Positions 1 to 51,948 of a stretch of 51,948 nucleotides of DNA are shown here, piece by piece. Origin of the DNA: an uncultured Candidatus Saccharibacteria bacterium (GTDB lineage: Bacteria; Patescibacteriota; Minisyncoccia; Phycocordibacterales; Phycocordibacteraceae); assembly GCA_964634595.1 (NCBI GenBank), contig CAZWKU010000003.1, positions 1 to 51,948 of the forward strand, in the 5' to 3' direction. How positions within the stretch are numbered: the first letter of the stretch is position 1; each line of letters starts with the position of its first letter. The notes beneath the pieces are model-generated. The model searched no databases, was not told the DNA's origin, and saw only the letters and a list, made by a program, of their open reading frames with translations. The translations under genes and the position numbers were made by a program.

Positions 1-307
1 TTTTCAATGAACTCATGGGCAACTGAAAAGCCCTCCTGCTTTGCGAGAGCACGCTCCCCCTCCACAGCCGCAAAAATCTGCCGAAGACTTGAGATCAATT
101 TTGCGCTCGATGACGCAAAAGGTCGGGCAGGAAAAGGAGAAAAAACAAAACGATCAGCAACAGTCGCTCAAAGGTGCGCTTGCGGGTGTCCTCACAAAAA
201 GTCCGCCACCAGCCACACACGAGCCAGCTCCCCCGCGAGCGAGAGAGGAGAAACCATTTGAAGTACCTGAAGAAAAGCTCAGGTCGGTTCTGCGGGGCGA
301 TGCGTAG
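1..307 (+). CDS. 3' end of a gene entering from the left, with an apparent 1-nt frameshift near 18-20; possibly the low-complexity C-terminal tail of a VirD4/TraD-like coupling ATPase
   Basis: Frame 3 reads FNELMGN* (stop 24-26). Frame 2 continues GQLKSPPALREHAPPP...KPFEVPEEKLRSVLRGDA* to 307. One extra G in the GGG run joins them. The family guess comes only from memory of similar CPR tails. Confidence 0.4.
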
Positions 308-312
308 CGCCT

Positions 313-1442
313 ATGGCAAAGTTTTTTGCGACCGTCGCCCTTGCACTTATGGTGCCGAGCTTTGCCGCTGGGGCAGGGCTTATTAATATTAATACTGCTG
401 ATGGCACTCTCCTCGATACCCTCCCAGGGATAGGGCTGGTAAAGGCGCAGGCTATTGTCGATTACCGTGAGTTGAACGGGCATTTTTGCGCATCGAGGAT
501 ATTCAAAACGTGAGCGGCATCGGCCCGGCTACCTATGCTGACATCGCGGCACTTATTACCGTGGGGTTAGTAGCCCCGCCGGTCACAGCCCCAGCTACTG
601 CTACGAGCACCGTGTCGGCATCTACTACACCCTCATCTGACATTGCTCAAAGTGGTGGGGTAGGGGGCGAGCCCGACTATCTGCCTATACCGAGGCTTCG
701 TATCGTGACGCACGCGCCGCGTGAGGTTATTGCGGGCGCAGACACCGTTTTTTCAGCCAGAGTTTTTGATGAGAATGGTCGGCTCCGTGACGATGCGCGT
801 GTCTCGTGGGTCTTTGGCGATGGGCGAGAGCAGAAGGGCGCGAGTGTTTACCACATTTTCTATGAGTCTGGTGAGTATGCTGTTTCTGTTTTCGCAACGA
901 CTGAATATGGCGGCGAGGCCGAGGCCGAATTCACCATCACCGCCCGCACCGCAGGAGTCTCAATAATCGCGAATGATGCGCGAGGTATTACGGTTGCACA
1001 TACCGGTACCACTGCGCTCGACCTTTCACGGTGGCGGCTCCGGGGCGGGGCAGGTGGGGAGTTTGTTATACCTGAGCGTACCCGTATTCTTGCAAACAAG
1101 AGTGTCACTTTTGCACCGCAAGTGACAGGCCTCTCTCCTTCGCCCGCCGCACTTCTCGTATATCCAAGTGGTGAAGTAGCGGCGATATATCCAGGCCCTG
1201 CCACGAAACCTTTAGCAGGCACTGAGCGTTCTAATAAAGTGCAGAGGGTTGAAACGGTTACTAAGATAAGCCCGAAGGCCTATGAAGAACCAGCAGTACT
1301 AGCCCCCACGACCACGGCTCTCGCCGCGGTCGCGGGGGCTCCCGTGCAAACTTCAAGTACCTCTCTACTTATCTCTCCGTGGACGCTTAGTTTTGCTCTC
1401 GTAGTGCTCGCGGGGGCGGCCGCGCTTCGTTTTTCTCGATGA
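313..1442 (+). CDS. comEA: ComEA-like helix-hairpin-helix DNA-binding protein with PKD-like and lamin-tail-like domains and a C-terminal TM anchor; split by a 1-nt frameshift at ~483-487
   Basis: Signal peptide, then ININTAD..LDTLPGIGLVKAQAIVDYRELNGHF in ORF 313-513. The HhH continues as RIEDIQNVSGIGPATYADI in ORF 486-1442; one more T in CATTTTTGCG restores the frame. PKD-like SWVFGDG..HIFYESGEY.V; hydrophobic C-terminus. Confidence 0.8.
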
Positions 1443-2596
1443 AACGCATACTCATTTTCTCTCTCGCATACTATCCGCATGTCGGCGGCGCTGAAGTCGC
1501 ACTCAAAGAGCTGACTGACCGCATGCCAGACATCGAGTGGCACATGCTCACGATGCAGTTTGGAGGGAGCCCGCACGTGGAGCGGGTAGGGAATGTCCAT
1601 GTCTACCGAATCGGTCCGCCAGCTGGCGGAGGCGGTTCGTACCTTTCAAAAATACTTTTCATACTGCGCGCCGCGAAAGCGGCGCGCGCCCTGCACCGTA
1701 CGCACCCTTTTGACGCCCTGTGGGCAATGATGACCTACATGATTTTTCCTGTTGTATTTGCAAATCTACGCATCCCTTACATCCTATCGCTTCAAGACGG
1801 CGATCCGTTTGAGCGGGTATTTCGACGCTGGTACATCCTCCCATTCTTACCACTCTTGCGAAGAGGGTTCCGTAAGGCCTCCGCAGTCACTGCGCTCTCG
1901 ACGTATCTTGCGGCATGGGCAAAAAAAATGGGATATCAAGGCGCAGTAGCCATAATACCCAATGGTGCTGATCTTGCGCGTTTTACTCCGCACGCTAATT
2001 CTATAGAGACTAGTGGCGTAGTAAACCTTGTCACCTCATCTCGTCTAGTGCACAAGAACGCGCTTGACGATGTAATTCGTGCTCTCGTGCTTCTCCCGAA
2101 AAATATTCATTTCATAATATACGGTTCAGGCAAAGAGGAGCAATCACTCAAAGAGTTGGCGCGAACCTTGAAAGTTTCTGAAAGGGTCTTGTTCAGGGGT
2201 TATGTCCCTCATGCTGAGTTAGCGCGCGCATTTGCCACGGCACACATTTTCATTCGCCCATCGCGTACTGAAGGATTTGGGGCCTCTTTTGTCGAGGCGA
2301 TGGCGGCGGGGCTCCCGGTCATCGCAACTCAAGAGGGAGGCGTTGCTGATTTTTTGTTCGACGAAAAACGAAACCCTGATAAACCCACAACAGGGTGGGC
2401 AGTCGACCCCGATGCGCCAGAGCAAATCGCGGATGCTGTAAAAGACATCATGACTAACCCAGACAAAGTCGCTCGCGTGAGAGACAGCGCTCTGGCGCTC
2501 GTACGCGAAAAGTACGATTGGGACATTATTGCGAAGCAAATGCACGCTCAATTTGAGGCCGTATTTACTCACGCGCACAACACCTTGACAAAGTAG
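1439..2596 (+). CDS. Glycosyltransferase family 4 (GT-B)
   Basis: YYPHVGGAE N-terminus; IPNGADL; FIRPSRTEGFGASFVEAMAAGLPVIAT. Confidence 0.92.
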   Translation: MKRILIFSLAYYPHVGGAEVALKELTDRMPDIEWHMLTMQFGGSPHVERVGNVHVYRIGPPAGGGGSYLSKILFILRAAKAARALHRTHPFDALWAMMTYMIFPVVFANLRIPYILSLQDGDPFERVFRRWYILPFLPLLRRGFRKASAVTALSTYLAAWAKKMGYQGAVAIIPNGADLARFTPHANSIETSGVVNLVTSSRLVHKNALDDVIRALVLLPKNIHFIIYGSGKEEQSLKELARTLKVSERVLFRGYVPHAELARAFATAHIFIRPSRTEGFGASFVEAMAAGLPVIATQEGGVADFLFDEKRNPDKPTTGWAVDPDAPEQIADAVKDIMTNPDKVARVRDSALALVREKYDWDIIAKQMHAQFEAVFTHAHNTLTK

Positions 2597-2613
2597 CCCA
2601 TAGGGTGTATACT
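2585..2613 (+). promoter_or_regulatory. Sigma70-type promoter for the orphan gene at 2772
   Basis: TTGACA (2585-2590), 17-bp spacer, TATACT (2608-2613). Confidence 0.8.
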
Positions 2614-2619
2614 ATATTA

Positions 2620-2771
2620 TAGTTCTTTGATAGCGTTACTGACTTCGCCACAGGATAGAGACGCTGATTATTTCGGCCTCTGTGCCCTGTGGTGAAAACC
2701 GCGGGTACGCAGAGCCTGCCTCGCACATTGGGTGTGGGGGTGGTACAGCGTACGCACACTAGGAGTGTGTG
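2620..2771 (+). promoter_or_regulatory. ~150-nt structured 5' leader (candidate cis-regulatory RNA)
   Basis: Hairpin A 2644-2696; mutually exclusive GAAA-capped hairpin B 2678-2714; GU-rich hairpin 2716-2743; hairpin 2753-2771 enclosing the AGGAG RBS. Confidence 0.55.
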
Positions 2772-3452
2772 ATGAAAAATGCAACTTACGACCAGATTAA
2801 GGACCTTGCCGTTCGCGTCTTAAACCTCAACAAGGGCAAACTCGACGGCGCGGCGTACGATCGCGGTACCCAGGGATTCTCGAACGAGGACGTCGCAAAC
2901 CGACTCATTGCATTCGTGAACAACGGCCTTTCTTTCATCATGAAAGGTCCGAGCGCGCTCATTATCGACCGCACCAGGTCTTTCAATCCGGTCACATTTT
3001 TCGGTAACGACTGGACGATATGGCGCGGGGCGAAAGAGAGCGATGGTCTTACGGGCGAAGAGGCTCAAGATGCCACCTCTCTCGCGCTCGCCGAGATCGA
3101 CTTTGCCAAGGCACTCTTCACAGTGTGCCTCAAAGAGGGCGAGACGACTATCACGGGCGAGGAGAAGCTTGTGCGGCATATCGCGGCGAAACACGTCCGC
3201 CTCGACGCAAGAGTTGGACAGTGTCTCTTTGAAGAAAAAGGTCAAGCGACCCTGGAATGGCTCTACCAGAACTTCGGCATAACCTGGTTCGAATTGCCTG
3301 GTACTGTTCTCCGCAACTCGGACGGCGATCGGTGCTTCCTCTATCTCTTTCGCAGCGGCGATGGTCGTTGGGGCTGGGACTGCTGCTGGCTCGACTATGT
3401 TCGGCGCGCCGGGGGCCTGTCTGCGGTTCTCGCAAGTAGCACTCAACCCTAA
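2772..3452 (+). CDS. Putative DGR variable (target) protein with CLec-like C-terminus
   Basis: AGGAG RBS at 2761-2765. C-terminus GTVLRNSDGDRCFLYLFRSGDGRWGWDCCWLDYVRRAGGLSAVLAS resembles CPR DGR target C-termini as I recall them. A-depleted NNY codons at 3312-3416. Confidence 0.7.
   Translation: MKNATYDQIKDLAVRVLNLNKGKLDGAAYDRGTQGFSNEDVANRLIAFVNNGLSFIMKGPSALIIDRTRSFNPVTFFGNDWTIWRGAKESDGLTGEEAQDATSLALAEIDFAKALFTVCLKEGETTITGEEKLVRHIAAKHVRLDARVGQCLFEEKGQATLEWLYQNFGITWFELPGTVLRNSDGDRCFLYLFRSGDGRWGWDCCWLDYVRRAGGLSAVLASSTQP
3312..3452 (+). other. Putative DGR variable region (VR)
   Basis: 28 of 35 codons in 3312-3416 end in C or T and none ends in A; only 10 A in 105 nt; invariant-looking TGG codons interleaved with GAC/TGC/GGC/TAT. 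Confidence 0.65.
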
Positions 3453-3494
3453 AACACTGTGCCCTAGTCCTTCCGACTTTTGCACTTTGCTCTC

Positions 3495-3519
3495 GGGCTC
3501 CGCATTTTCTGCGGAGCCC
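3495..3519 (+). terminator. Perfect 10-bp GC-rich hairpin: intrinsic terminator and/or DGR homing hairpin
   Basis: GGGCTCCGCA-TTTTC-TGCGGAGCCC followed by ATTTCTTTTAT, 42 nt after the stop codon. Confidence 0.7.
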
Positions 3520-3561
3520 ATTTCTTTTATACTGTCATTGGTAGTAGGCGAATCTGTTTAC

Positions 3562-3580
3562 AGCAAGGTTTAACCTTGCT
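3562..3580. repeat. 19-bp palindrome
   Basis: AGCAAGGTT-T-AACCTTGCT. Confidence 0.8.
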
Positions 3581-3701
3581 ACGAATACGAAACTAGGGAT
3601 GGTAAGCCAGAGGTTGTAACTTCATACACCGGTCTTTTGATGCAGGGGAATGCTCGCGAACTGCGGGCGATTCTTCTGCACAAGTGCGGTACTATCAAAC
3701 A

Positions 3702-5756
3702 ATGAAAGTTGTGATTGCGACTCCTCTCTACCCGCCCGAGATTGGCGGGCCTGCGACGTATACGGCGGTGCTAGAGCGAGAACTGCCAAAGCAAGGCGTT
3801 GAGGTAGAGGTGGTGAAGTTTGCTGATGCACGCCGCATGCCAAAGGTGATACGGCATCTTGCGTACTATCGCCTACTTTTAAAACGCGCAAAGAGTGCTG
3901 ATGTTATTTTTGCTCTTGACCCTGTCTCGGTGGGCCTGCCTGCCTATTGGGTAGCCAAAAAGCTCAAAAAGCCTTTAGTAGTAAAAGTGGTGGGCGATTA
4001 TGCGTGGGAGCAGGGGGTACAGCGCTTTGGTATTACCGCGTCGCTTGATGCGTTTGTGCGGGAGAGGCGCGCGCCCGTGGCGGTGCGGGTGTTGCGCGCG
4101 ATACAGACCCGCGTCGCGCGAAGCGCGACGCGCATTATTGTCCCCTCAGAGTACTTGCGCCACATTGTGAGCGCATGGGGCACGGTGGCTAACAAGGCAG
4201 GCACTGCACGACAAAAGATCGATGTGATATATAACGCAGTCCCGACGGAGCCTCCAGCACCTCTCACGACGGTGTTTGCGGACATGCCTCGCCCACGTAT
4301 CGTCTCGGTCGGTCGCCTCGTACCCTGGAAGGGTTTTGAAGGTCTTATCGATGCAGTGGCTGATCTTCGTGAAAAGGGTATACGCGCTTCGCTTGCCATT
4401 ATTGGTGATGGCCCCGATCGTGAGGCACTCAAGGGCTACCTGCGAGAGAGGCTGGGGATACATGGAGCTTGTTTGGCCGGATCTCTCTCACGTAGCGAGG
4501 TGCTTGCGGCTATAAAAAATGCAGACGTCTTCGCACTTAATTCTTCATACGAGGGCCTGTCACATGTACTTATTGAGGCGCTCGCACTTGGGGTACCTAT
4601 TGTTGCGACTCGTGCAGGCGGTAACAGTGAACTTATACAAGACGGAGTGAATGGGTTGCTGGTCCCCGTGGGTGACCCTGAAAGCCTTGCAGATGCTTTG
4701 AGCCGCGTCCTCACTGACAAGGCACTCTCGGCTAAACTTTCATTGGGAGCAAAACTATCGGCCCGGCGATTTGAGGAGCGCTCTATGATAGCGGCAACGA
4801 CCAAACTACTCACTGAAGTCGTTGCTGAGCAAAAGGCGCGGCGAGTGCTCATGATCAGTGGAGACTCAAAACTGCTAGTTGCGGGTACCGAGGCGGCAAA
4901 GCGTCTTGCGCTTCAGCGGGGTGCTGTTGAGCGTCTTGATGTCTTTGTGTGGCCACACACACATTCGTTTTTCGCAATACTACGCGCGGTACGCACTCAT
5001 GAGTACGACGTCATTACCGCGCAAGACCCTTTTTTGCGCGGCTTGCTTGCCTACGTTTTAACGCGTTTCTCTAAGGCCCGTTTCAATGTGCAGGTACATA
5101 CCGATCTTTCAGCGCAACCTTACTGGCGACACATTCTTGCTCATTTCTTACTACGTCGTGCTGATTCTATACGCGTGGTTACCGAGAAGGTTCGTGTACA
5201 GGTTGCACAGCATACTACGGCAACGCACATAACCGTGCTCCCGATTTTTACTGACATCTCACGCTTTACGCAGATAAAGCATCGCCCGCAGAAGTCTAAA
5301 AAGACCATTATGTGGATCGGTCGTTTCGAGGCTGAAAAAGATCCCCACAAAGCGCTTGCAGTCTTGCGCGAGGTGCGAGGTGCAGGAGTTGATGCTGTGC
5401 TGGTCATGCTCGGTGCCGGCTCCCTTGAACATTCGCTTGCACAAGCGGCGGCAGGGCTCCCGGTTGAGTTCCCCGGATGGGGAGACCCAGTTCAACATCT
5501 TGCCAAGGCAGACGTTGTCATAAGTACCTCAATGCATGAGAGCTATGGCGCGAGCATTATTGAAGCTCTTGCGGCAGGTGTGCCGGTGGTCTCTCTTGAC
5601 TATGGTATTGCACGCGAGGCAGGGGCGATCATCGCGTCAAAAACAGAGCTTGGCGCGCGCGTCATCGAAGTGCTTAAAACAAAAACGCGCGGCGAATTAA
5701 AACTCAAGGTACTCACCAAAGAGGAGTGGGTCGAGGTATGGCTCAAGTCACTATGA
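3702..5756 (+). CDS. Fusion of two GT4 glycosyltransferases
   Basis: MKVVIATPLYPPEIGGPATY...NSSYEGLSHVLIEALALGVP, then a second GT-B starting RRVLMISGD...SMHESYGASIIEALAAGVP; start moved to ATG 3702. Confidence 0.88.
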   Translation: MKVVIATPLYPPEIGGPATYTAVLERELPKQGVEVEVVKFADARRMPKVIRHLAYYRLLLKRAKSADVIFALDPVSVGLPAYWVAKKLKKPLVVKVVGDYAWEQGVQRFGITASLDAFVRERRAPVAVRVLRAIQTRVARSATRIIVPSEYLRHIVSAWGTVANKAGTARQKIDVIYNAVPTEPPAPLTTVFADMPRPRIVSVGRLVPWKGFEGLIDAVADLREKGIRASLAIIGDGPDREALKGYLRERLGIHGACLAGSLSRSEVLAAIKNADVFALNSSYEGLSHVLIEALALGVPIVATRAGGNSELIQDGVNGLLVPVGDPESLADALSRVLTDKALSAKLSLGAKLSARRFEERSMIAATTKLLTEVVAEQKARRVLMISGDSKLLVAGTEAAKRLALQRGAVERLDVFVWPHTHSFFAILRAVRTHEYDVITAQDPFLRGLLAYVLTRFSKARFNVQVHTDLSAQPYWRHILAHFLLRRADSIRVVTEKVRVQVAQHTTATHITVLPIFTDISRFTQIKHRPQKSKKTIMWIGRFEAEKDPHKALAVLREVRGAGVDAVLVMLGAGSLEHSLAQAAAGLPVEFPGWGDPVQHLAKADVVISTSMHESYGASIIEALAAGVPVVSLDYGIAREAGAIIASKTELGARVIEVLKTKTRGELKLKVLTKEEWVEVWLKSL

Positions 5757-6829
5757 AGCCGCTTTCGGTGTGCATGTTTGGTTTTAATGAGACCGAAGAG
5801 GGCGGACGACCGTGGATGATCAGAACAGGGCTTGAGGAGAACGGCGTCACGATCGTGCCGTGTCGTACAGGCGCAACGGGTATGCGGGCAAAATATCGTG
5901 AGCTCTACCGCCTTTGGCAGGGCGTAGGGCACGTTGACGCTCTCTATGTGGTCTTTCTTGGGTACTACCTTATGCCGCTCGCGTGGTATCTCGCGCGCGG
6001 CAGGGGGGCGCCTGTCATTCTTGATGCATTTATTTCGCTCTACGATACCGAGGTTAATGATCGTAAGCGGGTGAGGCCAGGCACTCCTCACGCGTGGTTC
6101 TTGTGGTGCGTTGATTGGCTCGCTTGTGCTCTCGCAGATGCAGTCGTCGTTGATACCCACGGTCACGGGGAGTATTTTGCGAAGCGTTATTTTGTACGAA
6201 AGGAGAAAATAATAGTGGCTCCCATTGGTTGCCGCTCTGATGTGTTTGTACCTCGTGCGAAGAGCAAGAATGCTGAGTTCACCATCGAATTTCATGGCAG
6301 GTTTATCCCGCTCCAGGGCATCGAGCATATCCTCGAAGCGGCACGTGCGTTGCAAGAGCGTGGTGAGCGCGTACGTTTTGAGATTATTGGTGACGGGCAG
6401 ACTTCCTCGCAGATGCAGGGCTTAGCGACCAAGCTCAAGCTTGCCAATGTACAATTTCTTGGTACCAAAAGTCATCGGGAGGTTGCAGAGGCTATCGCGC
6501 GAGCAGATATCTGTCTCGGCATTTTTGGCACTACTGAAAAAGCTCTGCGGGTAATACCTAATAAGGTGTATGAGTGTTTGAGCATGGGTAAGGCAGTAGT
6601 CACGGAGCGGTCGCCTGCGGCTCTCGAATATTTGCGAGATGGCGAAGAGGTTCGTATGGTGCCGCCTGGCGATGGCGAGGCACTTGCTGGTGCGATTATT
6701 GAACTCAAAAATGATCCGAACCTTCGCACGCAAATGGGGGCACGAGCGCGGGGGATAGCAGAAACTACCTTCTCTACTCGAGAGATTGTCAAAGACCTTA
6801 TTGCATGGATAGAGAGTCATCGAGTATGA
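5753..6829 (+). CDS. Glycosyltransferase family 4
   Basis: FHGRFIPLQGIEHI; CLGIFGTTEKALRVIPNKVYECLSMGKAVVT; ATGA overlap with the upstream stop. Confidence 0.9.
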   Translation: MKPLSVCMFGFNETEEGGRPWMIRTGLEENGVTIVPCRTGATGMRAKYRELYRLWQGVGHVDALYVVFLGYYLMPLAWYLARGRGAPVILDAFISLYDTEVNDRKRVRPGTPHAWFLWCVDWLACALADAVVVDTHGHGEYFAKRYFVRKEKIIVAPIGCRSDVFVPRAKSKNAEFTIEFHGRFIPLQGIEHILEAARALQERGERVRFEIIGDGQTSSQMQGLATKLKLANVQFLGTKSHREVAEAIARADICLGIFGTTEKALRVIPNKVYECLSMGKAVVTERSPAALEYLRDGEEVRMVPPGDGEALAGAIIELKNDPNLRTQMGARARGIAETTFSTREIVKDLIAWIESHRV

Positions 6830-7716
6830 AGCTCCTTATTTGTACACAAGCGGTCGATACGAACGACTCTGATCTTGGTTTTTTTGTGCGGTGGGTCGAG
6901 GAGTTTGCAAAACGGTGCGAGCAGGTTGAGGTACTGTGCTTACGGAGGGGCGAGGGTGTTTTACCTGCAAATGTCCATGTGCGGGTACTCCCGCGCGGGA
7001 GACTTTCTCGTGCGCTCGCCCTCCTTGGGTATGCAGTGCGCCTGCACAAACAGTATGACGTAGTGTTTGTGCACATGAATCCTGAGTACCTTGTTGTTAC
7101 GGGACTTTTGTGGCGGCTCCTGGGGAAAAAGATAGCGCTTTGGTATACCCACAAGAGTGTGACTCTGAAGCTTCGTATTGCGGTACTGTTTGCCCATGTT
7201 GTCTTTACCGCCTCAAAAGAGAGTTTTCGCTTGCGCACGAGTAGGGGGCAGGTTATGGGGCATGGCATCGACACAGATTTTTTCACTCCTGACCCGACCG
7301 TCTCGCGGGGCTCGTGGGCGCTCTCGGTAGGGCGGCTTATGAAGAGTAAGCGGCACGATCTTGCAATTCGCACTGCTGTCGCGGCAAACCGCGAGCTCCG
7401 TATTGCGGGTGAAGGCCCGGAGCGAAAACGTCTCGAAGCGCTGGCACGCGAGCTTACTGCGAGTGTGCATTTCTTGGGAGGCCTCACACAAGCGCAGTTG
7501 CGCGACGAGTATCGTCATGCCAATCACCTTATCCATACGAGTGAAACGGGCAGTCTCGACAAGGTGCTTCTTGAGGCGCTTGCGTGTGGGCTTGTGGTGA
7601 AGACGAATGACCCGGCGCTAACATTTCTTGAGCAACAGGGGCCTGAGTATGTGCGCGCTCACCACTCGCTCCCAAAACTCATTCGTGCCATAGTAGAAAC
7701 ACTCGATACGCTATGA
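6826..7716 (+). CDS. Glycosyltransferase family 4
   Basis: SVGRLMKSKRHD; HTSETGSLDKVLLEALACG; ATGA overlap. Confidence 0.88.
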   Translation: MKLLICTQAVDTNDSDLGFFVRWVEEFAKRCEQVEVLCLRRGEGVLPANVHVRVLPRGRLSRALALLGYAVRLHKQYDVVFVHMNPEYLVVTGLLWRLLGKKIALWYTHKSVTLKLRIAVLFAHVVFTASKESFRLRTSRGQVMGHGIDTDFFTPDPTVSRGSWALSVGRLMKSKRHDLAIRTAVAANRELRIAGEGPERKRLEALARELTASVHFLGGLTQAQLRDEYRHANHLIHTSETGSLDKVLLEALACGLVVKTNDPALTFLEQQGPEYVRAHHSLPKLIRAIVETLDTL

Positions 7717-8726
7717 GTCGCATTGTTTTTCTTTTTACGAACGATAAAAGCAAACTTATCGCCGATGTTAAAGGGGGGAGGGATGCCGACACTGCGCTCC
7801 ATGGTTTAAATCATGTCCCGGCAGCCGATTATCTTGTCGTTCACCCGACCGCTTTGAGTAGTCTTGCCTTTGTTCCCCGGCTCCTTACGTACGATTTTGT
7901 TCTGACCCAAGATCATCTTTTTCTTGGATACGTCGTATCTGCAGTGGCGCGTCTTTTGAGGAGAAAAACCAAGTGGCTCTACTTCACCATGACCGCCTCG
8001 ATCTTGGTGAAGAAGCACGCTAACCACTTTTGGCGTCTTGCGCTTCTCAAGCTCTTTTGGCGTAGCTACGCCTGCATTATCTGCATTACGTCTGAGCAGA
8101 AAAAAGATTTAATCGCATGCGGGGTTGCGCCTCGACGTCTTGTCTTTATCCCATTTCCGATCGATGCTAACTTTTTTACGAAGCTAAAAGCAACCGAGGA
8201 GGATTTTGTCGTTTCAGTCGGGAGAGACGCCGCTCGCGACTACCCAACCCTTATTCGGGCGGCCGAGCACACGCAAGAAAAAATCACCATTGCATGCGCG
8301 CCCCATAATATCCCTAGCGGTCTGTCCATACCAAGCAATGTCACTGTGCGCCACGACGCTGGCCTCGTAGAGGTTCGTGATTTATACGCGCGCTGTCGGT
8401 TGGTTACTGTCGTATCAAAAAACTTTAATGAGCCAGTCGGGTCGGATTGTTCTGGGCAGACCGTGATCCTTGAAGCCCTTGCGGTGGGGAAGCCAGTCAT
8501 CGCCACCTATCGCCCCTGGATAATTGACTACTTCATACCGGGAGAAGATTTGATAGTGGTAGAGCCTGGTAACCCCGAGGCGCTTGCAGAGGCGATTACT
8601 GCGCTTGCGCGAGACCCTGAGAAGCGCGCTCGACTTGCAGAGCGCGGTCGTGCAAAGGTGTTTGCGCACTACACCACCAAAATATTTACCGCGTCGCTCA
8701 CACGACTGCTCGAGACGCTCTCATGA
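7713..8726 (+). CDS. Glycosyltransferase family 4
   Basis: SVGRDAARDYPTL; SGQTVILEALAVGKPVIAT. Confidence 0.88.
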   Translation: MSRIVFLFTNDKSKLIADVKGGRDADTALHGLNHVPAADYLVVHPTALSSLAFVPRLLTYDFVLTQDHLFLGYVVSAVARLLRRKTKWLYFTMTASILVKKHANHFWRLALLKLFWRSYACIICITSEQKKDLIACGVAPRRLVFIPFPIDANFFTKLKATEEDFVVSVGRDAARDYPTLIRAAEHTQEKITIACAPHNIPSGLSIPSNVTVRHDAGLVEVRDLYARCRLVTVVSKNFNEPVGSDCSGQTVILEALAVGKPVIATYRPWIIDYFIPGEDLIVVEPGNPEALAEAITALARDPEKRARLAERGRAKVFAHYTTKIFTASLTRLLETLS

Positions 8727-9745
8727 TCCGTCTGCATATCCCAGAGCCGCTCCCTCGCATGCACCTGGCACCCTGGTTTACTCCCATACCAGAGAATATG
8801 ACGTATCAAGAGAATCTCCCACCGAATTTTTTTGAAACTGAAGTAGCGCGGGTGCATGAGGCACAGGCTGCGCAGGCTATAGTGCTCCCCAATAACTTTC
8901 GGGTGCCGCTTACCGAGAATGTGCAGGCACATATTGCGCACTACGCGGCTCTGGGGGAGAGGGTAGGCACACCCGTAGTTGTTTTTTCACTTGGCGACCT
9001 CGCCGACCGCATTAGCTTTGATCCGCGGGTGTGGGTACTGCGCTACTCACTCTATAAACACAGCGCGAGTGCGCGCGACATCAGTATGCCAAATGTCGTT
9101 GCGCATGATTGGGGGGCCGCTCCTGCGGTACGGACAAAAAATGCAAAACCGCGAGTCTCGTTTTGTGGTTTAGCGCTCCCGCCCGCTGGTCTTGCGCGCC
9201 TCAAGTACCATGCCAAGAATACGTGGTATCAGCTCGGCGCTCTCGCTCATCCTGCCCTGCGCGCGCGAAAATCGGGCATATATTGGCGCAGGCGCGCTTT
9301 AGACGCCTGCGCAAACTCCTCGCTCCTTGAGACCAACTTTATTATCCGCAGCACGTTTTCGGGTAATTCTAAGACCATCGAGCGTGACCCTACTATCGTG
9401 CGTCGCGAGTTTATTTCGAGCATCGCTGATGCTGATTTCGTACTTGCCCCCAAGGGCGATGGGAATTTCTCTAACCGATTTCTCGAAGCGCTTGCGCTCG
9501 GGCGCATACCGGTGCTCATTGACACTGATGTGGTCTTGCCGCTTGAGAGCGTCATTGATTATTCGAAAATCACCGTGCGGGTGCCAATGGGCGAGGTGCA
9601 GAAAACATCCGAGTATACTCGCGCCTTTTATGACTCGCTCTCAAACGAGGAGTGGCAAGCGCGCCAACGCCTTGCTCGCGCGACTTTCGAAAAGTACCTC
9701 CGCCAAGACGCCTTTCTTCGCCACTTCTTCACCACCGTTTTGTAA
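8723..9745 (+). CDS. Exostosin-like (GT47) glycosyltransferase
   Basis: FVLAPKGDGNFSNRFLEALALGRIPVLIDTDVVLPLESVIDY matches the GT47 F.L.P.G....S.R..EAL..G.IPV motif. Confidence 0.8.
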   Translation: MIRLHIPEPLPRMHLAPWFTPIPENMTYQENLPPNFFETEVARVHEAQAAQAIVLPNNFRVPLTENVQAHIAHYAALGERVGTPVVVFSLGDLADRISFDPRVWVLRYSLYKHSASARDISMPNVVAHDWGAAPAVRTKNAKPRVSFCGLALPPAGLARLKYHAKNTWYQLGALAHPALRARKSGIYWRRRALDACANSSLLETNFIIRSTFSGNSKTIERDPTIVRREFISSIADADFVLAPKGDGNFSNRFLEALALGRIPVLIDTDVVLPLESVIDYSKITVRVPMGEVQKTSEYTRAFYDSLSNEEWQARQRLARATFEKYLRQDAFLRHFFTTVL

Positions 9746-9804
9746 AACTAGGTACGCAAACACCCCTCACTTAATAACTGGTTTTCGTATATACTGTTCA
9801 AAAC

Positions 9805-10821
9805 ATGAAGGATAAGCGCACTTACTTTATTACGGGTGTAGCAGGTTTTTTGGGGAGCCATTTGGCTGATCGCTTTTTGGCCGACGGGCACCGGGTTATC
9901 GGGTGCGATAATTTGGTGGGGGGCTACCTCGACAATGTACCGCCCGGAGTTGAGCTACATACTGCGGATATGTGCGACCGCGCAAGAATGCTTGAGATCA
10001 TGCGTGGGGTGGATGTGGTGTATCACACCGCCGCTTACGCCTACGAGGGCCTCTCTGTTTTTTCTCCCTACCTGGTGTCAAACAATATTTTCGGAGGTAC
10101 TATTTCGGTAGTCTCGGCCGCCATTTCAAACAAGGTGAAGCGCTTCGTGCACTGCTCTTCAATGGCACGGTACGGTACTCAACCAACGACTCCTTTTCAT
10201 GAAGAAATGGCGTGCCTCCCGCAAGACCCCTACGGTATCGCTAAGTATGCAGCCGAGCTCGCGATACGCAACCTCTGCGAGGTGCATGGTATGGAGTTTG
10301 TGATTGCCGTGCCCCACAATATTATCGGCCCCCGCCAAAAATATGATGACCCATTTCGCAACGTGGCGTCCATCATGATTAACCTCATGCTCCAAGGTCG
10401 CCAGCCAATTATTTATGGCGATGGCGAGCAGATGCGAACCTTCTCTTTTATTGATGATGTGGTTGGTCCGCTCGAAAAAATGGCCACTGATCCTAAGGTA
10501 GCGGGCCACATTATCAACATCGGCCCAGATGACGAGTTTGTTACCATCAACAAGCTCGCAAAGATAATTGCCGAGCTTCTCGATTTCAAGCTCGCGCCAA
10601 TCTATATGCCGGGTCGCCCCCAGGAGGTCAAACATGCAACCTGTAGTGCTAACAAAGCGCGCGAGTTTCTCGATTATGAGCCCAAAACGCCGCTCAAGCA
10701 GGGGCTCCAGAGCATGATCGAGTATATTCGCACGCGAGGGGTAAAGCCGTTTCACTACCACCTCGAGCTCGAGATAGTAACTGACAAGACCCCGCGCACC
10801 TGGAAGGATCGCCTCTTTTAG
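9805..10821 (+). CDS. NAD-dependent nucleotide-sugar epimerase/dehydratase (extended SDR)
   Basis: [12 protein letters not shown]; YGIAK (YxxxK); HNIIGPRQ. Confidence 0.92.
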
Positions 10822-10822
10822 T

Positions 10823-11542
10823 ATGTACTTAGGTAAAAAAGTCAGCTTAGTCTTTCCGGTCTACAACGAAAAGGAGAATATTAAAAATGCCATTGAAGAG
10901 TTTTTGCGCCACCCAGCCGTCGACGAGGTTGTCGCCGTCGATAACAATTCAAATGATGGGAGTGACCGAGAGATCAGTAAGACTTCAGCACGATACGTAA
11001 AGGAAACGATACAAGGATACGGTGCGGCACTCCAGCGGGGTATGCGTGAGGCAACGGGCGACCTTATTGTTACCTGTGAGCCAGATGGCACTTTTCGCGC
11101 TCGCGACCTAGATAGGCTCCTCGTGTACAGCCAAGACTATGATGTGGTACTTGGTACACGCACCTCACGCAACCCGGTATGGGGTAGCGGAGACTCGGGC
11201 GTTAATATGGGTTTTATTATTCGCATCGGCAATTGGGCAGTCGCAAAGCTCCTCGAATATCTTTTTAATGGCCCTTCATTTACCGATGTGGGGTGCACCT
11301 ACAAACTTATTCATCGCATTGCCTATGAAAAGATCAAGAGCACCTTCACGGTTACGGGCAACTGGTTCTCGCCCGAATATATGATTCGGGTGTTGCAAAA
11401 CGATCTCTCGGTAGTCGAAATACCGGTTCAGTATGGTGCGCGCATTGGGACCTCAAAAATAACCGGCAAGCTCTCAAGTGCACTCAAGCTGGGGTTTCGC
11501 ATGATCTGGTTCATTGTGGTTGAGCGAGTCAGGTCATGGTAA
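10823..11542 (+). CDS. GT2 glycosyltransferase, probable polyprenyl-phosphate glycosyltransferase
   Basis: VFPVYNEKENI; VDNNSNDGS; QGYGAALQRG; TDVGCTYKL; EIPVQYGARIGTSKI. Confidence 0.88.
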   Translation: MYLGKKVSLVFPVYNEKENIKNAIEEFLRHPAVDEVVAVDNNSNDGSDREISKTSARYVKETIQGYGAALQRGMREATGDLIVTCEPDGTFRARDLDRLLVYSQDYDVVLGTRTSRNPVWGSGDSGVNMGFIIRIGNWAVAKLLEYLFNGPSFTDVGCTYKLIHRIAYEKIKSTFTVTGNWFSPEYMIRVLQNDLSVVEIPVQYGARIGTSKITGKLSSALKLGFRMIWFIVVERVRSW

Positions 11543-13284
11543 AGCCCTACACGGCTTTGGTAGTGATTGTTTTGATCCTCACCCTTTTACCTGCGTTCAG
11601 TATTTGGGTGCTTGTGGGTGATGCGTGGCTGGGTATTGTGCCCCCCTTTACTGACGAGGCTCTGTATCAGACGCGGGTACAGACAGTTGTGCATGGGCAT
11701 TTTTCAGGCGGCAACCCATACTTTCTTGAGCACACCGATGATCCGCCACTCGTGCTTTTTGGCGGGGCATGGCTCAATGCTGTTCCTCAGCTCCTTGGTC
11801 TCTCACTCATCCCTTCGCTTGCTCTCAATTTTGTCTTTTGGAGTTTACTTTTTGCGACTGCGGCATATTTCTTACTTCGTGAACTGCGTATATCCCCATG
11901 GCTCTCGGTCGCAACAACAGTATTTTTATATATAGAATCATATTCGCACATATGGCGCTCGGCGAATCTTCAGACGGTATACCCCTTTTATTTTTTATTT
12001 TATTTCGTACTCCTGCGGCTCATTCGTGAACCGAATCGTTTCAACATCGTATCTCTCGGTTTAATAACGGGCGTAACGTTTTATCTATTTACATTTCTCT
12101 GGCAGGTAGCCGTGGTTACGCTCGGGCTCTTATTTTTGTACGCGCTCGCACTTCGCAATTGGCCACTACTTAAAGCAACCTCTCTTACTGGTCTTGTAGG
12201 CGGTACGATAGGGTTGCCGGTGCCGCTCTATATATTTTGGCTTTCGCATGCTTCGCCCTATTTTTGGGAGAGCTTGGGGCGCCTCGGGCTTGTTAACACG
12301 CATTTACCCATGGCCGAGGTTATCTACTCGGGTGGGTGGATTGGCCTTACCCTCGCACTCCTCGCACTTCTGTGGTGGCGCATACCCTCGTTACGAGGAG
12401 ACCATGATGCACGTGTTGCTACCTCTTTTCTTTTCATCAGTGGGTTCGGCCTTTGGGTCATGCAGGGGAGCAATCTCATTACCGGCAAACTTACTGAGAC
12501 AGGGGAGCATATAAGCATTTTGCTCCAGCCATGGCTTGTTGTAGCTCTGGTAACTACGAGCATCCTCGCGTGGCAGTGGCGCGCCCATGTTGCGTTGCAG
12601 ATGCGATGGGTAGTTGGCGTGATACTCGCGATACTTCTTGGGGTAAGTGTGCACTATGCATACGATCGCTTCATTTATTTCTTGCCTCTCGAAGCGAATC
12701 GAGAGCCGTGGCAAACAGCACAGCTCTATGCAGGGCCGTATGCGTGGCTTGAAACGCACGAGCCAGAGCCAGTGGTGGTGTGGAGTAACCCTGGTCATTA
12801 TTTTGCAACAGTGCTCCCTCTCTGGACCAAGCATTTCACGCTCTTTGCATTTTGGGGCGTGTTGAACCTTATGCCCGAGGTAGAGGTACGTGAGCGGTAC
12901 CTCATCTCGCAATATTTTAATGACCCCACCGCTGAAGATTTGAAGCGCGATCTTGCAAAATACGCAGGGCGCGCAGAGGCATTTCATAACGCGAAAACGC
13001 TCGAGCGGGGCATTAAGATTTGCCGCATACGGTATGCGTGGAGCCCGACCCATGATTGTGGGACACCGCAAACCCCGGTTGAGCTTCTGGGCGATGAGTT
13101 TTTCGCGAAGCTCGAGAAGGCCTTTGCCACTGAAATCAAGCCAAACATCAAAAGATATCTTGCAAAATATCAGGTCAAGTATCTGTTGAGAGATAAAGTG
13201 CTCGATCTTGACTATAAGCCTCTTGCGCTCAAAGCCTCGCTCGTATACGAAGACGAGCGCTATGAGCTCTATCGCTTGCCATGA
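11536..13284 (+). CDS. Multi-pass membrane protein, GT-C-like, with C-terminal extracytoplasmic domain
   Basis: Many hydrophobic segments; acidic TDEALY in the first loop; lies next to GT2 and GtrA. Confidence 0.6.
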   Translation: MVKPYTALVVIVLILTLLPAFSIWVLVGDAWLGIVPPFTDEALYQTRVQTVVHGHFSGGNPYFLEHTDDPPLVLFGGAWLNAVPQLLGLSLIPSLALNFVFWSLLFATAAYFLLRELRISPWLSVATTVFLYIESYSHIWRSANLQTVYPFYFLFYFVLLRLIREPNRFNIVSLGLITGVTFYLFTFLWQVAVVTLGLLFLYALALRNWPLLKATSLTGLVGGTIGLPVPLYIFWLSHASPYFWESLGRLGLVNTHLPMAEVIYSGGWIGLTLALLALLWWRIPSLRGDHDARVATSFLFISGFGLWVMQGSNLITGKLTETGEHISILLQPWLVVALVTTSILAWQWRAHVALQMRWVVGVILAILLGVSVHYAYDRFIYFLPLEANREPWQTAQLYAGPYAWLETHEPEPVVVWSNPGHYFATVLPLWTKHFTLFAFWGVLNLMPEVEVRERYLISQYFNDPTAEDLKRDLAKYAGRAEAFHNAKTLERGIKICRIRYAWSPTHDCGTPQTPVELLGDEFFAKLEKAFATEIKPNIKRYLAKYQVKYLLRDKVLDLDYKPLALKASLVYEDERYELYRLP

Positions 13285-14681
13285 CACCCAAACGCGCTCT
13301 CATTATCTTGGCTATCCTCCTAGTTTCGTTTTATACGACCTACCACCTTTTTGATAGCCCAGAACCGTGGATGGACGAGGGGCTAATTATTCAGTCTGCG
13401 ATGGGTCTCCTTGAGACGGGGCGATCAGCTCTACCTGTAGCGCCCGGTGTCTATGAGCCTGCGTGGTACATCACGACTGGATTCCCGCTCACCCTACCGC
13501 TGGCCCTGGCATTTGGAGTTTTTGGCGTTTCGTTAGAAACCGCGCGCGTTACTATGGCGCTATTTATTTTTTGCTTTTTCATCGCCCTCTTTTTTTATGC
13601 GCGAAGGGCAATAGGGGGGAACGCCGCATGGCTCGGGTTTTTTCTTATCGTTTTTTTTGGGCCGGTGTATGGACACGGGCGCAATGTGCTTGGTGAAGTG
13701 CCAGGGTTGCTCTGTATCTTACTCGCACTGCTCCCCCTGGTGCGGGGCGGTGTGTTAACCCCAAAGCGTGCATTTGTTGCAGGCCTTGGCGCAGGGCTTG
13801 CCGCCGCGGCAAAACCCATTTTCATTCTATTTCTACCCGCGCTACTCATAGCTCTATTGCTCCGACGCAAAGAGCTTGAGCTCCACAAGGTCTTTCTCTA
13901 TGGCCTGTGCGGCGTGCTCGCGCCTATGCTGTTTTGGCTCGTAACGCAATTTGGGACCATTGATCTAGCGCTCGTGCTCGCCGTGTACGCCAACCCTCAC
14001 GAACTAGCTATTGGGGATGCTATTACAGGCAATCTTGTACGCTATGTTACCGAGGCTGGCCCCTTCTATTTTATCGCCGCGCTTTTTGCTTGGGTTGTGA
14101 GTTATGGGGTGCGGCGCATGCGGCGAGAGACAGTCTCGCTTACTGAAGAAGCATTGCTCATATTCTCCCTCCTTATATCTCTCGCATTTTTGCGCAGTGC
14201 TGGGTACTATCGCTATTTTTTCCCGGCCCAAGTTTTCGCGCTTCTGTACCTACCCCGTGCTTTATGGTATCTCGCTTCTCTCAAGGGGAGATTTGCACAG
14301 CATGCCGCTGTTGCACTCGTGACCGCGCTTCTTATCTTTCAGATGTACGAGACCAGTTTTCGCTCGTGGACGGCAACACACTATAGCGCTCTGCGTACCG
14401 AAGCACTCACCACATTTGCTCATGGCCTTGATAGCGGTGAGGAGCTTTTTGTGTACCAAGCGCCCGAGGTCATGCCATTTGTAGTGGGGCATCTGGCGTA
14501 CCAGTTTGTCTACATTACCCCCTCGCTTGTCGCAGGGAGCGCGTATGCCTCACAGGTACACGAGGGACGCGCGAAGCGTGTTATAACGCCAGCCGAGTTT
14601 TACGCTAAGCACCAAGATGATATTTTTGCACACTACACAATGTCAGTCGCGTTCGATAACTATGTAATACTTACTCCCTGA
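13281..14681 (+). CDS. GT-C glycosyltransferase (ArnT/PMT-like)
   Basis: PWMDEGLIIQSA first-loop DE motif; many TM helices; GEVPG; AAAAKP. Confidence 0.75.
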   Translation: MTPKRALIILAILLVSFYTTYHLFDSPEPWMDEGLIIQSAMGLLETGRSALPVAPGVYEPAWYITTGFPLTLPLALAFGVFGVSLETARVTMALFIFCFFIALFFYARRAIGGNAAWLGFFLIVFFGPVYGHGRNVLGEVPGLLCILLALLPLVRGGVLTPKRAFVAGLGAGLAAAAKPIFILFLPALLIALLLRRKELELHKVFLYGLCGVLAPMLFWLVTQFGTIDLALVLAVYANPHELAIGDAITGNLVRYVTEAGPFYFIAALFAWVVSYGVRRMRRETVSLTEEALLIFSLLISLAFLRSAGYYRYFFPAQVFALLYLPRALWYLASLKGRFAQHAAVALVTALLIFQMYETSFRSWTATHYSALRTEALTTFAHGLDSGEELFVYQAPEVMPFVVGHLAYQFVYITPSLVAGSAYASQVHEGRAKRVITPAEFYAKHQDDIFAHYTMSVAFDNYVILTP

Positions 14682-14692
14682 CCACTTCAAAC

Positions 14693-15181
14693 ATGCAGGC
14701 TGATACATTTTCTTTCAAAATAGTAGTGGCCGCACTACGTCGACATTTTTGGCTCCTTGCTCGCTATAGCATTGCCGGCCTCATTGGTACCAGTGTCCAG
14801 ACACTCTCTCTGTACACGTATGTCACGGTGCTTGGTTACCAAGGGACCTATCTTGTAGGAGCAGGGATTGCTTTTGTGCTTGCTTTGACACTCACGTTTA
14901 CCTTACAAAAATTCTGGACCTTTCGTGACCACGCGCTCCATCGTGCGAAAGAGCAGTTTTATTTCTACACGGCCGTTGCGGTAGTGAACCTCACTCTCAA
15001 CCTCGGGTTGCTTGCCTTTGCAAAAGAGGTTGCCACCTACGCCGGGCTCGATTTCTTTTCAGGTTGGTATGTTATAGCGCAGATAGCAATATCGCTATGT
15101 GCTGCAGCAGTGAGCTTTGCCCTTAACTTTTTGTTCACGTTTCGCCACGCCCGCCCCTCGCTGTCTGAATCTAGTGCCTAG
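14693..15181 (+). CDS. GtrA-like polyprenyl-phosphate-sugar translocase
   Basis: RYSIAGLIGT...FTLQKFWTFRD; four TM helices. Confidence 0.85.
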   Translation: MQADTFSFKIVVAALRRHFWLLARYSIAGLIGTSVQTLSLYTYVTVLGYQGTYLVGAGIAFVLALTLTFTLQKFWTFRDHALHRAKEQFYFYTAVAVVNLTLNLGLLAFAKEVATYAGLDFFSGWYVIAQIAISLCAAAVSFALNFLFTFRHARPSLSESSA

Positions 15182-15218
15182 TTCTCTTTTAGAGCCTTTT
15201 TTGCTAGGATACACGCGC

Positions 15219-16253
15219 ATGAAAAGAGCACTTATTACGGGCATCACGGGACAAGACGGTTCGTATTTGACTGAATTTCTGCTTGATAAAGGGTACGAGG
15301 TGCATGGGCTCGTGCGTCGCTCAAGCCGCGACCCCTTAACTCGTCTCCATGCGCACAAGCACAGAGTCACGATTCACTATGGTGACCTGCGAGACATTGG
15401 TACGCTTGAGCGGGCGATCGTGAAGAGCAACCCTCATGAGATTTATAATCTTGCCGCACAGTCTGATGTCGGCATATCGTTTCTTTGCCCTGAAGAGACG
15501 CACGAGATTAACTATGCGGGAGTGGGGCGCTTGGTGCACGCTGTACTCGCGCATAACCCAAAGATACGCATCTACCACGCTTCGACTTCAGAGATGTTTG
15601 GCGCAACCCGCCCACCACAAAACGAGCGGTCAGAGTTTCAGCCTGTCTCGCCCTATGGTGTCGCCAAGCACAAAGCGCACGACGATTATGTGCTGGGATA
15701 TCGCAAGAAGCATGGCCTGTATATTTGCTCGGGCATTCTTTTTAATCATGAGAGCCCGCGGCGCGGTGCGCACTTTGTAACGCGTAAAATAACGCTCTCG
15801 CTCGCCAAGATGCGCGCTGGCCTCCAAGAGAAAATTGAATTAGGGAATTTGAATGCGAAGCGTGATTGGGGCTACGCGGGTGACTATGTCAAAGCAATGT
15901 GGCTCATGCTGCAGCAAAAAAAGCCTGATGATTTTGTTATCGCTACGGGTGTTCATCACACGGTACGAGAATTTGTCGAGGCGGCGGCGCGTGCTACGGG
16001 TATGAAAATCTCGTGGGAGGGTAAGGGGGTACATGAAGTGGGTCGCGATCAGCATGGTATCGTACGAATAGTGGTTAACCCAAAGTATTATCGACCGAGA
16101 GAGGTGCATAGTTTGCTCGGGGATGCGTCGCGAGCGCGGCGTATTCTTAAGTGGCAACCAGAGGTCTCGTTTGATGATCTTGTGCGTATGATGGTCGAGG
16201 CTGATTTGCGAGCGGTTACCCGTGGAGCGTGGGAACATGCAAGCGCCGGGTAA
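15219..16253 (+). CDS. gmd: GDP-mannose 4,6-dehydratase
   Basis: MKRALITGITGQDGSYLTEFLLDKGYEVHGLVRR; YNLAAQS; ASTSEMFG; SPYGVAK; GILFNHESPRRG; LGNLNAKRDWG. Confidence 0.96.
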   Translation: MKRALITGITGQDGSYLTEFLLDKGYEVHGLVRRSSRDPLTRLHAHKHRVTIHYGDLRDIGTLERAIVKSNPHEIYNLAAQSDVGISFLCPEETHEINYAGVGRLVHAVLAHNPKIRIYHASTSEMFGATRPPQNERSEFQPVSPYGVAKHKAHDDYVLGYRKKHGLYICSGILFNHESPRRGAHFVTRKITLSLAKMRAGLQEKIELGNLNAKRDWGYAGDYVKAMWLMLQQKKPDDFVIATGVHHTVREFVEAAARATGMKISWEGKGVHEVGRDQHGIVRIVVNPKYYRPREVHSLLGDASRARRILKWQPEVSFDDLVRMMVEADLRAVTRGAWEHASAG

Positions 16254-16953
16254 GACAGTAGTGTTGATCCCCACCTACAATGAGCGCGAGAATATCGCGT
16301 ACATGGTTGCGGGCATCAGCGCCTCATTGCCTGAGGCTTCAATTATTGTGCTCGATGATAATTCACCTGACGGTACAGGTGAGGAGGTGCGTACACTGCA
16401 AAAAACCTACCCGCAGGTGGTACTGCGTTCGCGCCCGGGCAAGCAGGGCCTTGGGCGGGCGTACTTAGACGGGTTTCGAGCGGTGCTCGCAGAGCCACAG
16501 GTCGAGAGGGTTATTATGATGGATGCTGATGGTTCACATGCTCCTGAATATCTCCCGGCGCTCATAGCCGCGAGTGCGGACGCAGACCTTGTGGTTGGTT
16601 CGCGCTACGTAAGGGGCGGCGGCATTGAGAATTGGGAGCCCTGGCGCTACCTCTTGTCTCGCTACGGTAATTTTTATGCGCGTATGGTTACGGGGCTCCC
16701 CCTGAGAGACCTTACCGCGGGGTTCATGTGCCTTAGGGTGAGTCTCTTGCGCTCCCTCGATCTGAATCGTCTCGGCGCTTCAGGTTATGCATTTCTCATG
16801 GAGCTCAAGTTTTGCGCCGTGCATAAAGGTCATGCTAGCGTCGCCGAAGTGCCGATCATATTTAAAGTACGTCGGGGAGGAGAGTCTAAAATCTCGAGTC
16901 ATATTATTCGTGAAGGCTTGCTCGCTCCATGGAAACTGCGGTTCAAAAAGTGA
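16237..16953 (+). CDS. Polyprenol-monophosphomannose synthase-like GT2
   Basis: IPTYNEREN; DDNSPDGTG; GLGRAYLDGF; MDADGSH; DLTAGF; EVPIIFKVRRGGESK. Confidence 0.9.
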   Translation: MQAPGKTVVLIPTYNERENIAYMVAGISASLPEASIIVLDDNSPDGTGEEVRTLQKTYPQVVLRSRPGKQGLGRAYLDGFRAVLAEPQVERVIMMDADGSHAPEYLPALIAASADADLVVGSRYVRGGGIENWEPWRYLLSRYGNFYARMVTGLPLRDLTAGFMCLRVSLLRSLDLNRLGASGYAFLMELKFCAVHKGHASVAEVPIIFKVRRGGESKISSHIIREGLLAPWKLRFKK

Positions 16954-17804
16954 CGTGCCCAATATGTGATGAGGTGGGTGAAAGGCTATGGAGGAAAGAA
17001 GGGTACTTCGTTTCGCGCTGTACGCACTGCAAGACGCTTTTTGTAGAGAATCCGCCTCCCGACACGTCATTTCTCTACGACGAGAGTTATTTTTTTAGCG
17101 GGGAGCGGGGCGGGGGTTACGGCTCCTATGACGAAGAGAAAGAGGCAATGCGCGGTACATTCGAAAAATGTCTCGATCACATTGCTCGAGAAGCACCGCA
17201 GGGGACTCTGTTCGATATCGGAGCGGCGACCGGCTACTTTTTGGCGCTTGCGAGGGCGCGCGGGTACCGTGTCGCAGGAGTTGATATTTCAGAAGCGGCG
17301 TCGCGAGAAGCACAGAAAAAGGGGATTCAGGTCTGGAGTGGCTCTCTCGCAACTATGCCGCCGTCGCAAGAGTTATACAATATTGTGACCGCCTTTGACG
17401 TTCTCGAGCATGTGGCTCACCCTCGCGAGATGCTTCAACAGGTTCACACTATCCTTGCAAAAGATGGTGTGGTGTTTGGGAGTACGCCTGATAGTGGCAG
17501 TTTTACCGCACGGCTCTTAGGTAAGCGCTGGCACCTCTTGTGCCCGCCAGAGCACCTCGCGCTCATGAACGACGCGAGTTTAAGAGATGCGCTCACGAGC
17601 GAGGGGTTCGAGGTGCTCTGGACAGGGCGCATCATCAAACGATTCAGCCCCCCCTACATCCTCCAAACTGCATCGCGCTGGCTCAAACTCCCATTCTTGG
17701 GCCGTCTTGGCCGTAAGCTTCGCGGTACAACAGTCGCACGGCTCGCCATACCTCTTGACCTGCGCGATAACGTATTTTTCATGGCACGCAAGCTACCCTC
17801 ATGA
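16950..17804 (+). CDS. Class I SAM-dependent methyltransferase with N-terminal Zn ribbon
   Basis: CPIC..RCTHC; FDIGAATGYFL; FDVLEHV; GTG start overlapping the upstream TGA (start uncertain). Confidence 0.85.
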   Translation: MTCPICDEVGERLWRKEGYFVSRCTHCKTLFVENPPPDTSFLYDESYFFSGERGGGYGSYDEEKEAMRGTFEKCLDHIAREAPQGTLFDIGAATGYFLALARARGYRVAGVDISEAASREAQKKGIQVWSGSLATMPPSQELYNIVTAFDVLEHVAHPREMLQQVHTILAKDGVVFGSTPDSGSFTARLLGKRWHLLCPPEHLALMNDASLRDALTSEGFEVLWTGRIIKRFSPPYILQTASRWLKLPFLGRLGRKLRGTTVARLAIPLDLRDNVFFMARKLPS

Positions 17805-18922
17805 AGATGTACTACATTGCAAATGTGCGGATGCCAAACGAAAAGGCACATGGTATCCAGATAGCGAAGATGTGCGAGGCGTTTATTGCTTCGGGTGTTG
17901 ACCTCACTTTAGTTGTCTCATCGCGCGGCTCGGGTAGCTTGAAGGCGTTCTATGGTCTTACTGAGGACATACCGACCGTGCGTTTGTCGGTGTTTGACTT
18001 GCAGTTTCTCGGCCGAGTAGGGTATTGGCTCACCGCACTTCAATTTAGTATCCGCGCGCTTCTATACTTGTGGTCCAAAGTGCTCAGAGGAGAGTTGTTT
18101 TGTACCTACACCATCGATATGGACAACTTTTCATTTGCGTTCTATGCACTGGTGCCGCGGCCACTGATCGCCGAGATGCATAGCCCAAAAAAATATTCGT
18201 GGCTCACGCGCCCCTTTTTCAAACACGCCAAGATTATTGCCACCAATGCGCTCATAGCAAAAGATTTGGCAGAAACTTTTTGTATTCATTCGGGGCGGAT
18301 GCTTGTCGAGCCAAACGGTGTTGATGAAAAAGTGTTTACACTATCTCTTACGCAACATGAAGCGCGAAAGCGTCTTAATCTCCCCGATGAGCCTTTTGCG
18401 CTCTATGTTGGGCGTATCTATGGCTGGAAGGGGTTGGGCATCTTGGCAGATGCCGCTCACGAAGCGCCCCTGCCCATACTCCTCGTAGGTGGTACCCGCG
18501 AAGAGTATGAGCGTATCACCAATAAGGATGTTGGGGATGTGCGCTGTATTGGTGTGAGGCCTAGTACCGAGATCCCGCTCTGGCTGGCGGCGGCAGATAT
18601 TTTATTGGTGCTTGGTACTCGAGAAAACGAAGAATCTTTTCGCCATACTTCGCCCATGAAATTATTTGAATACTTAGCGGCCCGGCGCCCTGTGGTGGCA
18701 TCAAGAACACCCGCTAACACAAGTATCTTGCCTGAAGATGCTGTTTTTTGGTATGCACCAGACGATGCGCAAGCGCTTCTCGCCGCTCTGAAAGAGGCGA
18801 GGGAGAGCTCGCGTGCCGCTACTAAGGTTGAGGCTGGGTATCGCAGTGCACAAGAGCACACCTGGCGCGCGCGAGCGAGGCGCATCCTCGCGTTCTCATC
18901 GCATGATACTCTCATACCATGA
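17801..18922 (+). CDS. Glycosyltransferase family 4
   Basis: RMPNEKAHGIQIAKMCEAF; HTSPMKLFEYLAARRPVVAS. Confidence 0.9.
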   Translation: MKMYYIANVRMPNEKAHGIQIAKMCEAFIASGVDLTLVVSSRGSGSLKAFYGLTEDIPTVRLSVFDLQFLGRVGYWLTALQFSIRALLYLWSKVLRGELFCTYTIDMDNFSFAFYALVPRPLIAEMHSPKKYSWLTRPFFKHAKIIATNALIAKDLAETFCIHSGRMLVEPNGVDEKVFTLSLTQHEARKRLNLPDEPFALYVGRIYGWKGLGILADAAHEAPLPILLVGGTREEYERITNKDVGDVRCIGVRPSTEIPLWLAAADILLVLGTRENEESFRHTSPMKLFEYLAARRPVVASRTPANTSILPEDAVFWYAPDDAQALLAALKEARESSRAATKVEAGYRSAQEHTWRARARRILAFSSHDTLIP

Positions 18923-19515
18923 AGCTCTGGGCTCCTGAAATTTACGCTCCTACCGGCTTTAATCGAGCCCTCAAGCTTGGCGATGTTCGCGCGCTTGATG
19001 CAGGGTGCGGGGCGCGCAAGCTCCCCGGGGCGGTGGGTATGGATCGCTTGCCGCTTGCAGGCGTTGCTATCGTGCATGATTTTGATCAAACCCCATGGCC
19101 TATCGAGAGCAACTCTTTTGATCTGGTATTTATGAACCACTCACTTGAGCACGCGCACGATGTTGTGGCGGCGATGAACGAGGTGCATCGTGTTTTAAAA
19201 CCCACCGGCCGCGTTGTTATTCAAGTCCCTTATTTTCGGAGTGTCGACGCGTATGGCGACCCAACACACCAGCATTTTTTCACCTCGCAGACACTCGACT
19301 ATTTTAGTGAGGGGAGCGATCTTTTTAAGTATGCCTATAGCGAGAGGATGTTTATTAAGAGGGGGTTTTGGTACGGCTGGCCGCACCCCTCGCGTAACCC
19401 ACTCAAGCGATATATAAAATCACTTATCACAAGGCGGCAGGGGCTCTATGACCAATACCTCTCCCTCCTTGCACCCGTTGAGTGCCTTACCTGGGAGCTC
19501 GAGGCTAAAAAATGA
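18919..19515 (+). CDS. Class I SAM-dependent methyltransferase (type 11-like)
   Basis: LDAGCGARK; HSLEHAHD; EVHRVLKPTG; AYGDPTH. Confidence 0.88.
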   Translation: MKLWAPEIYAPTGFNRALKLGDVRALDAGCGARKLPGAVGMDRLPLAGVAIVHDFDQTPWPIESNSFDLVFMNHSLEHAHDVVAAMNEVHRVLKPTGRVVIQVPYFRSVDAYGDPTHQHFFTSQTLDYFSEGSDLFKYAYSERMFIKRGFWYGWPHPSRNPLKRYIKSLITRRQGLYDQYLSLLAPVECLTWELEAKK

Positions 19516-20588
19516 AAATAGGCTTACTCGTCCATCCTTATGAACCTGAGAGGCCGGGTGGTCTTGGGCGGGCAAACTTCGCTTACGTAGAAGCTCTGCT
19601 CAAGAGCGACAGAGCTAACTCATACACGATATATTTAAAGGGGGCTCCTCACAAAACAAGTTTCTCAACTTACCAAAATGCCACCGTGGTCTGGATGGGG
19701 AATGGGCCGCTGTGGCTAACTGGTTTTCGAGCCCTTGACCCCAGTCTTGATCTCTATGTATTTTTTAATCCGATCATACCCCTCTTTTTTTATCCAAAGA
19801 AATCAATAGTTATTGCCTATGACTTTGCTTTTTTAAAGATGGGGTCGTCTTCTCTTAAAGATTATATACAAACGTGGTTTACGTATATGCTCCAATATCG
19901 GTCCCTGCATAAGGCTACGCGTGTCGTGACAATTTCAGACGCCACCAAAGAAGATATTGTGCAGTATTTTAAGATTGCACGAGACAAAATAAATATGATT
20001 CATGTCGGATACATGGCTCTCACCCAACCAGCAAGACCCATGTCACTACCAGAACCTTTTTTCTTATTTGCGGGGGTGCTAAAGGAGCGAAAGAATGTTG
20101 CAGGAATAATCCGAGCATTTGCAGTTTTGCATGCTTCGCATCCCGGTATAACTTTAGTTATTGCTGGCAAAAAAGAGGGTGCATATTATCAATCTCTTCT
20201 ACGCCTCATAACTGAATTACAAATCGCCTCACATATTCATTTTCTTGGATACGTGAGTAATGAGGAGCTTGCGTACCTATTCTCAAAAGCAGTCGCGCTC
20301 GTGTTCCCGAGTTTTGTCGAGGGGTTTGGCATGCCCGTACTTGAGGCGATGCACGCGGGTACACCCGTTATTACCTCACGCGAGGGCGCACTTGCTGAAG
20401 TGGCGGGTACCGCGGCACTCTTGGTAGACCCTCACGACCCTGCAGACATAGCAAATGCAATGCGCCACATTGCAGAAGATGCAGGCTTGCGTGAGGAGCT
20501 TGTAAAAAAAGGATACGCTCGTGCCGCAGAGTTTTCATGGGAGAAAACAGGGCAAAAGCTCGTCGAGGTTATCAATTCGCTCGCATGA
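19512..20588 (+). CDS. GT4 glycosyltransferase (mannosyltransferase-like)
   Basis: TISDATKEDI; KERKN; FPSFVEGFGMPVLEAMHAGTPVITS. Confidence 0.92.
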   Translation: MKIGLLVHPYEPERPGGLGRANFAYVEALLKSDRANSYTIYLKGAPHKTSFSTYQNATVVWMGNGPLWLTGFRALDPSLDLYVFFNPIIPLFFYPKKSIVIAYDFAFLKMGSSSLKDYIQTWFTYMLQYRSLHKATRVVTISDATKEDIVQYFKIARDKINMIHVGYMALTQPARPMSLPEPFFLFAGVLKERKNVAGIIRAFAVLHASHPGITLVIAGKKEGAYYQSLLRLITELQIASHIHFLGYVSNEELAYLFSKAVALVFPSFVEGFGMPVLEAMHAGTPVITSREGALAEVAGTAALLVDPHDPADIANAMRHIAEDAGLREELVKKGYARAAEFSWEKTGQKLVEVINSLA

Positions 20589-22414
20589 AAAGCTTGATCG
20601 TACTGTATGAAAGAGGGCAGGTAGAGGGGCTTCAGCGCCTAGCGCACGGGGATGTAAAAAACGCGTCACTCGTGGCACTTTCGCTTGAAGTCGAACAGGC
20701 TTTAGAGGAGCGCAAGATCTCTTTTATATCAGCACGAGGGTTTAAGCACGTTCCCCTTGATTTGCTTAGAACCGAGGACACAATTGCAAGTAGCTTTCTT
20801 GATGAGAAATTTTGGGCACCGTTCTCATACCGCGGGGTACCACTCCGCTCTACCTTGCAGTTTGCATTTCGGGCATACCTGCAACGCGTACGGTACTATG
20901 CCGGTTTGCTCGCCTCGATACTCGAAGCGCATCCTGAAGTAGAGCATATCGTTCTTTTTGAACCTGCGGGTGTTGTGATGCCTGAAGTTGCTGGTGCGCT
21001 CGCTTTGCAGGAGCAGAGGGTAGTGGTTGATGTTGCACACGTGCTCGCACAGGCGCGAGACATCTCGACACAGATCATACCGTGTCGCAAAGAAAATGAA
21101 GCACTGAGGCAATTGCAATTTCGTATGCAACGGAGAGTGTTTACGCTTGTACTCTCGGCATGGAACGGCGCCGCCTCCCTTTTAGGGCGCCGGGGGCGCC
21201 CCCGTCTTGTTATTGGCGACTATTGGAAGAATGTAGAGTCAATTATCGCCTCTGTGCCAGCAGGCGAGTGTCTTTTTGTTGAGCGCGCCGAATTTTTCAA
21301 AATCCCATGGCAGGCACGGCTACGTTTTCGTATGCGATTTATGCATGCAGAGAGCATGGTGACACGTACCTTGGCATTCGCCGCGCGTAAGCAAGCACAA
21401 GAGTTTCAAGAGCTTTGGCAAAAAAAGCGCCCTGAGCTTTTGGGCAGCTGTGTTGTGCATGAGGTAGCATTCGATACGCTTTTGTATGCCGCTCTCGATG
21501 AACTGATGCGGGGCATAGAACGAACATGCATTTCAATTGAGGGCACACACGCACTCTACACCACGTTTGCTCCTGACCTCGTACTCTTGCGTGCGAGTGT
21601 GAGCCTCCAACCTCACTTCTCCATCCTCCCCTTGGTTGCCAAAGAGCGCGGCATCCCTTCGCTCGAGCTTCAGCACGGCATTGAGTATTTGAGTACCGGC
21701 TCTCTTTCTCGAGAGCACGTTGCTGAATATATTGGGGTGTACGGCACGCTTATACAAAAGGAGTTTGTGCACCTTGGGTATGCACACGCACACATTCGCG
21801 TTGTCGGTTCTCCGCGCCTTGACCACGTAAAGAGGGTCGAAAAGAAAAAGGGGCGCCCCTACACGGTACTGTGCATTGCGCCTGATCTACGCCCTTTTGA
21901 ACTTTACGATTCGTACAGCGCTGAAGACTATTTTGCTACGGTGGTGCGCGCGATACGAGACATCCCCCAGGCCGAGCTGATCGTAAAACTACGCCCAGGG
22001 AGCTCTGCGCTCAAGAGTATTGCCGAGCGCGTGTGTGCAACGGTGCCCCACAGTATCACGAGTACCGGCTCAATGGCAGAGCTCTGTGCACGATCTGACA
22101 CAGTAGTCTCTTGTTTTTCTACCGCGGTGCTCGAAGCACTCTTTTCGGGTACACCCGTCGTACTCCCTACTCTCAGTGGCGTTGATGCGCAGGTAACCCG
22201 CTTTCATTTTGCTCCCTACGCAGAGGCGGGGGCGCTGGCTATCGTCGATACAGGAGAGGCTTTATCGCGTGCCCTTAAAAGGCTTGCTGACCCCAGCGCG
22301 CGAGAAATTAGTCGAGCCAAAAGCGTAGCGTTTCTTGCTCAAAATTTCTCTCTCGATGGTCACGCTACCGAGCGTCTCCGCAATTTAATTACGGAGCTCA
22401 CTCGAGCGAACTAA
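20585..22414 (+). CDS. GT-B-like protein (CDP-glycerol glycerophosphotransferase/sialyltransferase-like); candidate nonulosonate transferase
   Basis: SLELQHGIE; VVGSPRLD; VKLRP; STAVLEAL; paralog of 23870-25705. Confidence 0.55.
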   Translation: MKSLIVLYERGQVEGLQRLAHGDVKNASLVALSLEVEQALEERKISFISARGFKHVPLDLLRTEDTIASSFLDEKFWAPFSYRGVPLRSTLQFAFRAYLQRVRYYAGLLASILEAHPEVEHIVLFEPAGVVMPEVAGALALQEQRVVVDVAHVLAQARDISTQIIPCRKENEALRQLQFRMQRRVFTLVLSAWNGAASLLGRRGRPRLVIGDYWKNVESIIASVPAGECLFVERAEFFKIPWQARLRFRMRFMHAESMVTRTLAFAARKQAQEFQELWQKKRPELLGSCVVHEVAFDTLLYAALDELMRGIERTCISIEGTHALYTTFAPDLVLLRASVSLQPHFSILPLVAKERGIPSLELQHGIEYLSTGSLSREHVAEYIGVYGTLIQKEFVHLGYAHAHIRVVGSPRLDHVKRVEKKKGRPYTVLCIAPDLRPFELYDSYSAEDYFATVVRAIRDIPQAELIVKLRPGSSALKSIAERVCATVPHSITSTGSMAELCARSDTVVSCFSTAVLEALFSGTPVVLPTLSGVDAQVTRFHFAPYAEAGALAIVDTGEALSRALKRLADPSAREISRAKSVAFLAQNFSLDGHATERLRNLITELTRAN

Positions 22415-23799
22415 TTAATGATCCAGTAACTTAGGCAAGCATGACTCCCGTTTGGCTTTGTGCTAGATCGTATAGTAAAGCTTGTCCCGGGTGCACGTGC
22501 ACTAATACTGTAATTTCGATTTGCACCCTTGTCACAAGAAATCCCTAAGCGAGTACCAAGAGAAGAATCTTCGGTAATTAGGATCTGGCTATGGGTGGTT
22601 ACGGCAGAGGTATTTACAACAAGCAAATCTTTTCCTTTTTGCATCGCAATACTTCCCGCAGATGCTGTACCACAAACGGCTGGTGATGCGGCTGAAGCAC
22701 AATTGGTAGCCGTATATTGCTTTTCGGCAGTGACTGAAGTAGCGAGAACGCCACCACTCACATGCAGTTGTTCTATCGGATTGTCTGTCCCAATGCCTAA
22801 CCTGCTATTTATAATCATGTTTTGACCCGCGCGCCCAAAGGTCAATGTTGTTGCATTTGTAGTGCCAAAATTGAAAGAACCACTTGCGACCGTATCGATC
22901 ATTGAATTGATCTGCATCAGGAGATTACCCGCGCTGAGCGTGGTATTAGAACCATCATCAGAGAGCAGAGAATCACTAAGAATCATTGGTGCCGTAAATT
23001 TTGCAAGACGGTTCACAGCCCCAGCCCCAGTGATACCCGGGGTGCTTGGCGGTGGAGGTGGCTTGCTACGACATATTGATGGGGTATCTGTAGCAAATGT
23101 TGCAAGCCCACTGCTCATAAGGTCATAGCCATTCGCCGACGCATCACTGAGAACATTATCGAGCGACCATTCTGCTTGCAGGTTAGCTGTTGCTGTACCA
23201 TACACATTGCACATGTTGTTTAAAATGTCCGAACTGCTCCTGACAGTATTCCATACACGGACGAGACTCACCCGTCCATCAAGAGGGATAATATGTGTAG
23301 GACCCCACGCCCCGATATACAATGGATCTTCACTAGACTCGACTGGTCCTGAGAGAGAAACCGTCTGAGCCTTCTGCACGCCATCTACGTAGAGTGTCCC
23401 TACTCCAGAGGAACCATCTCTCGTGCCAGCGATGTGATACCAGACTCCGATTGAAGGATTCCAACCGTCGTAAGAAACTACATTAAACGGGTTGCCTGAT
23501 TGAGATGATATAAAACGCAAGTCATAATTAGATCCACTGGCCATTAGCTCAAGATGATATGCTCCATAAGCATCGTTTTTAGGCTTAGCTACAATACCAG
23601 CACGATCCGTTGGCATAGATGTAAACTTTACCCATGCTTCAGCAGTGACATCACCAGTGAGGTTTAAATTCGGAGTATCAACTGAGGTGATGAAATATTC
23701 TGGTGCAACAAGAAGAGGCGATTGGATAAGCCCGTAATTTGCGAATGCGGGTTGTGGCAAGATCAAGACTATTAGCAGAGCCAAATATTTCGAGTCCAT
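22411..23799 (-). CDS. Secreted LamG/concanavalin-A-like domain protein with fibre-like C-terminus
   Basis: Signal peptide MDSKYLALLIVLILPQPAFA; LamG motifs TAEAWVK, WYHIAGT, LYVDG, RVWNTVRS; poly-Pro linker; LGIGTDNP.EQLHVSG repeat; ends CLSYWIIN. Confidence 0.8.
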   Translation of the reverse strand: MDSKYLALLIVLILPQPAFANYGLIQSPLLVAPEYFITSVDTPNLNLTGDVTAEAWVKFTSMPTDRAGIVAKPKNDAYGAYHLELMASGSNYDLRFISSQSGNPFNVVSYDGWNPSIGVWYHIAGTRDGSSGVGTLYVDGVQKAQTVSLSGPVESSEDPLYIGAWGPTHIIPLDGRVSLVRVWNTVRSSSDILNNMCNVYGTATANLQAEWSLDNVLSDASANGYDLMSSGLATFATDTPSICRSKPPPPPSTPGITGAGAVNRLAKFTAPMILSDSLLSDDGSNTTLSAGNLLMQINSMIDTVASGSFNFGTTNATTLTFGRAGQNMIINSRLGIGTDNPIEQLHVSGGVLATSVTAEKQYTATNCASAASPAVCGTASAGSIAMQKGKDLLVVNTSAVTTHSQILITEDSSLGTRLGISCDKGANRNYSISARAPGTSFTIRSSTKPNGSHACLSYWIIN

Positions 23800-23869
23800 G
23801 ACTAATTGCAAGATTATTGTATAATATCATCTCTAGTATACATTAAAGCCTTGAAGTACCATATAAGGA

Positions 23870-25705
23870 ATGTCTTTGCGTGCTTTTTTTATTGTTTATG
23901 ACTCTGCACATGTCGAAGAGGCAGCAGTAAAATCAAAACAGGGGGACACGGTCATTTGTTTTGATTTTTTGGCCGAGCAGGAGCTGAAAGCAAAACATGT
24001 CACGTTCATCTCGCTCCCCGACATGGCAAAAGAGAGTGAAGGTGAAGGGGAGTGGTGGCAACTATCGCACGAGATTTCGCGCGATTGGTACCGCGTGCCA
24101 GCCATGAAGTTGTTTGAGTACAAGGGTATTAAGCTTGCCGAACCGCCCGAACCTATTTTGCAAGAGTATTTTGCACGACTTTTTTACTATGTGCGTATCT
24201 ATCAAGCATTTAAAAAAAGTTACCCCAATGCGCAATTGGCCATCCCAACACCTGAAATAAAGAGTGCACCTGATGCGTCGCCTCTGGCCGGTTTCATGTC
24301 GTGGACCATTGTCGATGCGGCACGTATGGTAGGCATTTCAGTCGTGACGGGCGAACGCTCTACCGAAGAGAGGTATGTGTTTCCTCCACGTACTCTGAAA
24401 GCTACGGTACTCAAAGTGCGCAATTTCGTTGTTGGGTTGGCGCCTCGCCGTTCATTCAAGGTATACACGAGTGCCTATTGGAACTATGTCGAACCCATGG
24501 TCCCATACCTTACAGACACCGAGCTTATGGTATGGGAGAGCAGAAAGATATTTGATATCTCCTGGCGAGAAGTACTGGTGCACCGCATTCGTGTTTTTGG
24601 CACCGCAGGGGTTGTGAGCGCGCGTGAAGAGCGAGAGGCGTGCGCGGCGGCTCGGCCGTTTATGGGGGCTTGGCAGAGTGCGCGCCTTGAGATAGAGACC
24701 TACTTAAAAAATACTCATGCTGATCTTGACTGGTCTCCAGTACTTGCCGTATTTGAGTATTTGATACGGTATGCGCCACGCATTATTGCTGACATCAACA
24801 CGCTTGAGCGGGTCATGCGAAAAGAAAAACCAAACCTAGTGTTGACCATGGCGTCGGTAGGCGGGCCGCAACATTACTTTTTCTTAATGGCGACGGTTGC
24901 CAAGCATTTAGGTATACCTTCGGTTGAGCTTCAGCATGCGGGTGCGACCGTTGACCCTCGATCGGTCTATCATCGTATTGAGACAGATCACCTACTCACG
25001 TACGGTGAGAATGTGAACAGGTGGCACGAAAAAATCGGGCATGCGAGAGAGCGTATGATGATAGGTGGTTGCCCACGTTTTGACCGCTATACTACCGAGT
25101 ACGCACAAGCAAAGACCAGGCGGGTTGCAGTGCTTAAGCGTCTCAATCTTGACGCGGCGCGACCAGTCCTCTTTGTCACCGTGCCGTTTTCGGACACGCT
25201 CCCTACAGCATTTGACTCGTATCAAATAGCCACATTTTTTTACATGGTGCGCGAGGTGCAGAAAAAAGTCCCTGGTCTGCAGGTGCTCTTCAAATTTCGC
25301 AGCTATCGTCACGTGGGCGGGATGCGTGAGTACCTCGCAACACTCTTTGTACGCGACTATGCGATTGCAGGAGATGAAGACCTGTTTACGCTCCTCTGTG
25401 CGAGCGATGGGGCCCTGTGCAATAACTCAACGACAATTTATCAAATACTCCTCGCGCGTATCCCCATCATACTTCACCCATGGAAGGTTTTTGATTCGTA
25501 CCATGCGCAGGTCTATCAAGAGGCCGCACCTCTTTGCTACGAGCCAGCCAAGGCAGTAGAGGCTCTTGCGCGCGTCTTTACCGATACGACATATCGAGAC
25601 GAGCTCCTCACGCGTCAAACCGCATTCTTAAAGGGATATTCTTTTGATGGGCATGCGTCAGAGAGGGTTGCCAGGCTCTTGCGCGAGCTTGGCAAAAAGC
25701 GTTGA
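23870..25705 (+). CDS. GT-B-like protein, paralog of 20585-22414; candidate nonulosonate transferase
   Basis: SVELQHAG; GGCPRFD; FKFRS; STTIYQ; same C-terminal DGHA.ER motif. Confidence 0.55.
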   Translation: MSLRAFFIVYDSAHVEEAAVKSKQGDTVICFDFLAEQELKAKHVTFISLPDMAKESEGEGEWWQLSHEISRDWYRVPAMKLFEYKGIKLAEPPEPILQEYFARLFYYVRIYQAFKKSYPNAQLAIPTPEIKSAPDASPLAGFMSWTIVDAARMVGISVVTGERSTEERYVFPPRTLKATVLKVRNFVVGLAPRRSFKVYTSAYWNYVEPMVPYLTDTELMVWESRKIFDISWREVLVHRIRVFGTAGVVSAREEREACAAARPFMGAWQSARLEIETYLKNTHADLDWSPVLAVFEYLIRYAPRIIADINTLERVMRKEKPNLVLTMASVGGPQHYFFLMATVAKHLGIPSVELQHAGATVDPRSVYHRIETDHLLTYGENVNRWHEKIGHARERMMIGGCPRFDRYTTEYAQAKTRRVAVLKRLNLDAARPVLFVTVPFSDTLPTAFDSYQIATFFYMVREVQKKVPGLQVLFKFRSYRHVGGMREYLATLFVRDYAIAGDEDLFTLLCASDGALCNNSTTIYQILLARIPIILHPWKVFDSYHAQVYQEAAPLCYEPAKAVEALARVFTDTTYRDELLTRQTAFLKGYSFDGHASERVARLLRELGKKR

Positions 25706-25771
25706 GGGGGGGGTGAAACCTACGAGTGGCTCTCCCTGGTTACTCATGGTATAACAGTGTCCAACGGGCGT

Positions 25772-26788
25772 ATGAAATACCTTAAAGGCAAGACAGTATT
25801 GATCACAGGCGGGACAGGCTCGTTTGGCAAGAATTTTGCCAAACATATTTTAAAGCACTCGAAGCTGAAAAAACTCATTATTTTTTCGCGCGATGAGCTA
25901 AAGCAGTCTCAGATGCAGGCTGAGATGCGCGACGAGCGCCTGCGCTTTTTCATTGGGGACACGCGCGATCTCTCTCGGCTTGAGCGCGCCTTTCACGGGG
26001 TAGATATCGTGGTCCATGCGGCGGCACTCAAGCAGGTGCCTGCGCTCGAGTACAACCCATACGAGGCAGTGAAGACCAATATCTTGGGGAGCCAAAACGT
26101 TATCGAAGCGGCACTCGATCAGGGTGTTGAGAAAGTGGTGCTGGTCTCGACTGATAAGGCTGCGATGCCTGTTAATCTTTATGGCTCAACCAAGCTCTGT
26201 GCCGAGAAGCTTTTTATCGCGGGCAATGCGTACAGTGGCTCTAAGCGCCCGGCCCGCTTTAGTGTGGTGCGCTACGGCAATGTGGTAGGGAGTCGTGGCA
26301 GTATCGTCGAAAAGCTCATTCTCACCCCTGATGCACACACGGTACATATCACCGACGAGCGCATGACGCGTTTTTGGATAGATCTCGAGCAAGCATTTAA
26401 TATCGTCCTCTTTGCGCTCGAAAACATGGAGGGTGGCGAGATTTTTATACCCAAGGCTCCTGCCATGAAGCTCACCGACCTTTTTGATCTCATTGTGCCC
26501 AAAGCGAAGCGAGTCACGGTGGGGATACGGCCGGGTGAAAAATTGCATGAGGTACTTTTGACAAAAGAAGAGGCACGCCACGCGGTTGAGCTCAAAGACT
26601 ATTTTGTGGTGCTCCCTGAAAATATTATCTCAGCAGGTCAAAAGCGTGGTATCGGAAAGTTTCGTAAACAAGGCAAAAAACTACCTTCTGATTTTCAACA
26701 CGCTAGTGACACCAGTCGCCACCAGCTCTCTAAAGAGAACCTCCTAACTTTCGTAGACAAAATGCGCGAGATGCTTGGTGTGAAATGA
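25772..26788 (+). CDS. pseB: UDP-N-acetylglucosamine 4,6-dehydratase (inverting)
   Basis: ITGGTGSFG; FSRDELKQ; HAAALKQVPALEYNP; STDKA.MPVNLYGSTK; VRYGNVVGSRGS; MTRFWI; GIRPGEKLHE. Confidence 0.93.
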   Translation: MKYLKGKTVLITGGTGSFGKNFAKHILKHSKLKKLIIFSRDELKQSQMQAEMRDERLRFFIGDTRDLSRLERAFHGVDIVVHAAALKQVPALEYNPYEAVKTNILGSQNVIEAALDQGVEKVVLVSTDKAAMPVNLYGSTKLCAEKLFIAGNAYSGSKRPARFSVVRYGNVVGSRGSIVEKLILTPDAHTVHITDERMTRFWIDLEQAFNIVLFALENMEGGEIFIPKAPAMKLTDLFDLIVPKAKRVTVGIRPGEKLHEVLLTKEEARHAVELKDYFVVLPENIISAGQKRGIGKFRKQGKKLPSDFQHASDTSRHQLSKENLLTFVDKMREMLGVK

Positions 26789-27909
26789 TCCCGTATTCAC
26801 GACAAGAGATAGACACAGCTGATATCAAAGCGGTGATGAGGGTGCTTAAGGAGCGTATCATTACGCGTGGCCCGCTCATTCGCACATTTGAAGAGGCACT
26901 GGCGAAAGAGGTCGGGGCAAAATACGCAGTCGCCTTTACTTCAGGCACGGCGGCCCTGCAAGGGGCATATTTTGCCGCTGGGGTAGGGAAAGGGGATGAG
27001 GTTATCACGAGCCCACTCACCTTTGCATCTACTGCGAATGCTGCTCTGTGGGCGGGAGCGAAGATTGTTTTTGCAGATATTGATGAGAGCGGGAATATTG
27101 ACCCACGGGCCGTTGCCAAAAAAATAACAAAACGCACCAGGGCGATTGCGCCTGTCGACTATGGCGGCCGGCCTGCTGATTCAATTGCACTTAGAACACT
27201 CACTCGCAAGCACGGCCTCGTGCTTATTGAAGACGCAGTGCATGCTCTTGGGGGCAGTCTCGATGGTAAAAAAATCGGCTCAATTGCTGACCTTTCGACT
27301 TTTAGTTTTCACCCCGTTAAGCCGCTCACCATGGGCGAGGGTGGGGCAGTGACAACTAATAGCAAAGAGTTTTACGGTCACCTCCTTCGTTTTCGCAATC
27401 ATGGCATGACGCGCGATCGCGCGCTATTTGAAATGAAAGACGCGCCGCCGTGGCACTATGAGATGCTTGAGCTCGGCATCAATTCTTGGATAACTGACTT
27501 TCAGGCGGCGCTTGGTATCAGCCAGTTGAAAAAGCTCGATCGTTTTACACAGGCACGCCGCGTGGCCGCAGAGCGCTATCAGAAACTCCTTGTGGGTATA
27601 GATGGGCTCATCCTCCCGAACCCCGACACAAAAGAGTCACAGTCGGCCTGGCACCTGTACCCCGTTCGTGTACCCGTTAACAAGCGCCGCGCACTTTTCG
27701 AGGCACTCATTGCCGCCGACATCGGCGTGCAGGTGCACTACATCCCTGTCTACCTTCACCCGTATTACAAAAAGCTTGGGTACAAAAAAGGGCTCTGCCC
27801 GCGTGCCGAGGCTTTTTATGAGAGCGAGCTCTCCCTCCCGCTCTTCCCGAGCATTACAGTTGCCGAGCAAAAGCATATTGTTACTGTGCTGAAACGACAT
27901 TTGAATTGA
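26785..27909 (+). CDS. pseC: UDP-4-amino-4,6-dideoxy-N-acetyl-beta-L-altrosamine transaminase (DegT/DnrJ family)
   Basis: MIPYSRQEID; EDAVHALG; FSFHPVKPLTMGEGG; RNHG; AWHLY; QVHYIPV; adjacent to pseB. Confidence 0.88.
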   Translation: MIPYSRQEIDTADIKAVMRVLKERIITRGPLIRTFEEALAKEVGAKYAVAFTSGTAALQGAYFAAGVGKGDEVITSPLTFASTANAALWAGAKIVFADIDESGNIDPRAVAKKITKRTRAIAPVDYGGRPADSIALRTLTRKHGLVLIEDAVHALGGSLDGKKIGSIADLSTFSFHPVKPLTMGEGGAVTTNSKEFYGHLLRFRNHGMTRDRALFEMKDAPPWHYEMLELGINSWITDFQAALGISQLKKLDRFTQARRVAAERYQKLLVGIDGLILPNPDTKESQSAWHLYPVRVPVNKRRALFEALIAADIGVQVHYIPVYLHPYYKKLGYKKGLCPRAEAFYESELSLPLFPSITVAEQKHIVTVLKRHLN

Positions 27910-27925
27910 TGTATAGTGGGTTGGT

Positions 27926-29224
27926 ATGAAAAGGCGGACGCTCATAAAAAATAAGGCGCTTTTAGCGCGGGCGGAGAAGGTTATACCACGCGCGTCACAG
28001 ACTCTCTCTAAGGCTCCCGACCAGTTTGTGCGGGGCGTCTCGCCCTTTGCGATTGCAAAAGGTAAAGGCGCGCGGGTGTGGGATGTTGATGGCAATGAGT
28101 ACATTGACCTCACTTCATCGTTGGGGGCAATTGTGCTTGGGTATCAACACCCGGTTATTGAACGGGCAGTCTTGGAGCAACGAAAGAGGGGGACTATTTT
28201 CGGCCTACCGGGCGATGCTGAAGTAGCGCTGGCAGAGCGGCTCACCAAAATTATGCCATTCATCGAGATGGTGCGTTTCGGATTAAACGGGTCTGATGTG
28301 ACATCGGCGGCTGTGCGTGTTGCACGAGCATATACAGGGCGTGATCATATTGCAAAATGTGGTTACCACGGGTGGGCAGATTGGTCTATTGCAACACACC
28401 CGCTTCGTCACGGAGGTATACCTCAAGCCGTAAAAAATCTCACACACGAGTTCATCTATAACGATATCGAGAGTCTCAGAGCGATTTTTACACAGTACCC
28501 AAATCAAGTTGCTGCGGTAACACTCGAGCCCGTGCACTCAACTCTCCCCAACGCAGGGTTTTTAGAAGAGGTAAAACGAGTAACGCACGAATATGGCGCA
28601 GTGCTTGTATTTGACGAGTTGGTCACCGGTTTTCGTCTTGGGATGGGGGGTGCCGCACGCCGATTTGGTGTTGAACCTGACCTCGCATGTTACGGTAAGG
28701 CCATTTCAAATGGCGAGCCTCTCTCGGTGCTTGCTGGCAAAAGGGAGATCATGCAAGCACTTGATGCGAACAACATCTTTTTTTCCTTTACCTATGCAGG
28801 GTATCTCCCCAGTTTGCGCGCAGCTCTTGCAACGCTCACTTTTATGCAAAAGAAAAAAGTGCATGCAATTTTGCGACGCCAGGGAGAAAAAATCATGCGC
28901 GGGTATAACCAGTCAGCAAAGAAACATGCTGTTCCTACAGTTGCCGCTGGAGTTAGCCCCATTATCGGTTTTATGTTTAAAGATGAAAAAGGGGGAGATA
29001 ATTTGCCGCTCAAGAGTTTATTTCTTCAAGAGTGTGCGAAAGTGGGGATATTAACTAACGGTACTGCTCTTATAAACTATGCGCATACCGATGCGATTGT
29101 TGCTAAAGTCTTAGAACAGTTCGAGCAGGTGCTGGCCCTTCTCGGGAGGGCGGTACGCGAGCATACCGTCGAGACTCTTCTTGAGGGGCCGGTCATTAGA
29201 CCGCGAAGTCGACCAACGCACTAA
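27926..29224 (+). CDS. Class III PLP aminotransferase (glutamate-1-semialdehyde aminomutase-like)
   Basis: WDVDGNEYID; NGSDVTSAAVRVARAYTGR; GYHGW; FDELVTGFR; CYGKAISNG. Confidence 0.9.
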   Translation: MKRRTLIKNKALLARAEKVIPRASQTLSKAPDQFVRGVSPFAIAKGKGARVWDVDGNEYIDLTSSLGAIVLGYQHPVIERAVLEQRKRGTIFGLPGDAEVALAERLTKIMPFIEMVRFGLNGSDVTSAAVRVARAYTGRDHIAKCGYHGWADWSIATHPLRHGGIPQAVKNLTHEFIYNDIESLRAIFTQYPNQVAAVTLEPVHSTLPNAGFLEEVKRVTHEYGAVLVFDELVTGFRLGMGGAARRFGVEPDLACYGKAISNGEPLSVLAGKREIMQALDANNIFFSFTYAGYLPSLRAALATLTFMQKKKVHAILRRQGEKIMRGYNQSAKKHAVPTVAAGVSPIIGFMFKDEKGGDNLPLKSLFLQECAKVGILTNGTALINYAHTDAIVAKVLEQFEQVLALLGRAVREHTVETLLEGPVIRPRSRPTH

Positions 29225-29813
29225 GTTCTTTCTTACACTGTGCTGGAGAGGTAAAGAGGATAGTGTGGAGCCCAAGAGCCTTTGCCGCGGCGACATTGCG
29301 TGCGCTGTCGTCAATAAATATGGTTGCCTGAGGTGGGGTCCCAAGCTTTTTGAGGGCAAGGTGATATGCCTCGTGCTCTGGTTTCATGCAGCCAATCTCA
29401 TTAGAGAACAGCAAATAGTCAAAGTACCGGTCGACGAGGTGTTTGCGCACAATATCATGCATCATCTCTGATGTGAGATTAGAGAGGAGAGCGGTGGGCA
29501 TCTTTGCCCGTATTTTCTGCGCAAGAGTGAGCATCTCGGGATACAGCTGATACGAGGAGAGATAAGCGGCCGAGAGCTCTTGAGGAGAGAGGGTGAGGTG
29601 AAATTTCTTCAGCACGTCGCCCCAAAATACTTCGCTCGAGATATGCCCGCGATAGTATTGTCCTTGAAGCTCCTCGGTAGCTTTGCCAAGTTCGTCTACC
29701 GATAAGCCAGTTAGATCAGTAAGCTTTGGATGGGAGAAAGGCTCGCCCGGCGAGCAAAAGACTCCTGCCCAGTCAAAGATAGCTCCCTTAATAGGCGTGC
29801 TTGTGTTATCCAC
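29196..29813 (-). CDS. HAD-family phosphatase (YihX-like)
   Basis: IFDWAGV; LLSN; MKP; FIDDSARNV..A..LG; GTG start. Confidence 0.88.
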   Translation of the reverse strand: MDNTSTPIKGAIFDWAGVFCSPGEPFSHPKLTDLTGLSVDELGKATEELQGQYYRGHISSEVFWGDVLKKFHLTLSPQELSAAYLSSYQLYPEMLTLAQKIRAKMPTALLSNLTSEMMHDIVRKHLVDRYFDYLLFSNEIGCMKPEHEAYHLALKKLGTPPQATIFIDDSARNVAAAKALGLHTILFTSPAQCKKELSALVDFAV

Positions 29814-29836
29814 GAGGGCATCATAGCATTCTATCT

Positions 29837-30925
29837 ATGAACGCTTCTGTACCCACTTTTGCGGCCAACAACCATAGTGCATGGGAGATTAAGTATCGTC
29901 CAGTTGAAGCAAAACGCATTGAGGAGCTCCTCTCTATTTTAAAAGGGTACTATGTATCGTATGCAGATACGGTTGAACAGATAGAACAGGTCGATGAAGC
30001 TGAAGTCAACAGCAACAATTTTAAGATAACCGGTACAAAAAAAGGAGAGCCAGTCACCTACCTTTTACGACGCGTGCCTGCAACACGCACGCGCAACGAT
30101 ATCGAACGCACGCTCGTGCTTGTACGGTTACTCGCAGAGCGCGGTGTTGCAGTACCAAAGCTCCTCAAAACAGATGTTGGGGACGCGCTTGTAACACAGG
30201 TAGATAGTTGGTATTTTTTATTTGTGTTTATTGAGAGTAATCACTACCGTGGTACCTTAGCAGAGGTAGCTGATGCGGGGCGGCTTATCGGTACTCTTGA
30301 CCGAGAGCTTGCACATATTACTCCAGATTATGTGCACGACCCTACTTTTGCATTTAGTGAAGCCTATAAAAAAGTGCGTGAATTTTCGGTGCCTATCTGG
30401 GAGGACATTTTCTCGAAAGCGACTTTGCACGCGGCGCGCGAGAGCGATTCATTTGGGAGACAGCTTCTCGCAAGGCGTGAGGAGATCATGGCGTCAGTGC
30501 GTGATCTCGAAGCGGCTCCTGCAGCAAAGTGTCAACTCATGCATTTTGATCTACACCCACATAATCTCCTTGCTGACGGGACAAGAATAATGGTGATTCT
30601 CGATTTTGATTCAGTACGCTATGTCGAAAAAATGCGCGCGGTTGCTTTTGCTCTGCATCGCCTAGTGCGTCAGCATGTAGTGTACACAAGACCCCCTAAT
30701 ATTGCTCCAGCACTTGCTTTGGCGAAAACCGCGTTTATAAAAGGGTATCGTTCACAAAATGATCTCTCTGATGCTGAACTCTCGGTGGTGTCCTATTTCA
30801 TTAAGCACGAGTCGCTCTCGCGTCTTTCGGGGGCGATGAAAGAATATGCTAGTACGGGTGCTACCGCATGGGAACAGGATCTCGCCAAACAACTGAACAA
30901 TATTGCTGAAGCCGCATATTTTTAA
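29837..30925 (+). CDS. Aminoglycoside-phosphotransferase/homoserine kinase type II-like kinase
   Basis: EVNSNNFKI; VAVPKL; HFDLHPHNLL (HxDxxxxN); ILDFD. Confidence 0.82.
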   Translation: MNASVPTFAANNHSAWEIKYRPVEAKRIEELLSILKGYYVSYADTVEQIEQVDEAEVNSNNFKITGTKKGEPVTYLLRRVPATRTRNDIERTLVLVRLLAERGVAVPKLLKTDVGDALVTQVDSWYFLFVFIESNHYRGTLAEVADAGRLIGTLDRELAHITPDYVHDPTFAFSEAYKKVREFSVPIWEDIFSKATLHAARESDSFGRQLLARREEIMASVRDLEAAPAAKCQLMHFDLHPHNLLADGTRIMVILDFDSVRYVEKMRAVAFALHRLVRQHVVYTRPPNIAPALALAKTAFIKGYRSQNDLSDAELSVVSYFIKHESLSRLSGAMKEYASTGATAWEQDLAKQLNNIAEAAYF

Positions 30926-30968
30926 AAACATAGCTCGCGGGATACATAGTCCCGACCTACATAAGGCA

Positions 30969-31889
30969 CTAACGAGCAAGGGTCATTACGAGTGCACCCA
31001 TAAAGGCAAGTCCGAAGTAGCACCATGCCCACCCGCGAATTGTTTGCCACTCTTTAAAAATGAGCATACCGACGAGCGCAGGGCCGAGGAGACCCCCAAC
31101 CGACATGATAGGCAACGCCACAGTTTGCTCAACGAGCGTAAAGGCGATAAACATGAAGCCCAGGTTGCCCACAATGCTCACTGCGGCAAGAAAAATAAGT
31201 ACTTGGGTAGTGACTGGCGCAAGCGTTGTTTTGGTGCGTGGGAGATGCCGTGTTGCGAGAAAAAAGAGCAATGACCCACAGAGCGCGCCGCCGTACCATG
31301 CTATAAGGAATCCAGGCACCTCAACCCCTGACTTTGCCCACACATTTTGTAGAAAGGTTGCAAGGGCAGAGAGGATCATGCAACCAAGCGCGTTACCGTA
31401 AAAGGCAAGCGGCAACACGCTCTCGCCGCTTCTGTTTTTCAAGTCATGCCACGCATGGAGCGCAATACCGAGTGCGACGAGAACGAAACCGACAACAAGA
31501 GCGTTGATGGTAGCAAATACCAACCATTCTCCCAAAAAGAGACTACTTAAGGCGAGTGGCAGTATCGCCCCGCCCTCAAGAAAGAGTGCTGTCCGCGAGA
31601 CACTGTAGGCGATTGCCCGCCACTGAAAAAAGACCGTGAGGGGCATAAGCACTCCGATGCCAAAAATCGGCCACAGATCCTTTGAGAGGGTAAGCCCCAT
31701 AACTGCCGCAACCGCAAGCGCGAACACAAAAGCCCACACATACTGAAGCAAGATGCGCTGTATTCGCTCGCGGGTTGGTACGTTGCCAAGGAGGCGAAAA
31801 ACAATAGGCGCAAGGATATACCCCCCGAATATTTTTAAGAACACCGCCAGTTCCCATGTCATAGGTGGTGGATGAGCATTTTTTACCAT
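30969..31889 (-). CDS. DMT/EamA-like membrane transporter (start may be 31862)
   Basis: About 10 hydrophobic helices in two repeats; LSSLFLGE and VGMLIFKE repeat ends. Confidence 0.7.
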   Translation of the reverse strand: MVKNAHPPPMTWELAVFLKIFGGYILAPIVFRLLGNVPTRERIQRILLQYVWAFVFALAVAAVMGLTLSKDLWPIFGIGVLMPLTVFFQWRAIAYSVSRTALFLEGGAILPLALSSLFLGEWLVFATINALVVGFVLVALGIALHAWHDLKNRSGESVLPLAFYGNALGCMILSALATFLQNVWAKSGVEVPGFLIAWYGGALCGSLLFFLATRHLPRTKTTLAPVTTQVLIFLAAVSIVGNLGFMFIAFTLVEQTVALPIMSVGGLLGPALVGMLIFKEWQTIRGWAWCYFGLAFMGALVMTLAR

Positions 31890-31907
31890 TTTACCACGGC
31901 CAAAAAA

Positions 31908-31935
31908 TTGACACCTACCTATTTTGCGCTATTAT
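31908..31935 (+). promoter_or_regulatory. Sigma70-type promoter for the gene at 31986
   Basis: TTGACA (31908-31913), 16-bp spacer, TATTAT (31930-31935); GGAGG RBS at 31975-31979. Confidence 0.6.
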
Positions 31936-31985
31936 AAGTAACAGAATAGGCGTGTCGCCTCTTCTTAATTACGTGGAGGTCTGTG

Positions 31986-32813
31986 ATGACCAATAAGTTA
32001 AGTGGAGAAGCATATGCGAAGAGACAAGATGCGAGTCGTCCGCTCTCAGGAGATTCTTTCACATTTCCTGATACGGGTGAGGCGGGAGAGAGTTTTGTAC
32101 AGCTCCCCTTTCAGCCTCTTGGGATAAGTAGGTTGGGCGATACGATTTATGTCGCAAACTATTTCGATCCCTCGTTCATGATGGCAGAGGTATCGTTTGA
32201 GCGCGGTCTGCCGTGTCTTAACAACATCCGCCATGTTCGTGGGACCCTCCCGCGGCGAGAAATCAGGATGTTTCCTGATGTGTGTCAACCCGTTGGGGCA
32301 AATCGTATGCAGGCGGTGATCCCGTATAGTCATGATCATCTGGGTCTCACTCGCAATGAGGACAACCAAATCTTTAATATTCGTCTCCAAAAAGATGGGG
32401 CCTGGCAACATGAGTCTGCTACGTACTTGAAACAAGGGGGTCGGGGTGGAGACCCGATTACCTCGATCAAGCATACAAGGGACGGGTTTGTAACAATCGA
32501 GATCGATGGCAAAGGCGAATGCTGGCTTCGCGATTATCGCAATGAGCTCTTTGCAGAAGAACAGATCCCCACAAACCGATACGGGCTCGATATTCTCGAT
32601 GATGGCACAATCGTGACCATTGCAGACTATCGCGCCAAGGAACATGGGATTTTCTTTGGGAAGGAGTGCAGAACCCCTGGCTTCTACGGGAACGGTATTG
32701 CTTGCTTGCCAAATGGTGGGGCACTCACTACGCTCTATGGTGGGTCTGTCCCCAGCCCCTTTGGCGGCATCCCCGGTGAGTTGCAATACATACCGCCAGA
32801 GCTGCTTAAATAA
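31986..32813 (+). CDS. Hypothetical protein, possibly beta-propeller-like
   Basis: Own promoter, RBS and terminator; repeats such as PLGISRLGDTIYVAN, YGLDILDDGTIV, GNGIACLPNGGAL. Confidence 0.65.
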   Translation: MTNKLSGEAYAKRQDASRPLSGDSFTFPDTGEAGESFVQLPFQPLGISRLGDTIYVANYFDPSFMMAEVSFERGLPCLNNIRHVRGTLPRREIRMFPDVCQPVGANRMQAVIPYSHDHLGLTRNEDNQIFNIRLQKDGAWQHESATYLKQGGRGGDPITSIKHTRDGFVTIEIDGKGECWLRDYRNELFAEEQIPTNRYGLDILDDGTIVTIADYRAKEHGIFFGKECRTPGFYGNGIACLPNGGALTTLYGGSVPSPFGGIPGELQYIPPELLK

Positions 32814-32836
32814 CTCGACAATCGTTCAGCGTCTTT

Positions 32837-32866
32837 GCAGGCCACCTTGAGGTGGCCTGCTTTTTT
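32837..32866 (+). terminator. Intrinsic terminator
   Basis: GCAGGCCACC-TTGA-GGTGGCCTGC followed by TTTTTT. Confidence 0.88.
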
Positions 32867-32895
32867 AAAAAGCCGGCGCGTAAAGCGCCGGCTTT
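32867..32895 (-). terminator. Intrinsic terminator for the convergent minus-strand gene
   Basis: AAAGCCGGCGC-GTAAA-GCGCCGGCTTT (32869-32895); T run on the minus strand. Confidence 0.8.
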
Positions 32896-32907
32896 GCTCA
32901 CATTCTT

Positions 32908-33399
32908 TTACTCATTCGATTCTATTTGAATTTCTTCCATTGCTACCGAGAGTCGCACCTCTTCATCTTGCCTCTTCTGACTAAGTAGATCGGCGATGGA
33001 CCCATTTTTAGGGGCTTGAAATACTGTTAAACAAAGAGTAGAAACATAACTCTTCGGATCGCGTACCGAGAGTACTGCGACGATGTATGCACACCGTTGT
33101 AACTGAGTACCCATCATAACCAATTTCTCATGTACAGTTCTCGATGCTTGGAACTCGAAGAAAGACGTTCTAAACCATTCACGCCAATTATTCTCACGAA
33201 GAGAGGCAAGGTAAACACCACTTTCATCGAAAAAGAAGATCTCGTCGCCACTGTCGAGGTTTTTGATCCGCAAATCAAGTGTACCTATATCAGCTCGAGA
33301 GACAATCGCGTGTTCTAAGCATTCTTTCTTCCTAGGGGAGATTAGCGCGCTTAGCCAAGGGAATTGCGTGAATACTGCAGCAACATGATAACGTGACAT
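32908..33399 (-). CDS. Hypothetical protein
   Basis: AAGGAG RBS before ATG 33399; own promoter and terminator; no motif recognised. Confidence 0.65.
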   Translation of the reverse strand: MSRYHVAAVFTQFPWLSALISPRKKECLEHAIVSRADIGTLDLRIKNLDSGDEIFFFDESGVYLASLRENNWREWFRTSFFEFQASRTVHEKLVMMGTQLQRCAYIVAVLSVRDPKSYVSTLCLTVFQAPKNGSIADLLSQKRQDEEVRLSVAMEEIQIESNE

Positions 33400-33482
33400 C
33401 GTTATCTCCTTGAGATAATGAGCATCCCGCTCGTTGATGGAGTTGTTCATCCCGAACAACAGCAAAGTCAAAGGACCAGCTA
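33400..33482 (-). promoter_or_regulatory. Structured 5' leader with two GGGAU-loop hairpins and an RBS-sequestering hairpin
   Basis: Minus strand: GTTGTTC-GGGAT-GAACAAC; GAGC-GGGAT-GCTC; TTATCTC-AAG-GAGATAA. Confidence 0.6.
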
Positions 33483-33488
33483 TATAAA

Positions 33489-33517
33489 ATTGTACTACGC
33501 TTTAGGTGAGAAAGCAA
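33489..33517 (-). promoter_or_regulatory. Sigma70-type promoter for the gene at 33399
   Basis: TTGCTT (33517-33512), 17-bp spacer, TACAAT (33494-33489). Confidence 0.7.
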
Positions 33518-33538
33518 GTCATGGTAATATTTTATACA

Positions 33539-35209
33539 ATGAAAACAGTGGCGATTATACAGGCGCGGATGGGGTCGACACGGCTCCCGGGGAAGGTTCT
33601 ACAACCCATCTTGGGCGAGCCGATGCTTAAGCGAATGCTTGAACGCGTGCAAAGGGCAAAGAAGCTTGATGCGATCGTCGTTGCTACGACTGATACGTCT
33701 GCTGATGATGCCACTGAGGAGCTTGCGAAAAGCGTCGGTGTTGGCGTTTTTCGCGGGAGCGAGCACGATGTTCTCGATCGCTATTATCGAGCCGCTAAAG
33801 AAGCTGGGGCAGAGGTGGTGGTGCGCCTCACGGGCGACTGCCCGCTTATGGACCCGGCAGTGATTGACGAGTTAGTAGAGCACTTTGACGCTCGCTCGTT
33901 TGAGTACTCCGGTATGCCCGAGAATTATCCCGAAGGTCTTGATGCTGAAATCTTTACGTTTGCTGCACTTGAGACTGCCGCACACAACGCTACTCTCCCG
34001 TCAGAGCGCGAGCATGTCTCTCCCTATATTAAAAATCACCCCGAGCTATTCTCAATTGAGCCGCGGTGGGTGAGTGGGGCGCGCGATGATCGAGAGATGC
34101 ACTGGTCGGTTGACACACAAGCCGATTTTAATTTCGTGGTTAAGATTTTTGAGACTCTATACCCCAAGAATTCCTATTTCACCAAAGACGATGTACTACA
34201 CCTTCTTGATGAGCGCTCAGAGCTCCTTGAGATAAATAAGGGGGGTACGGGCTATGAGGGCCTTGCAAAGTCACTGAAAGAAGACGAGGTTTTTAAAAAA
34301 CGCATGAAAAATAAATTTGTACTAGGCACCGCACAGATGGGGATGAAATACGGCCTTGCCAACTCGCATGGCCAGCCGACACAAGAGGAGGCGTTCGCCA
34401 TTCTTGATGCGGCGCTCGCAGGGGGTATCGATACCTTTGATACCGCATGGGCCTACGGCACAGCTGAAGACGTTTTTGGGGCGTGGATACGGGCGCGCTC
34501 GCTCGCAGGCAAAGTACAGGTGATTTCGAAAATGAAGCCGCACGCGGTGAACGACTATCCTGATGGCACGAAGGCGAGCGAAGTGGTGCGCGCTGAGCTC
34601 GAAAATTCGCTTGCGCGCCTCAATCTCGACTCGCTTGATGGCTATCTTTTTCACTCTCCCCACTACATTTATATGAGCCATATGGTCGAGGCGATGCGGC
34701 AAATGCAAAAAGAGGGGAGGGTAAAGCATATTGGGGTCTCGGTCTATAACGAGCCTGAAGCACTTCAGGCGGCAGAGCTTGGCGTCGACTATGTGCAGGT
34801 GCCCTATAACGTTTTTGATCAACGCCTCGACAAGACTAATTTTTTTGAGCTTGCTGAAAAAAATCAGGTTACGGTGTTTGCTCGGAGCCCATTTCTGCAG
34901 GGGCTGCTCCTCATGCAGCCAAACGAGCTCCCGACGCATCTTGCATACCTGCGTCCGCATCTTGAGCAATTTATCGAGATCGCGAAGCGGTACCACCTCA
35001 CTCAGGCAGAGGCTGCGTTGCAATTTTCGGCAACTTCAGCCCGCGCCCCCTATGTGGTGTTTGGGGTAGAGGAGGTAGAGCAGCTTACACAAAATTTCGC
35101 TATGTCACACGAGGCATCTGCTACATTTATTATTGAAATACAAAATGCGTTCAGCATTCTGAATCATGGCGCTATTAACCCCTCGCTGTGGAGCAAAATA
35201 AAGCTATGA
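33539..35209 (+). CDS. SpsF/PseF-like cytidylyltransferase fused to an aldo-keto reductase
   Basis: IIQARMGSTRLPGKVL, GSEHDVLDRY, RLTGDCPL, WSVDTQADF; then FVLGTAQMGMKYG, FDTAWAYG.AE, IGVSVY, QVPYNVFDQR, ARSPFLQGLL. Confidence 0.9.
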   Translation: MKTVAIIQARMGSTRLPGKVLQPILGEPMLKRMLERVQRAKKLDAIVVATTDTSADDATEELAKSVGVGVFRGSEHDVLDRYYRAAKEAGAEVVVRLTGDCPLMDPAVIDELVEHFDARSFEYSGMPENYPEGLDAEIFTFAALETAAHNATLPSEREHVSPYIKNHPELFSIEPRWVSGARDDREMHWSVDTQADFNFVVKIFETLYPKNSYFTKDDVLHLLDERSELLEINKGGTGYEGLAKSLKEDEVFKKRMKNKFVLGTAQMGMKYGLANSHGQPTQEEAFAILDAALAGGIDTFDTAWAYGTAEDVFGAWIRARSLAGKVQVISKMKPHAVNDYPDGTKASEVVRAELENSLARLNLDSLDGYLFHSPHYIYMSHMVEAMRQMQKEGRVKHIGVSVYNEPEALQAAELGVDYVQVPYNVFDQRLDKTNFFELAEKNQVTVFARSPFLQGLLLMQPNELPTHLAYLRPHLEQFIEIAKRYHLTQAEAALQFSATSARAPYVVFGVEEVEQLTQNFAMSHEASATFIIEIQNAFSILNHGAINPSLWSKIKL

Positions 35210-35814
35210 AGCCCGACGCCATCGTAGTGCTGTCGGGTGGCATTGTGCCTGTGTCAGGTGGCAGATGGCGCGCAACAACTTATGCAGAGAGTGATGCGTT
35301 CGGCACACTTGGTGGTCACGATCGAGCTCGTGCCGCTGCCTACCTTGCAGAGGAGTATAAAGATGCGATTGTCGTGACTACCTCGCATCGGCTCGACAAT
35401 GCTCTCCCCACACTCGCTAGAGTATATGCCGACGAGCTTGAGTCGCTCGGGGTGCCTAAAGAGCGTATCCTTCTTGAAGAGCGTTCAACTACTACCCAAA
35501 CAGCAATACAGACAATCCCTGTACTCGCCCGCGAACGCGGGTGGCGGCATGTTGCAGTTGTCTCAAGTGGCTTTCATATCCCGCGCATCAAAGCGTTTTT
35601 CGAGCGGCTTGCGACCGATGTCACCGCTGATTTTTTACGGTCTGAAGAGGTGATTGTGCGCCACGAACCCGCATTTGTAAAAGAGCTGGAGCAAGTAAAG
35701 GCTTCCCCCGCATATCAACTTCGGCTTCAAAACGAGGCGAACGGCCTCGTGGCACTCCTTACCGGTACCTACACACCAGCAGGTGTGGAGGACAAAAAAG
35801 AGCGCGAGGTGTAG
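35206..35814 (+). CDS. YdcF/DUF218 (ElyC/SanA-like) protein
   Basis: DAIVVLSGG; LGVPKERILLEERSTTT; VVSSGFHIPR. Confidence 0.8.
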   Translation: MKPDAIVVLSGGIVPVSGGRWRATTYAESDAFGTLGGHDRARAAAYLAEEYKDAIVVTTSHRLDNALPTLARVYADELESLGVPKERILLEERSTTTQTAIQTIPVLARERGWRHVAVVSSGFHIPRIKAFFERLATDVTADFLRSEEVIVRHEPAFVKELEQVKASPAYQLRLQNEANGLVALLTGTYTPAGVEDKKEREV

Positions 35815-35824
35815 TATCCGATCT

Positions 35825-36898
35825 ATGAAGGCAAAAACCATCACTATTGGTGGCCGAAAGGTGAGTGAAAGGCATCCCGTTTTTATTATTGCTGAAGTAT
35901 CTGCTAACCACCGTGGAAGTCTTGAAACGGCGCTTTCGACTATTGATGCTGCTGCAGCCGCCGGGGCAGACGCAGTTAAATTTCAACATTTAACAGGGAC
36001 CAAAATCGCTGCTGATGTAAAGAGTGATGCAGTATGGAATGGTAAGCCGGTGGGCACGCTCTCTGCATTTTACGCTACTGCAGAGATACCGTATGAATGG
36101 ACTCCGAAGCTCATGGCACGTGCCAAAGAGAAAGGGATTATATTTCTCTCGACCCCTTTTGATTATGAGGCGGTTGATCTTCTCGATAAAGCGAACGTCT
36201 CAGCGTTTAAGGTTGCCTCATACGAGCTCACTGATGATTTGTTGCTGCGTTACATCGCTCGAAAGGGTAAGCCCATTATCATCTCGACCGGCATGGCATA
36301 TCTTAAAGAAGTGCAACATGCAGTAAAAGTGATTCAAAATGAAGGGAATAAGCAAATCGCTATCTTGCATTGTATATCCCTCTACCCACCTGAGCCAAAA
36401 GATTTTAATTTAAAGGCAATTGGTACTTTGCGTAAGGCGTTTCCATTCCCGATTGGATATTCAGATCACGCGTCCCCCGCTTCAAACGCGGCAACACTCG
36501 GGGCAGTAGCGCTTGGTGCAACTATTGTTGAACGTCATATTACTAACTCGCAAACTGGTGGTAGTAACGATGATAAGAACTCGATGAATATCGAACAATT
36601 TACGCACCTAGTGAAAGAGATTCGTACACTGTCTGCAGCACTCTCTCGTTCAGGAGTGAAAGTGCCGGTGCGAGCGCCAGAACGAACTATGGATGAAATG
36701 AGTGAGCGCAAGGTGCGCCGCTCCCTTTACGCCGCTCGACCAATTAATGTTGGTGAGGTGATACGCGAAGACATGCTTATCACCTTGCGGCCAGTGCAAG
36801 GTTACGAGCCGAAAGATCTTAAGAAAGTCTTAGGTAAAAAAGCTCGTCACGCGATTGCCGCCCGATCAGCAATCACTCGTAAGGATGTTGGGGCATGA
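35825..36898 (+). CDS. pseI: Nonulosonate synthase (NeuB/PseI family) with C-terminal SAF domain
   Basis: FIIAEVSANH.GS; GADAVKFQ; LSTPFD; KVASYE; ISTGMA; LHCISLYP; IGYSDH; IVERHIT; RRSLYA. The pseI assignment over neuB rests on the pseB/pseC context. Confidence 0.82.
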   Translation: MKAKTITIGGRKVSERHPVFIIAEVSANHRGSLETALSTIDAAAAAGADAVKFQHLTGTKIAADVKSDAVWNGKPVGTLSAFYATAEIPYEWTPKLMARAKEKGIIFLSTPFDYEAVDLLDKANVSAFKVASYELTDDLLLRYIARKGKPIIISTGMAYLKEVQHAVKVIQNEGNKQIAILHCISLYPPEPKDFNLKAIGTLRKAFPFPIGYSDHASPASNAATLGAVALGATIVERHITNSQTGGSNDDKNSMNIEQFTHLVKEIRTLSAALSRSGVKVPVRAPERTMDEMSERKVRRSLYAARPINVGEVIREDMLITLRPVQGYEPKDLKKVLGKKARHAIAARSAITRKDVGA

Positions 36899-37782
36899 AA
36901 AAACATAACGGCACAAGGCTCGATACGGTAGAGGGTATTCGTGTCATTGATTGTCGTGAGTGCGGTTTTGCTCATGTAAAGCCTTTGCCAAGCACCGAAA
37001 CCCTGAAGCAACTCTACGAGCAAGAGTTTTATGAGGCAGAGCGGCCGAATTATTTTAAAGAGACTAAAGAAGATTTGCCGTGGTGGCTCGCTACCTACGA
37101 AAACTACTACAAGCTTTTCGAGAGTTATACAAAGGGGAGACGGGTGCTTGATGTAGGCTCTGGTCCTGGTCATTTTCTGCTTGCAGGCAAAAAGAGAGGG
37201 TGGGAGGTGCTCGGTATTGAACCCTCAAGTGCTGCGGCGCACTACAGCAATGCGCGCGGCCTCAAAACTATCAACGATTTTTTTAGTTATGAGCGTGCTA
37301 AAGATCTGGGTACCTTTGACGTCGTACATGCGGCCATGGTGCTCGAACATGTGCCTGACCCTGTTGGGTTTATTAAAGATATGAAAAAAATGCTGAAACC
37401 GAAGGGTCTGCTGGCGATATTTTGCCCTAACGACTACAATCCGCTCCAAAAGATTCTTCGTGAAGAACGAGATTTTAAACCGTGGTGGGTGGTGCCGCGC
37501 CACCATTTGAACTACTTCACGCCACAAAGCCTCGCGAAGCTCATAGCGAGACTCGGGCTTCGTGTGCGAGATGTGCTTGGCACCTATCCACTCGAAACTT
37601 TTTTGCTCGCAGGCAAAAAGTATGTGGGCAACCACACCCTGGGGCGTGCTTGCCACGCAAAACGCAAGCAATTTGAACTCTCGCTCTACAAAAAAGACCC
37701 AGAGCTTATCAATGATCTCTATCGTGGGCTTGCAGTTGCAGGTATCGGGCGTGAGTGTATAGTGATTGCGCAGAAGAAATAA
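36895..37782 (+). CDS. Class I SAM-dependent methyltransferase with Zn ribbon
   Basis: IDCRECGFAH; VLDVGSGPG; MVLEHVPDP; HHLNYF. Confidence 0.87.
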   Translation: MKKHNGTRLDTVEGIRVIDCRECGFAHVKPLPSTETLKQLYEQEFYEAERPNYFKETKEDLPWWLATYENYYKLFESYTKGRRVLDVGSGPGHFLLAGKKRGWEVLGIEPSSAAAHYSNARGLKTINDFFSYERAKDLGTFDVVHAAMVLEHVPDPVGFIKDMKKMLKPKGLLAIFCPNDYNPLQKILREERDFKPWWVVPRHHLNYFTPQSLAKLIARLGLRVRDVLGTYPLETFLLAGKKYVGNHTLGRACHAKRKQFELSLYKKDPELINDLYRGLAVAGIGRECIVIAQKK

Positions 37783-37785
37783 GCT

Positions 37786-38982
37786 ATGTCGACTAAAAAA
37801 CCTAAAGCAGTGTGGCTCATTACCGGCGGGCCGATGCAAAAACTTGCCGCGGAGAAAATTAAAGAGCGCGGCTACAAGCTTATCTTAAGCGACGGATCGG
37901 CTACCTGCGCCTTGCGAGGTATGGCCGATGAGTTTCTCCATGTGGATATCTTTGACATCCCAAAAAACATTGCCGCCGCAGACGAGCTTAAAAAGCGCTA
38001 CGATATTCGCGCCGTGTTTACGGCAGGGTCTGATTGCCACGAGACCGTGGCGCATGTCGCTCGGCACCTTAAGCTCCCTGGCGTTGATCCAAAACTTGCG
38101 CATATCTGCCGTTACAAACAGGAGTCGCGGGCTATTTTGGCCAAGGCGGGTATCCCCCAACCAAAATTCATTGCGGCAAAGACATTGCAAGAGGCGCAAG
38201 TATTTATAAAAAAGACAGGGTTACCCGTATGTTTTAAAGCAACCAATAATCAGGGGAGCAGGGGCTTTACCGCCATTCGTACTGCCAAAGAGGCGACAGA
38301 AGAGGCGTTTGAATACGCGCGTTCTTATGGCACATCGGGGCTTGTCATAGTTGAGGAGCTTCTCCAGCCGGTTACCGATGAAATTGCCGAGCAGTCGCTC
38401 GAGACACTTTGGTACGAGGGGCAGATGTACTGGCTCAACTGGGTCGATCGCATGTTTCGCACTGACATGAAGTTTTTCCCGAAATTTGATGTTAAAGCGT
38501 ATAAAAATCTCCCGTGGGCAATTGAGATCGGGCACTTAAACCCAGCTGTGCATAGCAAAGAGACTACTGCCGCTGTGCAGGCGATGGTAGAGAAGGCAGG
38601 CAGGGCGCTTGGCATGCACAAGCAAAAGGGCGGGCACATTATGAAGTGCGACATCATGCTCACCAAAAAAGGCCCCTATATACTCGAGCCCACGCTCCGG
38701 CTCTCGGGTGGTTGGGATTCAAGCGGCTCTACCCCTATGCGCGGTGCTGATTTTGTAGGAGGTGCGCTTGAGATGGCGCTTGGTACCCCGCTTACCCCCC
38801 GACTCTTCTACAAGCATTTTGTCTACAGATATCCGCAGACCTATGTCGCCATGCTCTCAGAGATACCCAAAAACGCGCAAGACTGCATAGGCCGCCGCTT
38901 TGCTTTTGACAAAGGCATAAACCCCCAAGAGGCAGTCGCGCACGCATATAAAAAAGTTAAGGCAAAAGATTTCATAGTCTAA
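37786..38982 (+). CDS. ATP-grasp ligase
   Basis: CRYKQESRAILAKAGIPQP; PVCFKATNNQGSRG; IVEELL; YILEPTLRLSGG. Confidence 0.85.
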   Translation: MSTKKPKAVWLITGGPMQKLAAEKIKERGYKLILSDGSATCALRGMADEFLHVDIFDIPKNIAAADELKKRYDIRAVFTAGSDCHETVAHVARHLKLPGVDPKLAHICRYKQESRAILAKAGIPQPKFIAAKTLQEAQVFIKKTGLPVCFKATNNQGSRGFTAIRTAKEATEEAFEYARSYGTSGLVIVEELLQPVTDEIAEQSLETLWYEGQMYWLNWVDRMFRTDMKFFPKFDVKAYKNLPWAIEIGHLNPAVHSKETTAAVQAMVEKAGRALGMHKQKGGHIMKCDIMLTKKGPYILEPTLRLSGGWDSSGSTPMRGADFVGGALEMALGTPLTPRLFYKHFVYRYPQTYVAMLSEIPKNAQDCIGRRFAFDKGINPQEAVAHAYKKVKAKDFIV

Positions 38983-39066
38983 CTGGGTGAATAAGACACA
39001 TATCCACGGCGACTTGCTTTTTTCTGTACCCTATGTTTTAGTAAATAGGGAAAATAGGAGACAGTC

Positions 39067-39684
39067 ATGGATATGGATCTTGCCGTGCGACTCACCGTTA
39101 TTATGGTGAAGTCGATTGGCTTTGGGGTGTACCTTCTCCGTCTCAAGCGAGGCGAAATCAACCCTGCGGCCTCGACGTGGATTATTCTTACTCTCGCTAC
39201 CGTCTCAAGCTTGGCCAGTTACTATGTGGCTGAAAATTTTAATTGGCGAGCCGGAATTCTAAATACCATTGATGTAGGGTTTAATGCGGCGGTTTTGGTT
39301 ACGGTCTTGTTTTGGAACCATAGTCGTGTGCGCTTCGAACCTCGCGAGAAGTGGTATCTTGGTGGTGTTGTCTTCGCTGTCGCACTCTGGGCGACTACGG
39401 GATACGCGGTAGGTTCAAACATGGTCATTCAGCTGGTGCTGGTTGCCGCATATGTGCCAACTCTCGACAAGGTTATCCAGTATCAGGGGCGGTCTGAATC
39501 GTATTCTGTGTGGGGTGCCGGTGCCATTGGTGGGTTGCTCGCTTTGTATCCAGCATTGTTGGTGCAGGGGAACATGCTTGCGGCGCTCTACACTCTACGC
39601 TCAACCATTTCGTGCATTATTGTCATCGGGCTCATTACGTTCTTCAGGCTTCGGCCGAAAGTGCGCGCGGGCTTACGCCCCTAA
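39067..39684 (+). CDS. Uncharacterised multi-pass membrane protein (PQ-loop-like repeats)
   Basis: AGGAG RBS; RGEINPAASTWII and PTLDKV..GRSESYSVW repeats; ~7 TM. Confidence 0.65.
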   Translation: MDMDLAVRLTVIMVKSIGFGVYLLRLKRGEINPAASTWIILTLATVSSLASYYVAENFNWRAGILNTIDVGFNAAVLVTVLFWNHSRVRFEPREKWYLGGVVFAVALWATTGYAVGSNMVIQLVLVAAYVPTLDKVIQYQGRSESYSVWGAGAIGGLLALYPALLVQGNMLAALYTLRSTISCIIVIGLITFFRLRPKVRAGLRP

Positions 39685-39694
39685 AGATGCAGGG

Positions 39695-39714
39695 GGGTAT
39701 GATATATCATACCC
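39695..39714. repeat. Perfect 20-bp palindrome containing TATGAT on both strands
   Basis: GGGTATGATATATCATACCC. Confidence 0.9.
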
Positions 39715-39725
39715 ATACAAGACTA

Positions 39726-39755
39726 AAGAGCCGCCTCGATTACGAGGCGGCTCTT
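39726..39755 (+). terminator. 13-bp perfect hairpin, probable terminator
   Basis: AAGAGCCGCCTCG-ATTA-CGAGGCGGCTCTT followed by ACTTTAT. Confidence 0.7.
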
Positions 39756-39809
39756 ACTTTATAGAGTCGCTTGTTTGTAAAGCGCTATGGGAGTACACTC
39801 ACGAACACA

Positions 39810-40664
39810 ATGACTGCTAATTGTGCCTGGTGCGGGAAGAGGGGAAAAATGGCTCGGTATGCCCGTGTGAAGTGGGAAGTACTTGACTCTACGTGGTACC
39901 GTTGTGGCGTATGCGATAGTTTGATGATCTTGCCGCGGCCCTCGCAAAAAGCAATTAAGAAAGTGTACGAGGACGACTATTTGCATAAAAAACTCCAGCC
40001 ACATACAGGGGTCGACAGTCGGGTGCGCTACGCTAAAGAGTATCGTCCGACGGTATATGCTGAGTACAAGCTCTCTCTCGATGATCTTAAGGTGCAGCCG
40101 CGTACAGTGAAATCGGTGCTAGATTTTGGTTGTGCAGACGGCGTGTTTTTAGAGTTTTGTAAGACATATTTTGCCCCCAAAACAGAGCTTTGGGGTACCG
40201 ATATATCCGAAAGCCTCCTCGATGAAGCAAGGCAGAAAGGGTGGCAGGTAGTACCTCTTACTGCACTCTCGAAACTTGAAAAGAAATTTGATTTAATCAC
40301 TTTGTGGGATGTCATTGAACATATCCCTGATCCCGAGAGAGTACTACGCGAATTGAAAAAACTTCTTACCCCAAAAGGGCTCCTCGTGATACAGACGCCA
40401 CGCTTTGGCTCCTTGGCCGAGCAGTTTGGCGACACCTGGCCTCACCTTTTGCCCGTACAGCATCTAAGCGTTGCCTCTAAAGAGGGGATGGTGCAATGTG
40501 CACGCCGCGCGAATCTCGTACTTAAAGCCTATAAAAGCTTTGGGGCAAACGCGCCAGCCTCTCAGGTAGCTGAGCGGTATAAAAGGGCCTACGACACGCT
40601 CGCAAAAAAGCTCGATTTTGGCGACGTGCAAATCGTCTCTTTGGGGCGTAGGATACAGCCATGA
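39810..40664 (+). CDS. Class I SAM-dependent methyltransferase with Zn ribbon
   Basis: CAWC..RCGVC; VLDFGCADG; WDVIEHIPDP. Confidence 0.87.
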   Translation: MTANCAWCGKRGKMARYARVKWEVLDSTWYRCGVCDSLMILPRPSQKAIKKVYEDDYLHKKLQPHTGVDSRVRYAKEYRPTVYAEYKLSLDDLKVQPRTVKSVLDFGCADGVFLEFCKTYFAPKTELWGTDISESLLDEARQKGWQVVPLTALSKLEKKFDLITLWDVIEHIPDPERVLRELKKLLTPKGLLVIQTPRFGSLAEQFGDTWPHLLPVQHLSVASKEGMVQCARRANLVLKAYKSFGANAPASQVAERYKRAYDTLAKKLDFGDVQIVSLGRRIQP

Positions 40665-42025
40665 GAACTCATGTCCCCAAAGGACACAGTCTTACCAAGC
40701 TTGATTTTGAACTTTTACGCCTTCCGGGGGGTGAAAAAAAAGAATGGCGTTCACCCGAATACGAGACGGTTGCGGTGTTGATTGAAGGTGAATGCGTACT
40801 CACCGTCGACGGTATAGCTCGCACCTTTCGACGCTCTTCAGTTTTTACAGATTCGGCCTCCTCTGTCTTTATCTCTCCCGGCATTCTGCTCACCATCGAG
40901 ACACGTTTGCCAACCATCATTGCTCTTTGTAAGGCGCGTGCGACACAAAAACACCCTACCGTGTTTGTCGAACCAAGTATGGTAAAGAGGGAGTGGCGCG
41001 GGCGCGAGGGGTATCGCCGACAGGTCTCAAATATCGTGAATACGGAGACCGCGACCGAACGAATTGCCGTTGGCGAGACCGTGAGCGAGCCTGGGCAGTG
41101 GTCTTCATTCCCCCCGCACAAACACGACACTCGCGTTGAAGAAAATGGAGTGGTGGTCGAAGTACCCCTTGAAGAGATTTACTATTTTAGGACTGAGCCA
41201 AAAGAAGCGGTGGCGTTTCACCATCTCTACGATGCTCAGGGCGCCTTTAATCAGGTACATCCGATTAAAGATCATGATGTGACGCATATCCCACGAGGTT
41301 ATCATCCGGTTGCGGCCGCACCTGGGCAGCGCGTGTACTATCTTTGGATGCTTGCGGGCGACGAGCGGCGGTATATTTGGAATACCGACCCCACCTATCG
41401 CTCGATGGAAGGGTTAGAAAAATCGTGGTATGTTCGCTCTACTAACCCCATGGCGCACACTTGGTCGCGAAAAGAAGCACTCGACACCCTTACCGCGCAA
41501 GGCGAGGGCAACCTTTTGGTGTTTGAGGCACCTGGTGAACGGGCCGAAGTACATCTGAAAGACGGCACTATTGATAAGGTTATATTTACAGCCGCCAGGG
41601 GTACTCCGGTGACTGTTACGGCAAAAGACGCTCACTCGATTGTGGTGGGAGAGGGTAACACTGCCCGTGACGTCTATCACTACCTCAAGCCCGGGGGCCC
41701 GGCACCCACGATGCGTCTTGGTATTACGCGCCACAGGGGTGAGGGTACCTGGTCGAGCTTGCCTCACGATTTCGAGCTCAATCTCGAGCCCGGGTTTGAA
41801 GAGATATTTTTTCACCTGCTCACCGGCGGGAGTGAGCGTGGTATCCAGGTCGGTAAGGGGGTTTGGTGCGACAATTCACCCGTGCACGATGTGTGGCCCA
41901 TTAGTGATCGCACCTTTAGCACGGTGCCCATGGGTTACCATCCAGTAGTGGGTGAGCCCGGGGTGCATGTCTCATATATCTGGGTCTACCTCGCCAAGAA
42001 AAAAGAGTGGGAGAAAGTCAAGTAA
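40661..42025 (+). CDS. Two tandem IolB/KduI-like (5-deoxyglucuronate isomerase-like) cupin units in one ORF
   Basis: Unit 1: GQWSSFPPHKHD, LEEIYYFR, PRGYHPVAAAPG..YYLWMLAG. Unit 2 (from ATG 41450): GTWSSLPHDFE, FEEIFF, PMGYHPVVGEPG..SYIW. Confidence 0.78.
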   Translation: MRTHVPKGHSLTKLDFELLRLPGGEKKEWRSPEYETVAVLIEGECVLTVDGIARTFRRSSVFTDSASSVFISPGILLTIETRLPTIIALCKARATQKHPTVFVEPSMVKREWRGREGYRRQVSNIVNTETATERIAVGETVSEPGQWSSFPPHKHDTRVEENGVVVEVPLEEIYYFRTEPKEAVAFHHLYDAQGAFNQVHPIKDHDVTHIPRGYHPVAAAPGQRVYYLWMLAGDERRYIWNTDPTYRSMEGLEKSWYVRSTNPMAHTWSRKEALDTLTAQGEGNLLVFEAPGERAEVHLKDGTIDKVIFTAARGTPVTVTAKDAHSIVVGEGNTARDVYHYLKPGGPAPTMRLGITRHRGEGTWSSLPHDFELNLEPGFEEIFFHLLTGGSERGIQVGKGVWCDNSPVHDVWPISDRTFSTVPMGYHPVVGEPGVHVSYIWVYLAKKKEWEKVK

Positions 42026-42036
42026 AATAATTTTTT

Positions 42037-42723
42037 ATGAAAACAAAAAAAACAGCAGTAGTTATTGGTGCAACAGGCAATGTAGGGAGAGCAACAGTTG
42101 CCGCTCTTAAAAAAGCCGGATACGCTATCGATCAAACATGGACCAAGCACGACCGACCCGATGCCACACGGGCTGAATCGTATAATAATCTGCCGAAGCG
42201 CATTGATCTTGCAGTCTATACACCGGGTACCAGTGTCATAAAACCCATGCACGAGCTCACTGATGCCGAATGGCAGAGCGTGATGGACGTAAATGTCAAT
42301 GGGGCTTTTTTATTTGCACGAGCGGCATTCCCGGCCCTTAAGGCGGCGAAAGGGGCGTTTGTTGCCATATCCTCGATGAACTCACTCCATCCCTATCCTA
42401 AGCGCCTTGCATATACGACCTCAAAGGCCGCTATTGAAGGGTTGGTACGTCAGCTCGCCATAGAGTGGGGAGAGCACAATATCTCTACGCACGCCATTCG
42501 CCTTGGTCCTTTGAACAAACTCATGAAGATAGTCGCGAAACAAGCGAACCCAATCATGCTTGAGGCGACCAAAAAGCGCCTCCCTCAACATGAGCTCATA
42601 CCTGCAGAAGCCGTAGCCGAGTACATTGTTGCTATGGACACCAAAGATTTATGGAGATGGGTTACTGGTTCAGCGATTGACTTTGATGGTGGATATCCTT
42701 TAAACGCCTTCCCCCTTCTTTAA
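42037..42723 (+). CDS. Short-chain dehydrogenase/reductase
   Basis: VVIGATGNVG; DVNVNGAF; SS; YTTSK (YxxxK). Confidence 0.88.
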   Translation: MKTKKTAVVIGATGNVGRATVAALKKAGYAIDQTWTKHDRPDATRAESYNNLPKRIDLAVYTPGTSVIKPMHELTDAEWQSVMDVNVNGAFLFARAAFPALKAAKGAFVAISSMNSLHPYPKRLAYTTSKAAIEGLVRQLAIEWGEHNISTHAIRLGPLNKLMKIVAKQANPIMLEATKKRLPQHELIPAEAVAEYIVAMDTKDLWRWVTGSAIDFDGGYPLNAFPLL

Positions 42724-42732
42724 TAGGGTAGT

Positions 42733-43494
42733 ATGGCGAAATCGCTTGGTATAGCGACGCGTTTCTATGGGTTTGCGAAGGGAGATACCGAGCGGCTTGC
42801 TACGTGGGTTGATGCGGCACTCAAGATTGTCTCGCCCGAACACATTTATATAGCTATACGCACCGAAGTAGATAAATCAGGGAGCCTTGCGTATATGCGT
42901 AAGTACTACCCAAAGGTGAACACTTTTGCGGTTATGCCGTGGGGCAGGGTGGTGCAAGCCCCAAATGCGCTCCTCCTCAAAGCGGCTGAAAACCGCGAAT
43001 CGCACCTGCTCTTTGCGAGTTCGGAGTATCCGGTGACTAAAGCCTCGGTACAGCTTCTTTTCTCCCACAATGACAAAGACACCCTTGTTGTGGGATCGAA
43101 TCTGGAGGGACATGACTTTCAAGCAAAAAAGGGGAGGACGGTCGTCGTCCGTCACTCAAACGGGCTCCAGATACCTTGGAACACGTATGCACTTTGGTCA
43201 GTTGCGCACCTCGTGCACACCGGCTTTGTCCTTACTGCTGATTCAGCTCACGACCAAAATAATGCAGGTATGGAGGAGATGGGCACCATAGCCGCGCAAC
43301 AAATCCTCTGGCCGAACAAAGCAAAAGCAAAACTCGTTAACTCGCATGATGCTACTCATGTGAGAAACACGCGAGGGTGGACAGTCGCACGCTATGAAAG
43401 ATATGCACATAATCTTGAGTCAAAACGTTCGCGCTCAGCTGCTCAAATGGCTCGCCTCTCTCTCGCAACACCCAAGGTCATCCATATCGGATAA
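42733..43494 (+). CDS. Hypothetical protein, possibly GT-A-like
   Basis: Operonic ORF; motifs QIPWNTYALW and GMEEMGTI; no family confidently recognised. Confidence 0.55.
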   Translation: MAKSLGIATRFYGFAKGDTERLATWVDAALKIVSPEHIYIAIRTEVDKSGSLAYMRKYYPKVNTFAVMPWGRVVQAPNALLLKAAENRESHLLFASSEYPVTKASVQLLFSHNDKDTLVVGSNLEGHDFQAKKGRTVVVRHSNGLQIPWNTYALWSVAHLVHTGFVLTADSAHDQNNAGMEEMGTIAAQQILWPNKAKAKLVNSHDATHVRNTRGWTVARYERYAHNLESKRSRSAAQMARLSLATPKVIHIG

Positions 43495-43547
43495 TTGCCG
43501 TACTGCACGCTACCTTTCTCTTGGGGTGCAGGTTATAGTACATATAA

Positions 43548-45314
43548 ATGAAGAGTCTTGAAGCCCTAAAAACGCTCAACCGGGCGTTTGGTCACTACCG
43601 TAAGCATGTCATAGCGCTTGCGCTTTTTGGCATGGTGAGTGCGTTTCTCGAGAGTGTGGGTATTAATGCGGCAATACCACTCATCTCCTTTTATATGGGA
43701 GGTGCAGAAAGCTCTCTCGATTTCGTTACAGGCATGATACGCGACACGTTTCTTTTCTTTGGCATACCTTTCACCTTTAGGTACCTGCTCGGTTTTATTT
43801 TAGGTCTTTTTGCTCTTCGTGCTGTCTCCATCATTATTTTCGGATACATTCGTGGATGGATTATCGCCGATTTTCTTGCCAAAGAGACCGACGATGTACT
43901 TCGCCGCACTCTTTTGGCGTCGTGGGCGTATACCTTACGGCAGAAAATTGGCTCTGTTCACAACACGCTCGTGCGAGATGTACAACAGACAGGCTCGCTC
44001 CTAGGTGCGGTCGCGCAAGTCATTCAGTCGATTACAGGATTTTGCATGTACCTACTCATAGCGGTCAATGTATCAGCTACCATGACGCTGTATGCTCTTG
44101 GTGGGGGTATTGTTCTCGTTTTCTTCTTGCGCCCCTTTTTGCGGATGGCGCGCCGCATTGGTACTGAAGCTGCAGGGGTCGAAAAAAACTTCGCACAGTT
44201 TCTCGCTGAGCACATTATAGGGATGAAGGCAGTGAAAGCGGCAGGCGCCGAGCGCGCGGCGCTTACCGATGGGTCGCGGCACATCAAGCAATTGCGCGAG
44301 CTCTCGATCCGTCGCATTTTAGTACACACACTCTCAACAAGTTTTTTTCAGCCGGCGAGTATTGTGTTGGTTGCGGCGCTCTTTCTCCTCAACTATAACA
44401 CACCCGGGTTTAATATCGTTTCTTTTGCGGCGGCGCTCTACCTCATACAAAAAGTCTTTATCTATTTAGAGTCTGGTCAAAACGCACTCCAGACGGTCAA
44501 TGAATTATTGCCCTATGCGCGTCATATCGCGTTTACAAAGGCCGACATCGACGCGCACCGTGAGCCCTCACAAGGTGAAGCGCCTTTTGTTTTCTCAAAA
44601 GAGATCGCGTTTCGTCGCGTTTCGTTTTCATACAACCACGAGCGTCGTGTGCTTGACCAGGTTGATCTGGTGATACCGCAGGGCAAGACCGTAGGGCTCG
44701 TGGGGCCCTCAGGTGCGGGTAAAACCTCAGTTGCTGACCTTTTGCTCCGCCTCTTTAAGCCAGCAGAGGGAGAGATTCTTGTCGACGGAGTCTCGAGTGA
44801 GACCATATCTCTTCAGGCGTGGCGCACCCAGATTGGGTATGTACCGCAAGACCCTACGCTCCTCAATACGACGATTGAAGAGAATATACGATTTTATCAC
44901 CCCTCACTTACCCACGAGGACATCGAGCGTGCCGCACGACAAGCCAATATTTATGATTTTATCCAAGAGCTCCCTGACGCTTTTAAGACTCTGACAGGAG
45001 ACCGCGGGGTTATGCTCTCGGGTGGCCAGCGTCAGCGCATAATGCTTGCTCGTGCGCTTGCGCGCAAGCCGGCGCTCCTCATTCTTGACGAAGCGACGAG
45101 CGCGCTTGACTATGAGTCAGAGCGTATGATTCACGAATCTATCAGGGCACTCCGCGGTACCACTGCGGTGCTTATTATTGCGCATCGTCCCTCAACCGTT
45201 GCTGAGGCAGATTCGATCATCGTGCTTCGCCATGGTCACCTGCTCGAAAGCGGGCCCCCTAAGAAATTACTTGCCGATCACTCCTCTTATTTCTATAAAA
45301 TGCAGCAAACGTAA
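43548..45314 (+). CDS. ABC transporter permease/ATPase (MsbA/PglK/Wzk-like lipid-linked glycan flippase)
   Basis: Six-TM N-terminal domain; GPSGAGKT; LSGGQRQR; ILDEATSALD; AHR. Confidence 0.9.
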   Translation: MKSLEALKTLNRAFGHYRKHVIALALFGMVSAFLESVGINAAIPLISFYMGGAESSLDFVTGMIRDTFLFFGIPFTFRYLLGFILGLFALRAVSIIIFGYIRGWIIADFLAKETDDVLRRTLLASWAYTLRQKIGSVHNTLVRDVQQTGSLLGAVAQVIQSITGFCMYLLIAVNVSATMTLYALGGGIVLVFFLRPFLRMARRIGTEAAGVEKNFAQFLAEHIIGMKAVKAAGAERAALTDGSRHIKQLRELSIRRILVHTLSTSFFQPASIVLVAALFLLNYNTPGFNIVSFAAALYLIQKVFIYLESGQNALQTVNELLPYARHIAFTKADIDAHREPSQGEAPFVFSKEIAFRRVSFSYNHERRVLDQVDLVIPQGKTVGLVGPSGAGKTSVADLLLRLFKPAEGEILVDGVSSETISLQAWRTQIGYVPQDPTLLNTTIEENIRFYHPSLTHEDIERAARQANIYDFIQELPDAFKTLTGDRGVMLSGGQRQRIMLARALARKPALLILDEATSALDYESERMIHESIRALRGTTAVLIIAHRPSTVAEADSIIVLRHGHLLESGPPKKLLADHSSYFYKMQQT

Positions 45315-45355
45315 CGTTTTTTCTCATAGTTTTTTGTGGTAGTATGGTGCGTATC

Positions 45356-47305
45356 ATGCAAGGTGACGGGTCGCTTCAAGTGTGGGTGCGCTATATCGCC
45401 CTCGGTGCGCTTTTTTTGATACCTTTCACGCCACTTATCGTGGCGAACAGCTTCTTTTTTCCGTTTATCACCGGCAAGGCATTTTATTTTCGCATTTTGG
45501 TAGAGGTTGCATTTGCGGCGTGGGCCGTACTTGCCGCATCTGACCCACGGTACCGTCCTCGTTTCTCACCCATAACCATTGCGGTGCTAGCGTTCGTGGG
45601 CTGGATGTTTGTGGCCAACCTCTTCGCACCCAACGTCACCAAAGCTTTTTGGAGCAATTTTGAACGTATGGAAGGGTGGGTCCTGCTCGCGCATCTCGGC
45701 ATGTTCTTTTTCGCTGCTGGGGCAGTACTTCGGGTTGAAGGTAGATGGCGAGCTTGGTTTCTCACCTCGCTTGGCGTCTCGATCGTTATTTTAGGGTACG
45801 CCTCTCTACAGGTGCTAGGCGTTGCAGAAACGCATCAGGGTTCGACGCGCGCCACCGCGTCGTTTGGTAATGCCATATATCTTGCGGCATATCTCCTCTT
45901 TAATACGTTTATCGCTCTCTGGCTCGCGGTTACTGAAAAGCAACAGTGGCTCAAGTGGGCACTGGTTATACTCTCTGTTGTTTCTGGCGTTTTCATTTTC
46001 TCTACACAAACGCGCGGTACCGTCGTAGCGCTCGTCGGGGCGCTTGGCGTTGCGGCACTCCTGACCCTCTTTACTAAAGGGAAGCAGGCGCGGATGTTTG
46101 CTGCGGGTGGGTTGGTTGCGCTGATTATCATTGTCGGCGGGTTTATCGCGATGCGTGATTCTGACCTCGTGCGGCAAAACAGCCTCTTGAACCGTATCGC
46201 TCATACCTCATTGGCAGACGGGGCGACGCGCTTCACTCTGTGGAGTATGGCGCTTGAGGGGGTGCGCGAGCGGCCGATTGTCGGCTGGGGACAAGAAGGT
46301 TTCAATTACGTGTTTAATCAGTACTATCGACCGTCACTCTATGCGCAAGAAGCATGGTTTGATCGCGCGCACAATGCCTTCATTGACTGGCTCTCGGCAG
46401 GCGGTGTGCCAGCGTTTATTCTCTACATCGCTCTATTTGTAGTGGGTATCTGGTCACTCTATCGAGCCCCCTTCTCACCAACAGAGCGTACTGTGCTTAT
46501 AAGTGCCCTTATTGGCTACGCGATACATAACGTATTTGTGTTCGACAACCTGTTTTCCTACGTGTACTTCTTCGCCATTTTGGGACTTATCGAGAGCCAT
46601 CTCCCTCGACCTCGAGAGCCCAAGAAAGTTGAAGTGATACCTATCGATTTCGCGCTCCCTATTGGTGTCGTCGCACTGCTCATGGTTATTTGGTTTGTAA
46701 ATATCTCAGGTATTGGAGTGGCTCACGGGCTTATTCGCGCACTCTCACCACAGCCAGGAGGTTTAGTAGAGAATCTGCAGATTTTTACCGAGCTTACAGA
46801 GCCTCCCTCTTTTGCTGCACAAGAGGTACGAGAGCAGCTCGTCAATTTTGCCTTGCAAGTGGTGTCACAAAATGATGTCCCGAATGAGGTTAAGGCGCGG
46901 GTCGCCACGCTCGCCATTTGGGAGATGAAGAAACAGGTTGCCGCATATCCACAGGACGCGCGCGGGCACCTTCAGCTCTCGCTCGCATACCGCTTGACCC
47001 AAGATATTGAGGGGATAATGGGGCAACTTGATGCCGCAATTGAAGACTCGCCTCGCAAACAGCAAATTCTCATACAAAAAGGCATCACGCTCATTCAGCT
47101 ATCGCGATTTGCTGAAGCGAAGGAGGTATTGGTCGCCGCCTATCGCCTCGAGCCTCGAAATTTAGAGTCTTCGAAGTATGCCGTCATTAGCGCCATTGCC
47201 GCTAAAGATGAGGCGATCGCTCGGGAGATTCTTACCGCGCATCCTGAAATAGCGCAAGAGGTTGCAGAGCTGATTAAACGTTTCGGTGGTGAAGCGGCAC
47301 AATGA
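45356..47305 (+). CDS. O-antigen ligase / oligosaccharyltransferase-like membrane protein with C-terminal TPR-like region
   Basis: ASFGNAIYLAAY; TQTRG; R..LW..AL.G..ERP..GWGQEGF; FDRAHN..IDWL..GG; start may be 45344-45356. Confidence 0.85.
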   Translation: MQGDGSLQVWVRYIALGALFLIPFTPLIVANSFFFPFITGKAFYFRILVEVAFAAWAVLAASDPRYRPRFSPITIAVLAFVGWMFVANLFAPNVTKAFWSNFERMEGWVLLAHLGMFFFAAGAVLRVEGRWRAWFLTSLGVSIVILGYASLQVLGVAETHQGSTRATASFGNAIYLAAYLLFNTFIALWLAVTEKQQWLKWALVILSVVSGVFIFSTQTRGTVVALVGALGVAALLTLFTKGKQARMFAAGGLVALIIIVGGFIAMRDSDLVRQNSLLNRIAHTSLADGATRFTLWSMALEGVRERPIVGWGQEGFNYVFNQYYRPSLYAQEAWFDRAHNAFIDWLSAGGVPAFILYIALFVVGIWSLYRAPFSPTERTVLISALIGYAIHNVFVFDNLFSYVYFFAILGLIESHLPRPREPKKVEVIPIDFALPIGVVALLMVIWFVNISGIGVAHGLIRALSPQPGGLVENLQIFTELTEPPSFAAQEVREQLVNFALQVVSQNDVPNEVKARVATLAIWEMKKQVAAYPQDARGHLQLSLAYRLTQDIEGIMGQLDAAIEDSPRKQQILIQKGITLIQLSRFAEAKEVLVAAYRLEPRNLESSKYAVISAIAAKDEAIAREILTAHPEIAQEVAELIKRFGGEAAQ

Positions 47306-48339
47306 TCCTACGTGAGCAGGTATTGCTCGCTGAACACACGACACTTCGCGTCGGGGGCACGGCACGGTGGTTAGCCCTGTGTACCAACGATAGCGATATT
47401 GTCTCGGCACTTGCGTTTGCGCAGGAGCAAGAGCTACCTGTTGCTGTCCTTGGCGGTGGTTCAAACACGCTCGCCCCTGATGCTGGGTTTTCAGGACTTG
47501 TTATAAAAATTGACCTCAAGGGCATCACGTTTGTCGAAGACGCCGTTACGCCGCTTGTAACGGCAGGTGCCGGAGAGTCATGGGATGCGCTGGTGCGCGT
47601 TGCCGGAGAGCGTTCTCTCTGGGGTATCGAGAACCTCGCAGGCATACCTGGCACCGTCGGAGGTGCCGTCGTGCAAAATATTGGTGCGTACGGGGCTGAA
47701 CTCTCTACCTCATGTATGTCTGTGGAGACTCTTTCACTCCAGACACGTGAGCGTAGACACATTGAGCATAGAGAGGAAATGTTCGGGTATCGCACCAGCC
47801 TCTTTAAGGCAAGCCCCGATCTTATCGTGACGCAGGTCACCCTGCGGCTGTCTCGGGCCCCTGCTTCTGTTCTCTCATACCCTGATCTGCAGAGGGCATT
47901 GGCAGAGGGTAAGTCTTTTGAAACGCCCGAGGATGTTGCGCAGGTGGTCCGGAGCATACGTGAAAAGAAGTTCCCCCAAAAAGAGGGTAGTGCGGGTTCG
48001 TTTTTTAAAAACCCCGTGGTCTCACACGCGCAAGCACTCGAACTGGCGAAACAGTATCCAGAGTTGCCACAGTTTAAGACAAAAGATGGGGTAAAGGTAT
48101 CTCTTGCATGGCTCCTCGATCACGCGCTTCACCTGACTGGGCTACGGCATGGTGGCGCGCGTTTGTATGAGCGACAGCCGCTCGTGATCGCAACTGAAGA
48201 AGGTTCAAGTGCCGATGATGTTGCGAGTCTTGCAGACGAAGTAAAAAAAATCGTAGCAGAAAAATGTGGCATACACATCGAACGCGAAGTCGAAACTATT
48301 TCTGCAAAAAATAAAAGTTATCCACATGCGAGCGAGTAA
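47302..48339 (+). CDS. murB: UDP-N-acetylenolpyruvoylglucosamine reductase
   Basis: HTTLRVGG.A; LGGGSN; GIENLAGIPGTVGGAVVQNIGAYG; FGYRTSLFK; SAGSFFKNP; EREV. Confidence 0.95.
   Translation: MILREQVLLAEHTTLRVGGTARWLALCTNDSDIVSALAFAQEQELPVAVLGGGSNTLAPDAGFSGLVIKIDLKGITFVEDAVTPLVTAGAGESWDALVRVAGERSLWGIENLAGIPGTVGGAVVQNIGAYGAELSTSCMSVETLSLQTRERRHIEHREEMFGYRTSLFKASPDLIVTQVTLRLSRAPASVLSYPDLQRALAEGKSFETPEDVAQVVRSIREKKFPQKEGSAGSFFKNPVVSHAQALELAKQYPELPQFKTKDGVKVSLAWLLDHALHLTGLRHGGARLYERQPLVIATEEGSSADDVASLADEVKKIVAEKCGIHIEREVETISAKNKSYPHASE
48318..48326 (+). promoter_or_regulatory. Single perfect DnaA-box sequence inside the murB 3' tail
   Basis: TTATCCACA; function not demonstrated. Confidence 0.35.
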
Positions 48340-48449
48340 AAGAATTTTTTTTGCGCATTGCTTGCAATAATACATGTTAGGAACGTTTGCGCCTCGAAAC
48401 AGTCGAGTGCAAGCGGGTCGACCTACCAACTAACTTCCACCTCTTTACC

Positions 48450-48503
48450 ATGGCAAAGAAAAAGAAGAAGGCAGCGAAGAAGAGCAAGAAGCGTCGCGCA
48501 TAA
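48450..48503 (+). CDS. 17-aa Lys/Arg/Ala-rich small protein (MAKKKKKAAKKSKKRRA)
   Basis: ATG..TAA with AAG-rich codons; 5' hairpin 48384-48415; strong hairpin immediately after the stop. Confidence 0.6.
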   Translation: MAKKKKKAAKKSKKRRA

Positions 48504-48510
48504 CTCCGCT

Positions 48511-48545
48511 CATCAAAACGCCTCCCCTCGGGAGGCGTTTTGATG
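48511..48545 (+). terminator. 16-bp perfect inverted repeat, probable terminator overlapping the secA promoter
   Basis: CATCAAAACGCCTCCC-CTC-GGGAGGCGTTTTGATG. Confidence 0.85.
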
Positions 48546-48559
48546 TATAGTGGGTACCC

Positions 48560-51076
48560 ATGGCCTCCTTTTTGGCCCGCTTATTTTCAAAAAACGCATC
48601 CGCCTCTTTTGTTGCACAGGCTGGCTCTTTTGTTGCACAGGTAGGTGGCTTCGCCGCCGAGCTTGAAAGCCTATCTCAGGTAGCGCTGAAAGAGCGGGCC
48701 GTTACTATTCGTACTCGTTCGGGCGGTGCAGTGCCTGAGGCTGATATACCACTCGTTTTTGCCTTAGTGCGTGAGGCCGCGCGCCGCACTCTTAAAGAGC
48801 GCCACTACGATGTGCAGCTTATAGGCGGCCTCGCGCTTGCACGGGGGCGGGTTGCCGAGATGCGCACAGGAGAGGGCAAGACATTGGTTGCCACGTTGCC
48901 TGCGACTCTGCACGCCCTCTCGGGGAAGGGGGTACATGTGGTGACGGTTAACGATTATCTTGCGCGCCGCGATGGCGCGTGGATGGGGCAGGTGTATGAC
49001 GCCCTTGGCCTTTCGGTCGGGGTTGTTACGTCAACCGGGGCATACCTTTATGACCCCGCTCACGTTGCGCAAGAAGAGGACGCGGCGCGTGACGTGCTCG
49101 GGTCGTTTAAAGTTTTTTATGATTACTTGCGCCCGGTGGGAAAACGCGATGCGTATGCCGCTGATATAACCTATGTCACTAACAATGAGCTCGGTTTTGA
49201 TTATCTGCGAGACAACACTGCCTATGACCCTGCACAACTGGTTCAGCGCGGGCACCATTATGCGATTGTTGACGAGGTTGACTCTATCTTAATTGATGAA
49301 GCACGCACGCCGCTTATCATTTCAGGCCCTGCGGGTGATTCAGAGAAACTGTACGAACGCTTTGCGGGCATTGTGGCATCATTTATCACAACCGAAGATT
49401 ACACCGTTGATGAGAAACAGCGTGCGATACAAATAACCGATGCCGGGATGAAAAAGGCTGAAGTAGCCCTCGGCATGGAAAATCTGTATACCGAGGGTGG
49501 GGCTAAATATGCTCATCATCTTGAGACTGCCGTGAAGGCACAGGCGCTTTTTCATAAGGACAAAGAGTATGTTGTAAAAGACGGAGAGATAGTCATCGTC
49601 GATGAGTTTACTGGCCGTATGCAGCCAGGGCGCCGCTGGTCTGAAGGCCTGCACCAAGCTATTGAGGCAAAAGAGGGCGTAGTGGTAAAACAGGAGACGC
49701 GCACTTACGCCAGCGTGACTTTTCAGAATCTCTTTCGCATGTACGAACGTCTCGCGGGCATGACCGGCACGGGCCTCTCGTCTGAAGAAGAGTTTTTTAG
49801 CGTCTATGGTCTTGAGGTTATTTCGATACCGACACATCGACCTGTTGCCCGTATAGACAACAACGACCTCATCTTTCAGAGCGCGCAAGGCAAGTATCGC
49901 GCGCTTGCGCGTGAGGTGCGGCAACTCCACACCAAGGGTCAGCCAGTGCTTGTCGGCACGGTTTCTATCGAAGACAATGAGATCGTAAGCGAATACCTCA
50001 CCCAAGAGGGGGTGCCTCATGAGGTATTGAACGCAAAAAATCACGAGCGCGAAGGTGAGATCATTGCGCAGGCAGGGCGGCGGGGGCGCGTTACGGTTGC
50101 GACCAATCTCGCGGGTCGCGGAGTGGACATTAAGCTTGGGGGCGCACCGGCTGAGCCGGGTGAGCGCGAAGCAGTAGTTCAGGCAGGCGGTCTTGTAGTT
50201 ATTGGGACCGAGCGGCATGACGCGCGCCGCATTGATGATCAGCTGCGCGGGCGCTCTGGCCGACAGGGTGACCCTGGTCGCACACAATTCTATATATCAC
50301 TTGAAGATAAGCTCATGCGTGTCTTTGCCTCTGAAACTTTGAAAAAAGTCATGGGCACCTTCAAAATACCTGAAGATGAGCCCATCATAAGCTCGATGAT
50401 CACCAAGTCGATAGAGACAGCGCAAAAGCGCATTGAGGGCTTCAACTTCGATTCGCGCAAACAGGTGCTTGCCTACGACGACGTGATAAATACGCAACGT
50501 TTAGCAATTTATGCGCGGCGTCGCTCTGCGCTTTTTGGGTCGCCTGAAGAAGTCGAGGCAGTTATTCTCGATTGTATCGGAGGCGACAAGGGCGCACGTA
50601 CTGCCTATGAGGCCAAGCGAGTCGAAATCGGGGTAGAGCAAACCATCGCCCTATTACGCCGCATTCTCCTCCAGGTTATTGATGCGCTCTGGCTTGAGCA
50701 CCTTGAGACGATGGATTACCTACGGCGTTCGGTGTCGCTTCGCGCGTACGGCCAACGTGACCCGTTGATAGAGTATCGGCGCGAGGGGCTTTCGCGCTAT
50801 CGGGCTCTTGAGGCCGCTATTGTGCACTTAGTGCGTGAAGCACTCCCGCGTCTTGCGCCTGTCGATGATGCGCGCATTCGTGCCGAAGAGGCACGCGTGC
50901 GAGCACAGCTCGTTGCCGCAGGGAAAGAAGAGAGTGCCACCCAAGCCCCTATCACCAAGGGCGCAACCTTCGGGAGGAATGACCTAGTAACGATTAAAAA
51001 GGGCGACCAGTCCCAGACACTCAAATATAAAAGAGCCGAGCCATTGCTTGTGCAGGGCTGGGAGATCGTTTCGTAA
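48560..51076 (+). CDS. secA: Protein translocase subunit SecA
   Basis: EMRTGEGKTL; HVVTVNDYLARRD; FDYLRDN; DEVDSILIDEARTPLIISG; GMTGT; ATNLAGRGVDIKLGG; QLRGRSGRQGDPG. Confidence 0.98.
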   Translation: MASFLARLFSKNASASFVAQAGSFVAQVGGFAAELESLSQVALKERAVTIRTRSGGAVPEADIPLVFALVREAARRTLKERHYDVQLIGGLALARGRVAEMRTGEGKTLVATLPATLHALSGKGVHVVTVNDYLARRDGAWMGQVYDALGLSVGVVTSTGAYLYDPAHVAQEEDAARDVLGSFKVFYDYLRPVGKRDAYAADITYVTNNELGFDYLRDNTAYDPAQLVQRGHHYAIVDEVDSILIDEARTPLIISGPAGDSEKLYERFAGIVASFITTEDYTVDEKQRAIQITDAGMKKAEVALGMENLYTEGGAKYAHHLETAVKAQALFHKDKEYVVKDGEIVIVDEFTGRMQPGRRWSEGLHQAIEAKEGVVVKQETRTYASVTFQNLFRMYERLAGMTGTGLSSEEEFFSVYGLEVISIPTHRPVARIDNNDLIFQSAQGKYRALAREVRQLHTKGQPVLVGTVSIEDNEIVSEYLTQEGVPHEVLNAKNHEREGEIIAQAGRRGRVTVATNLAGRGVDIKLGGAPAEPGEREAVVQAGGLVVIGTERHDARRIDDQLRGRSGRQGDPGRTQFYISLEDKLMRVFASETLKKVMGTFKIPEDEPIISSMITKSIETAQKRIEGFNFDSRKQVLAYDDVINTQRLAIYARRRSALFGSPEEVEAVILDCIGGDKGARTAYEAKRVEIGVEQTIALLRRILLQVIDALWLEHLETMDYLRRSVSLRAYGQRDPLIEYRREGLSRYRALEAAIVHLVREALPRLAPVDDARIRAEEARVRAQLVAAGKEESATQAPITKGATFGRNDLVTIKKGDQSQTLKYKRAEPLLVQGWEIVS
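48604..48641 (+). repeat. In-frame 21-bp-period tandem duplication in the secA 5' end
   Basis: CTCTTTTGTTGCACAGG at 48604-48620 and 48625-48641 (ASFVAQA/GSFVAQV). Confidence 0.85.
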
Positions 51077-51088
51077 GACGCATCTGCC

Positions 51089-51163
51089 AAACAGGACAGT
51101 AAGAAGTAAACAGAAAACAGTAGACAGTATGCAAGAGAGAGAAAACAGCAAACAGAAAACGGT
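51089..51163 (+). repeat. Heptamer array, consensus ARACAGW
   Basis: aagaagt aaacaga aaacagt agacagt [atgcaag agagaga] aaacagc aaacaga aaacggt, in 7-nt phase from 51101. Confidence 0.85.
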
Positions 51164-51509
51164 GGGGAGGAGTGCTTTTTATGATCTGCTCGTTTGGCAA
51201 AAGGCTATGACGTTCACAAAAGAGATATATGTAATCACTAAACACTTGCCGAGCCACGAACAATTTGGTCTTATGAGTCAGTTGCAAAGAGCGGCAGTCT
51301 CTATACCGTCCAACATCGCCGAGGGGTCTAAACGTGGAAAAAAAGAATTTGTTCAGTTTCTTCGTATCGCGAATGCATCTGCTGCAGAGTGCGAAACACA
51401 ACTATTATTAGTTCGCGACATTTATGCAGTCGACATTTCGAAGACTCTCAATATTCTTTTAGAAGTTGAGCGAATGCTCGAATCGTTCATACGAAAAATC
51501 AGGCTGTAG
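51129..51509 (+). CDS. Four-helix-bundle protein (23S rRNA intervening-sequence protein family)
   Basis: DLLVWQKAM; EQFGLMSQLQRAAVSIPSNIAEG; EFVQFLRIANASAAECETQL. Confidence 0.92.
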   Translation: MQERENSKQKTVGRSAFYDLLVWQKAMTFTKEIYVITKHLPSHEQFGLMSQLQRAAVSIPSNIAEGSKRGKKEFVQFLRIANASAAECETQLLLVRDIYAVDISKTLNILLEVERMLESFIRKIRL

Positions 51510-51544
51510 ACTGTTTACTGTTTACTGTGTACTGTTAGCTGTTA
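51503..51544 (+). repeat. Heptamer array, reverse complement of the upstream array
   Basis: gctgtag actgttt actgttt actgtgt actgtta gctgtta. Confidence 0.9.
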
Positions 51545-51545
51545 T

Positions 51546-51948
51546 ATGGCATTTGTGGATGAGGTAAAGATACACGCGAAGGCGGGCAAAGGCGGCGATG
51601 GTGTCGTCCGCTGGCTCCGTACCAAAGAGACTGCGCGCGGTGGCCCCTCTGGGGGTGATGGTGGCCGTGGGGGCGACGTGCTCTTGCTTGGCGTGCGTGA
51701 CTACGCGGCGCTCGCGAATTATCGCTACGAGAAAAAATTTAAATCAAAAGATGGTGAGGCCGGGCGTAACTTTCTTGAACACGGTGCAAACGGCGACCCA
51801 GTCATTCTCAAAGTTCCCGTGGGTACGACTGTGCGCATTGTAGAGACTGGGGCAGAGATAGAGATTTCTAAAGAGGATGAGCCAGTACTACTTTTTAGGG
51901 GGGGTAATGGGGGCAAGGGCAATGCTCGGTTTAAGGGGGCTACCAATC
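51546..51948 (+). CDS. obgE: GTPase ObgE/CgtA, 5' part (runs off the window)
   Basis: MAFVDEVKIHAKAGKGGDG...GGPSGGDGGRGGDV...LKVPVGT...GGNGGKGNARFKGATN. Confidence 0.95.
   Translation, partial: MAFVDEVKIHAKAGKGGDGVVRWLRTKETARGGPSGGDGGRGGDVLLLGVRDYAALANYRYEKKFKSKDGEAGRNFLEHGANGDPVILKVPVGTTVRIVETGAEIEISKEDEPVLLFRGGNGGKGNARFKGATN

Follow-up and report, generated by a model that had tools for sequence, protein, structure and literature searches.

A conserved folded mRNA leader of variable-protein genes in Patescibacteria, with a candidate RNase III maturation site

The leader of about 150 nt that precedes a 226-residue open reading frame in the DNA analysed here (the window; 51,948 nucleotides, contig C3 of a Patescibacteria genome of 623 kb in 27 contigs) is the local copy of an uncatalogued, conserved, folded mRNA leader found before genes for small hypervariable, retroelement-diversified proteins in the ultra-small Patescibacteria. 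A two-state design exists in this leader, but it requires removal or capture of the 5′ strand of its long first hairpin, P1. From folding and comparison, P1 is best read as an RNase III-type maturation site of the leader, similar to that of Staphylococcus aureus cspA, and we put the probability of this reading at roughly 40%.

The leader is laid out as promoter, 5′ box, ACUUGC-type box, P1, A-rich linker, P2, small Shine-Dalgarno (SD) hairpin and AUG (Table 1). The gene behind it lies within a run of glycosyltransferase genes and, with a promoter (2585–2613) and a terminator to itself, forms a one-gene unit. A consensus promoter about 150 nt before the start had been predicted, and it was confirmed, since TTGACA-17-TATACT fits the consensus at 11 of 12 positions. 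The TTGACA was unchanged across eight close leaders and stood at equal distance in nearly all distant copies inspected, the exceptions being the loci L132 and L133. Conservation of the family starts at an AG, 7–8 nt past the −10 hexamer. From this onset and the position of the promoter, transcription is predicted to start at about position 2621. The 5′ box, whose family consensus is AGUWCUUUGAUA, begins at this predicted +1, and its G6, C9, U11, and U12 are near-invariant among 45 leaders. A covariation scan and a search for complementarity to the SD/start region found no pairing partner for the box. In the latter search the mean z was 0.04 and own pairs were no better than cross pairs, and pairing of the box with that region was rejected.

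Table 1. Coordinates of the leader and of the genes around it in the window.
Feature	Positions	Strand	Remarks
GT4 glycosyltransferase gene	1439–2596		5′ neighbour of the leader
−35 hexamer TTGACA	2585–2590	+	
−10 hexamer TATACT	2608–2613	+	17-nt spacer from −35
Conserved single-stranded 5′ box AGUUCUUUGAUA	2621–2632	+	Alignment of 45 leaders
Second conserved single-stranded box ACUGAC (family consensus ACUUGC)	2638–2643	+	
P1, long hairpin	2644–2696	+	−30.5 kcal/mol; conserved A-N-A-G.U core
Latent hairpin CCUGUGGU-GAAA-ACCGCGGG	2686–2705	+	−12.7 kcal/mol; 2686–2693 common with P1
P2, three-tier hairpin with symmetric 3x3 internal loop	2705–2753	+	−24.9 kcal/mol
Small SD hairpin	2753–2771	+	−9.8 kcal/mol
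P0001, 226-aa orphan DGR-target-type variable protein	2772–3452	+	Close homologues have VR/TR pairs
Terminator of the one-gene unit, 10-bp GC hairpin and T-tract	3495–3519	+	

No Pfam match was found for the 226-residue protein. Its model (pLDDT 85.5) was analysed by Foldseek and VIA-align, and residues 61–226 resembled C-type-lectin-like folds, weakly (best Z 4.9, Foldseek E 0.05). Almost all of the weak top matches were of this kind, including Mtd 1yu0 (Z 3.8) and TvpA 2y3c (Z 3.4). The protein collection contained 47 relatives, all from candidate-phyla-radiation bacteria, and homologues were annotated as Kaiserbacteria or Parcubacteria.

The gene had been proposed to be a DGR target, and it is of this type; close homologues that carry the same leader have VR/TR pairs that differ at TR adenines. 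In two close homologues, 20 of 22 (L119) and 12 of 13 (L117) VR/TR mismatches fell at TR adenines. The TR lay 455–470 nt downstream of the VR in both, and was followed by an RT gene in L119 and by a bAvd gene in L117. The source genome has two RTs, on contigs C5 and C7, each with its own VR/TR. The VR of the window had no match at either RT locus, and no TR for it was found anywhere in the genome; likewise, neither a repeat of the leader or of the VR, nor a TR, was found in the window or in the genome. Since the genome holds no TR for this VR but close homologues have one, the window gene is an orphan member of the target family.

Across the family, the open reading frames downstream of the leader are nearly all of about 150–260 residues and differ in their N-terminal domains. 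The proteins share a C-terminal pattern in which fixed W/G/R/L residues alternate with variable ones, which is the pattern of DGR variable regions. Three weak matches in the phylum (L132, L133, and L138) precede other small proteins. In at least seven cases in the genome sample the leader heads a whole target-TR-RT cassette, with the RT gene about 1.9 kb further down the same strand; the remaining copies of the motif belong to orphan or remote targets. No conserved neighbouring gene was found, the contexts differing among relatives. An RT match was absent in 7 of the 19 motif-bearing genomes, several of them 100% complete, and dependence of the leader on an active DGR was rejected on this ground.

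When the leader (2615–2790) was folded, its energy was −70.4 kcal/mol, compared with −52.4 ± 4.1 kcal/mol for dinucleotide shuffles (z −4.37; none of 200 shuffles as good). Folding of this strength goes well beyond chance, and the structure is real. In P1, TTCGCCACAGG (2644–2654) pairs with CCTGTGGTGAA (2686–2696), ATAGAG (2655–2660) with CTCTGT (2678–2683), and GCTGA (2663–2667) with TCGGC (2673–2677). Pair probabilities from the partition function of the window leader were 0.85–1.0. This pairing was present as listed in the original prediction, except that ATAGAG starts at 2655 and not at 2656. The G/U-rich hairpin described there was also present, CCTCGCAC (2719–2726) pairing with GTGTGGGG (2732–2739) as the tip of the larger P2.

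The stem of the SD hairpin is formed by CGCACACT (2753–2760) and AGTGTGTG (2764–2771), with AGG between them; the AGGAG itself occupies 2761–2765 and the ATG starts at 2772. The stem varies in sequence and is kept in relatives (CACAC/GUGUG, UCGUC/GACGA, CACUC/GAGUG, AUCUC/GAGAU). The view that a hairpin hides the ribosome-binding site held in part. The AGGAG does lie within a small hairpin, but only its AG is paired, together with the bases downstream, while AGG is in the loop, and across the family the mean unpaired probability of the SD was 0.59.

In relatives whose encoded proteins are 57–69% identical, the leaders share 73–88% of their nucleotides; conservation is hence higher in the leader than in the coding sequence. 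RNAalifold, applied to 16 close leaders, returned P1 and P2 with 37 pairs that were 97.8% paired. Compensatory changes were seen at 10 of these pairs; none of 500 shuffles was as good, and slid controls were 34–53% paired. For P1, the first ~90 nt of 45 distinct leaders were aligned by plain MAFFT, an alignment that is not structure-fitted. Its 22 pairs were 93.4% paired, with compensatory changes at 18 of the 22 and 188 doubly changed cells compared to 53 expected. Again none of 500 shuffles was as good, and the slid controls were 40–51% paired. P1 has 22–25 bp (the family helix has 22 pairs, or 23 if column 51–88 is counted), its length is conserved, and insertions are confined to the apex. 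The 16 pairs of P2 were 95–100% paired in the close leaders. P2 was present in about 35 members of the broader set, where 14 of the 16 pairs showed compensatory changes in a model-fitted alignment, and distant members retained the 3x3 internal loop and the same architecture. The distance from P1 to the AUG was about 70–83 nt across the family. Thus, the covariation of both hairpins among the leaders of homologous genes bears out the structured leader that had been proposed.

P1 has a conserved G.U pair in 38 of the 45 leaders and a U.G pair in 25 of them. A covariance model built from the 16 close leaders (R1) scored 173.6 bits on the plus strand and 29.7 bits on the minus strand. The conserved G.U/U.G pairs and the low minus-strand score place the structure in the plus-strand RNA, in agreement with the original prediction. 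A DNA-level or DGR-mechanistic role for P1, as an operator palindrome, a cruciform or a retrohoming cis site, is hardly credible. Such a role would suit the near-palindromic sequence of P1, which also gives a minus-strand score, and the tie of the motif to DGR targets; however, the conserved G.U and U.G pairs would become A-C mismatches on the other strand, on which the score is far lower, and compensatory change along a whole stem is unexpected of an operator. Moreover, the motif persists in the seven genomes in which no RT was found, and it stands some 600 nt on the 5′ side of the VR, whereas the cis elements known from DGRs are on the 3′ side. The target-site elements of DGRs, i.e., the IMH and a hairpin/cruciform, are located just 3′ of the VR and act in retrohoming. 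The leader is like them in being a conserved nucleic-acid structure of a DGR target gene, but it is a 5′ mRNA leader, upstream of the VR, and is kept in orphan targets and RT-less genomes.

R1 found the motif at about 45 further loci, before distant homologues with 37–52% protein identity. A second copy was found in the source genome (C6:37630-37795, minus strand), upstream of a paralogue. A core model of the 5′ boxes and P1 (R2) had matches in 11 of the 151 genomes sampled from the phylum and in 19 of the 151 sampled from the class; a genome had at most three copies. A search with the Rfam 15 covariance models gave no match within 2597–2771 at E ≤ 10, and in the window as a whole no match reached the gathering threshold. 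Among the leaders of 12 relatives, a single P1 gave sub-threshold miRNA-hairpin matches and nothing else was matched, and ARAGORN reported no known RNA; the leader is hence unclassified, as had been supposed. It is like the orphan riboswitch candidates and the RT-1 to RT-19 motifs (Weinberg et al. 2017, PMC5737381) in being a conserved structured RNA near reverse-transcriptase elements. It differs from the RT-1 to RT-19 motifs in that no Rfam 15 model, theirs included, matches it or the leaders of the 12 relatives, that it lies 5′ of the target gene and does not adjoin the RT, and that it persists without an RT.

The leader had further been thought to switch between P1 and a second, downstream hairpin, in which 2678–2693 pairs across GAAA with 2698–2714. 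This hairpin does fold in isolation, as listed, at −22.4 kcal/mol. In the partition function of the window leader, though, its probability was about 1e-4 against 0.85–1.0 for the pairs of P1, and P1 dominates (p ≥ 0.98) as the single main fold. Among the 16 close leaders the downstream hairpin was 74.6% paired and lacked compensatory changes, and shuffling did equally well in 453 of 500 cases; five outer pairs were broken in 10–14 of the 16 sequences. The outer half was consequently rejected as a conserved element, there being no covariation in it and breaks in most relatives. An equilibrium in which the hairpins 2644–2696 and 2678–2714 interconvert and gate the ribosome-binding site is thus largely refuted. 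Each of the two folds in isolation (−30.5 and −22.4 kcal/mol) and the inner part of the second is conserved, but the second would also destroy the covarying base of P2, and the SD hairpin is independent of the choice between them. What stood of the proposed mutually exclusive pairing was the inner 8 bp, conserved as a latent helix; its outer half did not stand.

The latent helix pairs 2686–2693, of the P1 3′ strand, with 2698–2705. In the window leader it became the minimum free energy structure only when the 5′ strand of P1 was blocked. In the 45 leaders the P1 3′ strand matched the 30 nt that follow it, as a complement, better than expected (mean z −1.34, with values below −1.64 in 18 leaders), and own partners exceeded cross-class partners at p = 9e-5, both statistics overstating independence because the family members are related. 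The corresponding controls gave z values of 0.41 (5′ strand against upstream), 0.02 (reversed downstream), and −0.37 (5′ strand against downstream). The partner changes along with P1, as in CUGCGG/CCGCAG, CUAUGACC/GGUCCUAG, and UGGCAAA/UUUGCCA. With the P1 3′ strand taken in silico as the start of the RNA, a 5′-terminal hairpin directly abutting P2 was obtained for 34 of 39 members. Such a hairpin was seen in 29% of shuffles, and in 4 of 39 members when the start was shifted by 12 nt. The accessibility of the SD hairpin and the AUG was equal in the P1 and latent-helix states.

A terminator-like call was obtained in 1 of 66 leaders, where it was the loop of P2, and in none for the window leader. 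With no genuine terminator in these leaders, the leader is not a transcription attenuator, although one had been suggested. An all-against-all scan of column covariation gave mainly P1 and P2 pairs on top, and no coherent extra helix, pseudoknot or junction. A TTG…TGA frame across P1 was considered as a leader peptide and rejected, being broken by single-base indels in the alignment of close relatives. Resemblances to a DnaA box and to the 16S 5′ end, seen by eye, were not upheld in the family consensus.

These results also make a riboswitch distinctly unlikely. P1 and P2 would in that case bind a small molecule or ion that shifts the balance between P1 and the latent helix, and so controls the variable proteins with or without the DGR cassette. 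Several features would suit such an RNA: the leader is conserved over ~150 nt, one of its strands can choose between two partners, unpaired nucleotides and internal loops are among its conserved parts, and it is widely spread with a fixed architecture. However, the hairpins are two independent ones, with neither junction nor pseudoknot detected. P1 is the first of the two to be transcribed and the more stable by about 8 kcal/mol or more, a terminator-type expression platform occurred in 0 of 66 members, and the SD is equally accessible in both states. Nor do the downstream genes have a metabolic or transport theme; nearly all of them encode DGR-type variable proteins of about 200 residues.

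A dominant two-turn helix, a second helix that needs the loss of the first one's 5′ strand, and the lack of a junction, pseudoknot or terminator make RNase III maturation the simplest account. The strong σ70-type promoter would yield a primary transcript with P1 as its ground state. RNase III would cut P1 near the conserved central mismatch/G.U core, and the cleavage would strip off the 5′ box along with the 5′ strand of P1. The freed 3′ strand (2686–2693) could then pair with the linker (2698–2705), and the resulting GAAA-capped hairpin would form a new 5′ end that directly abuts P2. Such a 5′-terminal hairpin may shield the message from 5′-end-dependent decay by RNase J or RNase Y, and the rate of translation would depend on P2 and the small SD hairpin. 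We infer the cleavage, its position, and its effect entirely from folding and comparison.

Several observations favour RNase III maturation. P1 has the conserved length and apex-only insertions described above, reaching the roughly 20 bp or more expected near the 5′ end of a cspA-type leader, and it dominates the fold, the alternative appearing only with the P1 5′ strand unavailable. The latent helix occurs family-wide and in a fixed register, the processed-like RNAs mostly begin with a hairpin (34 of 39), the distance from P1 to the AUG is fixed, and the 66 leaders are free of genuine terminators, with no signal of a multi-helix junction or pseudoknot. The genome also encodes the RNases, namely RNase III (PF14622 at C2:2329–2715), an RNase J-like RMMBL protein (C5:6743–6952), and RNase Y (RNase_Y_N, on C18).

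There is also a precedent. In S. aureus, RNase III cuts a long hairpin in the 5′ UTR of cspA, after which a short 5′ hairpin forms; the mRNA then lasts longer, with a half-life of >16 min compared with <2.5 min, and initiation becomes more efficient (Lioliou et al. 2012, PMC3386247). The present leader is like that of cspA in having a long hairpin near the 5′ end of a leader of ~110–150 nt, and a shorter hairpin that its 3′ half can form at the 5′ terminus after loss of the 5′ half (here in silico). The host likewise has a Gram-positive-type RNase set (RNase III, J-like, and Y), and no ligand is needed. On the other hand, the two leaders have no sequence similarity, and processing of the present one is putative. 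It has, in addition, a 5′ box and a second domain, P2, both of them conserved, and is tied to DGR variable-protein genes, whereas cspA is a cold-shock gene.

The R1.1-type signals of phage T7 and the RNase III signals in the rnc and pnp leaders of Escherichia coli are hairpins of about two turns with a small internal loop. Cleavage at this loop could leave a defined 5′ end. Such sites show little conservation of primary sequence between species. P1 shares this length and the interrupting loop with them; unlike them, it retains many base identities across a phylum.

This last difference counts against RNase III maturation as the whole explanation. RNase III needs little sequence, yet conservation is strong in the base identities of P1, in the P2 internal loop, and in the 5′ box, which maturation would discard; this points to an additional or different sequence-specific partner. 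Also, the SD hairpin is the same whether P1 or the latent helix forms, and the refolding thus has no evident effect on translation. Since maturation leaves the base conservation of P1, the 5′ box, and P2 unexplained, an RNA-binding protein or a ligand is a live alternative.

A protein-bound translational operator is a possible, though somewhat doubtful, alternative. A sequence-specific RNA-binding protein other than the encoded variable protein would recognize the A-N-A-G.U core of P1 and/or the P2 internal loop and repress or activate initiation, possibly capturing the 5′ strand of P1 and thereby driving formation of the latent helix. The in-helix base identities and the conserved G.U (38 of 45), kept across phylum-level divergence, argue for it, as does the conservation of the 5′ box and of the P2 loop. 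Because the proteins encoded behind this one leader differ in their N-terminal domains, any partner must be shared by all of these genes, and autoregulation by the encoded protein was judged unlikely for the same reason. Since seven motif-bearing genomes have no RT, the partner would not be the DGR machinery. Against an operator, the exchange between P1 and the latent helix leaves the SD hairpin unaffected, the motif has no conserved neighbouring gene, and no candidate protein emerged from the analysis.

It is improbable that the leader simply stabilizes a highly transcribed mRNA and throttles initiation constitutively, with neither processing nor a trans factor. Near-consensus promoters before nearly all copies inspected (not evident in L132 and L133), a stable fold, and an SD within a weak hairpin are what such a leader would have. 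But it would leave both the conserved, fixed-register latent helix and the conserved single-stranded sequence of the 5′ box unexplained, and the ~23 unpaired nucleotides at the 5′ end would expose this end and not protect it.

No description of the leader was found in Rfam or by full-text searches of the literature. The analysis adds a quantified rejection of the long alternative hairpin and evidence for the short latent 5′ hairpin in its fixed register. It also adds that the leader persists in genomes in which an RT search found nothing, and that the source genome encodes the RNases needed for maturation.

Patescibacteria carry DGR loci unusually often, and the variable proteins are probably for interaction with hosts or phages. 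To our knowledge, nothing is known about the regulation of these proteins or cassettes in the phylum. It is unlikely that the leader is a dedicated sensor of the DGR locus, which, either as a riboswitch or through a bound signal-responsive factor, would make expression of the hypervariable proteins depend on a cue from the host or the environment. If this were true, the leader at a target-TR-RT cassette would couple the mutagenic retroelement itself to that cue, and it would be the first regulatory RNA known to gate targeted hypermutation. The design of the leader suggests an mRNA that is matured or controlled after transcription, and the finding of one covarying 150-nt leader at the head of orphan targets as well as of whole target-TR-RT operons suggests that this control is specific. 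With its defined helices, latent 5′ hairpin, and candidate RNase III site, the leader is an RNA open to concrete tests. It is also a good marker for DGR-type variable-protein genes that have lost their retroelement or lie far from it.

A second copy of the leader was found in the source genome, G000, on contig C6. It precedes a 197-aa paralogue of the window protein. Like the latter, the paralogue has a C-terminus resembling a variable region (VR), and it is not accompanied by an adjacent reverse transcriptase (RT) gene. Weak motif matches (E 1e-5 to 6e-5) also occurred at three loci, L132, L133 and L138. The small proteins encoded after them have no VR-like end; they are a lipoprotein of 113 aa, a coiled-coil protein of 180 aa and a third protein of 171 aa. 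Either these matches are marginal, or other genes occasionally make use of the leader.

The annotations of two database homologues, P0008 and P0012, carry 25-37 additional N-terminal residues. When window 2664-2771 was compared, these residues showed 87.5% 'identity' to the translation of 2689-2760. The extensions merely represent leader that has been read through. They are artefacts of gene calling, brought about by the conserved RNA. At two other loci, L144 (genome G254) and L150 (G234), the leader is intact and the variable-protein ORF after it is truncated, to 80 and 77 aa; these ORFs are possibly pseudogenes or assembly frameshifts.

Downstream of the window gene lies a pyrimidine-rich tract with a perfect 10-bp GC hairpin and a T-tract, a putative terminator by consensus. 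DGR targets have a 3' hairpin at the same place. In a single related locus, L119, a bacterial RNase P RNA gene immediately follows the DGR RT gene.

The box AG(C/U)UCUUUGA, with which the leader is predicted to begin, is present too in the shorter leaders of both G000 DGR cassettes. There it is located immediately 5' of the Shine-Dalgarno sequence and downstream of a 5' hairpin of about 40 nt. Four of the 15 occurrences of the box in G000 are promoter-proximal. A fifth variant, GGGUCUUUGA, is on C6.

The promoter of the orphan gene was almost the same as those of both cassettes. Within G000 the likeness extends into the usually free spacer, CTTGACAAA..GCC(C)AT(A/T)GGGTGTATACTATAT. The spacer is not conserved in other genomes. 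Such matching within one genome, spacer included, suggests from sequence comparison either a shared operator or recent copying of the promoter within the genome.

Coordinates of the features in G000 and at one related locus
Feature	Location	Remark
Promoter	window 2584-2620	orphan gene
Promoter	C5:39660-39700 (+)	DGR cassette
Promoter	C7:17890-17850 (-)	DGR cassette
Box	window 2621	leader of orphan gene
Box	C5:39735 (+)	leader of DGR cassette
Box	C7:17813 (-)	leader of DGR cassette
Box	C1:74147 (-)	+1 of promoter preceding 122-aa ORF
Second leader copy	C6:37630-37795 (-)	outside the window
Tract and hairpin	window 3453-3519	43 nt past stop codon
RNase P RNA gene	L119:5470-5856 (-)

Follow-up and report, generated by a model that had tools for sequence, protein, structure and literature searches.

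A probable fossil target gene of a diversity-generating retroelement beside the remnants of its deleted cassette in a Parcubacteria genome

Introduction

The 51,948 bp of DNA analysed here, referred to throughout as the window, contains a gene with a 3' end that resembles the variable region (VR) of a diversity-generating retroelement (DGR), with neither a template repeat (TR) nor a reverse transcriptase (RT) gene in its vicinity. This raises the question of whether the VR is genuine and, if it is, whether it is still being rewritten from elsewhere in the genome or has been left behind by an element that was once beside it. DGRs are abundant in CPR bacteria, in which the VRs are often unclassifiable ('UVR' classes) (PMC5758913). 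Remote DGR targets have been documented, mainly in another RT lineage (PMC5758913), and the authors of one survey note that it would miss remote targets (PMC8144416). Target genes left after loss of the core DGR are found in isolates of Treponema denticola (PMC4891356), and cyanobacteria have paralogs of variable proteins with remnant TR-VR homology and no RT (PMC7517822). For the latter, the proposal is that selection of a good variant is followed by removal of the diversifier (PMC7517822).

The variable region of the target gene

The preliminary description drew attention to the composition of positions 3312-3416, which are in frame with the ORF at 2772-3452, and a recount gave exactly the values that it reported: 28 of the 35 codons are NNY, none is NNA, and 10 of the 105 bases are A. 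Among 15,106 background windows of 35 codons, taken from the 42 other gene-like ORFs of the 52-kb window, the A count has a mean of 24.0 ± 5.5 and a minimum of 10. Ten or fewer A are present in 0.04% of these, 28 or more NNY codons in 0.26%, and no NNA codon in 0.13%; not one of the 15,106 combines all three. The 17 hypervariable codons of the window VR all lie inside 3315-3416, and the third codon positions in the VR remain C or T. NNY codons are also common across the whole of the target gene, at 16–30 of 35 codons.

Table 1. Features of the window locus and of the related locus L014, which has an intact cassette
Locus	Feature	Position	Strand	Description
Window	σ70-type promoter, TTGACA-17-TATACT	2585..2613	+	11/12 positions match; counterpart at the same position in related loci
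Window	Structured 5' untranslated leader, ~150 nt	2620..2771	+	Conserved in 12 related loci
Window	DGR target (variable protein) gene	2772..3452	+	226 aa, no signal peptide; predicted helical N-terminal part and VR-bearing C-terminal alpha/beta domain
Window	VR	3303..3435	+	133 nt, codons 178-222; aligns to the TR/VR homology blocks of relatives
Window	Intrinsic terminator, 10-bp GC-rich hairpin and T-run	3495..3528	+	Terminator scan; equivalent in every related locus
Window	Putative -10 box TATACT of former TR-RNA promoter	3528..3533	+	Suggested by its place 6 nt upstream of the leader stub
Window	Pre-TR leader stub	3540..3592	+	GGTAGTAGGCGAAT, first hairpin, CGAATAC; aligned to intact leaders
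Window	DGR RT gene remnant	3598..3705	+	Last ~35 codons, DGKPEVVTSYTGLLMQGNARELRAILLHKCGTIKQ; stop TGA 3703-3705
L014	Target gene	1551-2207		
L014	Structured pre-TR leader	starts 2323		
L014	TR	2523-2655		Followed by a hairpin
L014	bAvd	2680-3072	-	PF22296; PHROG 'Avd protein of DGR'
L014	RT	2886-4037		RVT_1, YADD motif

The encoded protein has no sequence match in Pfam, NCBIfam, PHROGs or the PDB, searched both as a single sequence and as a profile. It contains no signal peptide and no hydrophobic segment, which points to a protein that is probably cytoplasmic; following the DGR paradigm, it may bind a ligand. The target family comprises at least 47 proteins or clusters, these being the window protein and 46 homologous clusters, with Kaiserbacteria, Parcubacteria or Patescibacteria given as their sources. 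The family is specific to Parcubacteria/Kaiserbacteria and is without a Pfam family. Many of the contigs carrying family members are only ~1 kb long.

In the family alignment, residues 60-175 are well conserved and the C-terminal part has a fixed scaffold (LRx-SxGxRxFLxLxRxxxGxWxWxxxWLxxxRxAxxPSAVLAS) that is broken by 17 hypervariable positions. K, E, Q, M and W together account for 3.3% of the residues at these positions, against 22.6% in residues 1-175. The substitution spectrum at the variable codons agrees with mutagenesis of AAY (and AAG) template codons, two further positions, 199 and 214, having the spectrum expected of an AAG codon. Within seven of the 90%-identity clusters (1-6 and 9), residues 1 to ~175 are identical or have no more than 5 scattered differences, and the differences concentrate in the VR positions. 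At the level of the aligned proteins, these differences inside 90%-identity clusters settle that the region is hypervariable within the family. The window protein is the sole member of its 90% cluster and its nearest relative is 69% identical.

Template repeats and cassettes in related loci

Related loci were scanned for TRs in an adenine-tolerant manner, a position being counted as a match when the two bases agree and also when the candidate has A. In five distinct relatives there is a TR 450–515 nt downstream of the VR. Mismatches at TR adenines number 14 in L003 (P0038), 16 in L014, which is the same as L019 (GW2011_GWA1_54_9 / GWB1_55_9), and 17 in L025, with no other mismatch in any of these. 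There are 17 in L024 and 16 in L034, the locus of P0049 (69% identical to the window protein), each with one mismatch elsewhere. Further TRs are present in L036, L037 and L039.

The TR is followed in the relatives by bAvd and a DGR RT (RVT_1). An intact locus has, in order, the target gene with its 3' VR, a terminator hairpin, a promoter, a structured leader of ~210 nt, the 133-nt TR, a hairpin, bAvd on the opposite strand, and the DGR RT, as in L014 (Table 1). The pre-TR leader is strongly covarying, with compensatory changes in 27 of its 61 predicted pairs across 8 loci, and no counterpart to it was found in Rfam. In these relatives the RT would make mistakes at adenines as it copies the TR RNA, and the resulting cDNA would take the place of the VR, so that ~17 codons predicted to lie on one face of the C-terminal domain are rewritten. 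The genome GW2011_GWA1_54_9 has a second annotated RT, showing that a DGR RT need not be the only one in related genomes.

The window VR aligns base for base to the TRs of its relatives. Compared with the L014 TR, 25 of the 34 differences are at TR adenines (p = 7e-8), and compared with the L034 TR this is the case for 21 of 37. The 3' end of the VR, TCTGCGGTTCTCGCAA, is near-identical to the TRs and VRs of other family members. The TR that had been predicted from the window VR is close to the real ones, for example that of L034 (...CGC AAC TCG GAC GGC AAT CGG TAC...TGG AAC TGG AAC TAC AAC TGG CTT...TCT GCG GTG CTC GCA). That the protein, although lacking a signal peptide, has a true DGR VR at its C-terminus, as was originally proposed, is therefore supported by the TRs, bAvd and RT of its relatives and by the adenine bias of the differences; on this comparison, the ORF ends in a genuine DGR VR.

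Were the stretch unrelated to DGRs, its scarcity of A and abundance of NNY codons would be a compositional accident of a C-terminal domain rich in Trp, Gly, Cys and Asp. The NNY bias of the gene as a whole and the lack of a TR in the window are in keeping with this. It is nevertheless refuted by the TR/VR pairs of L003, L014, L024, L025 and L034, in which the orthologous regions pair with TRs through adenine-only mismatches, and is hard to reconcile with the differences among cluster members in this region, with a spectrum that fits AAY and AAG mutagenesis, or with the RT and leader remnants downstream of the gene. Such an accident is scarcely credible.

Promoter, leader and terminator of the target gene

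The gene had been described as having a promoter of its own and a structured leader, and both descriptions agree with the comparison to related loci (Table 1). The 5' leader is predicted to form two stem-loop domains and a small hairpin whose loop contains the Shine-Dalgarno sequence; 9 of its 41 predicted pairs have compensatory changes across the 12 loci. A search of Rfam with this leader, the post-VR region and the cassettes of relatives identified nothing relevant. A match to suhB/mmgR at 3460-3534 was sub-threshold and is simply the terminator hairpin.

The hairpin at 3495-3519 has a perfect 10-bp stem, a 5-nt loop and a dG of -20.3 kcal/mol, and is followed by ATTTCTTTT. The preliminary description was right as to its existence and its perfect stem; a role for it in DGR homing is not supported. 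The hairpin lies 43-67 nt past the stop codon and has the form of a terminator, being scored as one by the terminator scan. The TR/VR homology stops at ...CTCGCAA, which is 60 nt before it. All related loci have such a hairpin, with or without a cassette, and in each the sequence is different. In light of the distance from the VR, the T-run and the differing sequences in all family members, the hairpin is most simply read as the terminator of the target gene.

Remnants of the cassette in the window

The observation that the window has no RT ORF and no second copy of the VR was upheld by further searches. Neither a TR nor a second VR copy was found on either strand of the 51,948 bp, by repeat search or by adenine-tolerant scan, and tblastn with related RT and Avd sequences identified neither protein in the window. 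An RT profile made from 120 related RTs was searched against 7,280 six-frame segments of the window and of the other cassette-less loci. No functional RT was found in the six-frame translation of the window, where the RT signal is limited to a short C-terminal remnant.

This remnant is the best match to the profile in the window, with E = 0.0017 over positions 314-341 of 347. The only stronger match overall is the remnant in L018 (E = 1.1e-6), which is also located directly after the target gene. The window remnant is short, and as a sequence match its E-value persuades mainly through its position and the parallel case of L018. It ends in a stop codon that shares bases with the ATG (3702) at which the following gene, a GT4 glycosyltransferase, starts, and the spacer between the target stop and this gene is 250 nt.

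The terminator is followed by TATACT, GGTAGTAGGCGAATC, a hairpin and CGAATAC, the stem of the hairpin being compensated relative to the intact leaders. The TATACT box matches by position the TATAAT-like boxes upstream of GGTAGTAGG in L003, L014, L032, L034 and L011, and may have been part of the promoter of the TR RNA. The rest of the leader and the TR, which would be expected 3' of the stub, are missing. In the coordinates of L014 the missing piece runs from ~2372 to ~3925, a length of ~1.5 kb, and would comprise the remaining leader, the TR, avd and RT residues 1 to ~346. The two remnants are in the order, on the strand and in the place expected for a cis cassette. The presence of the leader stub and of the RT C-terminus directly downstream of the gene argues that the cognate cassette was once in cis and has since been deleted.

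Metagenome assemblies are often broken or wrongly joined at VR/TR repeats and by variation within populations, and in this family short contigs are frequent. An assembler that collapsed the VR/TR near-repeat, skipping the DNA between the copies, or an error of binning, might thus be thought to have removed the cassette. The junction, however, falls elsewhere than the VR/TR repeat: nothing is missing from the VR through its 3' flank, terminator and promoter to 53 nt of leader, and after the gap the sequence continues within the RT 3' end. The same junction is found in an independent assembly, L004 (11.9 kb, 99.99% identical), which disfavours an artefact, and L018, L011 and L033 have similar but different junctions. 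An artefact of this kind is very improbable.

Loss of the cassette among relatives

Other members of the family are at different stages of cassette loss. The cassette is intact in L014/L019, L025 and L034, and in L024 and L003 it is cut by the contig ends. The RT is split by a frameshift in L035/L036 (P0067) and L037/L038 (P0033). In L039 the leader and TR are retained, avd and RT are gone, and an RNase HI gene is next. An RT 3' stub remains in the window and in L018, and only a leader stub in L011 (P0057, with secD next) and L033 (P0004, with rplJ next). Nothing is left in L006/L007 (P0007, in Kaiserbacteria MAGs). The cassette-less copies are in differing genomic contexts, namely a GT4 cluster, folD-secD and Wzy-rplJ, which indicates that loss has occurred repeatedly. 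A fusion of the gene's 3' end to the 3' flank of the TR itself is seen in L022/L023 and P0040, and suggests that recombination between VR and TR may be one route of deletion.

The relationship between VR variation and cassette integrity across the clusters is suggestive, and it is not clean. Variation is lacking in cluster 7, where the RT is frameshifted, but is mosaic in cluster 9, where the RT is split. In cluster 6, VR variants exist beside the cassette-less locus L011, the contexts being mixed. P0033, which has a cis cassette with a frameshifted RT, shows no VR variation, therefore missing variation is not specific to loss of the TR.

Fixation or continued diversification

The gene at 2772-3452 is probably a fossil DGR target, its cassette deleted and its VR frozen with one variant fixed. 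Of the leader and the RT, the ~1.5-kb deletion would have spared only a stub and the last ~35 codons, respectively, and the TR and avd would be gone altogether. The VR would keep the scars of adenine mutagenesis, seen as few A and many NNY codons, and would no longer be rewritten. It follows from this reading that the genome should contain no compatible TR elsewhere.

Three assemblies encode exactly the same window protein, while a neighbouring gene has a SNP. These assemblies came from exact-sequence look-ups, which are biased towards identical sequences, and are probably from related samples, so that the identity is weak evidence of stasis. The locus is carried by contigs k141_1023524 and k141_325680 of the ENA assemblies ERZ27247828 and ERZ27247830. 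A protein differing in the VR would still share more than 90% identity with that of the window, and none was found in a collection of 15 billion proteins. Other proteins whose loci lack the cassette also show no variation between assemblies, namely P0007, present in 5 contigs, and P0057, present in 9.

The preliminary description favoured diversification in trans by a distant DGR. On this view the VR would still be rewritten by a DGR of the same genome with a sufficiently similar TR, as for the remote targets of Treponema, Legionella or cyanobacteria, and the local cassette would have been lost as redundant. The near-identity of the VR 3' end means that a paralogous cassette could in principle home in, and the ORF, the terminator hairpin and the post-VR spacer are intact. 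The genomes of relatives can encode more than one DGR RT, and remote targets are documented in other lineages (PMC5758913). This proposal is not borne out by the two remnants, which show that the cognate cassette was local, by the 52 kb that contain no TR or RT, or by the identity of the VR in three assemblies and its lack of variants in the protein collection. Likewise, the MAG of the related orphan P0007 has a VR and no TR with the same sequence scaffold, as found in a scaffold-pattern scan of the GTDB representative genomes, a set that does not include the window's genome. A search for RTs on the long contigs of orphan relatives (469, 288, 100 and 62 kb) is uninformative, with none on these contigs among the best 120 of more than 8,000 matches.

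Diversification in trans is thus unlikely. Slightly less likely again is the more elaborate case in which the orphan VR came to be rewritten in trans after deletion of its own cassette, with one retroelement serving several dispersed copies of a cytoplasmic ligand-binding protein under a conserved, undescribed 5' leader RNA. Fixation of one variant after loss of the cassette is the preferred interpretation of the locus.

Predicted fold of the target protein

The AlphaFold model of the protein is confident, with a pLDDT of 91.7 overall, and of 95.1 for residues 60-226 with a pTM of 0.90. The C-terminal domain is modelled as a pair of long helices packed on an antiparallel sheet of four strands, and it is the VR that would form the sheet. 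Foldseek retrieved no significant structural match and no DGR variable protein of known structure. The alignments covering the full domain are to C-type lectin domains only, all of them below the threshold: BDCA2 (3wbr; E 0.23, probability 0.47, TM 0.35-0.44), mannose-receptor CRD-4, and a herpesvirus C-type lectin protein from BFVD (E 0.21), none of which is significant. Of the CLec fold that had been anticipated for the protein, the best matches are thus of the expected kind and their scores are non-significant. A CLec-like fold of the C-terminal domain is plausible and is weakly suggested by the model.

Implications

The VR of a DGR can be recognised from raw sequence alone, and an 'orphan' VR need not mean diversification in trans. 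The scars in the window and the graded series of related loci document that the retroelement has repeatedly been lost and the diversified gene retained. The 'diversify, then fix' scenario proposed for Treponema and cyanobacteria is here seen in Parcubacteria with reduced genomes. The analysis also delimits an unannotated protein family, without a Pfam family, of at least 47 clusters and probably cytoplasmic, and identifies two conserved RNAs that are absent from Rfam. One is the 5' leader of the target; the other is the structured domain that precedes the TR in the DGR RNA, and this one could bear on the recognition of the template RNA by RT-Avd. Leftover targets as such were already known; what is new here goes no further than these two RNAs, the deletion scars that can still be seen, and the series of decaying loci in Parcubacteria.

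Comparison with known systems

The DGRs most like those of the present family are those of CPR bacteria from groundwater (the 'CPR set' of Wu et al. 2018, PMC5758913; Paul et al. 2017, cited there). The host group is the same, the relatives of the window locus being from GW2011 Parcubacteria and Kaiserbacteria. Both have a single small target gene without recognisable domains, a VR that cannot be assigned by sequence to CLec1-3 or Ig, bAvd and a DGR-clade RT, and adenine-specific mismatches between TR and VR. The window copy differs in being without the TR, avd and nearly all of the RT.

In this respect it resembles the leftover targets of Treponema and cyanobacteria. These are also intact genes, in which the VR differs from related TRs mostly at TR adenines and the RT and TR are absent, and they have likewise been read as the fixation of a variant after loss of the diversifier. 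Here, in contrast, the deletion scars are visible beside the gene, as the leader stub and the RT 3' end, there is a graded series of decay, and the host is a Parcubacterium with a reduced genome. The Treponema targets also differ in being lipoproteins. Cyanobacterial variable proteins are mostly predicted to be cytosolic (PMC7517822).

Mutagenic retrohoming, a VR at the 3' end of the target gene, AAY codons in the TR, and the presence of Avd and RT are shared with the DGR of Bordetella phage BPP-1 (Mtd/TR/Avd/bRT). The present family differs in that the target is a cellular protein and not a phage tail fibre, that avd lies on the opposite strand, and that the TR has its own promoter and a structured leader of ~210 nt, with a hairpin directly after it. 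The post-VR hairpin of the window differs from that of BPP-1 in being 60 nt beyond the TR homology and terminator-like, and a CLec fold of the target is here a plausible prediction.

Remote targets, as described for the TvpA paralogs of Treponema and the lineage-4 DGRs (PMC5758913) and in cyanobacteria (PMC7517822), are like the window gene in that the gene carrying the VR is far from any RT. Those targets are defined by their match to a TR of the same genome, whereas the local remnants in the window argue for a former cis arrangement.

Structured RNAs associated with the target genes

In the DGRs of the family to which the window target gene belongs, the TR is separated from a dedicated promoter by a structured RNA domain of ~200–250 nt (8 loci). 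Compensatory changes are found in 27 of its 61 predicted base pairs, and the domain corresponds to no Rfam family. It is possibly a part of the template RNA that RT-Avd recognises.

Feature coordinates in the window and related loci
Feature	Locus	Position
Pre-TR RNA domain	L014	2323-2525
Pre-TR RNA domain	L034	1374-1598
Pre-TR RNA domain	L024	1457-1680
Pre-TR RNA domain	L025	3923-4174
Pre-TR RNA domain	L003	10785-11042
Pre-TR RNA domain	L039	6745-6967
Pre-TR RNA domain	L037	1011-1231
Pre-TR RNA domain	L036	2372-2587
Pre-TR RNA domain, remaining part only	window	3540-3592
Split RT gene	L035	3981-5065
Split RT gene	L036	3064-4139
Split RT gene	L037	1519-2810
Split RT gene	L038	1610-2757
Avd/RT and P0038/leader/TR segments	L003	402-2159 and 10001-11123

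Conservation of the target gene's 5' UTR (window 2620-2771) exceeds that of much of the coding sequence, and equivalent leaders are present in L006, L011, L014, L015, L016, L018, L021, L032, L033, L034, and L037. The leader folds into two stem-loop domains and a hairpin displaying the Shine-Dalgarno sequence, with compensatory changes in 9 of 41 pairs. There is no match to it in Rfam, and it may represent a cis-regulatory RNA not yet described.

Variation in cassette structure

Four loci (L035 to L038) have an RT gene split over two reading frames in otherwise complete cassettes. The split is present in two independent assemblies in each case (L035/L036 and L037/L038); these genes are either pseudogenes or are produced via frameshifting. 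The target protein neighbouring one of them, P0033, has the same sequence in 18 contigs. At L039:6745-7882 the leader and TR still follow the target gene, an RNase HI gene having taken the place of the missing avd and RT.

L003 contains either two cassettes or a single one that is split: its target gene, P0038, is followed by a leader and TR of its own, where the contig ends, and 8 kb upstream of it lie Avd, encoded on the minus strand, and an RT ORF that is extended considerably at the N-terminus.

The 3' end of the target gene at L022:10480-10610 is joined directly to sequence normally found after the TR (..GCAACTCTCTTCATTTC.. and the TR hairpin), giving the protein tail ATLFIS... The sequence in L023 is identical, the protein P0040 has the same fusion, and no RT is present near the fused gene. 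It looks as if the VR and TR recombined with deletion of all intervening DNA.

Near the window end is an inverted repeat of 32 nt (51096-51127 and 51504-51535; 81% complementary, 376 nt between arms) with an A-rich motif of the ACAG(T/A)A type. The repeat also gave spurious matches in the TR search that tolerated A in the candidate.

Genomic setting

In the region 60-12005 of the window, equivalent to L004, the target gene is flanked by GT4 glycosyltransferase genes. They belong to a cluster that has one NAD-dependent epimerase gene and no fewer than seven genes for glycosyltransferases, and a ComEA-like/PKD protein is encoded upstream. This glycan context is probably incidental, because the target genes of relatives occupy unrelated contexts, being found at folD-secD, Wzy-rplJ, and type IV pilus genes.

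Follow-up and report, generated by a model that had tools for sequence, protein, structure and literature searches.

An insertion resembling 23S rRNA intervening sequences between the secA and obg genes of a Patescibacteria operon

Organization of the secA–obg junction

The sequence analyzed is a 51,948 bp stretch from an uncultured Candidatus Saccharibacteria bacterium (assembly GCA_964634595.1, contig CAZWKU010000003.1, positions 1 to 51,948), referred to here as the window. Near its right end a 468-nt segment lies between secA and obg (obgE/cgtA), and contains a small gene flanked by two arrays of 7-nt units. The features are as follows, all on the forward (+) strand.

48560–51076 (+), secA, the upstream host gene, with its TAA stop at 51074–51076
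51077–51544 (+), the inserted cassette as a whole (468 nt), between the secA TAA and the 't ATG' of obg
51078–51132 (+), 5' strand of the predicted closing stem
51094–51135 (+), 5' heptamer array, distal block (GGACAGT AAGAAGT AAACAGA AAACAGT AGACAGT ATGCAAG), the main 5' arm of the predicted stem, containing the ATG at 51129
51129–51509 (+), four-helix-bundle gene of the 23S rRNA intervening sequence protein family (126 aa from the ATG at 51129; an alternative GTG start lies at 51162)
51143–51163 (+), 5' heptamer array, proximal block (AAACAGC AAACAGA AAACGGT), inside the N-terminal extension of the ORF and offering an alternative pairing register
51499–51558 (+), 3' strand of the predicted closing stem, including the obg start codon (51546–51548)
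51503–51544 (+), 3' heptamer array (GCTGTAG ACTGTTT ACTGTTT ACTGTGT ACTGTTA GCTGTTA), the reverse complement of the 5' units
51546–51948 (+), obg, the downstream host gene; its N-terminal 134 codons, running off the window

After a 17-nt spacer following the secA stop, ten in-phase heptamers occupy 51094–51163, the unit AGAGAGA joining the distal and proximal blocks. The ACAG cores at 51096, 51110, 51117, 51124, 51145 and 51152 share a single phase, and the ATG at 51129 is the first base of a unit. The first of the six downstream units holds the TAG stop of the small gene (51507–51509), and a single T separates the last from the obg ATG. Tandem Repeats Finder reports period-7 arrays at 51108–51160 (7.6 copies) and 51510–51536 (3.9 copies), with no other multi-copy heptamer array in the 52-kb window. 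A search with the three-unit pattern ACTGTNNACTGTNNACTGT, allowing up to two mismatches, gave five hits, all at this gene, against 0.10 expected. The two arms are complementary in several registers (38 nt at 76%, 32 nt at 81% and 21 nt at 86%; overall, arms of 32–41 nt at 71–81%). The arrangement given in a preliminary description of the locus, with in-phase heptamers running through the start codon and six reverse-complement heptamers ending 1 nt before obg, is thus confirmed.

The predicted product matches PF05635 ("23S rRNA-intervening sequence protein"; E-value 1.8e-33, 115.3 bits against a cut-off of 33.8) and TIGR02436 ("four helix bundle protein"; 5.7e-33, 113.4 bits against a cut-off of 24). 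The closest solved structures are PDB entries 2GSC (E-value 3.6e-15) and 2RLD, each deposited with five chains; the protein of 2GSC (Xcc0516) is described as a homopentamer (PMC4990558). The neighbors were identified by the Pfam families SecA_DEAD, SecA_PP_bind, P-loop_SecA and SecA_SW, and by PF01018 (E-value 7.6e-39) and the NCBIfam Obg models, respectively. No terminator is present in the cassette, and no Shine-Dalgarno sequence precedes obg. The only promoter-like match on the + strand is weak (51430–51457, 9 of 12 positions), and the total for the region is not clearly above chance. An Rfam search of 50900–51700 at E ≤ 1 gave no match, PADLOC gave no defence-system match, and tblastn found no further copy of the gene in the window. 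No RNase III signature motif was found in a six-frame translation of the window, although this is not informative for a 52-kb fragment of an incomplete genome.

The cassette is an insertion

A metagenome scan with the Obg N-terminus returned 80 related loci; the relatives come from groundwater and sediment metagenomes. Among those in which the end of secA is on the contig, 19 have a gap of exactly 1 nt between the two genes, mostly reading 'TAA t ATG gcatttgt', 10 have 2–7 nt, 13 have 34–149 nt, and 14 have larger inserts. The window reads 'TAA [468 nt] t ATG gcatttgtgg', and the cassette therefore sits exactly between the ancestral stop and start codons. Its GC content is 0.416, compared with 0.547 for secA and 0.556 for obg. 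No target-site duplication is visible in comparison with the empty sites, although the insertion is old (see below).

Seven other relatives carry the homologous cassette at this junction. Loci retrieved in our searches are designated by L numbers; those with this cassette, with ACAG/CTGT-type arms, are L081/L082, L083, L171–L174 and L101. The closest protein homologues (65–77% identity) are found at the same junction, with the order murB-x-secA-4HB-obg-gatB in L081 and L083, and a flanking secA tail and/or obg in L082 and L171–L174; the L101 homologue is 57% identical. Other relatives have unrelated inserts here, identified by eye from the translations rather than by profile search: RAYT/IS200-like genes with REP-like palindromes, a YerC/TrpR-like gene bounded by ccatatatgg palindromes, a toxin-antitoxin-like pair, and a Fic-like gene. 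The junction is therefore a permissive hotspot. A quick neighbor-joining tree of SecA plus Obg groups L081 with L083 but leaves the window on a separate deep branch; its deep branches are unresolved, and it does not distinguish a single old insertion with losses from repeated transfer, for example by recombination through the conserved flanks.

Among the orthologous ORFs synonymous differences are saturated (pS 0.73–0.96) whereas non-synonymous differences are 0.11–0.32, and the one measurable pair gives a dN/dS of about 0.04, indicating strong purifying selection. The repeat cores are nevertheless retained, with ACAG-type units preceding and CTGT-type units following every orthologue. The proximal 5' block of the window corresponds to the array of L081, and the 3' array of L081 and L083 is identical over 35 nt. 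In L101 both arms have changed together, to GCAG upstream and CTGC downstream, a compensatory change spread over several units. In L171–L174 and L081 the SecA reading frame runs into the 5' array and uses a stop codon supplied by it, and the GTG start of the small gene overlaps that tail in another frame.

Paired arrays around other members of the family

A scan of one genome per species with an alignment of homologues returned 80 loci at 41–60% identity, from Bacteroidota, Acidobacteriota, Patescibacteria, Firmicutes, Planctomycetota, Proteobacteria, Nitrospirota and others. Nearly all show tandem short units upstream and their reverse complement downstream, with units that differ from locus to locus (for example TAGTGGT/ACTAACC, TTAGAAG/TCTAACA and AGGGTTT/AACCCTA), even between copies on one contig (L003, L053). 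Of 81 homologous loci compared, period 7 is the best lag in 52 upstream and 54 downstream flanks, and period 8 in 13 and 15, respectively. A strong period-7 segment is present on at least one side in 48 of the 81, compared with 0.9% of 529 control windows from the same loci, an enrichment of about 60-fold. In 18 of 19 loci with two strong arrays the consensus units are reverse complements within one mismatch. Arm-to-arm complementarity within a locus exceeds the 95th percentile of mismatched pairings (the upstream arm of one locus with the downstream arm of another) in 76% of loci, and duplex energies differ with p = 2e-14.

Of 91 arrays, 75 have period 7, 15 have period 8, one has period 6 and none has period 9, with a median of 4.3 copies. 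Units carry a stop codon reading into the cassette in 69% of arrays, against about 36% expected, and 50 of 90 arrays stop all three frames. The 5' arm is purine-rich and C-poor relative to gene orientation. Where both neighbors are co-oriented, the 5' arm begins a median of 3 nt after the upstream stop and the 3' arm ends a median of 8 nt before the downstream start. About 70% of neighbors are co-oriented on each side, but these ORF-based neighbor calls are too crude to count as evidence. Other Patescibacteria carry cassettes between the two transketolase subunit genes, between gap and rpiB, and between ruvX and a tRNA-binding gene; in the first two, whose DNA could be read, the 3' array ends 0–2 nt before the next ATG. 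In the Bacteroidota loci the flanking sequences, judged without identification of the genes by any tool, suggest further recurrent sites.

The preliminary description had listed absence of arrays around other family members and stable synteny of the gene across the lineage among the findings that would refute its reading. Neither was observed: arrays are present around other members, and the gene is syntenic in only part of the lineage and absent from the 29 relatives with gaps of 1–7 nt.

Relationship to rRNA intervening sequences and other known elements

A search for conserved 23S rRNA motifs in 163 loci found none inside rRNA, but a tblastn search of plasmids identified an unannotated match on a chromid of Azospirillum lipoferum 4B (NC_016586.1, L164). 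Rfam places it inside a complete 23S rRNA gene (LSU 2319–5517), and it lies just after the conserved GCGTAATAGCTCACTGG segment. This intervening sequence (IVS) has a PF05635-like ORF flanked by CAGAGGA CGGATGA CAGAGGA CGGAGGA CAGAAAG and by TATCCGT CCTCTGT CTTCTGT CATCCGT CTTCTGA. The arms make 32 contiguous pairs, and the ATG is embedded in the 5' array, as in the window. The unit sequence is unrelated to that of the window, and the arms are perfect rather than imperfect (76–81%). Cyanobacterial plasmid copies also carry arrays.

The Coxiella burnetii 23S rRNA IVS (Warrier et al. 2016, PMC4990558) is similar in size (428 nt against 468 nt) and encodes S23p, of the same protein family. Its terminal inverted repeats form a stem of about 28 bp enclosing the ORF, and two or three tandem GACAGAT heptamers plus GACAGAA, which resemble the AGACAGT and AAACAGA units of the window, sit just upstream of the S23p start; copy number varies between strains, and RNase III cleavage has been mapped in the stem at the first repeat. 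The Coxiella element sits in helix 45 of 23S rRNA, and its ORF appears untranslated and decaying while the RNA element is retained; the window element shares the protein family, the inverted termini and the heptamers in the arm at the ORF start, but lies between two protein-coding genes rather than in 23S rRNA (helix 25 or 45), and its ORF and orthologues are under strong purifying selection.

Avd, the accessory protein of diversity-generating retroelements (bAvd, PDB 4DWL), belongs to the same four-helix-bundle fold superfamily, but matches to Avd-type profiles are weak: PF22296 (E-value 0.0045, 17.9 bits against a cut-off of 40), NF033474 (8e-5, 22.9 bits against 80) and phrog_3206 (1e-5). 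No reverse transcriptase is adjacent, and the direct repeats found in 50950–51650 are short and imperfect (10–33 nt, 73–90% identical) and not of template/variable type. The protein is not an Avd of a diversity-generating retroelement, its scores being far below the cut-offs. Flanking heptamer arrays are not known to be a feature of these retroelements.

Intergenic heptamer arrays as such have been described: TAACTGA in Beggiatoaceae, cyanobacteria and Bacteroidetes, most often ending 1 nt before a start codon as the 3' array of the window does (PMC4679880), and GGGAATC in Xanthomonas, with 70–75 inverted pairs of arrays, and GGGGATT in Nostoc (PMC4692102). Those arrays use one unit repeated genome-wide and neither paper mentions four-helix-bundle or IVS genes, whereas each cassette here has a private unit which, within the 52-kb window, occurs only at this gene. 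Apart from the Coxiella heptamers, our literature searches, which did not cover most subscription journals and so cannot exclude an earlier report, found no description of paired heptamer or octamer arrays as a general feature of PF05635 genes, or of IVS-type cassettes at operon junctions.

Predicted folding of the cassette

The arrays form the closing helix in both the minimum free energy and centroid folds of 51060–51565, with the distal 5' block pairing with 51503–51544. RNAduplex gives −54 kcal/mol for 51078–51132 with 51499–51558 (z about −7.5 against shuffles), although the whole-cassette fold is only modestly better than shuffles (z = −2.2). The sense strand is favored in the window (−54 against −44 kcal/mol), but this is a single case, and sense and antisense energies are equal across the 81 loci. 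Arm mismatches also show no wobble bias (50 G:T-type against 47 A:C-type), and these two tests for selection on RNA pairing thus gave no signal. Complementarity may therefore be maintained by a DNA-level process, such as conversion or template switching between inverted repeats, or reflect a DNA-level function.

Interpretation

We interpret the segment, with moderate confidence, as an IVS-type cassette, one of a widespread class of hitchhiking insertions of about 0.45 kb in which a PF05635 four-helix-bundle gene is bracketed by two inverted arrays of tandem 7-nt (sometimes 8-nt) units. The comparisons establish that it was inserted exactly between the stop and start codons of a Patescibacteria (Paceibacteria-like) operon where the two genes ancestrally abutted, that it has no clear promoter or terminator of its own, that it has the same anatomy as an rRNA IVS, that the paired arrays are conserved beyond neutral expectation, and that it has persisted long enough for synonymous sites to saturate while the protein and the repeat cores stayed conserved. 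The remainder is inferred from sequence and by analogy: that the cassette is transcribed as part of the secA-obg mRNA; that the arrays pair into a long imperfect stem of about 45 pairs, looping out the ORF and bringing the end of secA next to the obg start, itself sequestered at the stem base; and that, as in the 23S rRNA elements, this stem is the functional core, making the insertion tolerable by restoring continuity of the host RNA, and a likely RNase III substrate. In this view the tandem units would allow pairing in many registers, so that gain or loss of a unit by slippage does not destroy the stem, and unit lengths that are not multiples of three, together with stop-rich units, would terminate ribosomes entering in any frame before or within the 5' arm. 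The obg start, 36 nt beyond the stop codon of the cassette, might be reached by re-initiation across the stem, on a processed near-leaderless mRNA, or by 70S scanning; this model does not account for the persistently low GC content of the cassette. The most likely roles of the presumed pentameric protein are binding of its own repeat RNA or stem, or autoregulation.

The interpretation in the preliminary description is partly supported. Its designation of the locus as an intervening-sequence-like cassette inside the operon is well supported by the exact empty sites, the protein family, and the common anatomy of the Azospirillum and Coxiella elements. Its proposal that the cassette is processed out of, or structures, an essential mRNA rests on analogy, and its suggestions on binding of the repeats by the protein remain hypotheses; it had left the mobility mechanism unexplained, and our data supply none.

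Other explanations are less likely. The arrays could be DNA-level terminal inverted repeats of a transposon-like element or MITE, perhaps recognized by the pentamer acting with a host or trans-encoded enzyme, with RNA pairing incidental. The strand-symmetric complementarity, the position of the arms at the very termini of the insertion, abutting the flanking stop and start codons, the presence/absence polymorphism with different cassettes at one junction, the distinct GC content, and the use of the same site by other mobile elements (RAYT/REP) are consistent with this. However, no transposase, recombinase or nuclease is present in or next to the cassette, and the 126-aa helical protein, its only ORF, matched no enzyme family (only PF05635/Avd-type families in Pfam, NCBIfam and PHROGs, and nothing in PADLOC). 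Nor would a shared recognition protein explain the private units of each cassette, and the base composition of the 5' arm points to a strand-specific constraint. We regard as equally unlikely the proposal that the arrays are primarily binding sites for the encoded pentamer, roughly one unit per subunit, on single-stranded RNA or on the stem, giving autoregulation or regulation of obg rather than processing. The constrained unit length, a median copy number close to the five chains of 2GSC and 2RLD, the overlap of the arrays with the start and stop of the gene and the obg start, the strong purifying selection, and the binding of nucleic acid by Avd relatives in diversity-generating retroelements favor it, but the units are very diverse while the conserved surface motifs of the protein (SIPSNIAEG, AAE.ETQ) are nearly invariant, and in Coxiella the ORF decays while the RNA element is retained.

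That the arrays are neutral products of polymerase slippage beside an ordinary small gene is very unlikely. Heptameric repeats are reported as over-represented in many bacterial genomes (PMC4692102, PMC4679880), and copy number varies between Coxiella strains, but the enrichment over control windows, the locus-specific pairing of reverse complements, the conservation of ACAG/CTGT cores despite synonymous saturation, the compensatory change in L101, and the near absence of periods that are multiples of three argue against it. A CRISPR-like array, a terminator or attenuator, and a promoter cluster were rejected, as the unit lengths, the paired inverted geometry and the lack of matching signals do not fit. 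A broader and unlikely, though not excluded, possibility is that PF05635 pentamers and short 7/8-nt arrays form a general two-part module across bacteria. The inverted arrays would make an insertion silent in any host RNA by zipping its flanks together, as a helix extension in rRNA or as a stop-to-start juxtaposition with a termination-reinitiation shunt in operons. The protein would bind the units and mediate spread of the cassette, for example with a reverse transcriptase of the diversity-generating retroelement type, and the abundant orphan heptamer arrays of cyanobacteria, Xanthomonas and Beggiatoaceae would be non-autonomous relatives.

Intervening sequences in 23S rRNA have been known since about 1990, yet in the papers we read their origin, their mobility and the function of their conserved ORF are still described as unclear or unknown. 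The locus described here, with the comparative data, shows that the same element type lives at stop-start junctions of housekeeping operons in Patescibacteria (secA and obg, the two transketolase subunit genes, and gap and rpiB), that its universal signature is a pair of locus-specific, mutually complementary arrays of 7- or 8-nt units, and that the protein is under strong purifying selection outside rRNA. Together these give a simple way to search for all such elements, provide natural filled and empty alleles for experiments, and suggest a concrete, testable link to the unexplained excess of heptamer repeats in bacterial genomes.

Variation among the four-helix-bundle cassettes

The start of the four-helix-bundle gene in the window is uncertain, with ATG 51129 and GTG 51162 as the two candidates: a strong Shine-Dalgarno-like sequence (GGGGAGGAG, window 51163–51171) lies inside the N-terminal extension of the open reading frame (orf), but the only ATG at a suitable distance from it (51181) is out of frame. 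In L171–L174 (about 660–715) and L081 (3990–4026), which carry a homologous cassette between secA and obg, the SecA reading frame extends into the 5′ heptamer array, giving tails such as ...IIENSEQ*, and uses an array-encoded stop; the GTG start of the four-helix-bundle gene overlaps this tail in another frame. The GC content of the window cassette (51077–51544) and of the orthologous cassettes in L081, L083 and L101 (0.42–0.47) stays below that of the flanking genes (0.49–0.60) even though synonymous sites are saturated, which could reflect either a compositional constraint or repeated replacement.

The flanking arrays of PF05635 genes also occur in an octamer (period-8) variant, seen in the flanks of the genes at loci L009, L022, L057, L058 and L070, with examples including AGGTATCA, GAGACGGA and CTAACCAT; periods of 6 and 9 are essentially absent. 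At loci L003 (throughout the 6-kb locus) and L053 (3001–3345 and 4705–5046), two or three four-helix-bundle genes lie within a few kb of each other on one Bacteroidota contig, and each has a different repeat unit. In L166, from plasmid pCC7120alpha of Nostoc PCC 7120, only the 3′ array is present (CTTCTGC/CCTCTGC units; 1880–1935); the 5′ side lies next to a transposase gene and has no array, and the cassette may therefore be disrupted.

Other occupants of the secA–obg junction

The junction corresponding to window 51076/51546 was compared among relatives of the window (L084–L163), and a variety of inserts is observed, showing that the secA–obg junction is an insertion hotspot. With orf identities judged by eye from the translations, it is occupied by RAYT/IS200-like genes with REP-like palindromes in L100 and L159, and by a reverse-strand YerC/TrpR-like gene of 136–153 aa bounded by ccatatatgg palindromes in L090, L117, L137, L138, L142 and L155; L102 has a toxin-antitoxin-like pair, L134 a Fic-like gene, and L144 a membrane protein. 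L086 (2096–2500) has at this same junction a 64-aa orf that, from its appearance alone, looks like a truncated four-helix-bundle protein of a second subfamily, flanked by its own heptamer arrays of the ACGAAAT/ATTTCGT type. Gene-less spacers made of inverted AATTTTC-type units are present in L147 (697–845), and GTCTTAT-type units in L133 (2462–2500); these may be solo arms, or MITE-like remnants of cassettes that lost the gene.

Relatives with a 34–60 nt spacer or a larger insert before obg (for example L116, L125, L146, L138 and L086) share a −10-like box, TAGGGT/TAGTGT, located 6–13 nt before the obg ATG. This suggests that obg has a leaderless or near-leaderless transcript when the gene is uncoupled from secA.
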